From: Syntrophorhabdaceae bacterium
Lineage (GTDB): Bacteria; Desulfobacterota; Syntrophorhabdia; Syntrophorhabdales; Syntrophorhabdaceae
DNA: 64,000 nucleotides
Assembly (NCBI GenBank): GCA_963666485.2
Contig: CAXXUO010000002.1
Span: forward strand, 160,001 to 224,000
Direction: 5' to 3'
The notes below the pieces were generated by a model that worked only from the letters and a program-made list of their open reading frames with translations, ran no database searches and was not told the DNA's origin. Positions 1 to 64,000 of the stretch are shown one piece after another (within the stretch, counting starts at the first letter, position 1; each line of letters opens with the position of its first letter). The translations under genes and the position numbers were made by a program.

Positions 1-2
1 TT

Positions 3-485
3 TATGTCTTCGTATCCCCCTATGCGGGCAGGTTGTCCGACAGGACAGACCCCGTCAAGCTCTGCGTCATTGCCATGCTCTCCGGTGCCGTAAGCACCTT
101 CGTCTTTGCCTTTACGCTCAACCTAAGCGGACTTGCACCCGCCGTTATCTTTCTTGCCTGGCTCGGCTTTTCCTACGTTTTTTTCCTGTCACCCGTCAAT
201 GGCCTCGTTATGGGCTTTGCCCCGAAAGGCAAAGAAGGGGTCGCCTCGGGGCTTCTCAATACTGCCATCAACCTGGCCATGGTCCTCGGCGTCGCCGTAT
301 TCGAGCTGATCTTCGGCGCGTCCTTGCGCTCGGCCGGCCTGCCGCCGGGCGAGGGCCCGGCCCTGATGCGGGCATTACCGTCAGCCCTGCCTCATGCCTT
401 CGGTAACGCCTATATCGCAGGAGGCCTCATGTGCCTGGCGGCGATGCTTTTTTCTGTACTCGTGAAAAAAAGCCGTATAAAATAA
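3..485 (+). CDS. MFS transporter (DHA2/EmrB-like), C-terminal part, 5'-truncated by the window edge
   Basis: Frame open from nt 3 (YVFVSPYAGRLSDR, MFS motif-A-like); hydrophobic helices; GVASGLLNT motif. Confidence 0.85.
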   Translation, partial: YVFVSPYAGRLSDRTDPVKLCVIAMLSGAVSTFVFAFTLNLSGLAPAVIFLAWLGFSYVFFLSPVNGLVMGFAPKGKEGVASGLLNTAINLAMVLGVAVFELIFGASLRSAGLPPGEGPALMRALPSALPHAFGNAYIAGGLMCLAAMLFSVLVKKSRIK

Positions 486-492
486 CGATTCT

Positions 493-2190
493 ATGACCGA
501 TCAGTTCATCCCGCCGCCCTATACCTGGACAGCCGTGCCCGGGACCAAGAACGTAGATATCTACCATATCGTGCGGAAACCGTCTGTCCTGTGTTCCAAT
601 ACGTATATAATCAAGGCGCCGGACCTTTTTGTCGTCATCGATCCGGGAACCGATCCCGAACAGATAGCTCATGGCCGGCAGGTGATACTGGAAAAGCGGC
701 AGGGGCAGGTCATCCCTGTCTTCCTCTTCCTCACCCATTGCCATATCGATCATTTCCTCGCCGTGAACCTTCTCATGGACCAGGCGTTCAACGGCCAGTT
801 CATTTGCCACCCGCTCGCCGCAGACGCCATCGAGGCGCGGGATGAGAACCTGACCCTCGCGAACATGAACGGGTCGGTGCTGCCGATATGCAAGGTACGG
901 GAGAGACTTTTTCAAGACGGGGACGGCCCCATCCCCGATGAAGAGGTTGCTCTCTCCGTGGAGAGCGGCATCGTGGAGCTTGACGACGGGCAGGTCATAC
1001 CGTGCAACATTGTAGACCTGGGTGGCGGCGACCGGATCGAGATATTCCAGACCCCCGGGCACAGCCCCGACAGTGTCACCTACGTGGTGGGACAATTCAT
1101 GTATACGGGTGATCTTCACGTTGCCACGACACCCGGGATCGCCGGGAAAAATGGATGGGACAATAACGCACTCGTCTCCTCCATAAGCACAATGATCGCT
1201 GTGGGCAAGAAACGGGAGGTGGTCCACATCCTGCCCGGTCACGGTAAGGTCATCGATTTCGAGAAGGCCACGAACATGTTCCTTAAAGAGGCGGCCGAGG
1301 CCCGGCACCTCGACAGCCTTGCCCTTTTCGACCGGGAGCGCTCGCTATACCTTTCGGAGTATGCCATCGTGCTTCTCGAGGAGACGAGCAGCATCTTTTC
1401 CATCATTGCCGCCCGCCTGCTGAAAGTTTCCTATTACCTCGAAATGCTCGGTGAACATGATCACGCGGAGTCTATCCCGAAAATTATCGACACGGACATG
1501 CTCGATCAATTGGTGGATGAGTTCCATGCATACATCGAGGAACTCAAAGGCCTGCGGGGCGCGCCGGTGATCTCGAAGGCCGTGCAATTCTCCCGCAAAG
1601 TAAACAAGGTGTTCGAGCCCGAGAAGATATCTCACCTCTTCGACCCCTGTTTTTTGAGGCGGATCAAGAGCCTTCTGTCCGATTTCGTCAATGTCGTGTA
1701 CGGTATTCGCTTCCTCGACCAGGAAACCAGTTTCGGGCTGAACACAGCGGTCAGGGAAACACTTGCGGCATTGAAAAGGAACCCTACCGAAAGCGACCGG
1801 ATATTCGAAACCCTGGATGACGACCGTGAATTTATCGATGAGCTTACGAGGCGCATCGCGTACACGCCGCTTTTCGCCAATATACGTTTTTCATTCTCCG
1901 GGCCCGAGGCCGATCTCATCATCACCGCTGACAGGCTCATGTTCCAGGACCTTCTCAACGCCCTCCTCGAGCAGTTCGCTATTTCAGAAATAGATCACAT
2001 CGATCTCGAAACGGGCCGCGATGAAAACGGGGCGGCCATTCTTTCCGTGGCCCCGGGGCACGATGCGGGCCCCTTCTCGCTGAGGGATTCAAAAGCACTC
2101 TACATGCGCCATTCCATGAAAATCGCCGGCGGGTCGTTCGAAGCCGTCACGTCGGGCGGCAAGGAACTGTATCGCTTTCTCTTTTCGTGA
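493..2190 (+). CDS. Metallo-beta-lactamase-fold hydrolase with a helical middle region and a degenerate HATPase-like C-terminus
   Basis: IDPG, THCHIDH (HxHxDH), TPGHSPDS, YTGD and PGHG motifs; the C-terminal assignment is by eye. Confidence 0.8.
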   Translation: MTDQFIPPPYTWTAVPGTKNVDIYHIVRKPSVLCSNTYIIKAPDLFVVIDPGTDPEQIAHGRQVILEKRQGQVIPVFLFLTHCHIDHFLAVNLLMDQAFNGQFICHPLAADAIEARDENLTLANMNGSVLPICKVRERLFQDGDGPIPDEEVALSVESGIVELDDGQVIPCNIVDLGGGDRIEIFQTPGHSPDSVTYVVGQFMYTGDLHVATTPGIAGKNGWDNNALVSSISTMIAVGKKREVVHILPGHGKVIDFEKATNMFLKEAAEARHLDSLALFDRERSLYLSEYAIVLLEETSSIFSIIAARLLKVSYYLEMLGEHDHAESIPKIIDTDMLDQLVDEFHAYIEELKGLRGAPVISKAVQFSRKVNKVFEPEKISHLFDPCFLRRIKSLLSDFVNVVYGIRFLDQETSFGLNTAVRETLAALKRNPTESDRIFETLDDDREFIDELTRRIAYTPLFANIRFSFSGPEADLIITADRLMFQDLLNALLEQFAISEIDHIDLETGRDENGAAILSVAPGHDAGPFSLRDSKALYMRHSMKIAGGSFEAVTSGGKELYRFLFS

Positions 2191-2200
2191 AGCTCAACTC

Positions 2201-3316
2201 ATGGAAAGACTCTATTATATAGACAACTTCCGGGTATACATGATCGTGGGGGTGGTGGTTCACCACATAGCGGTCATCTATGGCGTCCCGGGCGGCTGGT
2301 ACTACGGCGAATACGGCGGCGACCGGGTGTCGCAGATATTCCTGACCATCCTGACGTTCATCGTGAGGTCGTTCGTCCTCGGATTCTTCTTTTTCATCGC
2401 GGCATATTTTACACCCGGGGCGTACGACCGCAAGGGGCCTGTCGCTTTTATGAAAGAGCGGCTGATCAAGCTCGGCATCCCGCTCGTCATCTATTCGTAT
2501 ATCATCGGCCCGTCTATCACGTATCTTGTCAAGTTCGACACCCTCTCGACACAGTATTCCTTTCTGCAGAACATGTACCAGTTCAGGAACGTGGCGCCTG
2601 CCGCGCTGTGGTTCGTGGAGGTCCTCCTCATATTTTCCTTCCTCTACGTCCTGTGGCGCCTCGTCACGGGACCTGTTTCTCCTGTTCGCAAAGACGGCGG
2701 GGTGTTCCCTTCAAACGCCGCCATAATGGCGGCAGCGGTCCTCCTCGGGCTCGCTACCTTTCTGACCCGGATATGGTTCCCGGCCACATACGTGATCTGG
2801 CACTTAAGGCCCGGCAACTACCCGCCGTACATTGTCCTGTTCATACTCGGGACCATAGCCTACCGGCGCAACTGGCTCTCAGGAATCGGTCAGGACGTTC
2901 TCAGGTTCTGGACGCGGGTGTTTGCCGTTTCCTTTATCGCCTTTCTCGCGGTGGTGCTCTATGACGGGGTTTTCCACGGGCACACCGAATTGTACCGGGG
3001 GGGAATGAGCCCGCAGGGGCTGTTCGGGGCCATGTGGGAGAATGTTTTTGCCATGGCCGTCATGATATGCGGCCTCTATCTCGGCCGTAAACGCAACAAA
3101 CCGCGGGGGAAACTTCTCGAGGCAATGTCCGCAAACGCTTTTGCCGTCTACGTGTTCCATGCGCCGGTGGTCGTCGCCTTTGCCTGTTTCCTGATGTACG
3201 TGCCCATACATCCCCTGCTGAAATTCACCCTGGTGGCCTTGACCGCGGTACCTTTCACATTTTTGATGTGCAATTACGTTATACGGAAACTTCCCCTGGC
3301 CGGCCGCATCTTCTGA
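2201..3316 (+). CDS. Acyltransferase family 3 (OpgC/MdoC-like) membrane protein
   Basis: RLYYIDNFR...HH start, FFFIAAYF...KERLIKLGIP, YVFH motif, about 10 TM segments. Confidence 0.85.
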   Translation: MERLYYIDNFRVYMIVGVVVHHIAVIYGVPGGWYYGEYGGDRVSQIFLTILTFIVRSFVLGFFFFIAAYFTPGAYDRKGPVAFMKERLIKLGIPLVIYSYIIGPSITYLVKFDTLSTQYSFLQNMYQFRNVAPAALWFVEVLLIFSFLYVLWRLVTGPVSPVRKDGGVFPSNAAIMAAAVLLGLATFLTRIWFPATYVIWHLRPGNYPPYIVLFILGTIAYRRNWLSGIGQDVLRFWTRVFAVSFIAFLAVVLYDGVFHGHTELYRGGMSPQGLFGAMWENVFAMAVMICGLYLGRKRNKPRGKLLEAMSANAFAVYVFHAPVVVAFACFLMYVPIHPLLKFTLVALTAVPFTFLMCNYVIRKLPLAGRIF

Positions 3317-3442
3317 TAACCGGAAAAGGCCGCGGCAGCGGGAGCGCGCAGGAATGCCGTCACGTTAAAAGAAGAACCGTCTTTTTGTCAATTATATGGT
3401 AGGAAAGATCGGGAAAATGTAGTAAGTGATAATGTTGGATGG

Positions 3443-3509
3443 CAGGCGATGGACTATGGGTAGCTGGTATCCCGGGCACGTTTTCCTATCGCCTATCACC
3501 TATCGCCTG
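3443..3509. repeat. Short inverted pair of 7-bp repeats (AGGCGAT... / CCTATCG-CCTATCA-CCTATCG)
   Basis: Seen directly; same family as the 26.1-26.3 kb array. Confidence 0.6.
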
Positions 3510-3526
3510 AACACGTGAGGTAACAT

Positions 3527-4306
3527 ATGGATTCTCTGATCTTTGGTCTCATCGCACTGGGGTGCAGCCTGGCCGGTATTACCTGCGGCATGCTGCTTCG
3601 GCTCGTCCTTCCCCTGGAACATCTGAGCGACGAATCCAAGGACGCCGTGAAACTGGGGACGGGCATGATCGCCACTCTCGGCGCGCTTGTCCTTGGCCTG
3701 CTCATCGCCTCCGCGAAGGGGAACTTCGATACGGTCAACGGCGGGCTGAGGGATACCGGTGCAAAAATGATCCTGCTCGACAGGACGCTCGCCCGGTATG
3801 GAGCTGAGACCGGGGAGATACGTCTTTTGCTGCGTCACTATATCAGGCACGCCGTTATTTACAATTGGCCGGAGGATAAAGCCCGGGTTACGACCACAAA
3901 AACGGACTACCCGGAAAACTGGGCCTCGAAAGACGGCATCGGAGACCTGCAGGCCAGGCTGCGTGCGTTAACCCCCCGTAATGAAACGGAGCGGGAGCTC
4001 AAGGCGCGGGCGATCCAGATCGGTTATGAAATCGACCACGCACGATGGCTTCTTTTCGAGCAGCGGGGCATGACGGCGCTGCCCATGACATTCCTCGTGA
4101 TCATTGTCTGTTGGTTCACCCTGCTCTTTATCAGCTTCGGCCTGCTCGCGCCCCGCAACGCAACGGTGCTCGTCGTGCTGTTCGTGTGCGCGCTATCCGT
4201 GTCCTGCGCCCTCTTTCTTATGATAGAGCTCGACCACCCCTACCGGGGGATAGTCAAGGCCCCGAGCACCCCCCTTGTCGATGCGCTGAAATTTATGGGA
4301 GAATAG
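3527..4306 (+). CDS. DUF4239-like membrane protein
   Basis: GMIATLGALVLGLLIASAKGNFD and ELDHPYRG motifs; 4 TM segments; GAGG RBS. Confidence 0.75.
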   Translation: MDSLIFGLIALGCSLAGITCGMLLRLVLPLEHLSDESKDAVKLGTGMIATLGALVLGLLIASAKGNFDTVNGGLRDTGAKMILLDRTLARYGAETGEIRLLLRHYIRHAVIYNWPEDKARVTTTKTDYPENWASKDGIGDLQARLRALTPRNETERELKARAIQIGYEIDHARWLLFEQRGMTALPMTFLVIIVCWFTLLFISFGLLAPRNATVLVVLFVCALSVSCALFLMIELDHPYRGIVKAPSTPLVDALKFMGE

Positions 4307-4318
4307 GAAGAGAAATAC

Positions 4319-5776
4319 ATGACAGTCACAGTTTCAAGGATGAGACCATTTATGATACCGGAGAAGACAGACAAAGAGCGTGCCCATTCCTGGCTTTACC
4401 GGGCCGCAATTATCCTCTTGATCCTCGTGATCACCCTTATCACAGGATGCGCCCATTATCCCGTCAATGTCCCCATCGCGAAATACGACCCGGATTACGG
4501 CTACCGCGGCAAGAACATGCGCGTGCCCGACAAGAAGGAAACGCTCCTCGTTTCGTTAAGTTTTTCCGGCGGAGGGACCCGGGCGGCGGCCTTCTCTTAC
4601 GGGGTGCTCGAGGCGCTTCGTGACACGGAGATAACTGTCGACGGGAAGAAGGTGCGGCTCCTCGACGAGGTCGACGCCATTGCCGGCGTCTCCGGCGGGA
4701 GTTTCACGGCCGCCTATTACGGCTTGTTCGGCGACCGCATATTCACCGATTTCGAGCAGAAATTCCTGAAGAAGAACATCGAGGGCGAACTCAAGAAGCG
4801 GATCCTTCTCAACCCGTACAGCTGGGGACGGCTGTTTTCGGCATACTTCGACAGGAGCGACCTCATCGCGGAATATTACGACACGAATGTCTTTGAAGGC
4901 GCAACCTTCGCCGACATGATGAAAAGAAAAGGGACCATGATCTATATCAACGCGACGGACATGGTGCACGGGACGCGCCTCGCGTTCACGCAGGACAGCT
5001 TCGATCTCCTGTGCTCGGACCTGGCCACTTTTTCCGTTGCCCGGGCATGCGCGGCCTCATCCGCCGTCCCGATACTGCTCTCCCCCGTCACCCTGCGCAA
5101 CTATGCCGGTACGTGCGGCTTCACACTGCCACCCGTTCTCGTGAAGGCAATGGAAGAGCGCGCCCTTCCCGACCGGCAATTTGACCTTGCGAACAACATC
5201 CTGCCGTTTCTCGATTCAAAGAAAAAGCCGTATCTTCACCTCGTTGACGGCGGGGTCTCGGACAACCTCGGCGTACGCACGGTCATAGAGAGGGTGTCGT
5301 TCCTGGGCAACGCCTGGGACAGCCTGCAAGGGGCCGACCTCGCCGATACCAACCGGGCCATTTTCATCATCGTCAACGCCGAGACGGAGATCGACACCCA
5401 GTGGGACCGCAGGGAGTCCATCCCGCCGTTCGCCGCCATGGTGGACTCGTATTCGTCCATAGCCATCTCCCGGTACAATGTCGAGACGATCGCCCTCCTG
5501 AAGGAAGTGCTGCCGCGGTGGACGCAGGAGATCCAGAGGGGCCGGTGCGGCAATAAACCGGTCAACACGGCACCGGGCGAATGCGGCGATATCCGGTTCT
5601 ACATCGTGGAGGTGAAGTTCGACGCGATCAAGGATTCCGCGCTCCGGTCATTCTTCAAGCACCTGCCGACGTCGTTCGCACTGGACAGCGACCAGGTCGA
5701 CAAGCTCCGCGAAGCCGCCCGGACGATCCTGTCCCAAAACCGTGAATTTCAGAAATTTCTGCAGGATATGAAGTGA
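4319..5776 (+). CDS. Patatin-like phospholipase, probable lipoprotein
   Basis: SGGGTRA, GVSGG (catalytic Ser) and DGG motifs; lipobox LITG-C. Confidence 0.9.
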   Translation: MTVTVSRMRPFMIPEKTDKERAHSWLYRAAIILLILVITLITGCAHYPVNVPIAKYDPDYGYRGKNMRVPDKKETLLVSLSFSGGGTRAAAFSYGVLEALRDTEITVDGKKVRLLDEVDAIAGVSGGSFTAAYYGLFGDRIFTDFEQKFLKKNIEGELKKRILLNPYSWGRLFSAYFDRSDLIAEYYDTNVFEGATFADMMKRKGTMIYINATDMVHGTRLAFTQDSFDLLCSDLATFSVARACAASSAVPILLSPVTLRNYAGTCGFTLPPVLVKAMEERALPDRQFDLANNILPFLDSKKKPYLHLVDGGVSDNLGVRTVIERVSFLGNAWDSLQGADLADTNRAIFIIVNAETEIDTQWDRRESIPPFAAMVDSYSSIAISRYNVETIALLKEVLPRWTQEIQRGRCGNKPVNTAPGECGDIRFYIVEVKFDAIKDSALRSFFKHLPTSFALDSDQVDKLREAARTILSQNREFQKFLQDMK

Positions 5777-5794
5777 GGCGATGGGCGATGGGTT

Positions 5795-8092
5795 TTATGT
5801 ATCCCTGTGGTCCAGCACCCTTCTGACGCTACTGGCAAGCTCCTGTTTGACGAGGGGTTTTGAGAGAAACTCCCTGATGCCGATCCGGCGCGCAGTGTCC
5901 GGCGAGATGGTCTGGCTGTACCCCGTACAGAGAATGATGGGGATATCTTTCCTTACAGCGAGGAGTTCTGCGGCGAGTTGCGGGCCGGCGATCCGGGGCA
6001 TGGCATAATCGGTGATCACGAGATCGAAGAGCGCGGGGTCGGAGGAAAAGATATTCAGGCCTTCCTCACTGTCGGTCACCGCGGTCACTTTATAACCAAG
6101 CCGCTCAAGGGTCTTCCTGCCCCATTCCGCGATCATCCTTTCGTCATCGACAAAGAGGATCTTCTCGGTGCCTCCGATGATTTCGGGAATTGCCACGGTT
6201 TTGGCATCCGCCCCGGTCTTCGCCTTGGGGAGCATCACCCTGAAGGTGGAACCTTCCCCGGGGACACTCTCAACGGCGATCGTCCCGTTCAGGTCCTTTA
6301 TAATGCCATAGACGACGCTAAGCCCCATGCCTGTACCCTTCCCCACCTCGCGCGTCGTAAAGAACGGGTCGAATAGCCTCTTCATGACCTCAGGGCCCAT
6401 TCCTACGCCTGTGTCCGTCACGACAAGCTGGACATATTCTCCCGGTGCCGCATACGTTCCCGGCATATTGATATCACCCTCGAAATCAATATCGGAAAGT
6501 TTGACCTCGAGGGTCCCTCCCTTTTCCTCCATGGCGAGCCAGGCGTTATTGACCAGGTTGATGAGGATCTGTTGTACCTCGACAGGCGACGCAAAGACCC
6601 TATCCGATGTTGCCGTGATGGAGAACTTTATCTCTACCATCGCGGGGATAGAGGCACGCATCAGCTGGATCGTCTCCTTTATAATTTCCGATAATGACAG
6701 GGGGCCCCTTTCATAGGTTGTCTTCCGGGCAAAAGCCAGTATCTGCTTAACCAGTTCTCTCGCTCTCATGGCTGACCGCACGACATTACCGAGATTATGG
6801 TGAACGTCGGGACGGTCCTGAACGTCTTCCTGCGCCATCTCCGTAAAACCCAGGATGGCAGCGAGGATATTGTTGAAGTCATGAGCAATACCTCCGGCCA
6901 TCGTACCGAGGGCCTCCATTTTATGGGATTGGCGGAGCGCCTCCTGCGTCCTCTCGCGCTCTTCCGTCTCGCGCCTGAGTGATACATAGGCTTGTTCCAA
7001 CTCGGAGGTACGCTCCTTCACCCTCATCTCGAGTTCATCATGGGCTTTACGCAGGGCTTCTTCCGCCATTTTACGCTCAACGATCTCCGACTGAAGGGAT
7101 TCATTGATGGACGCAAGCTCCCCTGCCCTTTCCCGCTCTTCCCTTAATGTTGTCCTGTGCACGACAAGCGAAAGGCCCAGCAAGGCCAAAAAGATCGACG
7201 CAGCGAGGAGTGAATTCATTTTCAGGCGTCCGCGCCATTCCTTAAGGACCGACTCGACAGGCACACCGGTGACTACCAAAAGCGGCAGATCGGGGACCTT
7301 CCTGTATGCCAGAAACCGGGGGGTGCCATCTATTGCGCTGGACTTGAACAAACCCGAAGGCGACCTGTTGAAAGGTTCCGTGAACACTGTGAGATTGCTC
7401 AAGTTCTTCCCAATCAATTCTTTTTTCATCGGCTGCCGGAGTATGAGCGCTCCGTCCGTGCGGAAAACCGCAACCGAGCTGTCTCGTCCTATGTCGATAT
7501 TTCGCAGGAAATCGGTGAAATCGTCCGTGTCGATGGCAGCCAGAACAATACCGAGAAATCTGCCCTCCTTCCCGTTGATCCGGTGGCTTATCGTGAAACT
7601 GTATTTCCCGGTGATCCTGCCTTTGACCAGCGGCCCGATATGAACAGGATCCCCTCTATCTCTTTGCAATCCAAAATATTCCCTGTCACGGAAATTGTCC
7701 GGTCGGGAAGGATATTGCGTGGAATCGAGGACAAGGTCCCCCCTGCTGTCGAGCAGCCACAGTGATCCGGCATCCGGCAATTCTCTGGCGGCCCCTTGAA
7801 ATCTTTCCCGTTCATTCGCGGACGAGACCGTTCCTTCAATCCCCGTCTCCCCGATCCTTTCCGCCCTGTTCGCTAATATTGCTTCTGTGGCGACAATGGT
7901 CCGCTTTATCCTCTCTTCGAGTGAGATGGCGGTCTTCTGAAGCACCAGCTGTGCACGCTCGACGGTTCTCTCGTAATCGCGCTGGGAGGTGTACCACAGG
8001 GTAAAAGCATCCAGCAGGAACAAGAGTATGAGGATAGATATCAGGTAGAACCGGGACGAAAGAAGACGTGCTGTTCTCTTTCTCACAGGCAT
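5795..8092 (-). CDS. Hybrid sensor histidine kinase (dCache-HisKA-HATPase-REC)
   Basis: GGIAHDFNNIL H-box, NLVNNA, DTGVG, GTGMGL, receiver FVDDE/DYAMP/KP; two TMs flank a Cache-like region. Confidence 0.95.
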   Translation of the reverse strand: MPVRKRTARLLSSRFYLISILILLFLLDAFTLWYTSQRDYERTVERAQLVLQKTAISLEERIKRTIVATEAILANRAERIGETGIEGTVSSANERERFQGAARELPDAGSLWLLDSRGDLVLDSTQYPSRPDNFRDREYFGLQRDRGDPVHIGPLVKGRITGKYSFTISHRINGKEGRFLGIVLAAIDTDDFTDFLRNIDIGRDSSVAVFRTDGALILRQPMKKELIGKNLSNLTVFTEPFNRSPSGLFKSSAIDGTPRFLAYRKVPDLPLLVVTGVPVESVLKEWRGRLKMNSLLAASIFLALLGLSLVVHRTTLREERERAGELASINESLQSEIVERKMAEEALRKAHDELEMRVKERTSELEQAYVSLRRETEERERTQEALRQSHKMEALGTMAGGIAHDFNNILAAILGFTEMAQEDVQDRPDVHHNLGNVVRSAMRARELVKQILAFARKTTYERGPLSLSEIIKETIQLMRASIPAMVEIKFSITATSDRVFASPVEVQQILINLVNNAWLAMEEKGGTLEVKLSDIDFEGDINMPGTYAAPGEYVQLVVTDTGVGMGPEVMKRLFDPFFTTREVGKGTGMGLSVVYGIIKDLNGTIAVESVPGEGSTFRVMLPKAKTGADAKTVAIPEIIGGTEKILFVDDERMIAEWGRKTLERLGYKVTAVTDSEEGLNIFSSDPALFDLVITDYAMPRIAGPQLAAELLAVRKDIPIILCTGYSQTISPDTARRIGIREFLSKPLVKQELASSVRRVLDHRDT

Positions 8093-8180
8093 ATATAGGT
8101 TATAACACTTTATGAGTTATTGGTTATATGCAAAATAAATGACTACCATGTCGCGGACGATATGCTCCGGTTTCGAGTAT

Positions 8181-8211
8181 CGTCACCCCGGTGTCAAGCA
8201 CCGGAATGACG
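8181..8211. repeat. Single REP-like palindrome CGTCACCCCGGTGTCAAGCACCGGAATGACG
   Basis: Near-identical to the arms at 42.27 and 48.81 kb. Confidence 0.75.
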
Positions 8212-8319
8212 GCTAGGGGAGGATCGAACGTTGTTAAGGTATCTGGCCGGGACGACGGATGTAGCAGTTTATTATGCCATCAACCGTTATTTATTAGAGA
8301 GTTGTTCCGGGCAGGCCGC

Positions 8320-9378
8320 TCAACTCCCTTCATTTTCGCCGTCTTCCATCCAGTACACCAGGAGGTTGTAGCCTATCGAAAGAACGATGGCACCGGTAAA
8401 AAGCCCGAGGAGGCCCGAGAATATGAACCCGCCTATCGCGCCAAGGAAAATGACCAGCATAGGCACCGGGGAGCCTTTCCCCATGAGCAGGGGCTTCAGT
8501 ACATTGTCAGATATACCGACGAAGAGAAGCGCGATCGTCCACAGGATGGCCGGCACGACGGCTTTTGCCGAAAAAATGTAAATGACGACCGGTATGATGA
8601 CAATGGCTGTAGGCAATTGAAGAATGGCGATAATGAGGACCGCAAAAGCCCAGAGCGCTCCAAGGGGCACGCCGGCGAGCATGAAAATCGTGCCCGCCGC
8701 GAGGAACTGGAAAAATGCCACACCGAGGATGCCTTTGGCCACGTTCTGGATCGTGATCCGCATTTGAGGGACGATCTCATCACCACGTTCCCCGGCCAGG
8801 CGGCGGACCAGTTTCCTGACAAAAACTCCCGACACATCCGCCTTGATGAGGAATATACCGCCGATAATTATCGACACGAAGAACATGACCAGGCTCTTCC
8901 CGAAGCCGCCGAGCGGCCCGATAATTCTCATGCCGAATTTTGCCAGCGGCTCCCTGTACGTGGTGATGGCCGACTCCAGGCTATGAGACGCGAGCGACCA
9001 GGCTTCCGATATCGGTTTCCCGATAAGGGGCCACCCGGCAACGGAGGGATCGGGGGGAGGGACAACGAGGGTGTGCTCCCTGAACCGGGTAACCAGGCCA
9101 TGTACCCCGTCGATCAGCGACATGACAAGCCATGTGCTCGGCAGCAGAAGGATGACGAGGATGAGGACGGTCAAAACTACCCCTGCCAGCATGTTCCTCT
9201 CGCCCATCCAGCGCCTCACCATCACGAAGAGAGGGTGCAGGGTAACGGCGATGATCGCACCCCAGATCACAGGCTGGATAAAGGGGAGAATGATCCCGAT
9301 GCACCAGGCGATAAGCGCAAAGAGCACGACGATCCTGATGATCGTATCGATCGAAGGAAATTTAACAGTGTGGTTCAT
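8320..9378 (-). CDS. AI-2E family transporter
   Basis: PFIQPVIWGAIIAV; DNVLKPLLMG; GAIGGF..GLLGLFTG. Confidence 0.9.
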   Translation of the reverse strand: MNHTVKFPSIDTIIRIVVLFALIAWCIGIILPFIQPVIWGAIIAVTLHPLFVMVRRWMGERNMLAGVVLTVLILVILLLPSTWLVMSLIDGVHGLVTRFREHTLVVPPPDPSVAGWPLIGKPISEAWSLASHSLESAITTYREPLAKFGMRIIGPLGGFGKSLVMFFVSIIIGGIFLIKADVSGVFVRKLVRRLAGERGDEIVPQMRITIQNVAKGILGVAFFQFLAAGTIFMLAGVPLGALWAFAVLIIAILQLPTAIVIIPVVIYIFSAKAVVPAILWTIALLFVGISDNVLKPLLMGKGSPVPMLVIFLGAIGGFIFSGLLGLFTGAIVLSIGYNLLVYWMEDGENEGS

Positions 9379-9512
9379 ATGATCATCCTTTCTCTATTTT
9401 AGAAAGGGGGGTGTAATTGTGTCAATAACAATCCGAAAAACCCGGCGTGATCATCATTTCCGGCTTGCGATTACACGAACATTGGTCGATAATGATGGGG
9501 CACGGAGATGTA

Positions 9513-10853
9513 ATGCAGATATTTATAACCCTCATTGAAAGCATGGCGGTCATCATCGTTATCGCCTACCTGGTGACGCGAAGCAGGTTCTATTCCGATG
9601 TCATGTCCGGCACTATCTCCACCATGAACCGCCTGTACCTTATCCTCATTTTCGGCGGGTTTTCGATCTACGGGACATTGAGCGGATTCAAGGTCATGGG
9701 GGCGATCGCCAACATACGGGACCTCGGGCCCGCCATTGCGGGCCTCATCGCAGGGCCCGTCGTCGGTTTAGGCGCCGGGCTCATAGGCGGAATACACAGG
9801 TATTTTCAGGGTGGGTTCACATGCGAGCCCTGCTCGATATCCACGGTCGTGGCGGGTCTTGCAGGCGGGATCGTGTATACCTTGAGAAAAGGCAGACCGG
9901 CAAGCATACCCTTAAGGGTCCTGTTCATGGTCGCGGTCGAGGCTTTTCACATGGGGCTGACCCTGCTCTTGAGCCGTCCGTTCGATGAGGCCCTCGCCCT
10001 CGTGAAACAGATCAGCGTCCCCATGATCGTGGCGAACGGCGCCGGAATAGGCATTTACACCTTCATCATCAAGAATCTTATCAGGGAACGCTCGGTAGAG
10101 GCTGCAAAGCAGGTGATAGAAGGCGAGCTCAAGGCGGCGCGGGAGATACAGATGGGAATTGTGCCTAGGATGTTCCCTCCCTTCCCCGACCGGAAAGAAT
10201 TTGACATCAATGCCGTTCTCGTACCGGCGAAAGAAGTGGGCGGCGATTTTTACGATTTCTTTTTCATCGATGACGATCGCCTGTTCTTTACGATCGGCGA
10301 TGTTTCGGGCAAAGGCGTTCCGGGATCCCTCTTCATGGCCGTCACGATAACATTGCTGCGGTCTACCGCCATGCAGGGGAAGAAGGCGGGTGAAATGCTG
10401 GAAAGCGTGAATAGCTCGTTGTCACGGGAGAACGCAACGAACATGTTTGTCACCGTTTTCTGCGGGGTCATGAACATACGGACCGGTTTCGTGGAATATG
10501 CGAACGCCGGGCATAATCCTCCCTTCGTCATCCGTAAGGATGGCAGTATCGATATGCTTTCCGGCAACGGGGCCCTCGTGCTTGCCGCTATGGAGAATAC
10601 CCCGTACGAGACAATGGCGGTCGCCCTGTCTCCGGGGGACATGATCTTTCATTACACGGATGGCGTTACAGAGGCAATGGACACGAAAGGCAACTTCTTT
10701 GGCGATGAAAAGCTTGCGGACGCCCTGAAGAAGACGCAGGGGATGCCCGCCGACGATGCCGTAGCCGCAATCCTCTCGGAGATACATGCGTTTGTATCCG
10801 GGGCCGAACAGTCCGACGACATAACCATGCTGGCCATACGGTACGCCGGCTGA
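9513..10853 (+). CDS. LytS-type 5TM (5TM-5TMR_LYT) sensor fused to a PP2C/SpoIIE (RsbU-like) phosphatase
   Basis: ANIRDLG..GG.HR 5TM motif; EVGGDFYD, GDVSGKG, NAGHNPP, YTDGVTEA, DDIT; GGAG RBS before ATG 9513. Confidence 0.9.
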   Translation: MQIFITLIESMAVIIVIAYLVTRSRFYSDVMSGTISTMNRLYLILIFGGFSIYGTLSGFKVMGAIANIRDLGPAIAGLIAGPVVGLGAGLIGGIHRYFQGGFTCEPCSISTVVAGLAGGIVYTLRKGRPASIPLRVLFMVAVEAFHMGLTLLLSRPFDEALALVKQISVPMIVANGAGIGIYTFIIKNLIRERSVEAAKQVIEGELKAAREIQMGIVPRMFPPFPDRKEFDINAVLVPAKEVGGDFYDFFFIDDDRLFFTIGDVSGKGVPGSLFMAVTITLLRSTAMQGKKAGEMLESVNSSLSRENATNMFVTVFCGVMNIRTGFVEYANAGHNPPFVIRKDGSIDMLSGNGALVLAAMENTPYETMAVALSPGDMIFHYTDGVTEAMDTKGNFFGDEKLADALKKTQGMPADDAVAAILSEIHAFVSGAEQSDDITMLAIRYAG

Positions 10854-10856
10854 GCA

Positions 10857-11798
10857 CTACTTCTCTATCTTTACCCGCATATTCGGCTTGCGCGTGAACC
10901 GCGTTGCGAACCAGGCGCCGATCAGGCCTCCGCCCAGGGAAAAGAGGGTATCTTCCCCTATGTCCACGAGGATCTGCGGTATGTTCGCCGCAAACACCGC
11001 CCATCTAACCGTAAGGCCCACTTTGATGGCATGCTGGTGCGTGTAATACCCGGCAGTGAAGATGAGCCCGAGAAGGACCGAGACAACGGTGAACAGGCCG
11101 CTGATGACCTGTATCGGCAAGCCGACCCTGCCGGCCGCTTTCCGGACACAAAAACCGATCCCGATACCAATGCCTATGGCCACGGCCCAGAGCATCCTGC
11201 CCGTCAGTATGATGATCCCGCCGTAGGCGAGGGCCCCTATGATCGCCGTAACGGCCGCGACCAGGATCGCCAGGGGCACATTCATGGGAAGCTTTTCATA
11301 AAGTGCCTCCTGCTCGACGGCCTCCTGTTCGAGCCTCTCTATGCAGCCCGCGCAAATACGGTCCACCATGCCGTTGGCGAGAAGCGGCTGATCGACCGTG
11401 GTCCTGGCGCAAACGCGGCATACGAGGCCCGGGGGCGGGGCTATGCTCTTCAGGGAGTGAATGATCGCCTCCATGCTGCCCGTGAATTTCTCTACCTTCG
11501 GGAACCCCGTGATCCCCCTGACGTTGTTGAATATGACCATGCCGTCGGCGACCTCGATGGTCTTCGCCTTGATCCCTGCCTGCACCACCTCGGGCATCCC
11601 CGGCAGGGTTTCTTTGACCGTTCCATCCATGGCGGCATCGTCATAGCGCACAATGCCGCTCAGGATCGTATTGTTGCCCTTGGTACGGATGAGGACCTGG
11701 ACCGGGTAATCGTCTTTCATCCCTATCGCCGTCTTCTGATCGTGATGAAAGGTCAAACCGAGTGATGCGCCTGCTTCTTCTATGATCTTGTTGGCCAC
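10857..11798 (-). CDS. Hypothetical membrane protein with a CxxC...CxxC motif and about 4 C-terminal TMs
   Basis: CRVC...CAGC followed by a hydrophobic C-terminus; RBS before GTG. Confidence 0.7.
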   Translation of the reverse strand: MANKIIEEAGASLGLTFHHDQKTAIGMKDDYPVQVLIRTKGNNTILSGIVRYDDAAMDGTVKETLPGMPEVVQAGIKAKTIEVADGMVIFNNVRGITGFPKVEKFTGSMEAIIHSLKSIAPPPGLVCRVCARTTVDQPLLANGMVDRICAGCIERLEQEAVEQEALYEKLPMNVPLAILVAAVTAIIGALAYGGIIILTGRMLWAVAIGIGIGIGFCVRKAAGRVGLPIQVISGLFTVVSVLLGLIFTAGYYTHQHAIKVGLTVRWAVFAANIPQILVDIGEDTLFSLGGGLIGAWFATRFTRKPNMRVKIEK

Positions 11799-11835
11799 AA
11801 CAACCCCCTTTACACATTATCTCCCGCCTTTCGGC

Positions 11836-13668
11836 CTATTTGACACCTGCCGGGGCGGGGGTTTCGTTCTGCTTCAGCATGATCGCTATATCGCCCAGGC
11901 TTCGCGTCGGGCTGTCAGCGGCGATCTTGATGACCCCCGGGGCGTTCTCAACGCTGAAGGTAACACCGGGCGGCGCCTTCAAGGGGACCTGCTCCTTCTC
12001 TGTCATCACCGCGAGAACATATTCCCCCTTGCCCATATCCTTGAACTCGAACCGGCCCGCCTCGTCCGTTGTCTTCCCATCGACGGGAAAGCCGCCATAG
12101 TACTGGGGGTCGATCTGCGTCATCTTCGGCCTGTACGTGAAGAGTGCGACCTTTGTCCCCGCAAGCGGCGCCCCGTTCAGCTTCAAGACCCCCGTTACCG
12201 ATGTTCCCGCGACGACGGGCTCGTTCAGGAAGGCGGCTTTCGTGAGGTCGGCCCCCCTTACCTTTGCTTTCGTCGCCCAGGTCTTCGCCTCGTCCATCCT
12301 GCCGAAATGCATGAACGCCTCGGATATCCGTAAAGCCTGGGTCTTGCCGATGTACCATTTCTTTTCGTCGGCAAAAGACCTCAGGTACGTCTCGTTCTCT
12401 GCCGTGGCGGGAATGGTGGAGAGGCGCCTCAGGAGAAACAGGCGTGGCAGCAGCTGGAATTCGGCATTCCTGAACATCTGCCCGGTCCCTTTTTCCATGT
12501 CCCAGAGTTTGACGTACCCCTTCATAATGGCATCCCGGCCGGCATGGAGGTAGAGGGAGCCGTCCTTGCGGAGCGCGACGTAGTCCTCTATCTTCTTGAT
12601 GTTTCCCGGGGTGAGCGCGTACGTGTTGTTGTATACCAGAAGGCTGCTGCCCGCGGCCTCCATGCGCCACTCCTGGACTGCCGGCTTGTCGGGGATAAAG
12701 AGCACCATGGTCTTTACCGCGGTCCCTTTCTCGGGTATCCCCACCGCCTCGGCGAGGTTCTTCTTCTTGAAGTCGTACCGGGCGGCGGCATCGTTATATG
12801 TACTGCCGACGATGCCGGTATAGGCCGCAAGGAGGATAAGCGGGAGGATGAGCCTCAGGAGGCGCACCTTCACCGTCAACCGCCTCGCCGAAAGCACCGT
12901 GACAAACCCGGCAATAATGGCGAACGAAAGCCCCAGCATTACCATGACGGCCCTCGCGAAGAGCTGCCAGCCAAGGAGGCTCGGTTCAGCGGACTTGCCC
13001 AGCACTTCCGTTATAAGCAGGAAATACTTGTCGAAACACCAGTTGTAGAGCAGGAGCATACAATACGTGATGGCTCCGCAGGCGGCCCCCATGAGAAAGC
13101 TCGCCGCAACCTTCGGCCATGCAGACGCGAAATCGTCCTTGTCGCCCGGGCGCCAGGACGTAAGATCGCCCGCCCACCCCATCTCGCCGACAAGGAGCCA
13201 GAGAATACCGGATATGGCGCTCATGAGGATCCCGTAGAGCAGAAGGGACTCCGGCATGGGGGAAGGAAAGACCCCCGAAAAGATGGCGAGCGGCGTCCGT
13301 GCCGCGGCCACGATAAAAAGGAAGGCCAGGACCATGCCCCCCAGTCCGGCAATGATGGCTTTTACTTTTTTGACACCCGGCTTCAGGAGAGAACGGAAGT
13401 TAGGGTTCAGTTCAAAAAGAACAAGGAAATAACCAATGAGGGCAAATCCAAGGATCACCCAGATCGTCACCTGAGCGTTGGCCCCCAAAAACCCGAGGAA
13501 GCCTGTCGCCATGGCCTCGAAGTCGGCCTTCTCCTTCATTGTCAGAAGCATGTCGACGTAGCTCGGTCTCGCAATGGCGTTGAGGACGGCGACGATGCCG
13601 ATGGCGGAAGCAACCCCGAATATCCCCATCACGATGACAAGGATCAGGCCTCTTATGAAGTCTTTCAT
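11836..13668 (-). CDS. Polytopic membrane protein with a C-terminal carboxypeptidase-regulatory-like (prealbumin-fold) domain
   Basis: About 8 TMs; GVLKLNGAPLAG...TTDEAGRFEFKDMGKGEY motif; GGGGAG RBS at start 13668. Confidence 0.7.
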   Translation of the reverse strand: MKDFIRGLILVIVMGIFGVASAIGIVAVLNAIARPSYVDMLLTMKEKADFEAMATGFLGFLGANAQVTIWVILGFALIGYFLVLFELNPNFRSLLKPGVKKVKAIIAGLGGMVLAFLFIVAAARTPLAIFSGVFPSPMPESLLLYGILMSAISGILWLLVGEMGWAGDLTSWRPGDKDDFASAWPKVAASFLMGAACGAITYCMLLLYNWCFDKYFLLITEVLGKSAEPSLLGWQLFARAVMVMLGLSFAIIAGFVTVLSARRLTVKVRLLRLILPLILLAAYTGIVGSTYNDAAARYDFKKKNLAEAVGIPEKGTAVKTMVLFIPDKPAVQEWRMEAAGSSLLVYNNTYALTPGNIKKIEDYVALRKDGSLYLHAGRDAIMKGYVKLWDMEKGTGQMFRNAEFQLLPRLFLLRRLSTIPATAENETYLRSFADEKKWYIGKTQALRISEAFMHFGRMDEAKTWATKAKVRGADLTKAAFLNEPVVAGTSVTGVLKLNGAPLAGTKVALFTYRPKMTQIDPQYYGGFPVDGKTTDEAGRFEFKDMGKGEYVLAVMTEKEQVPLKAPPGVTFSVENAPGVIKIAADSPTRSLGDIAIMLKQNETPAPAGVK

Positions 13669-13977
13669 GAATCTCCCCCTTTTTGTCGTTACCGTGCGTT
13701 TCTTTCCATTGTCCACAAATCCTTGCATGTGTGCAATAAAAAACTGCCTGCCATCTTCTGCCCCATCCGGCCTGTGCGATCAGGCGGAAGACAAAACCCA
13801 TGATCTCGGCGCACATCTCAAATGAACGTCTAGAATTTATCCTGTTATACTGCTAGACTCAAAACAAGACCCTCTTTCAAGGGTGTACACACGCTTCAGG
13901 TGCCATTCCTCCCGGTATTCTTCTGTCACCCTCAAGGGCCATGGGACGCATCTGGAAGAACGAACCAGGAGTTACCT

Positions 13978-14802
13978 ATGAAACAGATGCCGACGATGCT
14001 TCTCTGGTTGTCTCTCGCGTTTGCAGCAGCGTCACCCCTTTTTGCCGGACCGCCCATGGGGAATGATGACGTGGTCAAGCTGGTCAGGGCGGGCATGAGT
14101 GAAGCCCTGATACTATCAAGCATCGATTCCTGCGAACCCGGGTTCGACACATCGGCGGACGCCCTCATCAAGCTCAAGAAGGCCGGGGTCAGCGACACGA
14201 TCATTCAGCGCATGCTATCAAAGAAACCCGCGTCGTCCCTCCCGCAGGCGGTCGGCGCACAAGGTTCGGTCTGCGCGCTTGCCGCACCCGAGAGCCTGCT
14301 TCCCGTGATGGACGGCCCACGCCAGGTTAATCTTTCATTCCGCGAAGCGGACATAGACGAAGATGTCAGCGCGGGCAGCACGATAGCCAACATACTCACC
14401 CTCGGCGTCGCTCCCGAAAAAGGTACCGTATCGGCACGCATTTCGGGTGCGCGGGCCTCGCATCGCATCACGTCGGGATCGCCGGTATTTCTCGACCTGG
14501 CCACCATCGAGGGCCAGTCGCCCGGTGATGTTTTCGCTCTGATCAGGTTCGATATCAAGGATGGGGACCGGACCGTGGTCATAGGCGAGGCATCTGCATC
14601 CCTCTTCGGAGGCTACAAAGGCCGTTCCAAGTTCAAGGACGGCACGGAGATTTCCCTGAAGCTCGAAAAGAAACAGAGCAACTGCAGGTACAAAGACCAG
14701 ACGATAAACATTTACAGCGGTACGCCGGAGACGCCGCTCAGGCCGGGCGAATATGCCCTCATCTACGGCGAGATACTCTACGACTTCGGCGTGGGGCCTT
14801 GA
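13978..14802 (+). CDS. Secreted hypothetical protein
   Basis: Signal peptide; small helical N-domain MGNDDVVKLVRAGMSE...LKKAGVSD; AGGAG RBS. Confidence 0.7.
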   Translation: MKQMPTMLLWLSLAFAAASPLFAGPPMGNDDVVKLVRAGMSEALILSSIDSCEPGFDTSADALIKLKKAGVSDTIIQRMLSKKPASSLPQAVGAQGSVCALAAPESLLPVMDGPRQVNLSFREADIDEDVSAGSTIANILTLGVAPEKGTVSARISGARASHRITSGSPVFLDLATIEGQSPGDVFALIRFDIKDGDRTVVIGEASASLFGGYKGRSKFKDGTEISLKLEKKQSNCRYKDQTINIYSGTPETPLRPGEYALIYGEILYDFGVGP

Positions 14803-14986
14803 TATGCGCATCGGGAGACATTAAAACGAAAGAAGGAAGGGATCACCTTTGACGAACGAAGCTGCGTCGCGGTAGTGAAGACCATGGATTTTGCCATGCC
14901 TCTGACATGCGAGACGGCCGGAAACTGTCCGCGGTCCGCAAAGTAGATATTCCTGTGGATGAAGATACGCGTAAGGAGACACTTCT

Positions 14987-16312
14987 ATGAGACGCCCCGA
15001 CATTAAAATGATACTCCCGGGCCCTGAGGCCTCAAAGCTCATCGAGATCGACTCGGCCCATGTATCGCCTTCGTACACGAGGGTCTACCCCCTGGTGGCG
15101 CAGAAGGGCGAAGGGCTCTGGATCGAGGATGTCGACGGGAACACCTTTCTCGACTTCACGGCGGGCATTGCGGTCTGCGCCACCGGGCACTGCCACCCCC
15201 GCGTGGTGGAAGCTATCAAGGAACAGGCAGACCGCCTGCTTCACATGTCCGGGACGGATTTCTATTACACGCCGCAGGTCAGGCTGGCCGAGAAGCTTGG
15301 TGCGGTCATCCCGGGGAGCACGGCAAAGAAGGTCTATTTCGGCAACTCAGGGGCCGAGGCGGTCGAGGCGGCATTCAAGCTCGCCAGGTGGCACACGCGC
15401 AGGGAGCTGAACATAGCGTTTTTCGGCGCCTTTCACGGACGGACGATGGGCGCCCTTTCGCTGACCGCGAGCAAGAGCCAGCAGAAAAAACACTACCATC
15501 CGTTTGTCCCCGGCATCACTCACATCCCGTATGCCTATTGCTACCGCTGTCCGTACGGAGGGTGTTACCCGAAGTGCGGGATCGAGTGCGTGCACTGGAT
15601 CGAGGACACGCTCTTCCACACCAGCATGTCACCGGAAGAAGTGGCTGCCGTTTTCGTCGAGCCGATACAGGGAGAAGGAGGTTACATCGTTCCGCCTCCC
15701 GAGTTCCACCGGGAGCTTCGCCGCATCACCGCGAAATGGGGGATCCTCTATGTGGCCGACGAGGTACAGTCAGGAATGGGCAGGACCGGGAGAATGACGG
15801 CCATGGAGCATTTCGGCGTCGAACCGGATATCATCGCCCTGGCAAAGGGTATAGCTTCGGGGCTTCCTCTCGGCGCCATGGTCGCCCCGGCCGGGATCAT
15901 GGACTGGGAAGCGGGTTCCCACGCCTCGACCTTCGGAGGCAATCCCCTGTCCTGCCAGGCGTCGCTTGCTACCATAGAACTCCTCGAAGGAGGGCTCATG
16001 GCGAATGCGGCCGTTATGGGCGAACGTCTTCTGAATGGCTTCAAAGAACTTCAAGATACATACGAATGCATCGGGGACGTTCGCGGTAAAGGGCTCATGA
16101 TCGGCGTTGAACTGGTGAAGGACCGGACGACCAGGGAGAGGGCCGGCGATTGGCGAAATGTTATAATAAAGAAGGCGTTCGAGAAGGGGCTTCTCCTTCT
16201 CGGCTGCGGCGAGAATACGCTGCGTATCTGCCCTGCCCTCACGGTATCGCAGGACGAGATCGACATGTTCCTGTCGATGCTCGCAGAGATACTCAAAGAG
16301 GTGGCGGGCTGA
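14987..16312 (+). CDS. Class III PLP omega-aminotransferase (ornithine/lysine/4-aminobutyrate type)
   Basis: FHGRT, EPIQGEGG, DEVQSGMGRTG, AKG (PLP lysine), STFGGNP. Confidence 0.92.
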   Translation: MRRPDIKMILPGPEASKLIEIDSAHVSPSYTRVYPLVAQKGEGLWIEDVDGNTFLDFTAGIAVCATGHCHPRVVEAIKEQADRLLHMSGTDFYYTPQVRLAEKLGAVIPGSTAKKVYFGNSGAEAVEAAFKLARWHTRRELNIAFFGAFHGRTMGALSLTASKSQQKKHYHPFVPGITHIPYAYCYRCPYGGCYPKCGIECVHWIEDTLFHTSMSPEEVAAVFVEPIQGEGGYIVPPPEFHRELRRITAKWGILYVADEVQSGMGRTGRMTAMEHFGVEPDIIALAKGIASGLPLGAMVAPAGIMDWEAGSHASTFGGNPLSCQASLATIELLEGGLMANAAVMGERLLNGFKELQDTYECIGDVRGKGLMIGVELVKDRTTRERAGDWRNVIIKKAFEKGLLLLGCGENTLRICPALTVSQDEIDMFLSMLAEILKEVAG

Positions 16313-16371
16313 CAACATTCGTACAGGCGGCCGACCGGGCATTTCACGATCGGCTCCGGGGAGAATAGGTC

Positions 16372-17907
16372 ATGGAGAAAATACTGGGCGACCTCGGCCT
16401 TGACGCGTCGGTAGAATTATCCGGTGCAGGGACAGGGAGCTGGCTTCGCTGCAGCGGCCCGATACTGGAGTCGGTATCCCCCATTGATGGCCGCGCAATA
16501 GGCAGGATCGCATGCGCAGGCGCGGACGACTGTGAAACGGTGATAACGCGGGCCGCGCAGGCCTTCGAAGAATGGCGGATGGTGCCCGCCCCGGCGCGGG
16601 GCGACATCGTGAGACAAATAGGCAATGCGCTCAGGGCCCGCAAGAAGGAACTCGGCGCCCTCGTGAGCCTCGAGATGGGTAAGATCAGGGCCGAGGGTGA
16701 AGGCGAGGTGCAGGAGATGATCGACATGGCCGATCTTGCAGTCGGCCAGTCGAGGATGCTCTACGGCAAGACCATGCCCAGCGAACGGCCGGGTCACCGT
16801 TTGTACGAACAGTGGCATCCTTTAGGCCCCGTGGGGGTCGTCACCGCGTTTAATTTTCCCGTCGCCGTGTGGGCGTGGAACGCGATGATCGCACTCGTTG
16901 CCGGCGACACCGTGATCTGGAAACCTTCATCGAAGACACCGCTCTGTGCCATCGCTGCCATGCAGATCGCAGGAGAGGTGCTGAAAAAGAACGCCCTGCC
17001 GGAAGGCATCCTGAACGTTATCATAGGCCCGCATGCGGCGGTGGGCAATGCGCTCATCGGGGACAAGCGCGTCCCGCTCGTCTCGGCCACGGGGAGCGTG
17101 CGGATGGGGCGCGCCGTCGGCCAGGCGGTCAAGGCCCGGCTCGGCCGGACAATACTTGAGCTCGGAGGGAACAACGCGATCATCGTCACGCCCTCCGCGG
17201 ACCTCGATCTCGCCGTGAGGGCAATCCTTTTCGGGGCCGTCGGCACGGCGGGGCAGCGCTGCACCAGCACGCGGCGCCTTATTGTCCACGCGAGCATCTA
17301 TGGCCGTCTTGCGGACCGGTTGATCGAAGCTTACAAACAGGTGCGCATCGGCAACCCCCTTGACGAAAAGACCCTCATGGGACCGCTCGTCGACCGGGAG
17401 GCGGTCGGTTCCATGCAGCTGGCCCTCAAGCGTCTCAAGGAGAAAGGCGGGGATGTCCTCTATGGCGGGGATGTCCTCTCGGGCGGCCTTTTCGATGCGG
17501 GGACATATGTCAGGCCGTGCCTCGGCCGGGCAACGCCCGATACGCCCATCGTGAAAGAGGAAACGTTCGCCCCGGTCCTGTACCTCATTGAATATGAAAC
17601 CATCGAGCAGGCGGTCCGCTACCACAATCTCGTTCCCCAGGGGCTCTCTTCGGCCATCTTTACGAATGATGTCAGGGAGGCCGAGTTTTTCCTGAGTCAG
17701 CGCGGCTCCGACTGCGGCATAGCGAACGTGAACATCGGCACCTCGGGCGCGGAGATCGGCGGTGCCTTCGGCGGGGAGAAAGAGACCGGCGGAGGCCGGG
17801 AGGCGGGCTCCGATGCCTGGAAGGCATACATGCGGCGGCAGACGTGCACGATCAACTGGTCCCGCGAGCTCCCCCTGGCGCAGGGGATCGAGTTCGACGC
17901 AGGTTAA
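16372..17907 (+). CDS. Aldehyde dehydrogenase family 7 (piperideine-6-carboxylate/aminoadipate-semialdehyde dehydrogenase-like)
   Basis: TAFNFPVAV, LELGGNNA, GTAGQRCT, GTSGAEIGGAFGGEKETGGGRE (ALDH7 signature). Confidence 0.9.
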   Translation: MEKILGDLGLDASVELSGAGTGSWLRCSGPILESVSPIDGRAIGRIACAGADDCETVITRAAQAFEEWRMVPAPARGDIVRQIGNALRARKKELGALVSLEMGKIRAEGEGEVQEMIDMADLAVGQSRMLYGKTMPSERPGHRLYEQWHPLGPVGVVTAFNFPVAVWAWNAMIALVAGDTVIWKPSSKTPLCAIAAMQIAGEVLKKNALPEGILNVIIGPHAAVGNALIGDKRVPLVSATGSVRMGRAVGQAVKARLGRTILELGGNNAIIVTPSADLDLAVRAILFGAVGTAGQRCTSTRRLIVHASIYGRLADRLIEAYKQVRIGNPLDEKTLMGPLVDREAVGSMQLALKRLKEKGGDVLYGGDVLSGGLFDAGTYVRPCLGRATPDTPIVKEETFAPVLYLIEYETIEQAVRYHNLVPQGLSSAIFTNDVREAEFFLSQRGSDCGIANVNIGTSGAEIGGAFGGEKETGGGREAGSDAWKAYMRRQTCTINWSRELPLAQGIEFDAG

Positions 17908-17923
17908 ACAAGGAGGTCTTTTC

Positions 17924-19027
17924 ATGGCATTCACCGTGCCGCCTTATAACCCGCCCGATTTCAGTTCCCCTCACCTTGCCGGCGCTCCCCTCGCGATCTT
18001 CCGCCAGGCGCCGCATGACGGGGTGGCCCCGGACGACTACCATGCCACGACGATCTTCCCGGAATACTTTCAGATGGCAAAGGGCACATGGACGCTCCCC
18101 GAGGAGTCACGTATGGACTGTGTCGTCGTCCTCGAAGCGGACGGGCAACTGTCCGTCAAGGAGTTCAGGCACCTCAAGCGGGGAGACCTCGTTGCAACCG
18201 GCAGGGGCGAGAACGGGGAAGACGGCATCTTTGTCCATGCAAACGGTTTCGACTTTCCCGGACATGCGGCGGACAAGTTCGCTTTCCGGACCGGGATAAC
18301 GCGGGAAACATCGTTCTCCATCGACTATGACAAATTGTATGATCTCCTCGAGTATGAGCGTGCAAACGGGTTCATACTGTGGGTACTCGGCCCGGCCACG
18401 GTTTTCGACCGGGATGCCCGGGAGGCCTTCACGCACCTCGTGGAACTCGGGTACGCGCAGGGCATGCTGGCGGGGAACGCGCTGGCCGTCCACGACATGG
18501 AGGCCTCTCTGTTCGGCACGGCCCTTGGACAGGAGATCTACTCGAAGCGGCCTGTCGAGCTCGGGCACTACAAGCATCTCGACACGGTCAACACGATCAG
18601 GGCCATCGGCTCGATCGGTGAGGCAATCGAGCGCGGGGTGGTAAAGGACGGTATTATCCACGCCCTCACGGAAAAAGGGGTCCCTTACGTGCTTGCCGGA
18701 TCGATCCGCGACGACGGCCCCCTGCCGGGGGTCATCGGGAACGCGTACGCGGCGCAGGACGGCATGCGCAGCCTCACCCGCCGCGCCACCACGGTCATCG
18801 CCCTCGCGACGCAGCTTCACGCGATCGCCACCGGCAACATGGTGCCATCGTACACGGTAACAGAGACAGGCGTGGTGAGGCCTGTGTACTTTTACTCCGT
18901 TGACATGTCCGAGTTCGCCGTCAGCAAGCTTGCCGACCGCGGTTCCCTCACGGCCCGTTCGATCCTGACGAACGTGCAGGATTTCATCGTAACCGTCGAG
19001 CGGGGGCTGCGCAAGAGGAACGGATAA
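17924..19027 (+). CDS. LOR/SDH (TIGR00300-like) family, probable non-canonical ornithine cyclodeaminase
   Basis: RMDCVVV, AGNALAVHD.E, LAGSIRDDGPLP, LHAIATGNM, KLADRGS; AGGAGG RBS before ATG 17924. Confidence 0.85.
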   Translation: MAFTVPPYNPPDFSSPHLAGAPLAIFRQAPHDGVAPDDYHATTIFPEYFQMAKGTWTLPEESRMDCVVVLEADGQLSVKEFRHLKRGDLVATGRGENGEDGIFVHANGFDFPGHAADKFAFRTGITRETSFSIDYDKLYDLLEYERANGFILWVLGPATVFDRDAREAFTHLVELGYAQGMLAGNALAVHDMEASLFGTALGQEIYSKRPVELGHYKHLDTVNTIRAIGSIGEAIERGVVKDGIIHALTEKGVPYVLAGSIRDDGPLPGVIGNAYAAQDGMRSLTRRATTVIALATQLHAIATGNMVPSYTVTETGVVRPVYFYSVDMSEFAVSKLADRGSLTARSILTNVQDFIVTVERGLRKRNG

Positions 19028-19048
19028 CGGCTGTCCGAGGTACATGCG

Positions 19049-19987
19049 TCACGGGATGATTTCCGTCCCCGCTTGCCCGGATATTGCCCCTTCGATCGAT
19101 TCTATAGACGTGATGACCGCCCTCTTTCCCCCGCCCGTAACGAACTGAACGGCAGCTTCTACCTTCGGGCCCATGGACCCGGGAGGGAATTGGCCGTCTT
19201 CGAGGTAGAATCCGGCATCGCCCACCGTCAGTGTCCGCAGGAAGGTCTCGCCCGGTTTCCCGAAATTGAGTGCTGCACCGGGCACATCGGTAGCGATCAG
19301 GAAAGTATCGACATCCGCTTCGCGAGCAAGCACTGCGCTCGCAAGGTCCTTGTCGATCACCGCGTCCACGCCGCAGAAGGACCTCCCCTCGCGGATGACG
19401 GGTATACCCCCGCCGCCGCAGCATATGACGATGAAGCCCATTTCGATGAGCTGCCTGATCTCCCGTTTCTCGACAATGGTAACGGGCCTCGGGGAGGCGA
19501 CGACCCTGCGCAGCCCTCTGGCCGTTTTCCTGACCGGGTAAGGAAGCTGTGACGCTCTTTCCTCCGTGTAATACGGACCGATAGGCTTGGTCGGGTCTTC
19601 GAACGCAGGGTCTTTCTCGTCAACGACCACGTAGCTGATCAGGCTCACGAGGTGCGTCTGGGCACCGGCCCCCAACTCCATGAGCTCACTATCAAGGGTC
19701 GATTCGATCATGTAGCCGATCTCGCCCTGGGTCTGCGCCACGAGGATCTCGAGCGGCATGGGCACGACCGCATCGCAGCATTCCTGCTGGAGAAGAAGAT
19801 TCCCCACCTGGGGCCCGTTCCCGTGCGTGATAATGATGCGGTAGTCACGTGAAAGGCGGGCGATCTGGCGGATGGGGACCTTGAGGTTGCGGAACTGCTC
19901 TTCGACAGTTCCCCTCTCCCCCGGCCTGATGAGGGCGTTCCCGCCCAGGGCGACGAGGAGGATCGGCTTCGCGTCATGTCCGGCCAT
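19049..19987 (-). CDS. arcC: Carbamate kinase
   Basis: ALGGNA, THGNGPQVG, PTKPIG, RRVVASP, GGGGIPV, AVIDKD, GSMGPKV. Confidence 0.95.
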   Translation of the reverse strand: MAGHDAKPILLVALGGNALIRPGERGTVEEQFRNLKVPIRQIARLSRDYRIIITHGNGPQVGNLLLQQECCDAVVPMPLEILVAQTQGEIGYMIESTLDSELMELGAGAQTHLVSLISYVVVDEKDPAFEDPTKPIGPYYTEERASQLPYPVRKTARGLRRVVASPRPVTIVEKREIRQLIEMGFIVICCGGGGIPVIREGRSFCGVDAVIDKDLASAVLAREADVDTFLIATDVPGAALNFGKPGETFLRTLTVGDAGFYLEDGQFPPGSMGPKVEAAVQFVTGGGKRAVITSIESIEGAISGQAGTEIIP

Positions 19988-19989
19988 AT

Positions 19990-21348
19990 TTACTTTCTAT
20001 CCATTGCGGGCGCGTGTTCTGCCGGCAGCCCGAGTTCCTCGAGACGCCCGGCCAGGCATTCCTCGAGAGTCGGTGTTCCGCGGTCGCGGTACTCGTAGCG
20101 CACGCGAAGCGCGGGCTTGTTGACGGCAAGGACCCGAGTCAGATGAATGGGCGTCGCAAAAACGACGACGTCACATTCCGCGCGGTTTATCGTGCGCGCA
20201 AGGTCACCGATCTGGTCGGCGCTATATCCCATCGCCGGAAGAACAGGGCCTATATGAGGATACGCCGCATAAACCTGCTCTATCGTCCCGACGGCATATT
20301 CCCGCGGATCGACGATCTCTGCGGCCCCGCATTGCGATGCAGCTATGTATCCCGCCCCATAGGCCATCCCCCCGTGCGTCAGGGTAGGCCCATCTTCCAC
20401 GACCAGCACCCTCTTTCCCCGGATCCGTTCCGGGTCGGAGACGAGCACCGGGGATTCTGCGAAAAGGACCTTCGCCCCGGGGGCGTTAAGTTCAATGTTC
20501 CTGCGGACCTCTTCCGTATTCGCGGCGGGCGCCGTGTCCACCTTGTTGATGATCGCTATATCCGCCATCCTCATGTTCGTTTCACCGGGATAGTAGGCAA
20601 GCTCATGGCCCGCCCGGAGCGGGTCGAACAACACGATGTGCACGTCGGGCCGGTAGAACGGGGTGTCGTTGTTTCCGCCGTCCCACACGATGACGTCCCC
20701 TTCCCCCTCTGCGGCCGTGAGGATCCGGCCGTAATCCACCCCCGCGTAGACAGTGATCCCCATGTCTACAAGAGGCTCATATTCCTCAAGCTCCTCTATG
20801 GTGCACCTGCAGCGCTCGAAGTCTTCATGACGTGAAAACCGCTGGATTATCTGCTCCTCGAGGTTACCATAGGGCATGGGATGCCGGACAACGACCGCCT
20901 TTAACGCGCGGCTATTAAGTATCTCACACACCTTGCGGGTCGTCTGGGACTTGCCCGCACCCGTCCTGACAGCGCAGACGGCAACCACCGGCCTTTTGGA
21001 ACTGAGCATCGTATAGGTCGCCCCGATCAGGATAAAATCCGCCCCTTCCGCCATGACGGCGGAGGCCTTGTGCATCACGTCCAGGTGGGACACATCGCTG
21101 TACGAGAAGACAACAAGGTCGATCACGTGCTGCCGGATGAGGGCGGCAAGCTCGCCTTCAGGGTAGATAGGGACCCCCTCGGGGTAAAGGCCCCCGGAAA
21201 GTTGAGGAGGATAAACCCTCTGACCGATCCCCGGGATCTGCGCCATGGTAAAGGCAACGACCCTGTACCGGGGGTTGTCCCTGAAATATATATTGAAGTT
21301 ATGGAAATCGCGGCCCGCGGCACCCATGATGATGACCTTTTCAATCAT
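19990..21348 (-). CDS. arcE: COG2403 P-loop NTPase (cDPGS-like), probable arginine synthetase
   Basis: GAAGRDFHNFN, AVRTGAGKSQT (P-loop), RHPMPYG, WDGGNND, EDGPTLTHG; 2 bp upstream of arcC. Confidence 0.7.
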   Translation of the reverse strand: MIEKVIIMGAAGRDFHNFNIYFRDNPRYRVVAFTMAQIPGIGQRVYPPQLSGGLYPEGVPIYPEGELAALIRQHVIDLVVFSYSDVSHLDVMHKASAVMAEGADFILIGATYTMLSSKRPVVAVCAVRTGAGKSQTTRKVCEILNSRALKAVVVRHPMPYGNLEEQIIQRFSRHEDFERCRCTIEELEEYEPLVDMGITVYAGVDYGRILTAAEGEGDVIVWDGGNNDTPFYRPDVHIVLFDPLRAGHELAYYPGETNMRMADIAIINKVDTAPAANTEEVRRNIELNAPGAKVLFAESPVLVSDPERIRGKRVLVVEDGPTLTHGGMAYGAGYIAASQCGAAEIVDPREYAVGTIEQVYAAYPHIGPVLPAMGYSADQIGDLARTINRAECDVVVFATPIHLTRVLAVNKPALRVRYEYRDRGTPTLEECLAGRLEELGLPAEHAPAMDRK

Positions 21349-21428
21349 ATGGAAAACCTCCGCTCGACACGCCCGTCAGGGCTCCCCTCAAGCATGAGCC
21401 TTGAGGATGCCTCAACCCTATGTCATCA

Positions 21429-21437
21429 ATTATATCA
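21429..21437 (-). promoter_or_regulatory. Extended -10 element (TGn-TATAAT) upstream of the arcE-like gene and arcC
   Basis: TGATATAAT on the minus strand about 80 nt before the ATG. Confidence 0.45.
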
Positions 21438-21487
21438 GTGAATGCAGCTTTTCCCCGGTCATTCATCCGTGGGATAACTTTTTTCCG

Positions 21488-21673
21488 CTATTGTTCGTAG
21501 TGAATTGCCTCCACCGGGCAGGCCTCTGCAGCTTCAATGATCTTCGTGTCGAGCGTCAGGTCGGCGTCCTTGATTATAGTTGCGAGTTCCCCTTCAAGCA
21601 CGAAAACCTCGGGGCATATCTCTACACACGCCCCGCACGCTACGCAGGTGTCATCTACCGATACTTTTTTCAT
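21488..21673 (-). CDS. Single-cluster 4Fe-4S ferredoxin
   Basis: CVACGAC...CP and CPVEAI; 61 aa, acidic. Confidence 0.92.
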   Translation of the reverse strand: MKKVSVDDTCVACGACVEICPEVFVLEGELATIIKDADLTLDTKIIEAAEACPVEAIHYEQ

Positions 21674-21868
21674 CTTCCCCTCCCTGTTTTCTTTGCGAGG
21701 TGCCGTTTTGATGCGACGCTCCGCACCTCTTTCATTTCCTCAAAACCTATGACACCCGTATTGTTTTGTAAACGGCCTGTGCGCGCCGCCACGTGCAGGT
21801 CAGAAGAACCCGCCTCGCTGCACACCCGGTCGGCAGGAATGTCATGGGCCACCCCACCGGATCGAATA

Positions 21869-23500
21869 TCAGTGCTTATCCTGTTCGCTGCTCCGCAGGG
21901 AAAGGGCAAAATCGGGACAGATGTAGAGGCATTTCCGGCAACCCACGCACCGCTCGGTGTCCCGGGCGGCCACGGGCCGGTAACCGGCCGGATTGAAGGT
22001 ATCGGATGGGGAAAAAACATTGAGCGAACAGACCTCCCTGCAATACCCGCATTCCTTGCAGGCAAGGGGGTCCACCTCAACGGTAAACTGTCGAACGTCG
22101 CAGGCGAGGCACCGGAGAGCCTCGTCCACCGCCGTTTCGGGGCTGTACCCGACCTCCAGGGGGACCGGTGCCGCGACACGTTCGGCCGGGCTAACCGTTC
22201 CGGCACGGTGCCTCACGGTGCCCCTCGGCGACGGCTCGCACACGGTGAGGCCGGTGCCGCCCTCGCCGGCCCGGTCGATCACGCCCTCGCCGCCCAGAAA
22301 CCTGTCTATCGCAACAGCGGCCCTTCTGCCTTCGGCAATCGCGTGAATGATCGACGACGGGCCCGTGACCGCCTCACCCGCCGCAAATAAGCCCGGGGTA
22401 TGCGTCATCAGGTCATTGCCGGCATCGATGAGCCCTTCCTCTTTTGCCACACCGGTGACGTCGACGAAGCCCGTGTCCGGGGTCTGGCCTATGGCGAGGA
22501 TCACAGTGTCCGCATCGAGGTCGCGCGTGACAGACGGGTCGTACCGGGGGGCGAACCTGCCCTCGTCATCGAACACGGAGACACAGCGGATACAGCGGAC
22601 GCCTGTGACCTTGCCCTCCCTGCCGCGAAGGGCCTCAGGGCCCCATCCGTTCTCGACGACAATGCCCTCTTCGACGGCATCGGCAATCTCCCAGGAGTAG
22701 GCCGGCATTTCGCCCTGTTTTTCAAGACAGATGACGCGCACATCCTTTGCTCCGAGCCGCAGCGCGCTCATCGCAGCGTCGATCGCGACATTCCCCCCGC
22801 CGATGACGCAGACCTTCGCCCCCACAGGGACCGTATCGCCCTTCTTGACGGACCGCAGGAAGTCGAGGCCCCCATATACGCCTGTGAGTTCGGAACCCGG
22901 CAGCCCAAGTCTCTTGCTCAGCTGATTGCCCGATGCTATAAGGACCGCATCGTATTCGCCCGCGAGTTCGGCGACGCGGACTTCCTTGCCTCCGGAGAAC
23001 CTGACCCCGAGCCCGAAGATGAACCTCAGGTCGTTCTCGAGGACCTCCCGGGGAAGCCGGTACTCCGGGATGGCGGAGCGCAGCATGCCGCCGGCGAGTT
23101 CATCCTTCTCAAAGACCTCGACGGTGTGGCCGAGAAGGGCGAGGTAATAGGCGGCGGTGAGGCCGCACGGGCCGGACCCGATAATTGCCGCGTTCTTCCC
23201 CGTAGGCGCATTCGCGCACGGCGGCTGCCCTGATCCTCCACTCAACTCCCCGGCTGCCCGTTTCAGCATCCTGATCGCCACGGTCTCATCGAACTGGATG
23301 CGGGCGCACCGCGCCTCGCAGGGGTGGACACAGACGCGGCCGCACACGGCAGGAAAAGGGATCCTCTCCCGTATGACCTTAAGCGCGCCATCGAAATCCC
23401 CGTGCTGGATGTGCCTGATGTACCGGGGCACATCGATCCCTGCCGGGCAGTCTTCCCTGCATCGCGGCACAGCGTTCTTCGTGTCCTTCACATCTTCCAT
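21869..23500 (-). CDS. GltD/NfnB-like FAD/NAD(P) oxidoreductase with a C-terminal 2x4Fe-4S (OFOR delta-like) domain
   Basis: CREDCPAG, CGRVCVHPCE, GSGPCG, GGGNVAID, RCLAC, CKECGYC and CVGCRKC..CPDFA. Confidence 0.9.
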   Translation of the reverse strand: MEDVKDTKNAVPRCREDCPAGIDVPRYIRHIQHGDFDGALKVIRERIPFPAVCGRVCVHPCEARCARIQFDETVAIRMLKRAAGELSGGSGQPPCANAPTGKNAAIIGSGPCGLTAAYYLALLGHTVEVFEKDELAGGMLRSAIPEYRLPREVLENDLRFIFGLGVRFSGGKEVRVAELAGEYDAVLIASGNQLSKRLGLPGSELTGVYGGLDFLRSVKKGDTVPVGAKVCVIGGGNVAIDAAMSALRLGAKDVRVICLEKQGEMPAYSWEIADAVEEGIVVENGWGPEALRGREGKVTGVRCIRCVSVFDDEGRFAPRYDPSVTRDLDADTVILAIGQTPDTGFVDVTGVAKEEGLIDAGNDLMTHTPGLFAAGEAVTGPSSIIHAIAEGRRAAVAIDRFLGGEGVIDRAGEGGTGLTVCEPSPRGTVRHRAGTVSPAERVAAPVPLEVGYSPETAVDEALRCLACDVRQFTVEVDPLACKECGYCREVCSLNVFSPSDTFNPAGYRPVAARDTERCVGCRKCLYICPDFALSLRSSEQDKH

Positions 23501-23507
23501 TGAAGTT

Positions 23508-24077
23508 TTATCCCGGCTTCAATTGTTGAGCGATGAGGTTTTCGCCGAGACGAAGAGCTCTCACATTACCGGCAGCGGCGTCCGGGAATGTGTCGCTCAC
23601 AACGGCAATGAGGCTGTCCATGCGTATTATTCCTGTACGGGCGACCATGGCGCCGAGGGCAATGAGAGCTGCGGCACCCGGCCGGCCGAGTTCAGCCGCC
23701 AGCTTCGTAAAGGGAAACCCGCAAAAATTGTTTTCCCCGCGTTCTGCGAGGCACGTCGTATCGAAAATGACGAGCGGCCCCTTCCCGGCCCGGCCTTCAT
23801 AACGCCCGAAGGCCGTTTCGTTAAGCGCCAGCACGACGTCGGGTTCCTCGACCTGCTGAAATAGTATCTCTTCCGTATCGATGATAAGCTCTGATACAGA
23901 CTCACCGCCCCGCGCCGCAATACCGTACGACTGGGTCTGAACGACATTCCTGCCTTCCCTCACAGCACCTTCTCCTAAGAGCATGGCGGACACTATAAGG
24001 CCCTGGCCGCCTGCTCCTGCCAGGATGACCTCATAATGTTCTTTCTGCCGCTGTCTTTCCTGTTCCCGCAGGTCCAT
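23508..24077 (-). CDS. 2-oxoacid:ferredoxin oxidoreductase gamma subunit
   Basis: GAGGQG, QTQSYG..ARGG. Confidence 0.92.
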   Translation of the reverse strand: MDLREQERQRQKEHYEVILAGAGGQGLIVSAMLLGEGAVREGRNVVQTQSYGIAARGGESVSELIIDTEEILFQQVEEPDVVLALNETAFGRYEGRAGKGPLVIFDTTCLAERGENNFCGFPFTKLAAELGRPGAAALIALGAMVARTGIIRMDSLIAVVSDTFPDAAAGNVRALRLGENLIAQQLKPG

Positions 24078-24080
24078 GCG

Positions 24081-24902
24081 TCAGTCCTTCTTTGCCTTCG
24101 AACGGACTTCGTCATACCGCGCATTGAAATCCGGGTCGTCCCGGTCGACGAGCTTCCCGATGGGGAAAAAGCCGGCCTGTGCATCCGCGGTGAGCAGGTC
24201 GTACTCTTCTTTCGGCAAGGCCCTGTCCTTGATGGCCTTGAGCATATCGACCGGTGTCCCCATCCGGTTGTACTTCCCGTAATGCGTGGGACAGGGGCTC
24301 ATGACCTCGACGACGGAGAACCCTTTTTTCTTGAGGGCCTCTTTTATGTTCGCCTCGAGTTCGAACCCATGCCAGGGGGTTCCCCGTGCCACGTAGTTCG
24401 CGCCCGCAACACCGGCGAGGGCGCAGATATCGAAATCCCTCTCCGGGTTCGCATAGGCCGTGGTGCTCGTCAGCATGCCGAAAGGGGTGGTCCCGGAGAC
24501 CTGTCCGCCCGTCATGCCGAAATTGAAATTGTTCACGACGATCACGGTGACGTCGATGTTGCGGCGCGCGGCATGGATGAAATGGTTGCCCCCAATGGTG
24601 ACCGAGTCGCCGTCGCCCATGAGCACGACCACGTTCAAACGGGGGTTGAAGGCTTTCATTCCCGTCGCGAACGCGAGGGCCCTGCCGTGCGTTCCGTGAA
24701 AGCCGTTTGTCACCACGTAGTCATCCGCCTTGCCCCAACACCCGATGCCGGTCACGACGACGGTCTCCTCATTCCTGAGACCCAACGACGCGAAGGCGCG
24801 AAGAAGCGCGGAAAGGACGATGCCGTTGCCGCACCCCGGGCACCACATATGGGGCGTCACGCCCTCTTTCAAGTATCGCATTCCCGATGAAAAGTCCGTC
24901 AT
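24081..24902 (-). CDS. 2-oxoacid:ferredoxin oxidoreductase beta subunit
   Basis: WCPGCG, GIGC, HGRA, GDGD..IGGNH, GMTGGQ, SPCPT. Confidence 0.95.
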   Translation of the reverse strand: MTDFSSGMRYLKEGVTPHMWCPGCGNGIVLSALLRAFASLGLRNEETVVVTGIGCWGKADDYVVTNGFHGTHGRALAFATGMKAFNPRLNVVVLMGDGDSVTIGGNHFIHAARRNIDVTVIVVNNFNFGMTGGQVSGTTPFGMLTSTTAYANPERDFDICALAGVAGANYVARGTPWHGFELEANIKEALKKKGFSVVEVMSPCPTHYGKYNRMGTPVDMLKAIKDRALPKEEYDLLTADAQAGFFPIGKLVDRDDPDFNARYDEVRSKAKKD

Positions 24903-24904
24903 AG

Positions 24905-26047
24905 CTAAGCCATAATCATTGCAAGAATATCACGGGGCCGGATTATCTGCCCGTTGAAACTGTTCACTCCCTTTATGTCCCGCTCGGGGCCTAACACCCG
25001 TCGCACCTCGCCTGCCGCCTGCCCGGCATAGTTCATCTCCGGGACGATCACCCGCCTCGCCCCATGAGCGGCGCGGCGAACTTCTTTGTCAGGAAACGGC
25101 CAGAGGGTCTGAAGCTGGAGCACCCCGGCCTTGATGCCTTCTTTTCTTGCTTCCTTCGCCGCGGCCCGGCCCGCGCGCGTCGTGATCCCGTACGCGACGA
25201 TGACGACGTCCGCGTCGTCAACGTCAAACGTCCGCGTCATCACGATCTCGTCACGGTGCATGTCGATCTTGCGGTGGATCCGGCTGATCTTCCGGGCGGC
25301 ATTGGCCGGGTCGTTGTTGCTGAGTCCGTCGGGCCCGTGCATCGAGCTTGACACGTGGAACACATACGGGCTTCCGTACGCAGCGAGCGGTGCCACACCG
25401 TCTTCACCCGCCTCGAAGGGCTTATATTCTGACGGCGGAACGGAAGGTTGCTTCCTGTCGATTATCGCGAGTTCCCCCTCCTCGGGGACGGTGAGGTTCT
25501 CCCGCATGTGGGCGACGACCTCATCCGAAACGAGGATGACGGGGGTCCGGTATTTTTCCGACAGATTGAACGCCTGCACGGTGAGCTCAAAGCACTCGCG
25601 CACCGTGGCCGGGCAGAGGGCGATGAGCGTCTGGTCACCGTGCCGTCCCCACCGCACCTGCATGAAGTCCGCCTGCGCGGGCTTCGTGGCGAGTCCCGTA
25701 GACGGCCCTGACCGCTGGACATGAACAATGACGCACGGAACTTCAGCCATCACGGCCAGCCCCAGGTTCTCCTGCATGAGAGAGAACCCCGGGCCGCTCG
25801 TGGCGGTAAAGGCCTTCGCACCGGCAAGCGATGCCCCGATGACCGCGGCGATGCTCGCTATCTCGTCTTCCATCTGGATGTACATCCCCCCGACGCCGGG
25901 CAGGATGACCGAGCATTCTTCCGCTATTTCCGAGGAGGGCGTGATGGGGTATCCCGCATAGAACCGGGCGCCTGCATACAGGGCGCCCTTAACGATCGCC
26001 TGGTTGCCTTGAATCAGCGTCATTGCAGATTTTCCGGTATTATTCAC
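24905..26047 (-). CDS. 2-oxoacid:ferredoxin oxidoreductase alpha subunit
   Basis: GYPITPSSE, QMEDE, TATSGPGFSLMQE, QRSGPSTG. Confidence 0.95.
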   Translation of the reverse strand: MNNTGKSAMTLIQGNQAIVKGALYAGARFYAGYPITPSSEIAEECSVILPGVGGMYIQMEDEIASIAAVIGASLAGAKAFTATSGPGFSLMQENLGLAVMAEVPCVIVHVQRSGPSTGLATKPAQADFMQVRWGRHGDQTLIALCPATVRECFELTVQAFNLSEKYRTPVILVSDEVVAHMRENLTVPEEGELAIIDRKQPSVPPSEYKPFEAGEDGVAPLAAYGSPYVFHVSSSMHGPDGLSNNDPANAARKISRIHRKIDMHRDEIVMTRTFDVDDADVVIVAYGITTRAGRAAAKEARKEGIKAGVLQLQTLWPFPDKEVRRAAHGARRVIVPEMNYAGQAAGEVRRVLGPERDIKGVNSFNGQIIRPRDILAMIMA

Positions 26048-26070
26048 ACTATGGGCAGTATAGCATAAAA

Positions 26071-26277
26071 TGGGCTATGGGCGATGGGCTATGGGCGATG
26101 GGGAGGGAGGATGATCCGCCTGAAATGGGCGGTAGGCGAACGGGGCTTTGTTGTTTCCTATTGCCCATCACCTATTGCCCATTGCCCATCACCTATTGCC
26201 CATTGCCCATCGCCTATTGCCCATCACCCATCGCCTATTGCCCATCGCCCATTGCCCATCGCCTATTGCCCATCACC
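26071..26277. repeat. Inverted arrays of 7-bp repeats (GGCGATG/GGCTATG left arm; CCTATTG/CCCATCR/CCCATTG right arm, about 17 units)
   Basis: Seen directly; arms at about 26071-26103 and 26157-26277. Confidence 0.9.
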
Positions 26278-26344
26278 TCTTTTATTCATTGACACCCGAC
26301 GCTGCCGCATACTATAACCAACAAAAATATTGCGGAGGAACCGG

Positions 26345-26581
26345 ATGAAAAAAAGCCTCACGATCATTGCTGCCATTCTGATCATTCTTGCCGTTGCGTG
26401 CCCATCGTTCGCCGCACCAAAAAAGGGGCCTCCCTGGAAAGCCAGCGAAGAGCCGGCGGCAAAGGTCGAAAAAAGCAACACCATGACCAAACCCCAGAAG
26501 GCAGCGCCGGTCCAGGACAAAACGCCGGCAGCGAATAAAAAAACAGAAAAGGGATCATGGGATTGGGGAAACAAGAAATAG
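26345..26581 (+). CDS. Small secreted Lys/Ala/Pro-rich protein
   Basis: GGAGG RBS; Sec signal MKKSLTIIAAILIILAVACPSFA. Confidence 0.75.
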   Translation: MKKSLTIIAAILIILAVACPSFAAPKKGPPWKASEEPAAKVEKSNTMTKPQKAAPVQDKTPAANKKTEKGSWDWGNKK

Positions 26582-26630
26582 TGATCCATTGACAGCATCA
26601 CAAATATAAAATGTTCCAGGAGGAAACAAG

Positions 26631-26873
26631 ATGAAAAAACTTTTTACCGTTTTCTTTGTACTGTTCGTCGTCCTCACCTTCGCATGCGCATCCTTCGCAG
26701 CGACAATAAAGAAGGTCGATGAACCCGCAGTCAAGCTTCAGCCGGGCGAAGCCGCCACGAAGGTGGACAAAACCAACAAGGCCCAACAGTCAGTGAAAGA
26801 CAAGAAAGTCCCCCCGGTCAAGCCCAACGGAGCAGAAAAAGCCGGAGCAGCAAAAGCCGGAGCAGCAAAATAA
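26631..26873 (+). CDS. Small secreted Lys/Ala/Pro-rich protein
   Basis: AGGAGG RBS; Sec signal MKKLFTVFFVLFVVLTFACASFA. Confidence 0.75.
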   Translation: MKKLFTVFFVLFVVLTFACASFAATIKKVDEPAVKLQPGEAATKVDKTNKAQQSVKDKKVPPVKPNGAEKAGAAKAGAAK

Positions 26874-26885
26874 GAGGACTGGTAA

Positions 26886-26928
26886 AAGCAATGGGTAATA
26901 GGGATCTTTTTCTTATTACCCATTGCTT
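26886..26928. terminator. Hairpin between convergent genes, possible bidirectional terminator
   Basis: 15-bp perfect stem AAGCAATGGGTAATA/TATTACCCATTGCTT. Confidence 0.6.
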
Positions 26929-26930
26929 AT

Positions 26931-26974
26931 TTCGCCGTTAGCCGTACGCCGTTAGCCGTTAGCCGTTAGCCGTT
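26931..26974. repeat. TTAGCCG-type 7-bp tandem repeat overlapping the ppnP stop codon
   Basis: TTCGCCG-TTAGCCG-TACGCCG-(TTAGCCG)x3. Confidence 0.85.
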
Positions 26975-27280
26975 CCCATACGAACAGCAATAATCCGTCA
27001 GTGTCTTAACCTTCAAACTGAACTTCGACTCCCCGGGCACCTCAAACACATCCCCTTCCTTGAAGCTTGCCCACCCGGCGGCGCCGGGCAGCATCACGTC
27101 GAGGTCGCCGGCAAGGATCTCCATGATCTCCTTCTCGGCGGTGCCGAACTCATACTCCCCGGGGAACATGATCCCGAGGGTCTTTTTTGACCCGTCCGGG
27201 AAGATCACGGTACGGCTCGTGACCTTGCCCTCGAAATAGACGTTCGCTTTCTTGACGATCGTTACATTTTTGAATTCCAT
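26966..27280 (-). CDS. ppnP: Pyrimidine/purine nucleoside phosphorylase
   Basis: [24 protein letters not shown]...E.M, DYCCSY. Confidence 0.92.
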
Positions 27281-27326
27281 CGCAACCCCTTTCTTTTCCT
27301 GTTATCGGGACCCTTAGTTTATGTCC

Positions 27327-28316
27327 TTATCGGCCTGCGACGACGCGCAGTTCCGCGAGCAGGTTGTCTTCTACATCGATGATGCCTGATTCACGCCGCT
27401 CACGCGCGAGACGGCCTTCCCGCTCTCCCGGCATGCATATCTCTTCCACCCCGGGCAGCTTCTTTGTGGATGTGACCTTGCCTGCGATCTCTGCGACGTT
27501 GCGCACGAACGTGTCCCGATCCATAAGGAGCTCCGGGTCGATGGCAAACATCAGGTGTCCCCAGTTGCCCTTGCTGTCACCGAGCCCGCAGTATGCCGCG
27601 CCCACGAGCGGCCCGGCAAGGATCTCCGCCACGAGCGCGAGGCCCGATCCTTTGTAGCTGCGGTCGAAGGAACGGATGGCACCCTCGATCGCCTTTTGCG
27701 GATCGGTCGTCGGTTTTCCCTCGCTGTCGTACGCGAAATCGTCCGGGATGCTCCTGCCCGCCGTCTTCGCTTCCACGAGGCCGAAATAGGACGTCGCTGC
27801 CGTTGACATATCGAGCACGATGGGGTCCTGTGGGGCGGGGATGGCGACGGCCAGGGGGTTCGTACCGAACACGGGCTCGTACGATCCATACACGGCGACC
27901 CGCTGGGGTGAGCGGCTGAACGCGAAACCGATCATCCCGTCTTCTGCAAACCGCGAGGCGTAGTAGCCTATCGCGCCCGACGACGTGTTCGTGTTGAATG
28001 TCCCGACAATCGCGAACCCTGCTCTCCTGGCCTTTTCCCTCACGATCTCGACGGCCCTGCCCGCAACGAGCATGGCATGGTTCTTGTTGCCGTTGACCCG
28101 CGCTGAAATGGGCGTTTCCTTTTCGATCACGATCTGCCCGGCGTTCGGGTCTTTCGGGATGCCCGGCCCGATGAGCTTTACTATTCCCTGGTTGTTGTCC
28201 CGCAACTGGGCATAGAGAAGCACGTCGGCGATGATATTCACTTCGTCATCGTTATAGCCGAATTTTTTTATGGCACTGCGGGTCAGTTCTTCGAGTTCTT
28301 TAACGGGTATCTGCAT
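27327..28316 (-). CDS. Ldh_2 family oxidoreductase (malate/L-lactate/ureidoglycolate/DpkA-like)
   Basis: FGTNPLAVAIP, LDMST, PTTDP, YKGSGLAL, PGE motifs; AGGAG RBS at start 28316. Confidence 0.88.
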   Translation of the reverse strand: MQIPVKELEELTRSAIKKFGYNDDEVNIIADVLLYAQLRDNNQGIVKLIGPGIPKDPNAGQIVIEKETPISARVNGNKNHAMLVAGRAVEIVREKARRAGFAIVGTFNTNTSSGAIGYYASRFAEDGMIGFAFSRSPQRVAVYGSYEPVFGTNPLAVAIPAPQDPIVLDMSTAATSYFGLVEAKTAGRSIPDDFAYDSEGKPTTDPQKAIEGAIRSFDRSYKGSGLALVAEILAGPLVGAAYCGLGDSKGNWGHLMFAIDPELLMDRDTFVRNVAEIAGKVTSTKKLPGVEEICMPGEREGRLARERRESGIIDVEDNLLAELRVVAGR

Positions 28317-28454
28317 GATGATCTCCTGAAATGATATCTCCGGCCGCGTGGGCTCCACGGCGGCGCTCCGCCATTGTAATATGCCCGCTCTGTCCGCTTC
28401 AATGAAAAAGAGAAATGAAAAATACGGGGTGCCGATGCGAAGGGTCGGAACGCG

Positions 28455-29378
28455 CTATTTCCGGGACGCCATCCGGTCCACGACCGGGACCGCTTTCTGA
28501 GGATCATTCAGCTTCGTCACGCCGAATATATACGCACCCGACTGCCGGATGCACGTTCCCTTGTACAGCGGGTCGTTCACTATCAGGGTTGCCCCACCCT
28601 TGACGGCCGCCCTGTCGATCCTGACCCCCGATCTTTCGAGGTATTCAACGTAGCTGAGATAAGCGCCGGATGAATCGCCGGGAGAGGTGTTCAGGATCAC
28701 AAAAATTTTTCCCGTCTGGCCGTCAATTGTCATATCCGCGGTCAGGCCCTTTTTGAAGAACGCATACCCGAGGACACCATGCGCGATATACCGGACCGTA
28801 TCGGGTTTCACGCCGGGAATCGTTATCAGGGCTACCTCTCCGGGGGCAGAAGATTCCCCGGGCATCTTCCGGTCTATCTCCCGGGCAGCCGCGACGAGCT
28901 TATCTCTCGCTCCTGCCACTGTGCCGGACGCGGACAGGCGTACAAAGTACCGCCCCTTGTAAAACATGAGCTGGGAATCGTCGACAAACCCGTCGGCCCC
29001 GAGCTTTATTTTTTCTGCGTCCGGATCACGGTAATTCGAGTATATACCGAATGCATCGATATGCGATCCCATTGTATAGATATCGGCAACGATCCCTGAC
29101 GCGGTATCGCCGCCCGTACTGTAGAAGGCCGATGACAGCGAATCGAAGCCGTACGGCATGTAAAGTTCGGCCTCGCCGTTGATGTATGTGTAGAGGTTCC
29201 CGGCATTATAATGGCCGATGTTCCCGGACAACGCCCACCCCTGTAAAAAACCGGGCGCCGGCAGGAAATTGTCTGCATCCGCCGCACCGGCCGGTGAGCC
29301 GGATGCGAAGGAGAACGTGAGCATCATTGCCATGCCGACGATCAGGACCACATATCTCAGCCTTGTGCGCGCGATCAT
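28455..29378 (-). CDS. Secreted DUF6599-like protein
   Basis: Signal peptide; NLYTYINGEAELY..YGF, AFGIYS, F.KGRYFV motifs. Confidence 0.7.
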   Translation of the reverse strand: MIARTRLRYVVLIVGMAMMLTFSFASGSPAGAADADNFLPAPGFLQGWALSGNIGHYNAGNLYTYINGEAELYMPYGFDSLSSAFYSTGGDTASGIVADIYTMGSHIDAFGIYSNYRDPDAEKIKLGADGFVDDSQLMFYKGRYFVRLSASGTVAGARDKLVAAAREIDRKMPGESSAPGEVALITIPGVKPDTVRYIAHGVLGYAFFKKGLTADMTIDGQTGKIFVILNTSPGDSSGAYLSYVEYLERSGVRIDRAAVKGGATLIVNDPLYKGTCIRQSGAYIFGVTKLNDPQKAVPVVDRMASRK

Positions 29379-29390
29379 ACCGTTTTGTCC

Positions 29391-30566
29391 TTATGCATAC
29401 ATTGTCAGGGCCGTGCGCATCTTTGATGCGATATCGAGACCGTTCACACACTGCGCCGTGCACACGCTGCAGCCAAGGCACGCAGATGCCCGTGCCGCAG
29501 AGGGAAGCTCGTAATATGTCGACCGGGCAAGCTCCATGTTCCCGTAGCCCTGGGCATACATCAGCGACCTGTTTATCGTGCTTATCGCGACATGGTTGGG
29601 GCACGTCCCTTCGCATTCCCCGCACATATGGCAGTAATAGGGGCGGATCGCCTGCCCGTACCTCTTCAGGATCTCCTCGTCCTTTCCTGTGAGCTTCATT
29701 CCCATGACCGACATGTCCTCGCGGAGCATGCTCATGTCCTTCATGCCCGGGATCGCGGCGGTCACGTTGGTGTCGTCGAGGGCCCATTTCAATGCGGCCT
29801 GGTGGGGACTCAAGCCGCCGAGCGCCCCTGTCTGATATCCCCCCGCCTGCGTCTTCATCGCTATGACCCCGATCCCCGCCCCCGCGGCGCGCTTGATCGC
29901 CGCTTTCAACTCGGGAGGGCTCGTAAAGTTATAACCGACCAGCACGGTATCGAAAAATTTTTCGGGATCGTCGACCACGGCGTTCAGTACCTCGGCCTGG
30001 TTGGTATGGGTCGTGACGCCAAGGAAACGGACCTTCCCCTGTTTGCGAAGCTCGACGTACGCCTCGCGGACCTCCCGGGAGAATACACGTTCCTTGTCCG
30101 TCAGGTTGTGCATCTGAATGATGTCTACATGGTCCGTCTTGAGTTTTGTGAGGCTTGTTTCGACGTCCTCAAAAATTTCCTTCTTCGTGCTCGAAGAAGG
30201 CTTGGTCTTTGTGGCTATATACAATTTGTCGCGTATTCCCCGCACGGCCTGGCCGACAATCTCCTCGTTCCGGCCGTTCATGTACCGCCGTGCCGTGTCG
30301 ACATAATTCACTCCCAGGTCGAGAGCGGCCCGTATCACCTCGTGTTCAGGGGTCAGCATTGCCCCGAAACTGACAACTGTTATCTTGAGCCCCGTTCGTC
30401 CGAGCGTCCGGTAGACCGGGCTCGGGGGAAACGTGCCCGCCTGTCCCGCGGCGTTTTCCAGGACACCGCCGAGTCCGGTAAGGCCCGTGGCAACCGTCGC
30501 GGTAAAAGCGCTCAACTTCAGGAAATCCCTTCGGCTGATCCCTCCCGAACCGCTCTTTTTACCCAT
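29391..30566 (-). CDS. Aldo/keto reductase with a Tat signal and a C-terminal 4Fe-4S dicluster
   Basis: SRRDFLK; YRTLGRTG; DTA..Y; IATK; AMK; CHMCGEC...CP and CLGCSVC. Confidence 0.9.
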   Translation of the reverse strand: MGKKSGSGGISRRDFLKLSAFTATVATGLTGLGGVLENAAGQAGTFPPSPVYRTLGRTGLKITVVSFGAMLTPEHEVIRAALDLGVNYVDTARRYMNGRNEEIVGQAVRGIRDKLYIATKTKPSSSTKKEIFEDVETSLTKLKTDHVDIIQMHNLTDKERVFSREVREAYVELRKQGKVRFLGVTTHTNQAEVLNAVVDDPEKFFDTVLVGYNFTSPPELKAAIKRAAGAGIGVIAMKTQAGGYQTGALGGLSPHQAALKWALDDTNVTAAIPGMKDMSMLREDMSVMGMKLTGKDEEILKRYGQAIRPYYCHMCGECEGTCPNHVAISTINRSLMYAQGYGNMELARSTYYELPSAARASACLGCSVCTAQCVNGLDIASKMRTALTMYA

Positions 30567-30742
30567 ATACGCCTCCTTAAATCCGGGTATGTGTTATGGA
30601 TCATGCGACACCGGTCATATTCTATCAGGTCTTTGAGAAACGTGCACGCTATAAAAATTCCAATTTCACTTTGGCATTAAACTGTTGTTAAAAGGAGGGC
30701 GCGGATGGCTATCTTAAAGCATGCTGCGCGAATACAGGGGCC

Positions 30743-30931
30743 TTAACGGATGATCTGCCGGTAAACGGCCGCTTGTCCATCCGGGATATCGGGCACAGTC
30801 TTTATGACGCGCAGGGGGGGCTTCGCGGGCCCGGTCTTCGAACGGGTCAGTTTCATGGTGTTCATGATAATGCCCGGTATACACAGTGCGATCACGATAA
30901 GACCGATCTTGATAAAGAGTCTCAATTCCAT
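30743..30931 (-). CDS. Small single-TM hypothetical protein (62 aa)
   Basis: GGAGG RBS; N-terminal hydrophobic segment. Confidence 0.5.
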   Translation of the reverse strand: MELRLFIKIGLIVIALCIPGIIMNTMKLTRSKTGPAKPPLRVIKTVPDIPDGQAAVYRQIIR

Positions 30932-31138
30932 GTAAGCCTCCGCACGGGAAATGGATGGATACATTCCATTTATCGGCGGAAATGCTCCTTACTTAAATCC
31001 TTCCTCTCCCACCCCTGTTCCGATCATTCACCACACCTGTCTCATTCCCGATACAGTACTGTTTCACAGGTGAAGCATTTTTTTGCAAACAGCGTAAAGA
31101 ATCACATGTCTTTTCAACATGTTATATTTTACCTCACA

Positions 31139-31154
31139 TGGCATATTTATTGCT
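31139..31154 (+). promoter_or_regulatory. Putative sigma-54 (-24/-12) promoter of the two-kinase operon
   Basis: TGGCATATTTATTGCT fits GG-N10-GC; IHF-like TTTCAACATGTTA at about 31112-31124. Confidence 0.5.
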
Positions 31155-31320
31155 GTATAATGATTGCACAGCATACCACACGTGTGTTCGCTTACGACGA
31201 TCTCAATAACGGCGAGGCACACCGGAATAATAGAAATGCTCCATTTGTGCTCAAGGGGGATGTTTGGCTGATAGAAGCCTTGAGGATACCGGCGATCGCG
31301 AGAGGGCCTCGACGGGGAAC

Positions 31321-34300
31321 ATGCCGATCTTTAAGAGCAAGGGAATAGCCTTACTGGGCGCCGCTATTCTCGTTGCGGCAATTGCGCTGGTGATCTGGAC
31401 GATCGTGAAAACGGACCGGCAGATGCGGGTTGACATTATCCGCCAGGCGTACTTCATGGCCCAGGCCGCGAACGTGAACCGCGTCAGGGCGTTGACGGGT
31501 ACCGACGCCGACCTTTCATTTTCTTCTTATCAGAGACTCAAGGAACAGTTCGCAACCGCAAAGCAAATAAACGATAAGACCCGTTCGATCTATCTCATGG
31601 GCCGCAGGCTCGACGGCGCGATCATTTCCCTTACGGACACGGAAGAGCCCGGTTCGAGAAAGTATCTGCCTCCCGGCCAGGTTTTCCAGGAGGTCCCGGA
31701 AAGCCTTCGCCAGGTCTTCGCCACGCATGACCCGGTGGCACGGGGGCCCTATACGGACAAGGAGGGTACATGGATAACGGCCCTCGTGCCCATATACGAT
31801 CCCCAGACCGTGGCAACCGGGATTGCGACCCCCGCCGACGCGCAATCCATGGTGCATAAGGCACGGGAATTTTTACGCAAGAACGGGCGGGACCGCTTGC
31901 TGGATGAGGCCGGCAGGCCCGGCGGACAATTCCAGAAGGGCGATCTTTATGTATTCGTCTATGACCGGAACATGACGCTTCTCGCACACCCTGTCAAAAT
32001 CGCCCTTGTCGGCCAGAATCAACTCGATAAAAAAGACTGGTCGGGCGGCAAATACTTCCACAGGGAGATCCAGAAGGTGGCCCTGTCGAAAGGGAAGGGG
32101 TGGGTGGATTACGAGGCGGAAAACCCCGAAAAAAAACGATGGGAACTCAAGACGACATATGTCGAGGAAGCATCGGGTCTGATCATATGCGCAGGCGTCT
32201 TTAAGGGCTCGGGGGCGACGCTCCTCGCCGTGCTCGGCATGGACATCGATGCCGGCGGGTGGAACATGGCGCTTATCCGCTCGGTATTTCTTCCCTCATG
32301 CTGCGTGCTGGCACTGCTCTTCGTCGTCGCAGCAGGTGTGGTACTCTCCCGGTACTCCTTAAGGCCCGCCGCCCCATCATTTCTGCAGCGAAACCTCGAG
32401 ACCGTCATCGTCGTGGTGATCGGCTGCATCCTGACACTGCTCATTGCGACAACTGCCCTCGAGTCGGACAACAATGACCGGCAGGAGTCTTTTATCCAAT
32501 TGGCCGAGGTCCGCAGCGATGCGATCGCGGAAATACTGCGTGATGTACGGGATATTCACCTGGAAGGCCTGTCGAGCTTTTTTGAGAGCGACGCGGCGAT
32601 CACGCAGGAAACGTTCAGCCGGTACTGCGGATACCTGATGAAAAACCCGGCAATACAGGCCTGGGAATGGATACCCGCGGTAAAAGCAGCGGAAAGGCGT
32701 GCCTTTGAGCAAAAGATGCGGGCACGGGGCATGCCGGGTTTTCATGTATGGCAAAAGGATGAAGCCGGCAAACCGGAGCCCGTAACCGCGAGGGATGAAT
32801 ATTATCCGGTTTCTCTCATAGCCCCGCTTGCGGGCAACGAAAAGGCCCTTGGCTATGACCTGGGGTCCGAAACCCTCCGCCGTACGGCCCTCCAGGAGGC
32901 ACTCTACAGGCGCCTTCCCGCCGCGACGAATGCGATAAAGCTCGTTCAGGAAACGGGTATTCAAAAAGGCGTACTCGTTTACCGTCCGATTTTCAGCAAG
33001 GATGATCCGCAGCGGATCAGAGGATTTGTCCTGGCGGTCCTCAGGATGGGAAGCCTCCTGAAAAGTGCTGTTTCCGATAATTCCGCCTTCATTGAGCTCG
33101 CCCTGCTCAAACCGGATGCCGCCCCCGAGGTACTCGCCCGATCGGCCGACATCCCCTTTGCGGCCTCCCGCCTCGCCGTGACCCGTCCCGTTTTCGCCTT
33201 CGGGAAAGTGTTCGCCGTCAGGGCCTACGCCGGACCGGGTTTTCTGCGCCTCCACCCCGCCCGCGAGGCATGGCTGACCATTCTCGTCGGGCTGCTGCTC
33301 ACGGCCGCGCTCTCCGTCTTCATCGCCCTCATGAAGCGTAAAGGGCAGGAACTCGAGGACCTCGTCACCGAGCGTACGCACGCCTTGAGGGAAAGCCAGG
33401 AACGCCTCTCCGCAACATTCCGCTCGATGGGTGATGCGGTGGTCGTCGTCGACGTGAACGGGAACGTAACCGGTGTGAACACCGTGGCGGAAAAGCTCAC
33501 CGGGTGGAGCCTTGGAGACGCCCGGGGACAAGCGGTGGAAAGTGTCCTTCGCATTGTCCACGCCAAGACACGGCAGGAGGTGGCAAACCCTGTCCGCCAG
33601 GCACTGGCAGAAAACAAGACCATCGGCCTGGCCAACCACACGGTCCTCATTGCGCGTGACGGCACGGAATACCAGATAGCGGACAGCTGCGCGCCCATAC
33701 ACGATGCATCCAATGAGGTCATCGGGGCCGTCCTTGTCTTCAGGGACGTGACCGTGGAATACCGGCAACGTGAAAAGCTGCGCGAGACAGAGGCCCTGCA
33801 GCGGGTACTGCTGGCGAATCTGCCTGCGGGTGTCATCATTGTCGATCCCGTGACGCGGGTGATCGAGAACATCAACAATGCCGCCGCGGAGATGTTCGGG
33901 GCACAGGCGGGATCTATCCTCGGGAACCGGTGCCACCACTTCCTCTGCCCGGCGCAGGAAAACGCATGCCCTGTCCTTGACCTCGGAAAGACGCTGGACA
34001 ATACAGAGCACGAGATGGTCTGCAGTGACCGGACCATGCGGCCCATCCTGAAATCCGTGAAAAAGATCCAGATCGACGGACAGGATAAACTTATGGAATG
34101 TTTCGTCGATATCACGGCACGCAAAAAGGCCGAGGAATCGCTCCGCCTCGCGACCGAACAGGCACATAAGCTCGCGGAGGAAGCCGCCGCCGCGAACGCC
34201 GCCAAGAGCGAATTCCTCGCGAATATGAGCCACGAGATCCGCACGCCGATGAATGGTGTCATCGGGATGACGGGCCTTCTCCTCGATACCGACTTGAGCG

Positions 34301-36153
34301 ATGATCAGCGCCGTTTCGCCGAAACGGTGCGCTCGAGCGGGGAGTCGCTTCTCGGGCTTATCAACGACATCCTGGATTTTTCAAAGATAGAGGCCGGGAA
34401 ACTGGACCTCGAGGTGCTGGATTTCAACCTCAGGGTGCTCCTCGAGGACTTCTCGGCAATGATGGCCCTGCGCGCCCACGACAAAGGCCTCGAATTCATC
34501 TGTGCGGCCAACCCGGATGTTCCTGCCCTGCTTCGCGGCGATCCGGGACGGCTGCGCCAGGTCCTGACCAATCTCGTCGGCAACGCACTGAAATTTACAC
34601 ATGCCGGTGAAATAGCCGTACGCGTTTCCCTCACGTCCGAAACCGGCGATGAGGTCCTGCTCCATTTTTCTGTCCGGGACACGGGGATCGGCATCCCCTC
34701 CGACAGGCAGGACATACTTTTCCAGAAATTCACGCAGGCCGACGCGTCGACCACCCGAAAATACGGCGGCACAGGCCTCGGCCTTGCGATAGCAAAACAG
34801 CTGGCCGAAATGATGGGCGGAGAAATAGGGGTCATAAGCTCGGAAGGCGCGGGTTCCGAATTCTGGTTCACCTGCCGCTTCAGCAGGCAAAGCGGGGAAT
34901 ACGTGGAAGCTCCGCCTCCTGCCGGGATCCGCGGCGTGCGCGTCCTCGTGGTCGACGATAATGCGACGAACCGCGAGATACTCGCGGCCCAACTCAGGTC
35001 GTGGGATGTGAGGACCGAGGATGTACCGGACGGGGCATCGGCCCTGCGGTCACTCTATAACGCGCGGGACGCAGGCGATCCATTCCGTGCAGCCATCATC
35101 GATATGCAGATGCCCGGCATGAACGGGGTGACACTGGGCCGCGCCATTCGCAGCGATGAGACCCTCGGTGACACACGGCTGATCCTCTTCTCCTCGCTGG
35201 GGCAGAGAGGGGATGCGAGAAAGATGCAGGATGCCGGATTTTCCGGATACCTCACAAAACCGGCCCGTCAATCGGAACTGGTGGAATGCCTGGCGGCGGT
35301 CCTGTCCCCGAATGCCGGGACCTTGCGGCAGCAGCCCATCATAACCCGCCACGCGGTCCACGAGATGAAACGGCTCCGTATTCTCCTGGCCGAGGACAAC
35401 ATTACCAATCAGCAGGTTGCGATGGCTATCCTGAAAAAGCTCGGGTACCGGGTCGATGTGGTTGCGAACGGTACTGAAGCGATCAGGGCACTCGAGTTAA
35501 TTCCCTATGATCTTGTCCTCATGGATGTGCAGATGCCGGAAATGGACGGTCGTGAAGCGACACGCCGCATCCGGGGCCCGGAGACGAACGTACTCGATCA
35601 TTCCATACCGATCATAGCAATGACGGCACACGCCATGAAGCGCGACCGGGACCAGTGCCTGGAAGCGGGGATGAACGACTTTCTGTCAAAACCGGTACGG
35701 TCCGAGGCCCTTGCCGGTATGCTTGAAAAATGGCTTCCCACGGAAGGTCTCCGGGGTACCGGAAAAGAGACCGTCGCGTCCGGGGCACAAGATGCCGGGC
35801 AGACCACCACCCTTCACCCGGAGCCGGTCTTTGACAGGGAGGGCATGCTGGACCGCATGATGGGTGACGAAGAACTGGCGCAAACGGTGATCGACGGGTT
35901 CTTCACCGATATGCCGCGCCAGATCAGGTCGCTCAAGGAATACCTCGATGCCGGGGATGCCGCGGGGGCGCAGAGGCAGGCCCACAGCATGAAAGGCGCC
36001 TCGGCCAACATCGGGGCCGAGCGTCTTCGCAAAATTGCATACGAGATGGAAATGAAGGCACAGGAAAACGAGCTTGCGTGGGTAACAGCACACCTGACAG
36101 AACTGGAGGTCCGGTTCAACGAATTGCGCCAAGTCGTTCTCAGGCAAACCTGA
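31321..36153 (+). CDS. Unorthodox hybrid histidine kinase (Cache, CHASE, 2xPAS, HisKA, HATPase, 2xREC, HPt)
   Basis: FLANMSHEIRTPMNG, GDPGRLRQVL.NL, GGTGLGL, two receivers, AHSMKGAS HPt; CHASE-like ALGYDL. Confidence 0.95.
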   Translation: MPIFKSKGIALLGAAILVAAIALVIWTIVKTDRQMRVDIIRQAYFMAQAANVNRVRALTGTDADLSFSSYQRLKEQFATAKQINDKTRSIYLMGRRLDGAIISLTDTEEPGSRKYLPPGQVFQEVPESLRQVFATHDPVARGPYTDKEGTWITALVPIYDPQTVATGIATPADAQSMVHKAREFLRKNGRDRLLDEAGRPGGQFQKGDLYVFVYDRNMTLLAHPVKIALVGQNQLDKKDWSGGKYFHREIQKVALSKGKGWVDYEAENPEKKRWELKTTYVEEASGLIICAGVFKGSGATLLAVLGMDIDAGGWNMALIRSVFLPSCCVLALLFVVAAGVVLSRYSLRPAAPSFLQRNLETVIVVVIGCILTLLIATTALESDNNDRQESFIQLAEVRSDAIAEILRDVRDIHLEGLSSFFESDAAITQETFSRYCGYLMKNPAIQAWEWIPAVKAAERRAFEQKMRARGMPGFHVWQKDEAGKPEPVTARDEYYPVSLIAPLAGNEKALGYDLGSETLRRTALQEALYRRLPAATNAIKLVQETGIQKGVLVYRPIFSKDDPQRIRGFVLAVLRMGSLLKSAVSDNSAFIELALLKPDAAPEVLARSADIPFAASRLAVTRPVFAFGKVFAVRAYAGPGFLRLHPAREAWLTILVGLLLTAALSVFIALMKRKGQELEDLVTERTHALRESQERLSATFRSMGDAVVVVDVNGNVTGVNTVAEKLTGWSLGDARGQAVESVLRIVHAKTRQEVANPVRQALAENKTIGLANHTVLIARDGTEYQIADSCAPIHDASNEVIGAVLVFRDVTVEYRQREKLRETEALQRVLLANLPAGVIIVDPVTRVIENINNAAAEMFGAQAGSILGNRCHHFLCPAQENACPVLDLGKTLDNTEHEMVCSDRTMRPILKSVKKIQIDGQDKLMECFVDITARKKAEESLRLATEQAHKLAEEAAAANAAKSEFLANMSHEIRTPMNGVIGMTGLLLDTDLSDDQRRFAETVRSSGESLLGLINDILDFSKIEAGKLDLEVLDFNLRVLLEDFSAMMALRAHDKGLEFICAANPDVPALLRGDPGRLRQVLTNLVGNALKFTHAGEIAVRVSLTSETGDEVLLHFSVRDTGIGIPSDRQDILFQKFTQADASTTRKYGGTGLGLAIAKQLAEMMGGEIGVISSEGAGSEFWFTCRFSRQSGEYVEAPPPAGIRGVRVLVVDDNATNREILAAQLRSWDVRTEDVPDGASALRSLYNARDAGDPFRAAIIDMQMPGMNGVTLGRAIRSDETLGDTRLILFSSLGQRGDARKMQDAGFSGYLTKPARQSELVECLAAVLSPNAGTLRQQPIITRHAVHEMKRLRILLAEDNITNQQVAMAILKKLGYRVDVVANGTEAIRALELIPYDLVLMDVQMPEMDGREATRRIRGPETNVLDHSIPIIAMTAHAMKRDRDQCLEAGMNDFLSKPVRSEALAGMLEKWLPTEGLRGTGKETVASGAQDAGQTTTLHPEPVFDREGMLDRMMGDEELAQTVIDGFFTDMPRQIRSLKEYLDAGDAAGAQRQAHSMKGASANIGAERLRKIAYEMEMKAQENELAWVTAHLTELEVRFNELRQVVLRQT

Positions 36154-36188
36154 CGCGAGGCGCCGAACCGGGACAGGGGACAACCGCT

Positions 36189-39100
36189 ATGACCGGAAAA
36201 CAGACTGCTCCGAAACCGGAACACGGGTACCGAAACTTTTTCTCCTTTTTATCCAGGCGTCACACAGAGCTTTCAACGAAACCCGTATTGGCCCATCTCC
36301 TCTTCCCCCTGGTAACGGTGGTAATAGTCCTCGCCGGCGGCGGCGGTATCCTCTTCTGGATGCATCACCGTGCCACACTGGAAGGCAAAACCAGTTCGTA
36401 CGTAAACACCGTCAAGACGGAATTTCACATGGCCCTGGACGAACAGGCCTCGGGATTAACGGGCACGCTCCAGTTCTTCGTCGACAACAACGGCCTGCGC
36501 GCGGCCCTGCGCTCCGGGGACCGCAACCGGCTGCTTTCGGACTGGAAGCCCGTGTTCGAGAAATTGAACCGGCGCATCAGCCTCTCGCATCTTTATTTCA
36601 TGGACAGGCACCGGCGCTGTATCCTCAGGGTCCATAAACCGGATGCAGCCGGTGACATCATTGACCGCTTCACCGCGATCGAGGCAGAGCGAACGGGTGG
36701 AATCTCATCGGGTATAGAATTAGGCCCCCTGGGCACTTTCACTTTACGGGTCGTCCAGCCCGTCTTTGAGGGGAGCGAACTCATCGGTTATGTCGAGCTG
36801 GGGAAGGAGATAGAGGACGTACTCCAAACCCTGCAAAAATTCTATTACGACCAGTGGCTCATCATGATCGACAAAAAATACCTGAACAGGCGGGGTTGGG
36901 AAAGCGGCATGAAAATGCTTGGCCGGGAAGCCACCTGGGACCGGTTGAAAAACAATGCGATCACCTATTCTTCCCAGGGTGATCTGCCCGGGTCCCTTGC
37001 GTCGTGGGCAGATACCGCCCACGAAGGGTCCAACCTTGAATACACCTCCGGCGGCAAGAGCTGGCAGGCCGCTGCAGCCTGTCTGAAAGACGCCTCCGGC
37101 AGGGAGGTCGGCCATCTTCTCGTGATCCGTGACATCACCGCGGAGAAACGCGCCTTCACGAGGTCCGTTCTGCTTGCGGGCTTCGCCGGGACGCTGCTTT
37201 TCGCTCTATTCCTGGCAGTCATATATGTTCTTCTCCGCCGCACCGACTCATGGATCACTGCCCAGCAGAAAGCCCTGAAGGACAGTGAAGAATCGTACCG
37301 CAACCAGTTCGCCTACAACCAGGCCGTCATGCTTCTCATAGACCCGGTGGACGGGGCGATAGTCGACGCAAATATCGCGGCCGTAAAATTTTACGGTTAC
37401 CCCGTGGAAAAGCTCCTGTCGCTGCGCTTAACGGACATCAACACTCTTTCAGATAACGAGGTCTTCGAGGCCATGGCGTCGGTCCCCGCATGGAACGGCA
37501 AGAGGTTCAATTTCCGGCACCGCCTGGCGGACGGGAGCGCCAGGGATGTCGAGGTCTCCTCGACCCCCATACAGTTTGGAAAAAGCGTCGTGCTCCATTC
37601 GATCATTCACGATATTACCGACCGCAAGCGCGCTGAGCAGGAACTGAAAGACTCCAACGCGTACAACGCCCGCATCTTAAAATTCAACAGGGCCCTCCTT
37701 TCGGCCATCCCTACCCCGGTATTCTATGAAGACCGGGATGGAAGGTATCTCGGCTGCAACCCGGCATTCACGGAATTGATCGGGGTATCTGAAGACGACA
37801 TACGGGGGAAGATGGCGCAGGAGGTGTGGCCTGCACGGCATTCGGATGTGTACCGACAAAAGGACGCGGAAATGCTGATGAACCCGGGACGCCAGGTCTA
37901 CGAGTCCACGGTGGTGGACAGGAACGGGCAGGAACGCACGGTGATCTTTGCGAAAGACGTGTTCCACGACGAACAGGGGAATGTCGCGGGCATAGTGGGC
38001 TCGTTCCAGGACATAACGGACTACAGGACAGCGGAAGACGGCATGAACACCGCATTGTCGCTGCTCAACGCAGCGCTCGAAGCGACGGCCGACGGCATAC
38101 TCATAGTCGGCTCGGGCGACGAAAGAACGGTCACCGGCTACAACAGGAAGTTCCTCGAACTCTGGCGCATACCTCCGCGAATGGCGGAAGATGCCAGGGA
38201 CGACGAACTGCTCCAGTTCGTCATCGGACAGATCAAGGACCCCGGCGCGTTTATGGAAAGAGTCGATTTCCTCTATTTGGAACCCGAAAAACAGAGTTTC
38301 GATGTCATAGAGCTGAGCGACGGGCGGATGTTCGAACGGTTCTCCCAGCCACAGCGAATTGGAGAAAAGATCATAGGCAGGGTGTGGAGTTTCCGGGACG
38401 TCTCGGACCGCAAGAAGGTCCTCGAGGCGCTGTCGGAAAGTGAAGAAAAATTCCGCCTGCTCTTCGAACGATCGGTAGACCCGATCCTTCTCATTGACAA
38501 CAACAGGTGGGCCGAGTGCAATGCCGCGGCACTGCAGATCATGGGATGCGTGAACAAAGACCAGCTTCTGGGGCTTCACCCGTCCGATATATCTCCCGAA
38601 CTTCAACCGGACGGCCTGCCTTCGCTGGAAAAGGCCAACGAGATCCTTCGAAAAGCGATGGTAAACGGGTCGGATTATTTTGAGTGGGTCCATCGCGACG
38701 TAGATGGCAATGATTTCTGGGTCGACGTTTCATTGACCGTGATCCCGATCAGGGGCAAACGGATATTCTACACCGTATGGAGGGACATTACCGCACGCAA
38801 ACGGGCGGAAAAAAAGATCAATGACACCCTGAAAGAAAAGGATGCCCTGCTCAAAGAGATCCAGCACAGGGTGAAAAACAGCCTGCTCACCATCTCCGGT
38901 ATCCTCGCCCTTCAGCGTGACCAGGCTGAAAACGATGAGGTAAAAGATGCGATCATCACAAGCTTGAACCGGCTGACCGCAATGACCAAGATACACAGCA
39001 GGCTGTACCGTTCCGACGATTATTCTTCCATCGATTTCGGGGAATACATCCGGGAGATGATCCCGGAGATCTGCCGTTCGTATGGTTTTCCGGCCCGAAA

Positions 39101-39440
39101 TATCGAGCTGGATACCGACGCCGTTTCCATCGAGATCCATGCCGCCATCCCGGCCGGACTTATTGTGAACGAACTCGCGTCCAACGCGATGAAACACGCT
39201 TTCCCCGGCGGGCAATTCGGTACGATCAGGGTTTGTTTGAAAAAGAGTGGTGCGGGTACGCGGCTCACCATCGAAGATGACGGGATCGGCCTGCCGCGGG
39301 ATGTCAACATACATGAAGCGCAATCTCTTGGAATGCAGTTCATTTCAGGCCTGCTATTGCAGCTCGACGCGGACATCCGGGTCGAGAGGGACACCGGGAC
39401 GCGGTTTACTGTCGATTTCAGGGTAGAGCCGGTACAATAA
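36189..39440 (+). CDS. Multi-PAS sensor histidine kinase (Cache, 4xPAS, HisKA_2-type)
   Basis: LLKEIQHRVKN, GLIVNELASNAMKHAF, DDGIG, SLG; four PAS/PAC repeats. Confidence 0.93.
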   Translation: MTGKQTAPKPEHGYRNFFSFLSRRHTELSTKPVLAHLLFPLVTVVIVLAGGGGILFWMHHRATLEGKTSSYVNTVKTEFHMALDEQASGLTGTLQFFVDNNGLRAALRSGDRNRLLSDWKPVFEKLNRRISLSHLYFMDRHRRCILRVHKPDAAGDIIDRFTAIEAERTGGISSGIELGPLGTFTLRVVQPVFEGSELIGYVELGKEIEDVLQTLQKFYYDQWLIMIDKKYLNRRGWESGMKMLGREATWDRLKNNAITYSSQGDLPGSLASWADTAHEGSNLEYTSGGKSWQAAAACLKDASGREVGHLLVIRDITAEKRAFTRSVLLAGFAGTLLFALFLAVIYVLLRRTDSWITAQQKALKDSEESYRNQFAYNQAVMLLIDPVDGAIVDANIAAVKFYGYPVEKLLSLRLTDINTLSDNEVFEAMASVPAWNGKRFNFRHRLADGSARDVEVSSTPIQFGKSVVLHSIIHDITDRKRAEQELKDSNAYNARILKFNRALLSAIPTPVFYEDRDGRYLGCNPAFTELIGVSEDDIRGKMAQEVWPARHSDVYRQKDAEMLMNPGRQVYESTVVDRNGQERTVIFAKDVFHDEQGNVAGIVGSFQDITDYRTAEDGMNTALSLLNAALEATADGILIVGSGDERTVTGYNRKFLELWRIPPRMAEDARDDELLQFVIGQIKDPGAFMERVDFLYLEPEKQSFDVIELSDGRMFERFSQPQRIGEKIIGRVWSFRDVSDRKKVLEALSESEEKFRLLFERSVDPILLIDNNRWAECNAAALQIMGCVNKDQLLGLHPSDISPELQPDGLPSLEKANEILRKAMVNGSDYFEWVHRDVDGNDFWVDVSLTVIPIRGKRIFYTVWRDITARKRAEKKINDTLKEKDALLKEIQHRVKNSLLTISGILALQRDQAENDEVKDAIITSLNRLTAMTKIHSRLYRSDDYSSIDFGEYIREMIPEICRSYGFPARNIELDTDAVSIEIHAAIPAGLIVNELASNAMKHAFPGGQFGTIRVCLKKSGAGTRLTIEDDGIGLPRDVNIHEAQSLGMQFISGLLLQLDADIRVERDTGTRFTVDFRVEPVQ

Positions 39441-39454
39441 CGGGCACGCCGGGA

Positions 39455-40186
39455 TCACTTTTCCGGCACCAGTTCGATCGTCCTGACATGTACCCGGGCG
39501 AGTCCCTTGTTAAAAAATCCCAGCTTTTTTGCAGCACCCGCCGAAAGGTCTATTATCCTCTCGCCGGATGCCGGGTTCTTATCACTCGGGAAGGGCCCCC
39601 GGTCGTTGACCCGCACAATGACGGAGCGGTTGTTCTCGAGGTTCGTGACCTCGACGTGCGTCGGGAGCGGGAGGTATTTGTGCGCAGCCGTCATCTGCTT
39701 GGGGTCGAAGACCTCCCCGTTCGCGGTCATGGCCCCCTTGTTTGCGCGCAGCGTCTCGTACCCGTACCACGAGGCAAGGCCGGTCTCGTCGTACGACTTC
39801 GCCTCTTCGACAGACATGGGGTAATATCTTTTCCCTTTCACCGTGTAGGGGGCGGTCTTCACACGGCCCTTGCGAATGGCTTCTTTGGGAGGCAGCCCGT
39901 CGATGCTGTCGATGTCACTCCTGACGAACGCCCAGTCGAGCGGCGCTTTCGTTATCCTGAACGTATATTCACCGACCTTGTAAACAAGTTTCGAGGTGCC
40001 TGTGGTGAGCTCGTACGTACCCTTGACGATATAGTAGCCCCCCTTCACCGTACCGGAGACGACCTGGTACGGCGCCTTGATGAGCGAGCACCCGGCAAAG
40101 TAAAGGCAGGCCGCCGCGAAAGAAAATGCAAGCACCAGCTGGAATTTACGGAAGGGGCTGAGGGAAGCGCCCGGCGTGGTCCTCAT
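39455..40186 (-). CDS. rlpA: Septal ring lytic transglycosylase RlpA family lipoprotein
   Basis: Lipobox FAGC; PYTVKG, GLASWYG, TANGE, TAAH..LP, VRVNDRGPF, IIDLS. Confidence 0.92.
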   Translation of the reverse strand: MRTTPGASLSPFRKFQLVLAFSFAAACLYFAGCSLIKAPYQVVSGTVKGGYYIVKGTYELTTGTSKLVYKVGEYTFRITKAPLDWAFVRSDIDSIDGLPPKEAIRKGRVKTAPYTVKGKRYYPMSVEEAKSYDETGLASWYGYETLRANKGAMTANGEVFDPKQMTAAHKYLPLPTHVEVTNLENNRSVIVRVNDRGPFPSDKNPASGERIIDLSAGAAKKLGFFNKGLARVHVRTIELVPEK

Positions 40187-40319
40187 TGAGCACCATTATA
40201 ACCAAACTTTCCGGTTGTGGCATATATTTTTTTGGATCATCGGGAACGACCGGCGCGCCGGTCATGAGAGGAAATTGGAGGCGGCGCGGCCAAGGGGTGC
40301 CGCGCCGCCGGTTCACCGG

Positions 40320-41879
40320 TTATTTCTTTGCCGGAAAAAGCCTGTTGATCAGTTCGTTTGAAGGTCTCTTCGTAAGCAGGCTTACGCCGAAATAGAGGAC
40401 TGCGCAGCCACCGACAAGTATCCATTCCATGGTGCCCATCCCGAGAAGTGCCGGCTTGCGCGCGAGGACCGCCCAGCCGCCCCACAGCGTAGCGAGCGTC
40501 CCGTAGATGACCGTCGCAATTGCTCCCCACTTTGTCGCACCCTTCCAGTAATACGAGACGGCCGTGACGAAGAAGAATATCGCGCCGAGTCCCATCGCGG
40601 CAAGGCCCATGAACACGGCGAGCAGTTCAGGCGGTCTCTGGAGCGTCCAGTAGAACGGGAGGAACAGGAAGAAAGCGATGAGGACATAGCCGAGGTACAG
40701 CATCGATTTATCCGATACATTGGGCTTTAAGAGCTTGATGATATCGTTCGTTACATTGGCGCTCATGATAAAGACAAGCGCGGACAGCGTCCCCAGGGCG
40801 GCGCCGATAAGGCCCGTCAGGTACGCGGCAAGAAGGCCTGAACCGCCGATGGCCCACGAGAGCATCGGGGCGGCAAGGTCGGCTCCCCACTGTTTGTTCT
40901 GCAGGAGGTTCTCGCCGAAGATGATCCGTGCCACGAGGCCGTTCGACGAGCAGTCGAGCATGACCGGGATGCCTGCCGTTATCCAGACGATGAAGCACAA
41001 CAGGATGAATTCCTTGCGGGACATTTTCTTCATGCCGAGGAACCTGCTGACATTGTGCGGGAAACCCACCGCCATCGTGAAGAAGATGATGGGGGTCGAC
41101 AACACGCCGATCCAGCTCGAAAAGAGCTGCGTCATACCCACCTGGGGAAGTTCGGGGTCCATGAGCTTCAGCAATCGCGGGCTCTGCTGAAGCAGTCCGT
41201 CGGAGATGTTATGAAATCCGCCCACGTAGATTATTGCCCAGATACCGAGAAGGGCCCCGACAAGTCCCAGGAAGGCGCCTTTTACAGCGATGAACCACTG
41301 GGTGCCCATATACCCGCCGAGAACGAGGAAAAGCCACGCGATGACGATTGATATCAGCAGGCACCATACTGCGGGAAGACCGGTGACGGCGTACCAGACA
41401 GCGCCGGCAGCCTTGAGCTGGCCAACAGAATAAATGAAGAGAAAAAAGAGCATACTGACGGCGATCAGCAGCTGAAGGCCTTTGGATTCGAAGCGTCCGC
41501 CGATCGTCTGGGGGATGGTCGCCGCACCGAGCTTCGACGCAAATTCACGCGTCTTGGTCGCCGCAAGCCAGACGCAGGGTATGATGCCGACCAGCGTCCA
41601 GATCCCCGCAAACCACATACCGGAGAAACCAACTTTATAGACAACGGCCGTACTGCCGCAGAATGCCCAGCCGGAAATATACGACCCCGTAAGGGCGAGG
41701 CCGGTCACCCACGGCCCGATGTCGCGCTTGCCCACGAGGTATTCTTCAAAGGAGGCCCACTGCTTTTTTGCCATGATGCCGAGAACGATGGCGACGATCA
41801 GAAGGATGGCAACGCCGACCACCGACCAGATGATCATGTCCGGTGTCGGCTTCGGGATATCGAGAAATTTCGGGTTCAT
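40320..41879 (-). CDS. Sodium:solute symporter family protein (PutP/PanF-like)
   Basis: About 13 TMs; EYLVGKR.IG, TIP..IG.RF.S, GFPH...RF, D motif in TM11 region, YWK.ATKWGA. Confidence 0.9.
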   Translation of the reverse strand: MNPKFLDIPKPTPDMIIWSVVGVAILLIVAIVLGIMAKKQWASFEEYLVGKRDIGPWVTGLALTGSYISGWAFCGSTAVVYKVGFSGMWFAGIWTLVGIIPCVWLAATKTREFASKLGAATIPQTIGGRFESKGLQLLIAVSMLFFLFIYSVGQLKAAGAVWYAVTGLPAVWCLLISIVIAWLFLVLGGYMGTQWFIAVKGAFLGLVGALLGIWAIIYVGGFHNISDGLLQQSPRLLKLMDPELPQVGMTQLFSSWIGVLSTPIIFFTMAVGFPHNVSRFLGMKKMSRKEFILLCFIVWITAGIPVMLDCSSNGLVARIIFGENLLQNKQWGADLAAPMLSWAIGGSGLLAAYLTGLIGAALGTLSALVFIMSANVTNDIIKLLKPNVSDKSMLYLGYVLIAFFLFLPFYWTLQRPPELLAVFMGLAAMGLGAIFFFVTAVSYYWKGATKWGAIATVIYGTLATLWGGWAVLARKPALLGMGTMEWILVGGCAVLYFGVSLLTKRPSNELINRLFPAKK

Positions 41880-41995
41880 TTATCGATCCTCCTCGCCACA
41901 AGAAAAGTGCCGACGACCGTAAAGATAAACGTGCCGATCATCATGATGATCCAGACGTACCAGGGAAACATAAGATCCACAGCTTCAGCGTGCAT
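41876..41995 (-). CDS. 39-aa single-TM symporter accessory protein (absent from the ORF track)
   Basis: MHAEAVDLMFPWYVWIIMMIGTFIFTVVGTFLVARRIDK; GGAGG RBS; ATGA overlap with the symporter start. Confidence 0.8.
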   Translation of the reverse strand: MHAEAVDLMFPWYVWIIMMIGTFIFTVVGTFLVARRIDK

Positions 41996-42174
41996 AATAA
42001 CCCTCCGGAACAAGATAGTATTGTTAAAAACCCCTGCAAAGGGGAGCATCTTTACCCAATTTCAAGACGCTGTTCATTTATCCCAATGGTCTAAGCGTAA
42101 AAGACGGCCGCCCAAAATGGCATTGGGTTTTTTCTGATTTTTTTGTACGGGAAATTCTTACAACTCCCTTAAGT

Positions 42175-42375
42175 CGTCACCCCGGTGAAGGCCGGGATCC
42201 AGGGTTTTTCTTCTCAATCATTTCCGTTGCCTGAAACCGTAAATTGGCATAAAAAAACAAAACCCTGGATCCCGGTGTCAAGCACCGGGATGACGGATGG
42301 AGATATCACAGATGAGAGGTGATGGGTGATGAAAAAAAAACAAAACCTTGGGTTCCCGCGTTCGCGGGAATGACG
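42175..42375. repeat. Paired REP-like palindromic element plus a third arm
   Basis: CGTCACCCCGG..CCGGGATCCAGGGTTTT / AAAACCCTGGATCCCGG..CCGGGATGACG; third arm at 42342-42375. Confidence 0.85.
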
Positions 42376-42391
42376 GCGGGGGGGGACGCCT

Positions 42392-42429
42392 TTAGCCGTT
42401 AGCCGTACGCCGTTAGCCGTTCGCCGTTA
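42392..42429. repeat. TTAGCCG-type 7-bp tandem repeat at the response regulator stop codon
   Basis: Same units as 26931-26974. Confidence 0.85.
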
Positions 42430-43053
42430 CTCAATCAACTTATGCTGCATCGCATACCGCATGATCTCCGCGTTGTTCGCGACACTGAGCTTTTCGAGTA
42501 TCCTCGTCCTGTACGTGCCGACCGTCTTGACGCTCAAGGACATCTCTTCTGCAATACGGGATATGTTTTTGCCGGACGCTATCATCAGCATGACCTGGAA
42601 CTCACGGTTTGACAGGTTCTCATGGAGGGGCTTTTCCGTGTCGATGATAAAAAGGAGCTTTTCGGAAAGGGCCGGGCTGATGTATTTCCCGCCCCGTGTT
42701 ATCTTTTTTATGGCGGTCAGGAGGTCGTACGGAGCGCTCTCCTTGTTCATGTATCCGGCGGCGCCTTCCTTCAGGGCGCGCATCGCATATTGCTCTTCGG
42801 GATGCATGCTGAGTATGAGGACGGGCAATTTCGGGTAATCGCGCTTCAATTCCTTGAGGATGTCGAGGCCGCCGCGCCCGGGCATGGCTATGTCCAGGAT
42901 GACCGCGTCCCAGGGAGATGTTCGGATCAGGTTCAATGCCTCCTGGGAATTCGACGCCTCCCCGACCATTGTGATCTGCGGCTCCCCTGACAAGATATAC
43001 TTCAATCCCTGCCGTACGACCGGGTGGTCGTCAACGACCAGTATCCTGAGCAT
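42427..43053 (-). CDS. NarL/FixJ family response regulator
   Basis: ILVVDDHPVVRQG, LDIAMP, LSNREFQV...KTV.TYR LuxR HTH; start placed at MLRIL. Confidence 0.95.
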   Translation of the reverse strand: MLRILVVDDHPVVRQGLKYILSGEPQITMVGEASNSQEALNLIRTSPWDAVILDIAMPGRGGLDILKELKRDYPKLPVLILSMHPEEQYAMRALKEGAAGYMNKESAPYDLLTAIKKITRGGKYISPALSEKLLFIIDTEKPLHENLSNREFQVMLMIASGKNISRIAEEMSLSVKTVGTYRTRILEKLSVANNAEIMRYAMQHKLIE

Positions 43054-44950
43054 GATATACGATCTCCTCCCTGTGCGGAATCCTGACCACGACCTGCGTG
43101 CCCTTGTTCTCGGCGCCCGAAATATGCACATCCCCTCCGAAGATACCGACGCGTTCGCGCATCCCGAGAAGGCCAAGTGAACGGGAATCGACGATCTCGG
43201 CCGGGGATATTCCCTTTCCGTTATCTTCGATGGTAAGCGTGATAGTGCCGTCCTGATCGTTTATTTCGATCCGGACGCGGGTTGCACCGGCATGACGGAT
43301 GATATTGGTCAGGGTCTCCTGGAACACCCGGAACACCGCGGTGATAATATCGTGGTCGAGACAGCTGTCATCGATCTCCGATAAGAACTCGCATTCTATT
43401 CCCGTCCTTTTCCTGAAATCGTTCAACTGCCATTCCATGGCTGCAACGAGGCCGAGATCATCAAGTATCCCGGGTCTTAAGTCACTCGATATCCGTCTGA
43501 CCAGTTTTATCGTGTCGTCGATAATGCCCTCCATGGATCTCAACCTCTGGCCCAGGAGCTCCTTATTTTTCGGGGGTCTTTGCGAAAGAGAGACGAGGTC
43601 CATCATGAGCCCCGTCAGCCTCTGTCCGAGTTCATCATGAATGTCCCGGGCAAGCTTGGTCCTCTCCTCCTCCCGTATCGACTGCAAACGGGTCGACAAC
43701 GCGCGCAGCCTTTCGCTCGACTGCCTCAGCTGATCTTCCCTGATCTTGCTTTCTGTTATATCGCGCGCGATCGCCGACATACCGACGATCTCCCCTGACG
43801 CATCCCTTATGGGCGATATATTGAGGGAGACATTCACGATCTCACCGTCTTTTCGCACATGCGCCGTCTCATAGAGGTCCACCCGCCTGCCGTTCTTGAT
43901 CTTGCCCAGGATGACCGGGACCCTGTTTTTGTTCTGTGGCAGGACAAGCTGGGATATGGACCGGCCGAGCAATTCCTCCGCCGGATACCCGTAGATAGCC
44001 TCGGCGCCCTGGTTCCAGCTTACGATCCTGCCGTCGAGGTCGACACTCATGATGGCATCCGCTGAAGATTCGACAATAGCCGCCAGGCGCTGTTTTTTTG
44101 ACTCGGCCTGCCGCTGGGCACTGTACGCTTCCTCCGCCAGGTTGATCCGTGTGATCGCCTCTGCTGCGAGGTTCGCAAACGTTTCTACGAACTGGACCTG
44201 CCCCCGGGAAAGTGCGGCGTCGCCTTTCTTCATACGCACGGCGAGAGATGCCATCGTTCTTTCTTCCTTCCTGACGGGGAAGAAGATCATCTGCCCGTCG
44301 TCTGCACTGCCCGGCCTGGCCTTCGTGTCGCCGTGCTCGAATACGGACCTGACATAAGGCCAATCGCTGTATTTAAGTCGGCTGCCCGGCGGCCAGGATG
44401 CTTCAATGCCTATATTTGCACCGTCAGGGTCCGGCATGAGAATGATGATCTCTCCCTGTATCGCCTCGCCTACCTTCTCGGCCGAAAATGCAAGGATCTC
44501 CCTCAGGTCGTTTTCCGCGGCCATTTTTTCGCTTGCCGCATAGAGGGCCAGCGTCCTCTTCTCGCGTGAACGGGTGCGCTCGAGTTCATTCCTCAGTTTC
44601 GTTCCCACGATCCCTGTGATGACGGCGACAACGAGGAAAATGAAAAGGTTGAAATACTCTCGCGGATTGTCCGGTTTGAAGGCAAAAGCAGGCGGGATAA
44701 AAAAATAGTCGAACATGAGGACCCCGAGGCCTGCGGCAAAGAACGACGGTCCCCTGCCCCACCGCGCAGCGGTAATGAAGACCGGCAGCAGGTAAAGGAT
44801 GGCTATATTGACGAGGTCGAAGATGGGTACGAGGATCGCGCCGATAAGGGAAATTGTCAGCATCGCCGCGAAGGTCACGAGATATTCGACGACGAGCGTG
44901 GCGAAACGCGGTAAGACCCGCCCTTTTATTTTTTCCGAGACTTCGTTCAT
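43031..44950 (-). CDS. Sensor kinase: KdpD-like 4TM (DUF4118), GAF-like, PAS, HisKA_3
   Basis: NIAILYLLPV...FDYFFIPP; EEERTKLARDIHDELGQ; QE.LTNIIRHA; LGLLGMRER. Confidence 0.9.
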   Translation of the reverse strand: MNEVSEKIKGRVLPRFATLVVEYLVTFAAMLTISLIGAILVPIFDLVNIAILYLLPVFITAARWGRGPSFFAAGLGVLMFDYFFIPPAFAFKPDNPREYFNLFIFLVVAVITGIVGTKLRNELERTRSREKRTLALYAASEKMAAENDLREILAFSAEKVGEAIQGEIIILMPDPDGANIGIEASWPPGSRLKYSDWPYVRSVFEHGDTKARPGSADDGQMIFFPVRKEERTMASLAVRMKKGDAALSRGQVQFVETFANLAAEAITRINLAEEAYSAQRQAESKKQRLAAIVESSADAIMSVDLDGRIVSWNQGAEAIYGYPAEELLGRSISQLVLPQNKNRVPVILGKIKNGRRVDLYETAHVRKDGEIVNVSLNISPIRDASGEIVGMSAIARDITESKIREDQLRQSSERLRALSTRLQSIREEERTKLARDIHDELGQRLTGLMMDLVSLSQRPPKNKELLGQRLRSMEGIIDDTIKLVRRISSDLRPGILDDLGLVAAMEWQLNDFRKRTGIECEFLSEIDDSCLDHDIITAVFRVFQETLTNIIRHAGATRVRIEINDQDGTITLTIEDNGKGISPAEIVDSRSLGLLGMRERVGIFGGDVHISGAENKGTQVVVRIPHREEIVYHAQDTGR

Positions 44951-44956
44951 GAAAAA

Positions 44957-44991
44957 GGTTCTACGTTCCAGGTTCTACGTTCTACGTTCCA
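44957..44991. repeat. GTTCTAC/GTTCCAG 7-bp tandem repeat
   Basis: Five units just upstream of the kinase start; related in reverse complement to 49461-49489. Confidence 0.75.
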
Positions 44992-45122
44992 GCGCTCCTG
45001 GTATCAACCGGGCGCAAAGTCCACTATCTATCAATTTTTCCGATGATGGCTTTTCCCTTTGTTTATTTATGACGGATGGATACGGCAGGTCAAGCAATTA
45101 ATAGCGGCGGACGTGACGCCAT

Positions 45123-45155
45123 AAAAAAATGAGGCCCCCTTTTCGGAGGCCTCAT
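45123..45155 (-). terminator. Intrinsic terminator of the flavocytochrome/cytochrome operon
   Basis: ATGAGGCCTCCG-AAAA-GGGGGCCTCAT followed by a T run on the minus strand. Confidence 0.8.
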
Positions 45156-45179
45156 CGATGTTTCACATTTCAACAGTTT

Positions 45180-45686
45180 TCAAGGGGTCTTGAAATCGAA
45201 TTTATGGCACTGGGCGCAAAAATTCTCCGACTTCTGGTGCTGGTGGTGGCATGCGTTGCAGTCAAGCGTGTTCCCGTAATGCGGTGACGTGTGGGGGTTC
45301 TCCGGTTTGACCTTTGCGGTCTTCTCGACGAGCTTGCCCGGATTGTGGCATTTCACGCACGTATCCATGGGCACGGCCTGCATCTTCCCTTTTCCATGGC
45401 ACTTCTCGCAGGTCACCCCTGACAGCTGGTGGACGTGACTGCCCGGCAGCTTACCGGAAAGCCTCTGAGGCCCCGCCTTGTCATGGCACCCCAGGCAATC
45501 CTTATACGTCATGGCCTTCGTGTCGATGTGCGAGGGCTCGAAGACCTTTTCCTGTCCATGGCACGCCGTGCAATCACCGCCCTTTGCCGTCGGCAGCCTT
45601 TTCGGCGCGGCGATAACGACCGTGATGCACATCAGAAGCACCGCAAGGATGAGTACTAATGCCAGGAGTTTCTTCCGCGGTATCAT
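45180..45686 (-). CDS. Periplasmic hexaheme cytochrome c (c3/Fcc3-heme-domain-like)
   Basis: Signal peptide; six CxxCH motifs (CTACH, CLGCH, CEKCH, CVKCH, CNACH, CAQCH); NPHTSPHYG. Confidence 0.92.
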   Translation of the reverse strand: MIPRKKLLALVLILAVLLMCITVVIAAPKRLPTAKGGDCTACHGQEKVFEPSHIDTKAMTYKDCLGCHDKAGPQRLSGKLPGSHVHQLSGVTCEKCHGKGKMQAVPMDTCVKCHNPGKLVEKTAKVKPENPHTSPHYGNTLDCNACHHQHQKSENFCAQCHKFDFKTP

Positions 45687-45708
45687 TCTTGCCTCCCGGC
45701 GGGGACCT

Positions 45709-47265
45709 TTAGCCCCACGCTGTTTCTTTCGCGGCATTCTTGCCCGCTATGCGGCCGAACACGATACAGTCAGCCATCGCAACGCCTCCCAAGCGCACGG
45801 CGCCATGCACTCCGCCCGTCACCTCGCCGGCGGCATACAGGCCTTTCACGGGCTTTAAGTCAAAGCCAAAGACCTGCGCGGTCTTGTCGATGACGAGCCC
45901 GCCCATGGTGTGGTGGACCTTCGGCCAGAGCCGGGCGACGTAAAATGGCGGCGCCACGGTGGGTTTTGCGTCGGGGAAGATCATGCATTCGAAGTCGTCG
46001 TCCTTTTTCTTTTCGACAAACCCGTTCCATCTTTTTATCTGATCGAGAAATTCAGCCACGGGCATCTTGTATGCCTTTGCGACATCCTCGAGCGTATCGA
46101 ACTTTTTGACGGCCCCTGATTCCGTCGCCTTTTCGAGGGCCTTGGGAAATACCTGTTTGTTGACCGCATAGGAGTCGCCCATGATGACGACCGGGTGGCC
46201 GATAAGGATTATCGCATCGGCCCTTTCCTTGCGGTTGCCCGTTTCCTTGAAGAACCGTTTCCCTTTGGCAGGGTCTATCATGGGCCCGTAACCGACGAGC
46301 CTTTCACAGAACAGCGGGACATAACCGAAACCCTTTTCGTCAGGGCTTGTCCAGGGCCCGAGCTGTATCCAATCCATCTGCAGGTCCATTGCGCCGGCTA
46401 TGCAGGCGGCGAGCAGTGCCTCACCCGTCGCGCCGGGCTGGTTTGTCGACTGGAACTTGTCCGTGAGGCGGGGGTCTTCTATCTGGCGCAAGGCGATGTC
46501 ATTGGAGAAACCTCCCGATGTCAGGACAACCGCTTTTTTCGCTTTTATGAAAGCCCTGTTCCCGGACTTTTCGTCGGGGAATTTGTAGCCCTTTTTGACC
46601 TCGACCCCGACGACGCGCCCGTTCTTGTCGAGAACGAGCCGCTCCATCTTTGTTCTCAGCTGAACGGCCACGCCAATCGATTTCGCCTTGGCAAGCTCTT
46701 TGTTGACAACTTCGGAGCCCGACGCGGAAACCGTCTGGTTGGCCCTTTTTACCGAATGGCCGCCGTGGAAATTGAGCCGCGTAAATTTGGCACCGAGATA
46801 ACTTTCGCACCATTCGAGCGCATCCTTCGCCCCGTATGCCACGGTCTTTGCAAGGTCGGGGTGGTTGAGGTACAACCCCGCCTTCATCATGTCGTTGTAC
46901 ATCAGCTCCGGGGAATCTTTCACACCGGCTTCCTTCTGCAATTTCGTATCGGGAGCGCAGAAATCGCCGCCGTTGATGATCGAATTGCCCCCATGGACCA
47001 TCATCTTCTCGATCACCGCCACGCTGGCGCCCGCGTTCTTTGCCTCGATCGCCGCCGCAAGGCCGGCAAAACCGCTGCCGATCACAACGACATCGAACGT
47101 TTCGTCCCACTTCTTCGGCATGACACCGGCGGCAGCTTTAAGTTCCGACGCCCCGAGTGTGACGCCGCCCGCAGCCAATCCCGCAACGGCCGCGGCACCG
47201 CTTGCCGACTTCAGGAAACCGCGACGTGTGAAACCTTTTTTTACTTTTGCGTCATCGTCTTTCAT
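45709..47265 (-). CDS. Tat-exported flavocytochrome c flavin subunit (fumarate/urocanate/acrylate reductase family)
   Basis: TRRGFLK; GSGFAG; GGNS; GGHS..R; HHTMGG; AGEVTGGVHG..RLGG. Confidence 0.92.
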   Translation of the reverse strand: MKDDDAKVKKGFTRRGFLKSASGAAAVAGLAAGGVTLGASELKAAAGVMPKKWDETFDVVVIGSGFAGLAAAIEAKNAGASVAVIEKMMVHGGNSIINGGDFCAPDTKLQKEAGVKDSPELMYNDMMKAGLYLNHPDLAKTVAYGAKDALEWCESYLGAKFTRLNFHGGHSVKRANQTVSASGSEVVNKELAKAKSIGVAVQLRTKMERLVLDKNGRVVGVEVKKGYKFPDEKSGNRAFIKAKKAVVLTSGGFSNDIALRQIEDPRLTDKFQSTNQPGATGEALLAACIAGAMDLQMDWIQLGPWTSPDEKGFGYVPLFCERLVGYGPMIDPAKGKRFFKETGNRKERADAIILIGHPVVIMGDSYAVNKQVFPKALEKATESGAVKKFDTLEDVAKAYKMPVAEFLDQIKRWNGFVEKKKDDDFECMIFPDAKPTVAPPFYVARLWPKVHHTMGGLVIDKTAQVFGFDLKPVKGLYAAGEVTGGVHGAVRLGGVAMADCIVFGRIAGKNAAKETAWG

Positions 47266-47403
47266 AGAGAACCTCCAGGATTCTGGTTATGATTATGTCC
47301 GGAATTAATGATAAGAGTTTACGCCATCTCCGAAGATTTTTACATTTTATTTTTAAATTACGATCAACTTTTTGTTACAATGCTTTACGGAAATTAAACT
47401 ACC

Positions 47404-48585
47404 ATGCCGGATACCGCGAAACGTGAGTACTATGTCGACAATCTCAGGACAATGGTCATCATGCTCGTGGTCATGCTTCACCTTGCGGTGACCTACAGCA
47501 GCCTTGGCAGATGGTATTATAACGAGCAAATATACCGGGGATTCTCAAGCCAGGTCTTCTTCGCCACTTTCCAGATGTTCACCCAGTCTTTTTCCATGGG
47601 CCTCATGTTCCTCCTCGCGGGATACTTCACACCGGCATCATATGACAGGAAGGGTTTCGGCAGGTTTGTCACCGACCGCTTCAAACGGCTCGGGCTGCCT
47701 TCCCTTTTGTACCTCCTTGTCATCACACCTTTTATATGCTGGATAATGGTGCCCACCCCGGAATTTACACGGGGCGCAGCAACATTCGGTGAGTTTTACA
47801 GGAACTACATTTTTTCCGGCGGGTATGAATTTCTCGGTGTCGGCCCGATGTGGTTTGCGGTCGCGCTTCTCGGCTTTTCAATAATATACGCGCTGGTCCG
47901 TGCGGTCGTGCCGGGCACCGGCAAAAATGAACGCGGGGATAAAAGGACAAGCTGGGCCATGCTTGCCGGGCTGGTCATTGTTGTCGCCGCGGGCGCGTTC
48001 CTGTTGCGCCTCGTATTCCCCATAGGGTCAATCTCCTACGGAATGCAGCTCTGTTATTTCTCCCAGTACCTGATCCTCTTCACGGCAGGGATCTTTGCAT
48101 ACCGCGGCAATTACCTGGCCAGCATAAGCCCGGCCATGGGCAAAGGGTGCCTCGTTGCAGGCCTCACCGCCGGCACGCTCGGCCTGTTTACGCTGAAAAT
48201 AGCGGCGGGGATGTATGACCTTTCCTCATTCAGGATCGTCCTCAACCCGCCCCGGGGGACATTCGCAGGCGGCATCACGTGGCCAAGCATTTCGTTCGCC
48301 GTCCTGGAATCATTTATCGCCGTGACCATGTCTGCCGGGCTCATCGCCCAGTTCCGCGAAAAAATGAATTTCTCGAACCCGTTGACCAAAAAACTTTCGG
48401 ACAGCTCGTTTGCCGTCTACATGTTCCACCCGCCGATCATTATCGCCATCACCCTCGCGATACAGGCCCTCGTATTCGCTCCCGTGCCAAAGTGGGCCGT
48501 AGCAAGCATCATCTCAGTCCCGGTCTGCTTTTTTCTCGGGTACCGGGTGCTGCTCAAAGTGCCCGTTCTCAAGAAGATCCTTTAA
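47404..48585 (+). CDS. Acyltransferase family 3 (OpgC-like), paralog of 2201-3316
   Basis: REYYVDNLR...H; FLLAGYFTPASYDRKG; GPMWF; YMFH. Confidence 0.85.
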   Translation: MPDTAKREYYVDNLRTMVIMLVVMLHLAVTYSSLGRWYYNEQIYRGFSSQVFFATFQMFTQSFSMGLMFLLAGYFTPASYDRKGFGRFVTDRFKRLGLPSLLYLLVITPFICWIMVPTPEFTRGAATFGEFYRNYIFSGGYEFLGVGPMWFAVALLGFSIIYALVRAVVPGTGKNERGDKRTSWAMLAGLVIVVAAGAFLLRLVFPIGSISYGMQLCYFSQYLILFTAGIFAYRGNYLASISPAMGKGCLVAGLTAGTLGLFTLKIAAGMYDLSSFRIVLNPPRGTFAGGITWPSISFAVLESFIAVTMSAGLIAQFREKMNFSNPLTKKLSDSSFAVYMFHPPIIIAITLAIQALVFAPVPKWAVASIISVPVCFFLGYRVLLKVPVLKKIL

Positions 48586-48712
48586 AAGAAGGTTCAAAGT
48601 TCAAGGTTCAACAAAAACCGAATCGATCCTTTTTGATCATGATCCCGGGCTTAACCCGGGACCCGAGGTTTTTTTCTTGCATTGAACCTTGAACCTTGAA
48701 CCATTTTTTATA

Positions 48713-48921
48713 CGTCATCCCGGTGCTTGACACCGGGATCCAAGGTTTGGTTTTTATTTGTTTTTCTCCATTTCTTTCTTGCGATAAAAGCCTAAAAAAA
48801 GAAAAACCTTGGATTCCGGTGTCAAGCACCGGAATGACGGCGGGTTGTGGATTCCGGCGTCAAGCGTGGAATAACGACCTTAATTAGAGTGGCAACACGG
48901 TCTCGAAGGCGGGAATGACGG
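48713..48921. repeat. Paired REP-like element (48713-48839) plus degenerate extra arms
   Basis: CGTCATCCCGGTGCTTGACACCGGGATCCAAGG ... CCTTGGATTCCGGTGTCAAGCACCGGAATGACG. Confidence 0.85.
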
Positions 48922-48950
48922 GCGAGAGGGACGGGGATGTCGTGCGCTGT

Positions 48951-49163
48951 GTCGAGCGGGGACGTCCTTAAGAAAGTCGAGCGGGGACGTCCTTAAGAAA
49001 GTAAGAAAAGTGTCGAGCGGGGACGTCCTTAAGAAAGTAAGAAAAGTCAAAATATTTAGAGTCGGTCGTAGGGTAATTATCACAGAATTGATCATCCGGC
49101 AGCAGGGCAAGAAGCTTAGATTGATCGAGGGATAAGGTTACTTACTTTCTTAAGGACGTCCCC
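48951..49163. mobile_element. MITE-like element with a 23-bp perfect inverted repeat and a triplicated left end
   Basis: GGGGACGTCCTTAAGAAAGTAAG at 49019-49041, reverse complement at 49141-49163; left-end copies at 48951, 48976 and 49012; empty-site-like junction at 49352-49380. Confidence 0.6.
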
Positions 49164-49460
49164 TTACTCCTCATTTAAAAGAAGGTTCAAAGTTCAAGGT
49201 TCAAGGTTCAAGGTTCAACAAAAAACCGAATCGATCCTTCTTGATCATGATCCCGAACTTAACCCGGGACCCGAGGTTTTTTTCTTGCATTGAACCTTGA
49301 ACCTTGAACTTTGAACATTTTCTATACGTCATCCCGGTGCTTGACACCGTAGTCGAGCGGGGACGTCCCCTTACTCCTCATTGAACCTTGAACTTTGAAC
49401 CTTGAACCATTTTCTACTTGAATCCAATGACTTTGTCTTTTTAGGGGAAAATGTCTTTGC

Positions 49461-49489
49461 GTGGAACGTGGAACGTGGAACCTGGAACC
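49461..49489. repeat. GTGGAAC 7-bp tandem repeat
   Basis: (GTGGAAC)x3-CTGGAAC. Confidence 0.75.
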
Positions 49490-49506
49490 CCTTTTTTAGG
49501 GGGGGG

Positions 49507-49980
49507 TTACGGTGTTACGGTCACTGTGATGTGGTCGCTGTATGAACCTGTGGAGACATTCTGGCCTGCAGGTATCCGGCCGTAAAAGATCTCCGAGGCA
49601 GCCCAGGGCTCAGGCCTTCCCCCGGGACGTCTGAACTGGACGATGCTCGTGCCGCTTGTTCCGTCGCCCCAGATCGCGGCGCGGGCCGATGATGTGTAAA
49701 TGTTATAGTTGAGCACGTCCGACCCCGTCGCAAGCTTCATGCCGCGCGGGTTGAAGCGGCCCGTTGTTGCGCTGGCGCTTATCGTGACATTAGCCGTGCC
49801 CACATCCCGTGTGCAGTTCACATACACCCGGCCCGAATCGCTGTCAACCGGCGTCGATACAAACACGTCGTAGGACATGAACGCCACGTTTGTCACCGAC
49901 ATTGAGCAGGCGGCATCAGCAGATACGGTTACCAGCAGAAAAAAGAAACAGAGAAAATATGCCCTGACTAAAATATTCAT
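49507..49980 (-). CDS. Spore coat U/Csu-type pilin subunit
   Basis: Signal peptide; two Cys; LNYNIY...WGDGT, YGRIPAGQ..TGSYSD. Confidence 0.9.
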   Translation of the reverse strand: MNILVRAYFLCFFFLLVTVSADAACSMSVTNVAFMSYDVFVSTPVDSDSGRVYVNCTRDVGTANVTISASATTGRFNPRGMKLATGSDVLNYNIYTSSARAAIWGDGTSGTSIVQFRRPGGRPEPWAASEIFYGRIPAGQNVSTGSYSDHITVTVTP

Positions 49981-50032
49981 GTGCTCCGTATTATACCAGA
50001 ATTGACGGGCCTGTTCCTAACAGAAAATGATC

Positions 50033-52480
50033 TCAGCGGCTGCTGCAGGTCACGGTCCCCAGGTCTGTGATCACGTCATCGCTTTTGGGTATAACGAGAT
50101 CGAACGAACAGGGCTTGTCCTTATACGTGAACGAAGCCGCGTATTTGCCCGGCTTGACATTCTCGAAATAGAACTCCCCGCCCTTGCCGGTAGGAAATAC
50201 GACCTCCTTGCCGTCTACCTGCATGGTCACTTCGAAAAACTCCGCCGGCTTTGTCACCCCGCCCTCCTTCACGTGCAGCATGCCCGTGGTCGCGATGAAT
50301 TTCACGACATCGAACCGGATGTGCGAACCGCTCCGCAAGGGAGGCGAGACGTACCTCGTAAGCTCGCCGATCGTATGGTCCATGGGTATGTCTTTTTGAT
50401 TGATCGCCACCTGGTTGTCCATGTACGAATTGAGGGTCGGCACGAAGACCTTGCCCGAAGCATCCGTCTTGCCGATCTGCGCGCCGTTCACTGTCACACC
50501 GACCCCTTTCACATCCCCTGTCTGCACGACGCCGAAACTGTCGGTTATGGGCCTCGCGAGCCCGAAGGTCCCGCCGGTATAGGCAATGGCCCCTGCGGCC
50601 GTGAGGCGCAGGGCATCAGTTTTCGTCGAACCCGTATAAATCCCTTTGTATTCGCCTGTATATATGCCGTATTTGCCATTGTACTGGAAGAACGGGTTCA
50701 ACGTCTCGGACGTGGTCCCGTTTATCTCCGACCTTTCGCCGCTCACCCGGTACCCGTAGCCTTCGCCGACAGGGACGTTCTTCGTATAGTCGATCCTCTG
50801 GACATTCTGGTCTTTATCCTGCGTATAACTGGCCGACAGTGTCGAGTTGTTCGCAAAGTAGTAATTGAAACTTATGAAGAACTGATTTGACGTTGTCTCG
50901 TTCCTCACATGCTTGAACGATGCAAGGACCACCGAATTCCTCGTGATATTTCTCGAATAGGACGCCATGTATTCCCTGGCGTCCTGGTCTATGTATTTTT
51001 TGATCTCGGAATAGTTCAGCGAGAGCGACCCGAATTCCCTGGTCCCGAAACCAATACCGGCCCCGAACTCGTACTTGGTCCCCACGGTGGTGGCCGGGAG
51101 CTCCTGCGGAGCCAGTACAGTATTGATCAATCCCGCTGATGGCGTGATGATGGACGATGTAGCGGATGCCGAGCCTTCATTGCCAACCATCATATAATAC
51201 CGCGAGTAGTGTTTGTAAAGCAGCCTCCAGTTCCACACCCTGCCCTGGAAACCGTAGTTCACGAGCCCCGCGTTGCCGTCGCCCACCGTGTCGTTGTGGC
51301 TTAAGGAATAGTTGAGGACCAGCGTGCCGAAACGCCACAGGGTCAATGCGACCAGCGGGCTGAAAAGATATGTTTTTCGCGTCCCTTCCGCATTGAACCC
51401 GACATTGAACGCATCGGTCACACCGTACTTGTGGTATGCAGAAAACGCCAGGTCTCCATAGTCATTGCTCTCTACCCCGTATTGCTGCCTCAGGAAACCG
51501 ACATTATAGCTGTATTCATGGAGCCCCTTACTTAAGAGGACATCGTTGAAATAATAAGGCAGGCGGTACCGCGTCTCTCTCCCGAAGGAATCCTTCATCA
51601 CGACCTCCACGAACCGCGCACCGCCATAATAGTTGATGTCGTTGAGGGAAAATTTCCCGGGGCCGATCTTCTGGGCCGCTATCTTCGTTCCGTCGAGATA
51701 GATGTCCGCTTCGGACGGCAATGTTGCCAGCCCCGTAAAATTGAACGTGGGACGCTTCACAAAATACGGGTCCATGCTGTAGACCTTTGAAAAGCTCAAA
51801 CCCCCGAGATTGAGGGTGCTCCCCAGGTCTCCGCCGACCGCATAGAAATCGCCTGCTATGAAACGCTGAAGCGTATTCCTCCTGTCATAGGTCATGCTGC
51901 TCATAAGCCTCGTGAAGGTCTCCTGCTCCTTCGTATCCTGGTAGGAGAAATTCGACAGGAAGAGGAGGTCTTTGAGGCGAACACCTACCTCGCTCGTCGC
52001 ATTGAAGCTCTGAAACGCGAATGAGTCACCCGAATTGTGCTCGAGGCCGTAATTAAAAAAGACACTTGAATCCCGCGGGTAATACACCTTCTGCTGCCTT
52101 TTGGCCGCAAAATCGAAGGACCTGGTCGCAAGCAGGTCCGGTTTCGCCGTGATGTTAAGAGTCAGCGTCTTTTCATCGAAGACGAACGTGACCCCTTCAA
52201 TGGATTTGAGGGACAGGAACGGCTCGCCCGCGACCTGCGTGATCTTGCCCGCCGGTTCGCTGAACCCCATGGACTTGAGGTCGTCCGTTTTGATGAGAAA
52301 ATCCCCGTCCCCGGTCATTTGGACAAAAATCTCACCCTTGGCTTCCTGGTTGAGGGTAATATTCATGACCAGGGTCTCGTCAGCCTGAACGCCTACGGGG
52401 AGGGACAGGATCAGGCAGAATAGAATGAAACGCAGTATGGAGGGGATATTTCGGATGTCTTTACTTGCACATCGATGCAT
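50033..52480 (-). CDS. Fimbrial outer-membrane usher (CsuD-like)
   Basis: FTRL, GDF, LGGLSF, PYFV..P, GL.EYSY..GFLR, ARPITDSF; 815 aa, beta-rich. Confidence 0.92.
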   Translation of the reverse strand: MHRCASKDIRNIPSILRFILFCLILSLPVGVQADETLVMNITLNQEAKGEIFVQMTGDGDFLIKTDDLKSMGFSEPAGKITQVAGEPFLSLKSIEGVTFVFDEKTLTLNITAKPDLLATRSFDFAAKRQQKVYYPRDSSVFFNYGLEHNSGDSFAFQSFNATSEVGVRLKDLLFLSNFSYQDTKEQETFTRLMSSMTYDRRNTLQRFIAGDFYAVGGDLGSTLNLGGLSFSKVYSMDPYFVKRPTFNFTGLATLPSEADIYLDGTKIAAQKIGPGKFSLNDINYYGGARFVEVVMKDSFGRETRYRLPYYFNDVLLSKGLHEYSYNVGFLRQQYGVESNDYGDLAFSAYHKYGVTDAFNVGFNAEGTRKTYLFSPLVALTLWRFGTLVLNYSLSHNDTVGDGNAGLVNYGFQGRVWNWRLLYKHYSRYYMMVGNEGSASATSSIITPSAGLINTVLAPQELPATTVGTKYEFGAGIGFGTREFGSLSLNYSEIKKYIDQDAREYMASYSRNITRNSVVLASFKHVRNETTSNQFFISFNYYFANNSTLSASYTQDKDQNVQRIDYTKNVPVGEGYGYRVSGERSEINGTTSETLNPFFQYNGKYGIYTGEYKGIYTGSTKTDALRLTAAGAIAYTGGTFGLARPITDSFGVVQTGDVKGVGVTVNGAQIGKTDASGKVFVPTLNSYMDNQVAINQKDIPMDHTIGELTRYVSPPLRSGSHIRFDVVKFIATTGMLHVKEGGVTKPAEFFEVTMQVDGKEVVFPTGKGGEFYFENVKPGKYAASFTYKDKPCSFDLVIPKSDDVITDLGTVTCSSR

Positions 52481-53216
52481 CGGTATTCAATTTGTGCTTC
52501 AAATTGACTTTGTCCGTAACAACCTCGACATCAAGGGTCGCGGTCTTTATGCACGCATCGCGCGCAAGGGGGGCCGAGTACGTTCTCGATACACCGCTCA
52601 GGAGATACCAGCCGCTCAGGTCTTTTGCAAAGGTCTGCCCGCCCTTTGAGTCCCGGCCAACCAGCTTCACTGTATTGATCACCAGGTGCACATTCCCCGT
52701 ATTGCTGACCGAAAGGGTGACGGTGCCCTTCGACAGGTCGCATCTCTCGACGGCCCCCCGCACCTCTTCCTTGACAGGCTGGGAAAAGATCGGGACGCCG
52801 AACCGGATGGCGACCGCTATGGCGGTCCCCTGTGCCTTCTTCGGTTCGGGAATCTCCTCGATGAATAAACGGTACGTTTTTTCTTTCGCCACGGCGGGTA
52901 TTTTTATGCCTGCCCGTATGACGCGTTCGCCCTTTGGGTCGACGGTCATGATCTTGGGAAAGAATATGAGGTCCTGCGTCTCCTCGTAGACATCCTTGCC
53001 CGCTGCGTCCTGGGTCCATTCAAACGCCTTCATCTGGCACTGCAGCTTCTCTTCCGCTTCATTGGTCACCGTAATGACCCCGGTCTTTGCCCGTGCATCG
53101 AGGACAAGGCGTATGGGCGTGACCCTGAACTCCCCACCCTGCGCACTGCCGGACAGGAGGACAAAAATGCAGATCAGGGACGCAAAAACAACGTAAAACA
53201 TAGTACGGATGGACAT
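52461..53216 (-). CDS. Fimbrial periplasmic chaperone (CsuC/PapD-like)
   Basis: VTPIR, W.Q, FFP, EKTYRLFIEEIP, FGVPIF, NTGNVH. Confidence 0.92.
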   Translation of the reverse strand: MSIRTMFYVVFASLICIFVLLSGSAQGGEFRVTPIRLVLDARAKTGVITVTNEAEEKLQCQMKAFEWTQDAAGKDVYEETQDLIFFPKIMTVDPKGERVIRAGIKIPAVAKEKTYRLFIEEIPEPKKAQGTAIAVAIRFGVPIFSQPVKEEVRGAVERCDLSKGTVTLSVSNTGNVHLVINTVKLVGRDSKGGQTFAKDLSGWYLLSGVSRTYSAPLARDACIKTATLDVEVVTDKVNLKHKLNTDASMCK

Positions 53217-53321
53217 TTGACACTATATATCACAGAAGCCGAGAATATTACAAGGATGATAAGGTTGTTACGACTGATTTCTTCAGACGGGTACTTTTGA
53301 GCGCCTGATACCCCCTGTCGC

Positions 53322-53454
53322 CGTCATTCCGGCTTGCCGGAATCCAGTGTCTTTCGTTTTTCTTGGGAAAAGGCTTCTTTCCGACACTCTGAAACTTCCA
53401 AATGTTCTTCTTTTAAAGACACTGGATTCCGCCGCAAAAGCCGGCGGAATGACG
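53322..53454. repeat. Paired REP-like palindromic element inside the pilus cluster
   Basis: CGTCATTCCGGCTTGCCGGAATCCAGTGTCTTT ... AAAGACACTGGATTCCGCCG..CGGCGGAATGACG. Confidence 0.85.
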
Positions 53455-53491
53455 AAGAGGCAGAGCCGCGATGCGGAGATAAACCGTTAGC

Positions 53492-54610
53492 CTATACGGG
53501 CCGTGCCGAGATGTTCAGAGGCCATGCGTACGTGCCGGGCTGTGCGTCCTTGGCGAGGACGAAGCGGTAGCTCAAGTCGATCGCGACGGGTACCCGTGCA
53601 AAGGGCTGCGTCACCCAGCCGGCTGACTCTATATAGACATCCCGTCCGCCTCCCTTGACGTGCACGCCCTTGATAAAGTTCATCGGACCGCCGAACCCTT
53701 CGAACACGATAAGGCACCCGGCGGGGTTGTTGTTGTTCACCTCGATGCGCGAGGCTGTGGGAACATCCACGTAACCGCGGGCGATATCGGCATTCGTTAT
53801 GACAAGCTCGGCCGACTGCTTTAAGACCTTCAGCTTGACGTAGGGAAGGACGTGGGCAGTGACCATGACCTTCGCCGATGAACCTTTTGTTTGAGGCTGG
53901 CCCGTGGAGTGCGCCTTTGTGGGGACAACGGCACCCGCAAGGGCAAGTGATGCCACAAGGGCAGCGGTGACCAGTTTCCGCTGAAGCGTGAGGACCCGGT
54001 CGATTTGCTGAGGTATTACGTAGCCGGCCTCTACCAGGATCTCGCCGATCTTCTTCTGCGACTGCCTCTGTTTTTGGAGGGCATCGTCAAGCTGGGCGCG
54101 GGTGACCTGGCCTGTGGCAACAAGGAGCTCACCGAGCCTGAGTTTTCCTTCTTCCGGCTTCTTTGAACCCTGCCGTCTCTGGAAATCCAGGATCGTCTTT
54201 AATTCCTTGCTGGTGAGAAGTCCATGCCGCAGCAATAACTCACCGATCTTCTCACCGGTCTCTTTCTGTTCGTTCAACAGGCTCTCGAGGTCGCGCCGCG
54301 AGATATATTTCGCCTCGAGGAGGAGTTCGCCGAGCATCCGCCTCGTGCCCGCGGCAAGTTTCAACGCATCCCGGGGGTTGGCGAGGTCCTTCTGGACCGC
54401 AAGGACCGCTTCAAGGTCCCGCGTATCGAGGAGGCCCATACCGATAAGGATCTCGCCCAGCTGCCTGTTTGTCTCCTTCTGCAGCTTGATCGAACGGTCG
54501 AGGTCCTTTTTCGTCACAAACCTCCCGTCTACCAGTATCCTTCCCAGGAGCCGTTTGACAAGCAGAGAACCCAGCCTGCCTTTCGCCTTCTTCACCTGAG
54601 CCGTTGCCAC
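53492..54610 (-). CDS. Three MshEN-like modules fused via an internal signal/TM segment to a pilin-like beta domain
   Basis: Six (R/K)LGxxLxxxGx6LxxxLxxQ-type half-motifs in aa 21-210; RKLVTAALVASLALAGAVVPTKAHS; C-terminal PGTYAWPLNIS. Confidence 0.85.
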   Translation of the reverse strand: MATAQVKKAKGRLGSLLVKRLLGRILVDGRFVTKKDLDRSIKLQKETNRQLGEILIGMGLLDTRDLEAVLAVQKDLANPRDALKLAAGTRRMLGELLLEAKYISRRDLESLLNEQKETGEKIGELLLRHGLLTSKELKTILDFQRRQGSKKPEEGKLRLGELLVATGQVTRAQLDDALQKQRQSQKKIGEILVEAGYVIPQQIDRVLTLQRKLVTAALVASLALAGAVVPTKAHSTGQPQTKGSSAKVMVTAHVLPYVKLKVLKQSAELVITNADIARGYVDVPTASRIEVNNNNPAGCLIVFEGFGGPMNFIKGVHVKGGGRDVYIESAGWVTQPFARVPVAIDLSYRFVLAKDAQPGTYAWPLNISARPV

Positions 54611-54639
54611 GCCCCTGTCTCCTTTAAGGTCTCGCCATG

Positions 54640-54683
54640 GAGCACCGCTGCCGTTATATTATTACGGCAGCCTTCGCGTGCTC
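54640..54683. other. Stem-loop between the pilin gene and the MshEN-fusion gene
   Basis: GAGCAC..GCTGCCGT-N9-ACGGCAGC..GTGCTC; no clear U tract. Confidence 0.5.
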
Positions 54684-54718
54684 TCAGGCATCTTCCCTGC
54701 ACCAGCCGTCACGTGCGA

Positions 54719-55186
54719 TCACGGGGTTATGCTCAGCACCACCGTGTCCGCATAGTTGGCTGCAGTCTTTCCCGTATAATCGGGGCCCAGGACCTGCCCG
54801 TCGATCGTGAGGGTCCTTGGTGTTGCCGGTCCCGCATTGGGATTCGCATCTTTCGTCAGCGTCAGGGTATACGGGATCAAGTCGCCGGAGCCCGCATCTT
54901 TCATGTTTCTCTTACCGCCCGCAAAGTTCACGCCGTTGTCGGCGGCGACCGCGTCTGTCGACGTGCCTTTTGTGCACCAGAACTGGGTCGTGGTGCTTCC
55001 GTTTACCGTCGTCCCGACTGACGGGTCAAGGGCCCCGAAATTCAACGTGCTGGTGGTCGAAACGAATTTACAGGTCCCCGTGACGCTTGCCTGCACCGTC
55101 AGCGTGTTGCTGCCCGCAGCCATGACCGTCCCGCACAACAATAGAACAAACATACCCGCGACGAACAATAAAGTGAGCGTTTTCAT
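54719..55186 (-). CDS. Spore coat U/Csu-type pilin subunit
   Basis: Signal peptide; LTVQASVTGTC, LNFG.LDP, FWCTKG, IPY, Y.DTV.LSITP. Confidence 0.92.
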   Translation of the reverse strand: MKTLTLLFVAGMFVLLLCGTVMAAGSNTLTVQASVTGTCKFVSTTSTLNFGALDPSVGTTVNGSTTTQFWCTKGTSTDAVAADNGVNFAGGKRNMKDAGSGDLIPYTLTLTKDANPNAGPATPRTLTIDGQVLGPDYTGKTAANYADTVVLSITP

Positions 55187-55198
55187 TTTCCTCTCCTT

Positions 55199-55353
55199 TG
55201 GTGCAATATCTCTATTGCACCATGTCTTAATATAGTCACACTTTGTATTACAGTCAACAGAATACTTTGAATCTCCCTCTGTTTCCTTGTATATGGTCTC
55301 GCGCACATTACCCTGTCCTGCCGATATTCTACCTAATTGCATTTCATAGTCAA
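55199..55353 (-). promoter_or_regulatory. Two candidate sigma-70 promoters and a palindrome upstream of the third pilin gene
   Basis: TTGACT-N17-TATATT (55257-55229); TTGACT-N16-TAGAAT (55353-55326); 9-bp inverted repeat TGGTGCAAT-N6-ATTGCACCA (55199-55222). Confidence 0.55.
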
Positions 55354-55385
55354 TATGTAGGTTTGTTTTACACATGCCATTTCCT

Positions 55386-55898
55386 TCACGGCGTGATCGT
55401 TATGACCACTGTATCTGCGAAATTCCCCGCACGTGCACCCGCGTAGTCAGTACCTTTCACCGTGCCGGTTATGGTCAGCGTCCGGTTGGTGTTCCTCGGC
55501 ACCGTACCGTTCGTGGGGCTCAGCGCGATGGTATAGGGCAAATATTCCGTCGTTACCGTCGCATGCCGCATCCTGGGGGCATTGGGGCCCGTCTCGTAAC
55601 GGCCGCTGTCATGGGTTATCGCGTACGCGGCGATGGGTGCGGTCCCTCCGCACCGGAATGTCGTCGTTGTATTGACGGTCTTGTCTGACGGGCTGCCCGG
55701 GTCAAGCGTACCGAAAGCGAGAGTGGAGGTGGCCGTATTGAATCGGCAGTTGCTGTTCGATACGACGGTGGCAGACACGGAAAGATTGATGCCGGCGGCC
55801 TGGGCCGTGCTTGCCATGACCAGGGAGCAGCATGCCGTGACCATTAGTATGATCACGGCTGCCTTTAAGTGCTCTCTTATGGCTGAGCTAGTTCTCAC
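55386..55898 (-). CDS. Spore coat U/Csu-type pilin subunit
   Basis: LSVSATV..NC, LAFGTLDP, FRC, LPY, ADTVVITITP. Confidence 0.9.
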   Translation of the reverse strand: MRTSSAIREHLKAAVIILMVTACCSLVMASTAQAAGINLSVSATVVSNSNCRFNTATSTLAFGTLDPGSPSDKTVNTTTTFRCGGTAPIAAYAITHDSGRYETGPNAPRMRHATVTTEYLPYTIALSPTNGTVPRNTNRTLTITGTVKGTDYAGARAGNFADTVVITITP

Positions 55899-55932
55899 GT
55901 GCTCTCCGGCCGGTCCTTTTTATGCCTTTCTC

Positions 55933-56394
55933 TCACGGGGTTATGGTCAACGTCACCGTGTCTGTATAGCTGCCCGCGGTCTTGCTCGTATAATCGGTAC
56001 CCAGCACCTGTCCGGCTACCGTCAACGTCCTCGGCGATCCCGGGCCGGCGTTGGCGCTTCCGTCGGGAGTCAGCGTCAGGGTGTACGGGATGAGATCGGT
56101 CGCCGTTGCATGCTTCATATTTCTCTTTGTACCGTCCCAGTTGGAGCCCTGGCCGGCGCTCAGTGTTTCGGTCGTGCCCTTCGTACACCAGAACTGGGTC
56201 GTGGTGCTCCCGTTAACGTTTGTCCCCACTGAAGGGTCGAGGGCACCGAAATTCAAGGTGCTGGTGGCCGATGAGAACTTGCAGGTCCCTGTGACGCTTG
56301 CCTGCACTGTCAGTGTGTTCGTGCCCGAGGCCAGAACGGTGCCCGCTACAAGGATAAATCCAACTGCCAGTACTGCGATCAGGTTCTTCTTCAT
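55933..56394 (-). CDS. Spore coat U/Csu-type pilin subunit (close paralog of 54719-55186)
   Basis: GGAGG RBS; NTLTVQASVTGTCKF...FWCTKG...YTDTVTLTITP. Confidence 0.92.
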   Translation of the reverse strand: MKKNLIAVLAVGFILVAGTVLASGTNTLTVQASVTGTCKFSSATSTLNFGALDPSVGTNVNGSTTTQFWCTKGTTETLSAGQGSNWDGTKRNMKHATATDLIPYTLTLTPDGSANAGPGSPRTLTVAGQVLGTDYTSKTAGSYTDTVTLTITP

Positions 56395-56597
56395 TGTGTC
56401 CTCCCTTATTTCATCTGAGTATTTTTTACAATGCATTAACTTCACCTGACCTAAGCTTACGCACGAATTACCATGTAATCAAGATGTCATACCATTTTAC
56501 TATGTTAAATGATTTTACAGGGGATGGAAGGCAGCGCCGGCTCGAAAGGGGACCAATTCGGCGGCCGGCGCGTTGAAATGTATACGCTTAATGGAGG

Positions 56598-58061
56598 TTA
56601 CCCATTTGTTTTCTTTACGTTTTCTTCTTTTTCTCCCGGTGCCGGACCGGCTGTCCAGCCACCGCCCAACGCCTTGTAGAGGCGAACGAGGTCGCCGACG
56701 ACAGCCCCCCTGCTTGTCGCCAGGTTGTCCTTGACCGAGAGATATGTCCTCTGGGCATCGAGGACCGCCTGGAAATCGATGAGCCCCGATTTGTACTGTG
56801 ACAGGGCAAGGTTCGTGGAATCCGTCGCGGATGCCAGGGCGTCGTTCAGGGACTGCATCCTTTTCTGTTCGTTGACAAATGCGGTGATGGCGTTTTCCGC
56901 CTCCTCGAGGGCGAGGATGATCGTATTTTCGTACTGGAGGTACGCCTGTTCCTGGCGGGCGTTCTGGATCTCGATGTTGCTGCGGACCGCGCCGGCATTG
57001 AAGATATTCCAGGTGAAACGCGGGCCTATGTCAAAGAGCCTGTTGTTCCCGGTAAAAAGTCCGGCAAAGGTCGATGCGTCTATCCCGATGGAACCGTTGA
57101 GGGTCAGCTTCGGGTACAGGTCTGCCGTCGCGACGCCGATGCGCGCCGTCTGGGCGGCAAGCTGCCTTTCGGCGTTGCGCACGTCGGGCCTGCGGCGCAA
57201 TGTCTCGGCAGGGACGCCGAGTGCGATCTCGACAGGTACGGACGGCAGGCCGGCGGGTGCGGACACCTTCGGGTCGGCGAAGCCGGGATATTCGCCCATC
57301 AATGCCGAAAGCCTGTTCAAGGCCGCGGCAAGGCGGGTCTTGAGCGTCGGGATCGCCGCACGTGTCGCCTCCATATTGGTCTTTGCGCGATCGATGTCAA
57401 GCTGGGTGACGAGGCCGGCTTTTTGCCTGTAGACCGTCAGTTCGTATGTCTCGGTGAGGAGCTTGAGGTCGTCTTCCACGATCGCAAGCCTGTCCTGGAA
57501 CGTCCGCACATCCACGTAATTGAGGGCAACCTCTGCGGCCAGCGTCACATAGACCATGCCGTAATCTTCCTGCGAGGCCTCGTACGTTGCCCGTGCCGCT
57601 TCATTGGCCCTTCTTACGCCCCCAAACAGGTCGATCTCCCAGCCGGCATCGAGCCCCGCGGAGAAGATCTCCCGGGTCGTACCGGTCTCCCCGTTCTTCT
57701 CCGTCCGGGACAGCGAGTAGGCGCCCGAACCGTTGACCGCCGGGTAATACCGGGCCTCGGCCACGCCGCGGGCCGCACGGGCCTCACGTATACGCGCCTC
57801 GGCCTTCTTCAGGTCCTTGTTGTTCTTTATCGCTGTATCGATAAGATCGGCGAGGACGGGATCGTTGAGGGTCACCCACCATGATGCCAGGGTGTCCTGC
57901 GCTGCGCCCGGCGTCGTCGCGCCCTGCGCCGTCCGTGTATTCCATGCCCCGGGCGCCTTTATATCCGGCTTTACATAGTCGGGCCCCACCGTCGCACACC
58001 CCGCGAACATCAGCACCGCCACAAAAACCACAGCGTATTTGATCACATTTCTCAGTTCCAT
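56598..58061 (-). CDS. Efflux outer-membrane factor lipoprotein (NodT/OprM family)
   Basis: FAGC lipobox, VGPDY, WEIDLFG, RRPDVR.AE, LYKALGGGW. Confidence 0.95.
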   Translation of the reverse strand: MELRNVIKYAVVFVAVLMFAGCATVGPDYVKPDIKAPGAWNTRTAQGATTPGAAQDTLASWWVTLNDPVLADLIDTAIKNNKDLKKAEARIREARAARGVAEARYYPAVNGSGAYSLSRTEKNGETGTTREIFSAGLDAGWEIDLFGGVRRANEAARATYEASQEDYGMVYVTLAAEVALNYVDVRTFQDRLAIVEDDLKLLTETYELTVYRQKAGLVTQLDIDRAKTNMEATRAAIPTLKTRLAAALNRLSALMGEYPGFADPKVSAPAGLPSVPVEIALGVPAETLRRRPDVRNAERQLAAQTARIGVATADLYPKLTLNGSIGIDASTFAGLFTGNNRLFDIGPRFTWNIFNAGAVRSNIEIQNARQEQAYLQYENTIILALEEAENAITAFVNEQKRMQSLNDALASATDSTNLALSQYKSGLIDFQAVLDAQRTYLSVKDNLATSRGAVVGDLVRLYKALGGGWTAGPAPGEKEENVKKTNG

Positions 58062-58092
58062 TTTGGTTCTCCCCTTCATGATGACCGGATGC

Positions 58093-59301
58093 CTATTCAT
58101 GCCGTAACGCCTCGATCGGGTCTAAACTGGCGGCCTTGTGTGCGGGCACATACCCGAAGGCAAGCCCGACACCCGCGGAAAACAGAAAAGCGATGATGAT
58201 GATGCCTATGTTGAGGACCAACGGCACACCAAGGATGCGGACAAGGACCGCGGACGCGGCAAGGGCGAGTGCTATCCCGATGAGCCCCCCGAATGCCGAC
58301 AGCACCATGGCCTCGACAAGGAACTGCAGGAGCACCTCGCGCTCGAGGGCTCCTATCGCAAGCCGCGTCCCGATCTCGCGCGTCCGTTCTGTCACCGAGA
58401 CAAGCATGATGTTCATAATTCCTATCCCGCCCACGAGCAGGCTCACGGCGGCCACTGCTCCAAGCAGCGCGGTCAGGAGCTTTGTCGTGTCAAGCATCGT
58501 GCTCGCCAGCTCCTTCATGTCCCTGATCTGGAAATCGTTCGGTTTGAGGGTCGATACGCGCCGGCGCTCCCTGAGCAGCGCCTCGATATCCTGCTGTGCC
58601 TTTTCCGTGGACACGCCCTCTTCCACGGAGACCTGTATGAGGCCGATCTTGTCGTTGCCCGATATGCGCCGCTGAAAGGCGCGAAGCGGCATAACGACCG
58701 CGTCATCCTGGTCCCGGCCCATCGTCGACTGACCTTTGGACGCGAGAACACCCAGCACCTCGAACGAAATGCCCTTGACGCGAATTCTCTGGCCGATGGC
58801 CTCCTGGTCCCCGAAAAGCTCTTTTTTGACCGTCGCGCCGAGAATGCACACGGCCGTTCCCGAACGCAGCTCGCCGTCAGAAAATTCCCTGCCTTTATCT
58901 ATCGCCCAATCCTTCGCCTTGAAGAAATTGTTGTCTACGCCGTTCACCGACGTGCTCCAGTTCTTTGAACCGAAAACGACCATCGCTGTCGACGACGCCG
59001 TCGGGGCCACCGCTGCCAGCGATCCCACGTCCCGGCTGATCGCCCTCGCGTCGTCTATCTCGAACGATTTGGCGTCCGAGTGGCCGCCGCCCCCGCTGCG
59101 CATCTGGCCGGGCGTCACCATGAGCAGGTTGCTCCCGAGCTTCGCGATGTCCTCGGTCACCTTCGCCGTTGCCCCGCTGCCAACGGTGACCAATGTAATG
59201 ACCGCCGCGACGCCGATGACGATGCCGAGTATCGTGAGAAATGAACGCATCTTGTTGCGCCGTATTGCCCGTAAGGCCAGGATGAATGCATTGAGGATCA
59301 T
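58093..59301 (-). CDS. MacB-like ABC transporter permease
   Basis: RSFLTILGIVIGV; GGIGIMNIMLVSVTERTREIG; LDPIEALR. Confidence 0.95.
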   Translation of the reverse strand: MILNAFILALRAIRRNKMRSFLTILGIVIGVAAVITLVTVGSGATAKVTEDIAKLGSNLLMVTPGQMRSGGGGHSDAKSFEIDDARAISRDVGSLAAVAPTASSTAMVVFGSKNWSTSVNGVDNNFFKAKDWAIDKGREFSDGELRSGTAVCILGATVKKELFGDQEAIGQRIRVKGISFEVLGVLASKGQSTMGRDQDDAVVMPLRAFQRRISGNDKIGLIQVSVEEGVSTEKAQQDIEALLRERRRVSTLKPNDFQIRDMKELASTMLDTTKLLTALLGAVAAVSLLVGGIGIMNIMLVSVTERTREIGTRLAIGALEREVLLQFLVEAMVLSAFGGLIGIALALAASAVLVRILGVPLVLNIGIIIIAFLFSAGVGLAFGYVPAHKAASLDPIEALRHE

Positions 59302-60038
59302 TGTACCACCTCGCTTTGCCGGCTGTCCGACGCTATGAGGCCGTCGCGGAAACGCACCGTGCGGCTCGCGTATTCGGCCATGTCCGGCTCATGTGTCACC
59401 ATCATGATCGTGATCCCGCGCTCCCTGTTGAGCGACGTTAAAAGTTCCATGATCTCCACGCTCCGGATCGAGTCGAGATTCCCCGTCGGCTCGTCGGCAA
59501 GAAGCACGGTCGGCGTTGTTGCGATCGCCCGCGCTATGGCGACCCTCTGCTGCTGGCCGCCGGAAAGCTCCGCGGGCGAGTGATGTTCCCAACCCGAAAG
59601 CCCGACGGCGTCGAGCGCCTCGTGTGCTATCCTGCTCCTTTCGGTGTGATGTATGCCCCTGTATACGAGGGGAAGCTCCACGTTCTCGAGGGCCGAGGTA
59701 CGGCTCAGGAGGTTGAATCCCTGGAAGACGAACCCGAGGTAATGGCGCCTGAGCAGGGCCCTCTGGTTCCGCGAAAGATTCCCGATATCGATACCCCGAA
59801 AAAGGTACTGCCCGCTCGTCGGCGTATCGAGACAGCCAAGGAGGTTCATACAGGTGGATTTCCCGCATCCGCTCGGGCCCATGACCGCGACGAAATCACT
59901 TTCATAGATCGTGAGGTCGATGCCCTTCAAGGCCTGGAGCGCGGCCTGGCCTTTGCCGTAGACCTTGGTTATCCCTTTGAGCTCGATAAGCGGCTGATCG
60001 TTGTCCCGTGTCATTTCATTCACCTGGGCGTTCATCAC
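59298..60038 (-). CDS. MacB/LolD-like ABC ATP-binding protein
   Basis: GPSGCGKST, LSGGQQQR, ADEPTGNLD, VTH. Confidence 0.95.
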   Translation of the reverse strand: MMNAQVNEMTRDNDQPLIELKGITKVYGKGQAALQALKGIDLTIYESDFVAVMGPSGCGKSTCMNLLGCLDTPTSGQYLFRGIDIGNLSRNQRALLRRHYLGFVFQGFNLLSRTSALENVELPLVYRGIHHTERSRIAHEALDAVGLSGWEHHSPAELSGGQQQRVAIARAIATTPTVLLADEPTGNLDSIRSVEIMELLTSLNRERGITIMMVTHEPDMAEYASRTVRFRDGLIASDSRQSEVVQ

Positions 60039-61321
60039 TTCTGCCTCACGATGTCGGTCGCAACGAACGTACCCGGCATAATATTCCCTTCAACGACCTG
60101 CGTCATCGTCCCGTCCGTCGCACCGATCTTGACGGGGACCCGGACGACGCCCTGCCCTTCGATCTTCCAGACAGCGGCGTTGTCATTCTGTTTCTGCTGT
60201 GCGGGCTTCGGACCGGCTGTCGGCGGCCTGCGGCCTATGAGGTTCGTAAGGAGCTTGCTGCCCGACTGGCCGTCACTTTGTGCCTTGTCCTGGGGCGGCG
60301 TGAACCTCAGCGCCGAATTCGGTATGAGTGTCGCGTCGGGGATGCTGTTCACGGTTATGAATGCCGTGGCCGTCATCCCGGGCCTCAAGAACATCTCCGA
60401 ATTGTCGACCTCGAGCACCGTCTCGTATGTTACGACATTATTTTCCGTCTTCGACGCGAACCGGGCCTCTTTGACCCGGGCAGGGAATTTCCTGTCGGGA
60501 AAAGCATCGACCGTAAAGATCGCCTTCTGGCCCACCTCGACCTTGCCGATATCGGCCTCGTCAACGAAGATGTTCAATTCCATCTGCTTCAGATCTTCCG
60601 CGAGCTTGAAAAGGAGCGGGGTCTGCAGCGATGCGGCGACCGTCTGGCCCGGCTCAACCTTGCGTTCAAGGACGATACCATTAATGGGCGAGCGTATCGT
60701 CGCCTTCTCGAGGTCCGTCCGGTTCGACCTGAGCGTCGCCTCGGCCTTGGCGATATCCGCGCGCGCTGTATTCTCGAGCGCCTTCGCCCGTTTATAAGCC
60801 GCCTCGGCAGCATCATACTCGGTGCGGGACGGCACCTTTCCGCCGCTGAGCTCCAGGCTCTCCTTGAACCTTTTCAACTTGCTCTCGGTCTCGAGCGCCG
60901 TCGCCTTCGCCTCTTCGAGTTTTGCCTTTGCATATTTCAGGGTCGCTTCGGATTGAAGCACCTGCGCTTCCAGTTTCGTCGTGTCGAGCTTTGCCAGGAC
61001 ATCTCCCTTTTTTACCCGGGAGTTATAGTCGACGAGCACCGTCTTCATCGTCCCCGACACCTCCGTGCCCACCTCGACCTGTTCCACCGGCTGGAGGTTC
61101 CCCGTTGCGGTCACGGTGACGGTCAGTTCGCCCTTTTTCACCTCTGCGCTCCTGTAGCGGACCTGGGACTTTCCCGTCGCCGCATAGACTATGACCGCCC
61201 CTGCCAGCACGAGTACCGCCGCGATGCATACAAGCCACATCATTCGTTTTGTAAAGAATGACCGCGGTGCCGAATTCAAGATCTTCTTCAGATACGATAC
61301 GTCGTCACGAGATGTTTCCAT
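60035..61321 (-). CDS. MacA-like periplasmic adaptor subunit
   Basis: ATG.LQP..VEVG.EVSG; IRSPI.G.V; VDEADIG; LRPGMTA; AAGGAG RBS at start 61321 (61372 also possible). Confidence 0.93.
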   Translation of the reverse strand: METSRDDVSYLKKILNSAPRSFFTKRMMWLVCIAAVLVLAGAVIVYAATGKSQVRYRSAEVKKGELTVTVTATGNLQPVEQVEVGTEVSGTMKTVLVDYNSRVKKGDVLAKLDTTKLEAQVLQSEATLKYAKAKLEEAKATALETESKLKRFKESLELSGGKVPSRTEYDAAEAAYKRAKALENTARADIAKAEATLRSNRTDLEKATIRSPINGIVLERKVEPGQTVAASLQTPLLFKLAEDLKQMELNIFVDEADIGKVEVGQKAIFTVDAFPDRKFPARVKEARFASKTENNVVTYETVLEVDNSEMFLRPGMTATAFITVNSIPDATLIPNSALRFTPPQDKAQSDGQSGSKLLTNLIGRRPPTAGPKPAQQKQNDNAAVWKIEGQGVVRVPVKIGATDGTMTQVVEGNIMPGTFVATDIVRQK

Positions 61322-61385
61322 ATGAGGCTCCTTGCCAAACAATTTTTTGTCCTGTTGTTCCGTGTTTTTCATGGTCCTGACTATG

Positions 61386-61413
61386 AGTCGCAGGGAAACG
61401 GGGAAAGGTTACA
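61386..61413 (-). promoter_or_regulatory. Candidate ECF promoter of the efflux operon
   Basis: TGTAACC-N15-GCGACT on the minus strand. Confidence 0.65.
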
Positions 61414-61457
61414 AAAAATTTTCGCCCCAAGATCCATAACCCTAATTCCTCCCACAT

Positions 61458-61610
61458 CGTCATCCCGGCCCCCGAGCCGGGACCCAAGGTTTTTTTCTGC
61501 ATCTCCAGATAAATGGCGATGAACTACTGAAAAAAGACGGTAGATGAAGCGGAGATGACGCGGGGTAGAAACAAAAAAACCTTGGGTCCCGGGTCAAGCC
61601 CGGGATGACG
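61458..61610. repeat. Paired REP-like palindromic element
   Basis: CGTCATCCCGGC..GCCGGGACCCAAGGTTTTT ... AAAAACCTTGGGTCCCGGG..CCCGGGATGACG. Confidence 0.85.
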
Positions 61611-61663
61611 GACTTTGCTTTATGACGGTAAAAAGAGCTGCCTCCCAGGCTTTCAAAAAACTT

Positions 61664-61691
61664 TGTAACCTTTTAAATGTTGCAAGCGACT
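61664..61691 (+). promoter_or_regulatory. Candidate autoregulatory ECF promoter
   Basis: TGTAACC-N15-GCGACT; boxes and spacing identical to 61386-61413. Confidence 0.65.
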
Positions 61692-61880
61692 TAAAGATTA
61701 AAGAAACGGGCCGGAAGTTAAAAGGCCCGCGAGGAAAGAATGATCGGAGCATCGGAAACATTACCCGTTTCACCCGCCAGTATCGGCGCGATACCATTTC
61801 TCCTGACCGGGATCGCTGGGGACGGTGCCCTTGCCCTGCCTTTACGTGTCTGTTATAACAGAGTATCAGGATATCGCAGC

Positions 61881-62465
61881 ATGACCGAAACCGACCAGGA
61901 CCGCGAAGCCGCCCTCTATATCGACCGTATCATACGCGGCGATAAAGATGCCTTCTCCTTTATAATTAAGACGTACAAGATGTATGTTCTCAAGATCGTC
62001 AACCGCCACATACCCTACGAGGATGCCGAAGAGGTGGCGCATGACGCATTCATCCGCATCTATGAATCTCTTTCTCAATTCAAGGGACAGGGCGGGTTCA
62101 GGAACTGGATGGCCGCTATAGCGACCCGCACGTGTTACGACTACTGGCGGCGGGCGTACCGCTCGAAGGAAGTGCCCATGAGCTCGCTTGGCGATGAACA
62201 CCGTGAATGGCTGGAACGGGCAGCGTCCGGGACAGCGTCCGTGGAAGACATCGCCCGCGAGGCCGAGGCCCGCGAGGTGCTCGACTATGCTTTATCCAAA
62301 TTATCACCACAGGACAGGATGGTCCTCACGCTCATCTACATGGAAGGATTGTCGGTCCGCGAGGTCGCCGATCTCACCGGCTTCAGCGTGGCAAACGTGA
62401 AGATCAGGTCCTTCCGCTCGCGCAGGAAATTGCATAAGATCCTGAAAGATTCAGCCAGGAGATGA
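61881..62465 (+). CDS. ECF sigma factor (alternative in-frame start at 61740)
   Basis: GDKDAF, DAEEVAHDAF, FRNW...IA...DY, EGLSVREVA...VK.R..R.R. Confidence 0.93.
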   Translation: MTETDQDREAALYIDRIIRGDKDAFSFIIKTYKMYVLKIVNRHIPYEDAEEVAHDAFIRIYESLSQFKGQGGFRNWMAAIATRTCYDYWRRAYRSKEVPMSSLGDEHREWLERAASGTASVEDIAREAEAREVLDYALSKLSPQDRMVLTLIYMEGLSVREVADLTGFSVANVKIRSFRSRRKLHKILKDSARR

Positions 62466-62478
62466 AAGGGGCAGGCAC

Positions 62479-62793
62479 ATGAAGAAAGAAGACAGGAACA
62501 TCGAAGAGGCTTTAGCCGCGGCACACCGGAGGCGTCAGGGGCCCGAGCCCGGCGAGGACTGGGAAGTGTCGGTTATGAGAAGCATACGGAATGTCGCCGG
62601 CGAATCGCAAGGGGTACGCTGGTCCGAGCTGATCGGGAGGCTTTTCTGGGAGATATGCCCCGCCGCGTGCGCTGTCATTATTTTCCTTGCGATCGCCACA
62701 TACCGGCTGAACGTCATCCCACCCGAGGACTTTGCCCAGATGGTGACGGCGGATGACACGATCGAAGTCATTATCGGCGACAGCAACGGTTAA
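62479..62793 (+). CDS. Putative single-TM anti-sigma factor
   Basis: Directly after the ECF gene; W...VMRSIR helix followed by a TM segment. Confidence 0.65.
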   Translation: MKKEDRNIEEALAAAHRRRQGPEPGEDWEVSVMRSIRNVAGESQGVRWSELIGRLFWEICPAACAVIIFLAIATYRLNVIPPEDFAQMVTADDTIEVIIGDSNG

Positions 62794-62805
62794 AGGAGTC
62801 ATGCC

Positions 62806-63474
62806 ATGAATACCGTAAAACTGGTCGTTATATTTATTCTGGTCCTTGTCGTGGGGATATTCGCCGGCTCGCTGGGTACAAAGATATACCTGAAGCATGA
62901 GCTTCAAAGGACCGGCCCGGGCAGGCAGTCCTCCGAAGAAAAGGTGAACAGGATCGTCGGACGCCTGACGGAGGACCTCAAACTTGACGCCGGTCAACAG
63001 GACGAGGTCCGGAAGATCATCACGGCGACCGAGGCACGGGCAACAGGCCTCAAGGCACTGTACGAGCCGGACCTGAAAGAGATATACGACCGGAGCTTCG
63101 CGAGGATCGGTGAAAAACTGAATGCCGAACAGAAGATAAGACTTCTGAAAAGGCAGGAGAGATTTTCCTCCCGGTTCAACGCAATGTATTTCAGGTCATT
63201 GCAGGCCGCCCGGGCGGGGATACCGGACATGGAAACTATTTCCCGTCTTCTCAACCTCGATGCGTCCCGGCGCGAGCACGTACGGGCGGTCCTCAAAGAC
63301 CGGAAGGAACGGGAGGACCTCGTGATAGCGAAATATCAGAAACTGGAGCGGCCGGACCTCGCGGCACTCAGCGGGGACCTCAAGAAGATCCGCACCGACA
63401 CAGAGAAGGACCTTTCGCGTGTGCTTTCGAGCGATCAGCTCAGGCATTTCAAGACGGATGTCGAGGCCTACTGA
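62806..63474 (+). CDS. Membrane-anchored helical periplasmic protein (Spy/CpxP-like repeats)
   Basis: N-terminal TM; L.LD..Q..V and LNAEQ/LSSDQ (LTxxQ-like) motifs, twice. Confidence 0.6.
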   Translation: MNTVKLVVIFILVLVVGIFAGSLGTKIYLKHELQRTGPGRQSSEEKVNRIVGRLTEDLKLDAGQQDEVRKIITATEARATGLKALYEPDLKEIYDRSFARIGEKLNAEQKIRLLKRQERFSSRFNAMYFRSLQAARAGIPDMETISRLLNLDASRREHVRAVLKDRKEREDLVIAKYQKLERPDLAALSGDLKKIRTDTEKDLSRVLSSDQLRHFKTDVEAY

Positions 63475-64000
63475 TCAGTCGAGATGTGCCTTGAGTGAAA
63501 GGTTGGTGTAGATCAGCCGCTGTCCCATCTGCCGGATGATGAACCTGTGAAAAGCCGCGGCAAGGTGCGGGTCGTCCTTTTCCATCCTCTGCAAAGCATC
63601 GACGGTTATCTTGTAAAAAACGCTCTGCGATTCGGTCACGACCGACGCGGTTGAAGGTTCGCGCAGGTAAAGGCCCAGCTCGCCTATGATCGTCCCGGGG
63701 CCGAGCGTCCTCAAACGGACACTCTGGCCCGAGGCGTCCTCGAGATTGACCGTCGCGCTGCCGGATTCAAGATAGTACAGGGAGTGCGGCGGGTCGTTCT
63801 GCCGTATCAGGTAAAAACCGGCAGGCACCTCCTTGCGCTCTGCGTATTCAATGAGCTCGCGCACCTGCCCCGCGTCTTCGGGAAAAGCTCGCGCAAATGC
63901 TCCTCGAGGGGATATTTTTCATTCCCGGACAGTGCGCGCTCCGAGCGAAGGATCTCATTCTCGCACCATTCCGCGGCAAGATCGAGATCGGGGAACACCC
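63475..64000 (-). CDS. C-terminus of a SulP-type STAS-cNMP protein, frameshifted near 63880 and truncated by the window edge
   Basis: FPDLDLAAEWCENEIL in one frame; cNMP domain (LYYLESG, PGTIIGELGLY...ASV) in another. Confidence 0.75.

Follow-up and report, generated by a model that had tools for sequence, protein, structure and literature searches.

Within the window, which is the whole 64,000-nucleotide stretch of Syntrophorhabdaceae DNA that was analysed, a chaperone-usher gene cluster includes a gene whose product appears to join receptor modules for c-di-GMP, a second messenger, to a domain that would be exported. Control of chaperone-usher pili by c-di-GMP is described at the level of expression in the available text of PMC10721868. 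The question raised by this locus is whether such a pilus could also be controlled after translation, through the pre-sequence of one of its own subunits.

Gene order and integrity of the locus

The genes of the cluster follow one another on the minus strand in the following order:

55933..56445, minus strand: the cluster's first gene, an SCPU pilin (Pfam) that has an N-terminal extension
55386..55898, minus strand: pilin-like protein with no Pfam match, which aligns with SCPU pilins
54719..55186, minus strand: SCPU pilin, whose likely start is an internal Met (MKTLTLL); the listed ORF extends to 55375
53492..54610, minus strand: whole MshEN fusion gene, 372 aa, with three MshEN_N modules, then a signal-peptide-like segment, then a beta-sandwich domain
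52461..53216, minus strand: PapD_N-type periplasmic chaperone
50033..52480, minus strand: outer-membrane usher
49507..49980, minus strand: 157-aa SCPU subunit with no N-terminal extension ahead of the conserved Cys, candidate tip subunit

The preliminary description had placed the fusion gene between the pilin genes and the chaperone and usher and had noted that the cluster holds no two-domain CsuE-like adhesin, and the gene order agrees with it on both points. It had gone on to suggest that the fusion protein acts as a nucleator replacing the missing tip, and here the cluster speaks against it. Indeed, the 157-aa SCPU subunit encoded after the usher looks like a tip because it has no N-terminal donor-strand extension of the kind present in the other pilins, and the C-terminal domain of the fusion protein keeps a conserved N-terminal extension, SAKxxVTAxV, as non-tip subunits do.

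The reading frame of the fusion gene has a GTG start with an AGGAGA sequence about 8 nt upstream, and the plus-strand translation of 53492..54610 contains many stops. Logan contigs of runs X1 and X2 span 53428-54800 with zero differences to the window, an agreement that is not independent because the two runs are from one sample, probably the source sample. A fusion artefact, or two separate genes, is ruled out by the best 120 homologs listed, whose lengths are 338-407 aa and whose coverage of the query is 92-100%. Judged from these homologs, the 372-aa protein is a conserved family and not an artefact of fusion, and its named members are always called "hypothetical protein" in the sources.

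The layout first described, with three MshEN modules, an internal signal and a pilin-like C-terminal domain, is recovered as three stretches matched by NCBIfam NF053729, a hydrophobic segment and an all-beta fold. Neither Pfam nor NCBIfam gave an ATPase domain in the protein, again as described, and Pfam gave no GT, PilZ, GGDEF/EAL or HAMP domain. No second triple-MshEN protein was found in the same genome. Within the window no c-di-GMP riboswitch was detected, since Rfam gave no family there, and the scans for promoters (7 promoter-like sites vs 4.4 ± 1.9) and for terminators (9 terminator-like sites vs 7.8 ± 3.4) were both at chance level.

Three MshEN_N-type modules in the N-terminal region

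The MshEN_N motif is made of two 24-residue half-motifs with a 5-residue spacer, and the strict consensus of each half is RLGxx(L/V/I)(L/V/I)xxG(L/V/I)(L/V/I)xxxxLxxxLxxQ (Wang 2016, PMC5013675). Three modules of this type lie within aa 1-210:

54392..54553, minus strand: MshEN_N module 1, aa 20-73, degenerate, with L or Q at position 1 and R at position 10 of half I
54179..54340, minus strand: MshEN_N module 2, aa 91-144, with a half II that fits the relaxed motif of Wang 2016
53981..54139, minus strand: MshEN_N module 3, aa 158-210, closest to canonical, whose last helix (I203, L207, Q210) runs on into the hydrophobic segment

The HMM search matched NF053729 ("c-di-GMP_motif, MshE-related") in 3 stretches with an E-value of 1.2e-42 and 143.4 bits (cut-off 38). 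The half-motifs start at aa 21/50, 92/121 and 158/187, with a spacing of exactly 24+5+24 in each pair, and the AF2 model of the region displays three four-helix units with a pLDDT of ~74-92 per 10-residue block. Moreover, T. thermophilus PilF (6f8l) aligns colinearly, its three GSPII domains falling on the three modules (E 5.3e-13), MshE (5htl) matches the array at 2.4e-5, and the profiles of NfrB (NF008411) and EpsG (TIGR03029) cross-match the modules. The triple array read from the sequence in the preliminary description is borne out by this search, by the colinearity with PilF, by the modelled units and by the six half-motifs. Taken together, sequence and model establish the N-terminal region as a cytoplasmic array of three MshEN_N-type modules and a predicted c-di-GMP receptor. 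The Pfam families FumaraseC_C, DUF4388, DUF2949 and NifT also gave matches, which were rejected as domains as they sit on MshEN helices and recur on every protein bearing the cassette described below.

Degenerate modules of this kind might not bind c-di-GMP at all, and the N-terminal region would then be a structural cytoplasmic pro-domain, for example one that binds a partner or delays export. The strict motif is found in 0 of the 6 halves and the relaxed motif in 2, the canonical Arg is absent from 3 of the 6 (half I of modules 1 and 2 is without Arg/Lys at position 1), and non-binding copies are documented in tandem MshEN arrays (PMC5013675, main text and Supplementary Table 6). However, G3, h17, h21 and Q24 are retained in 6/6 half-motifs and vary little or not at all across the family, module 3 misses the relaxed motif only at position 11 (Q) of its half I, the NF053729 score is well over its cut-off, and PilZ genes adjoin the gene in two relatives (L001 and L002). 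A core pattern devised in this analysis fits 5 of the 6 halves, and 5000 shuffles yielded 0 matches to the relaxed motif. A pro-domain that does not bind the ligand is, in our opinion, very improbable.

An internal segment with the anatomy of a signal peptide

The array leads directly into a hydrophobic segment:

53906..53980, minus strand: signal-peptide-like segment, aa 211-235 (RK, LVTAALVASLALAGAVV, PTKAHS), with a candidate SPase I site after S235

This segment is composed of R211-K212, a 17-residue hydrophobic h-region, P230 and A233-H234-S235, and its best 19-mer, at aa 213, has a Kyte-Doolittle mean of 2.03. A basic n-region and an h-region are present, and so is a c-region whose -3 and -1 positions are occupied by small residues. 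What differs from a signal peptide is the location, as the segment begins at residue 211; its counterpart in relatives that have no modules does lie at the N-terminus. Out of 120 family members 102 could be anchored, and A-x-[AS] is found in 88 of these 102, vs a chance rate of ~10% elsewhere in the same proteins. In 56 members the -1 residue lies exactly 23 residues past the start of the hydrophobic stretch (AHA in 33, AHS in 8, AYA in 7). As far as the sequence goes, aa 211-235 is built like a Sec signal peptide in an internal position.

In the AF2 model, the residues equivalent to the c-di-GMP-contacting L...L..Q sit on the last helix of module 3, and this helix passes unbroken into the hydrophobic segment with just two basic residues between them, as a continuous helix (H200-225) with a pLDDT of ~90 up to residue 220. 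It is followed by a disordered tether of 25 residues (aa 227-251).

The same cassette of triple MshEN and hydrophobic segment also precedes cargo that needs export to function, with Paired_CXXCH cytochromes, fn3/Big_7/DUF4082, Beta_helix, Peptidase_C39_2, CAP and Sel1, and the exported proteins found behind it fall into at least seven unrelated classes. A set of 86 cassette representatives was classified by hydropathy count: a hydrophobic 13-mer directly follows the position equivalent to Q210 in 81 of them, and 9 have a lipobox and a Gly/Ser linker behind the cassette, as do L011, L012, L014, L015 and L017. That the internal segment of the preliminary description behaves like a signal peptide is supported by the frequency of A-x-[AS] over chance, by the lipobox variants and by the exported cargo across cassette proteins.

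A segment of this kind could also serve as an uncleaved signal anchor, that is, a type II membrane helix working inside-out: c-di-GMP would alter the helix or the oligomer, and the tethered domain would capture or release the chaperone, as a decoy, or another partner, in the manner of LapD. At 17 residues the segment is long for a signal peptide. It is also unusually conserved, with L213, T215, A216, A217, L218, A220 and L222 each kept in 90% or more of the sequences and with high conservation from one cargo class to another. Both traits would fit a functional helix that stays in the membrane. The rigid helix modelled from the predicted binding site into the membrane segment and the disordered tether agree with such an anchor as well, and so does the predicted binding of the chaperone (see below), which a tethered decoy would also need. 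Nevertheless, an A-x-A conserved at a fixed distance in 88/102 members has no role in a permanent anchor, the lipobox-Cys variants of the cassette imply processing, and the module-less forms bear ordinary cleavable-looking signal peptides. Furthermore, multihaem cytochromes, adhesins of 1000-1671 aa and similar cargo are usually released and not tethered to the inner membrane. We consider the uncleaved anchor rather unlikely and retain the internal, cleavable signal peptide as the preferred reading.

The preliminary description had proposed a post-translational control by c-di-GMP over export, cleavage or tethering. This idea appears more plausible now because the same cassette precedes the signal peptides or lipoboxes of many unrelated cargoes and because the C-terminal domain is found with 0-3 modules. 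Given such a distribution, the second messenger may gate export one cargo at a time.

The C-terminal domain and its predicted docking to the chaperone

Behind the segment lies the putative exported part of the protein:

53495..53905, minus strand: periplasmic domain, aa 236-372, in which a disordered linker holding the donor-strand-like stretch AKVMVTAHV is followed by a beta-sandwich of 10 strands; predicted chaperone client

The C-terminal 137 aa are modelled as an all-beta sandwich with a pLDDT of 91.7, and the family of this domain is without a Pfam model. On structural comparison, donor-strand fibre subunits represent 30 of the 50 matches listed. The best matches are CanA and Hyper2 (Z 8.6, 8.4 and 7.8; for CanA, Z 8.6, rmsd 3.0 and 105 aligned residues), FimG is found at Z 6.8 (rmsd 3.5, 115 aligned) and other pilins at Z 6.4-6.6 (FimA), 6.1 (PapA) and 5.9 (CfaB), CBMs reach similar Z, and according to the tool's notes values under or near 8 may reflect only a common arrangement. 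Foldseek against the PDB gave nothing at E <= 1e-3 (best E 2.2e-3), Pfam gave no SCPU (PF05229) match at E <= 0.1, and the hhalign comparison with the SCPU pilins reached a probability of 32.9%, which is not significant and is confined to the signal peptide and the N-terminal extension. In the ESM Atlas the nearest named cluster is SCPU at 0.91, a lead only. Of the pilin-like domain announced in the preliminary description, a weak likeness of fold to donor-strand subunits stands; by sequence the domain does not group with SCPU.

Structure prediction was also used to examine binding of the C-terminal domain to the operon's chaperone. The complexes scored ipSAE 0.74, 0.70 and 0.70 (median 0.70) vs 0.00 for the best of 3 controls, a score that may echo solved chaperone-subunit complexes; among solved complexes 116 of 157 attain this mark, among mismatched pairs 2 of 215, counts that are only rough here because own alignments were used. 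Contact agreement in the docking runs was at least 61% and the partner pLDDT at least 78. Chaperone residues R31 (A1 strand) and I137-G140 (G1 strand) contact the first strand, the last strand and the C-terminus of the domain. The C-terminal domain would accordingly be weakly pilin-like in its fold, and its predicted complex with the operon's chaperone has a donor-strand geometry.

Distribution of the gene and of its modules

In a sample of 401 genomes of the phylum, 7 other genomes carry the gene; SCPU pilins lie beside it in 7/7, and the chaperone and usher are also present in 6 of the 7. The link to chaperone-usher genes is found in 8 of 12 genome contig loci, and among the 36 metagenome loci having at least 3 kb of flank it is found at 28, the remaining 8 showing none. 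Searches for the usher (PF00577), the chaperone and SCPU (PF05229) gave no match in the genomes of L001, L002, L005 and L006, MAGs whose completeness is not given, though all carry the protein; the SCPU search was positive in a control genome (G082). In the genome of L011, no match was obtained for usher and chaperone.

The survey of fused and stand-alone forms shows that the C-terminal domain occurs with 0, 1, 2 or 3 MshEN modules: of 65 ORFs whose 5' end is closed, 27 have three modules, 8 have two, 17 have one and 13 have none. Homologs of the domain with ordinary N-terminal signal peptides include L145, L150, L157, L162, P0130 and P0132. Three other apparent stand-alone domains (P0137, P0138 and P0146) were rejected as truncated gene calls, the tail of an MshEN half-motif being present in each.

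These data bear on another reading of the C-terminal domain, namely a fibre or matrix protein of the CanA/TasA type, self-assembling through donor strands and merely co-regulated with the pili, whose export the MshEN cassette would control. Its best structural matches, CanA and Hyper2, are indeed chaperone-independent fibres, and both the four genomes in which the protein occurs but no usher, chaperone or SCPU was detected and the 8/36 metagenome loci without chaperone-usher genes are consistent with it. On the other hand, the operon position between pilins and chaperone recurs in all seven sampled genomes, the predicted complex shows the canonical A1/G1 and C-terminus contacts, and Z values of this size may mean only a common arrangement. 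An independent fibre is therefore judged improbable, and we continue with a subunit of the chaperone-usher pathway.

Proposed mechanism

Considering sequence and model together, we propose that the product of this gene is a pre-protein whose array would, by its c-di-GMP occupancy, set export, cleavage or release post-translationally, and whose C-terminal domain would be a minor chaperone-usher subunit; the case for this proposal we regard as evenly balanced. The hydrophobic segment would insert N-in/C-out, signal peptidase would free the C-terminal domain, and the freed domain would join the chaperone-usher pathway of the SCPU type (archaic, Csu-like), where it would serve as a minor subunit other than the tip. 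Whether the N-terminal array is occupied would decide if or when insertion, cleavage or release occurs, all post-translationally, with c-di-GMP either promoting or blocking release. If occupancy sets release, pilus assembly would be tied to c-di-GMP without transcription, and since other exported cargo is preceded by the same cassette, we would be dealing with a "regulated signal peptide" of general use. In its widest form, MshEN_N arrays of 1-3 copies, a conserved continuous helix and Sec or lipoprotein signal peptides would make up a portable c-di-GMP-gated signal peptide, an undescribed post-translational decision, taken per cargo, on the departure of a surface or matrix protein from the cytoplasmic membrane; this extension is offered tentatively, as possible and somewhat short of probable. 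To our knowledge, gating of Sec export by a cytoplasmic domain that precedes a signal peptide is without precedent.

Relation to known systems

The ATPases MshE, PilB and PilF have the same 53-residue module of two half-motifs in four-helix units, and PilF also has three of them in tandem. Unlike these proteins, the present one has no T2SSE ATPase and no MshEN_C, and its array leads into a signal-peptide-like helix and an exported domain. Such an architecture is absent from the published list of MshEN architectures, in which the nearest entry is "MshEN_N - Peptidase_M23" (PMC5013675, Supplementary Table 4). Full-text literature searches found no published description of an MshEN array joined to a signal peptide and an exported domain.

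In NfrB (GT2-MshEN), BcsA, Alg44, PelD and LapD, a cytoplasmic c-di-GMP receptor is likewise physically coupled to a process beyond the inner membrane. These receptors reside in the inner membrane and influence export post-translationally. They control polysaccharide synthases or a periplasmic protease, whereas here the receptor would be part of the cargo's own pre-sequence. None of the hallmarks of LapD (HAMP, degenerate GGDEF-EAL, LapG-binding periplasmic domain) was found here with Pfam or NCBIfam, and only the logic could be shared. The ESPR of autotransporters consists of ~25 residues N-terminal to an otherwise normal signal peptide, has no ligand-binding fold and is thought to modulate targeting. 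It resembles the present case in being extra N-terminal sequence, but here this sequence is 210 residues long and forms three predicted receptor modules.

With regard to the C-terminal domain, the minor subunits of chaperone-usher pili, such as the adaptors and terminators FimG, FimF and PapH as well as CsuA and CsuB of the archaic Csu pili, are alike in size, modelled beta-sandwich, alternating-hydrophobic N-terminal extension, operon position and predicted donor-strand complementation. In contrast to them, the present protein shows no SCPU membership, weak fold scores, a 210-aa cytoplasmic pre-sequence and occurrence without a detectable usher. CanA cannulae, Hyper2 tubes and TasA-like fibres are donor-strand fibres with an N-terminal strand, as the model suggests for the C-terminal domain; however, identity is ~5-9%, they are archaeal or Gram-positive and have no chaperone or usher, and the match is near the tool's stated background.

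If true, a receptor inside the subunit's own pre-sequence would represent a direct post-translational c-di-GMP checkpoint for a chaperone-usher pilus. The presence of the cassette on at least seven cargo classes points to a general and easily testable link between the second messenger and Sec export of individual proteins, and such a gate would act on a pilus subunit as well as on fn3/Big adhesins, multihaem cytochromes and lipoprotein peptidases, among other cargoes. It would also help to explain the many MshEN proteins without known output in Desulfobacterota-like and Nitrospirota genomes.

Organization of the pilus cluster

The focal gene is a minus-strand ORF of 372 aa with a GTG start and AGGAGA ~8 nt upstream, and no open frame is present on the plus strand over the same interval. 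Its placement in the preliminary description, between three pilin genes and the chaperone and usher genes, is borne out by the gene order.

Genes of the Csu-like chaperone-usher cluster in transcriptional order
55933-56445, minus strand, SCPU pilin
55386-55898, minus strand, pilin-like gene
54719-55186, minus strand, SCPU pilin
53492..54610, minus strand, focal gene, between the third pilin and the chaperone
52461-53216, minus strand, PapD_N chaperone
50033-52480, minus strand, usher
49507-49980, minus strand, 157-aa SCPU protein, after the usher

The mechanical ORF of the third pilin is longer (54719-55375, 218 aa), but an internal Met at coordinate 55186 opens its signal peptide (MKTLTLL); the 63 codons ahead of this Met are probably untranslated. 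Three further minus-strand genes lie directly upstream of the cluster (56598-60038); going by their translations, they encode a putative outer-membrane efflux protein of 500 aa, a 402-aa permease of FtsX/MacB-like type and a 246-aa ABC ATPase. The intergenic region between the focal gene and the chaperone carries a convergent pair of hairpin repeats of ~35 nt each (53321-53354 and 53413-53454), both ending in CGGAATCCAGTGTCTTT. This 17-mer has 127 copies in the genome at up to one mismatch (62 forward, 65 reverse; none for the reversed control pattern), the contig depth at the repeats is 190-260 compared to 2.9 for the focal gene, and a metagenome run from wastewater contains the repeat as well. 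Its appearance is that of a dispersed element, REP/BIME- or MITE-like.

The MshEN array

The N-terminal region was matched in three stretches by the NCBIfam model NF053729 ('cyclic di-GMP-binding domain, MshE-related') at E 1.2e-42 and 143.4 bits, the cut-off being 38. Pfam matches to this region were discarded as cross-hits on helices already covered by NF053729. By the motif that Wang et al. (2016, PMC5013675) give, six half-motifs are found at aa 21/50, 92/121 and 158/187 with a spacing of exactly 24+5+24; Gly3, Gln24 and hydrophobic residues at positions 17 and 21 are retained in every one. The strict consensus of that paper is followed by none of the six, the relaxed motif by two (aa 121 and aa 187), and half 3-I deviates at one position; no relaxed match arose in 5000 shuffled versions of aa 1-210. 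This agrees with the earlier reading of three modules, in which the third comes close to the canonical form and the other two are more degenerate.

The best solved relative of the array is T. thermophilus PilF (6f8l, E 5.3e-13), whose three GSPII domains are colinear with the three modules, followed by MshE (5htl, E 2.4e-5). Furthermore, the AF2 model (32-row alignment, mean pLDDT 81.5) displays three four-helix units. Sequence and model describe an array of receptor type with three MshEN modules, each a candidate c-di-GMP binder; tandem MshEN arrays with non-binding copies are documented in Supplementary Table 6 of PMC5013675.

A signal-peptide-like segment that seems to belong to the array

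The AF2 model shows the final helix of module 3 as unbroken from residue 200 to 225 and residues 227-251 as disordered. I203, L207 and Q210 are the equivalents of the ligand-contacting L...L..Q, and only R211-K212 separate Q210 from the hydrophobic stretch LVTAALVASLALAGAVV. L213, T215, A216, A217, L218, A220 and L222 are each at least 90% conserved across the family, and a similar hydrophobic sequence stands behind the array even where the cargo is of another kind altogether. Module-free relatives of the C-domain (the beta-sandwich behind the segment, aa 236-372), by contrast, have unrelated signal peptides. Functionally, the helix therefore seems to be part of the MshEN cassette. One 343-aa representative (P0191) lacks the hydrophobic segment between array and C-domain (best 13-mer hydropathy 0.85) and may be a deletion variant, a pseudogene or a cytoplasmic form.

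Four lines of evidence, namely anatomy, site conservation, module-free relatives and other cargo, agree in identifying the segment at residue 211 as a predicted signal peptide, as had been proposed. It shows a basic n-region, a 17-residue h-region, Pro230 and A233-H234-S235. The pattern could be anchored in 102 of the 120 best homologs, and 88 of these have A-x-[AS], with a chance expectation of ~10% from the tripeptide rate elsewhere in the same proteins, although the homologs are mutually related and hence not independent events. The -1 residue lies exactly 23 residues past the h-region start in 56 of them (AHA 33, AHS 8, AYA 7, AYS 5 being the commonest). Despite the relatedness of the homologs, the linker surrounding the site is variable. 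A scan of metagenome contigs with the C-domain alignment gave 80 loci, including 65 ORFs closed by an upstream in-frame stop; among the latter both fused and stand-alone homologs occur, with three modules in 27, two in 8, one in 17 and none in 13. Ordinary N-terminal signal peptides are present in the module-free relatives L145, L150, L157, L162, P0130 and P0132. Other apparent stand-alone forms were set aside, L131 and L134 as likely degenerate remnants and P0137, P0138 and P0146 as truncated gene calls.

A search of aa 1-235 against 1.84 billion cluster representatives returned 88 proteins at E <= 1e-30, and the top 86 were inspected. In 81 of the 86 a hydrophobic 13-mer directly follows the Q210-equivalent position, and 43 have the C-domain; a lipobox Cys occurs in 9, in most cases with a Gly-rich linker behind it. 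In 29 representatives without the C-domain, Pfam identified Paired_CXXCH multihaem cytochromes, fn3/Big_7/DUF4082 surface proteins, Beta_helix, Big_5, Peptidase_C39_2, CAP and Sel1. Genome loci L011-L020 follow the same pattern (ORFs of 653-1671 aa, three CxxCH motifs in L020). Comparison of these proteins shows a cassette that appears portable between cargoes. Lipoboxes and c-type haem motifs behind the segment would have a purpose only if the downstream part is exported, and the lipobox only if processing takes place. The main rival explanation, a permanent membrane anchor with LapD-like inside-out signalling, would account for a hydrophobic helix that is long and conserved, but it fits poorly with the conserved A-x-A, the lipobox variants of the cassette and the kinds of cargo found elsewhere.

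The C-terminal domain and the chaperone

The AF2 model of the C-domain (58-row alignment, pLDDT 91.7) is an all-beta sandwich. Its ~22 N-terminal residues lie outside the fold and include the conserved SAKxxVTAxV, similar to the extension (TLTVQASVTGTC) that the neighbouring pilins have at their N-terminus. The best Foldseek matches are CfaB, an archaeal bundling pilus and cannulae, all weak (E 2-4e-3). VIA-align against 48,161 chains gave ex vivo Pyrodictium cannulae as best match (Z 7.7), and re-alignment of Foldseek's top chains gave CanA at Z 8.6 (rmsd 3.0, 105 aligned), FimG at 6.8, FimA at 6.4-6.6 and PapA at 6.1, values to be read knowing that Z under ~8 is common with the alignment tool and that carbohydrate-binding modules score alike. 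Donor-strand fibre subunits make up 30 of the 50 rows listed in this re-alignment. The nearest named ESM Atlas clusters, SCPU (0.91) and DUF4402 (0.90), serve as leads only. The structure matches of the modelled domain are thus weak but point one way. Regarding sequence, the C-domain has no Pfam match, and hhalign against SCPU pilins reached 32.9% over the signal peptide and extension alone. As to the pilin-like character proposed earlier, the domain may be weakly pilin-like in fold, and its membership in SCPU is unsupported by sequence.

The complex of the C-domain with the mature chaperone (aa 28-251, 11-row alignment) was predicted with scores of 0.74, 0.70 and 0.70, compared to 0.00 for the best of three controls; of solved complexes 116 out of 157 reach this mark, and of mismatched pairs 2 out of 215, counts that apply only roughly to the custom alignments used here. 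The runs share at least 61% of contacts with a partner pLDDT of at least 78, and the predicted contacts are of donor-strand complementation type. Chaperone R31 (A1 strand) and I137-R138-F139-G140 (G1 strand) touch the first strand at K259, K261 and V262 (full-length numbering), and A1/G1 residues also touch the last strand and C-terminus (366-372), while the conserved chaperone motif D199-W203 contacts a conserved C-domain loop (325-334). The prediction supports binding of the C-domain by the operon's chaperone, though the score may in part carry over from chaperone-subunit complexes already known to the model.

Among the subunits of chaperone-usher pili, a donor strand is missing only from the first one, at the tip. 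The mature part of the 157-aa SCPU protein starts directly at its conserved Cys (A|ACSMSV), while the three upstream pilins have ~15 residues ahead of it, so the cluster would already have a tip-like subunit. Given its extension, the C-domain looks like a non-tip subunit (adaptor, shaft component or terminator). The preliminary description, which saw no two-domain CsuE-like tip adhesin and suggested a nucleator role for the focal protein, is unsupported as regards that role.

Distribution and genomic context

The focal gene occurs in 8 of 401 sampled genomes of the phylum, its own included. SCPU pilins adjoin it in all 7 other carriers, and in 6 of these chaperone and usher also lie within the fetched stretch. 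Chaperone-usher genes are near 8 of 12 full-length genome loci, one of which (L004) is the same contig as L097. Where a metagenome locus has 3 kb of flank or more, chaperone-usher genes accompany 7/7 forms with no module, 9/11 with one, 4/4 with two and 8/14 with three. No match to usher, chaperone or SCPU turned up in the genomes of L001, L002, L005 and L006, which are MAGs of unstated completeness; the L006 contig ends where relatives run on into pilin genes, and the SCPU search did succeed in a control genome. These four carriers speak against a strict chaperone-usher tie.

At two loci without chaperone-usher genes a PilZ-domain protein adjoins the family member (L001:9526-10248, REC-PilZ; L002:1741-2037), which places a second c-di-GMP receptor next door; L002 also has exopolysaccharide glycosyltransferase genes. 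Among Smithella-type loci, L009:3321-5572 has a sigma-54 enhancer-binding protein together with a Fur-family regulator in the interval separating the family member from the SCPU pilins, a hint of sigma-54 control of these pilus clusters. The same sigma-54 protein precedes the contig end at L006:9185-10783, and L008 and L022 have a comparable gap.

Proposed mechanism and significance

Together, sequences and models show a receptor-type array, a predicted continuous helix into a signal-peptide-like segment with a conserved cleavage-type site, a putatively exported beta-sandwich and operon linkage. The segment would insert N-in/C-out and be cleaved by SPase, and the released domain would enter the chaperone-usher pathway, with c-di-GMP controlling insertion, cleavage or pathway entry. 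Since the last ligand-contacting Gln lies two residues from the membrane segment, ligand could plausibly alter the exposure, depth or pairing of the helix, which would plausibly affect targeting, cleavage or release.

A full-text literature search, covering few subscription journals, found no description of MshEN modules before a signal peptide or in a chaperone-usher operon. Passages of PMC12943098 and PMC8844925 describe no such architecture, and it is absent from the architecture table of Wang 2016 (PMC5013675, Supplementary Table 4), where the nearest entry is 'MshEN_N - Peptidase_M23'. What is apparently new is the coupling of a known receptor domain to export signals in portable form; an earlier description is possible.

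Triple-MshEN cassettes also stand ahead of small multihaem c-type cytochromes in Desulfuromonadales-like records (L020:3423-4631, P0187, P0208, P0234). According to PMC5013675, MshEN binds cGAMP weakly. In these cytochrome cassettes, c-di-GMP or cGAMP may be tied to the export of electron-transfer proteins.
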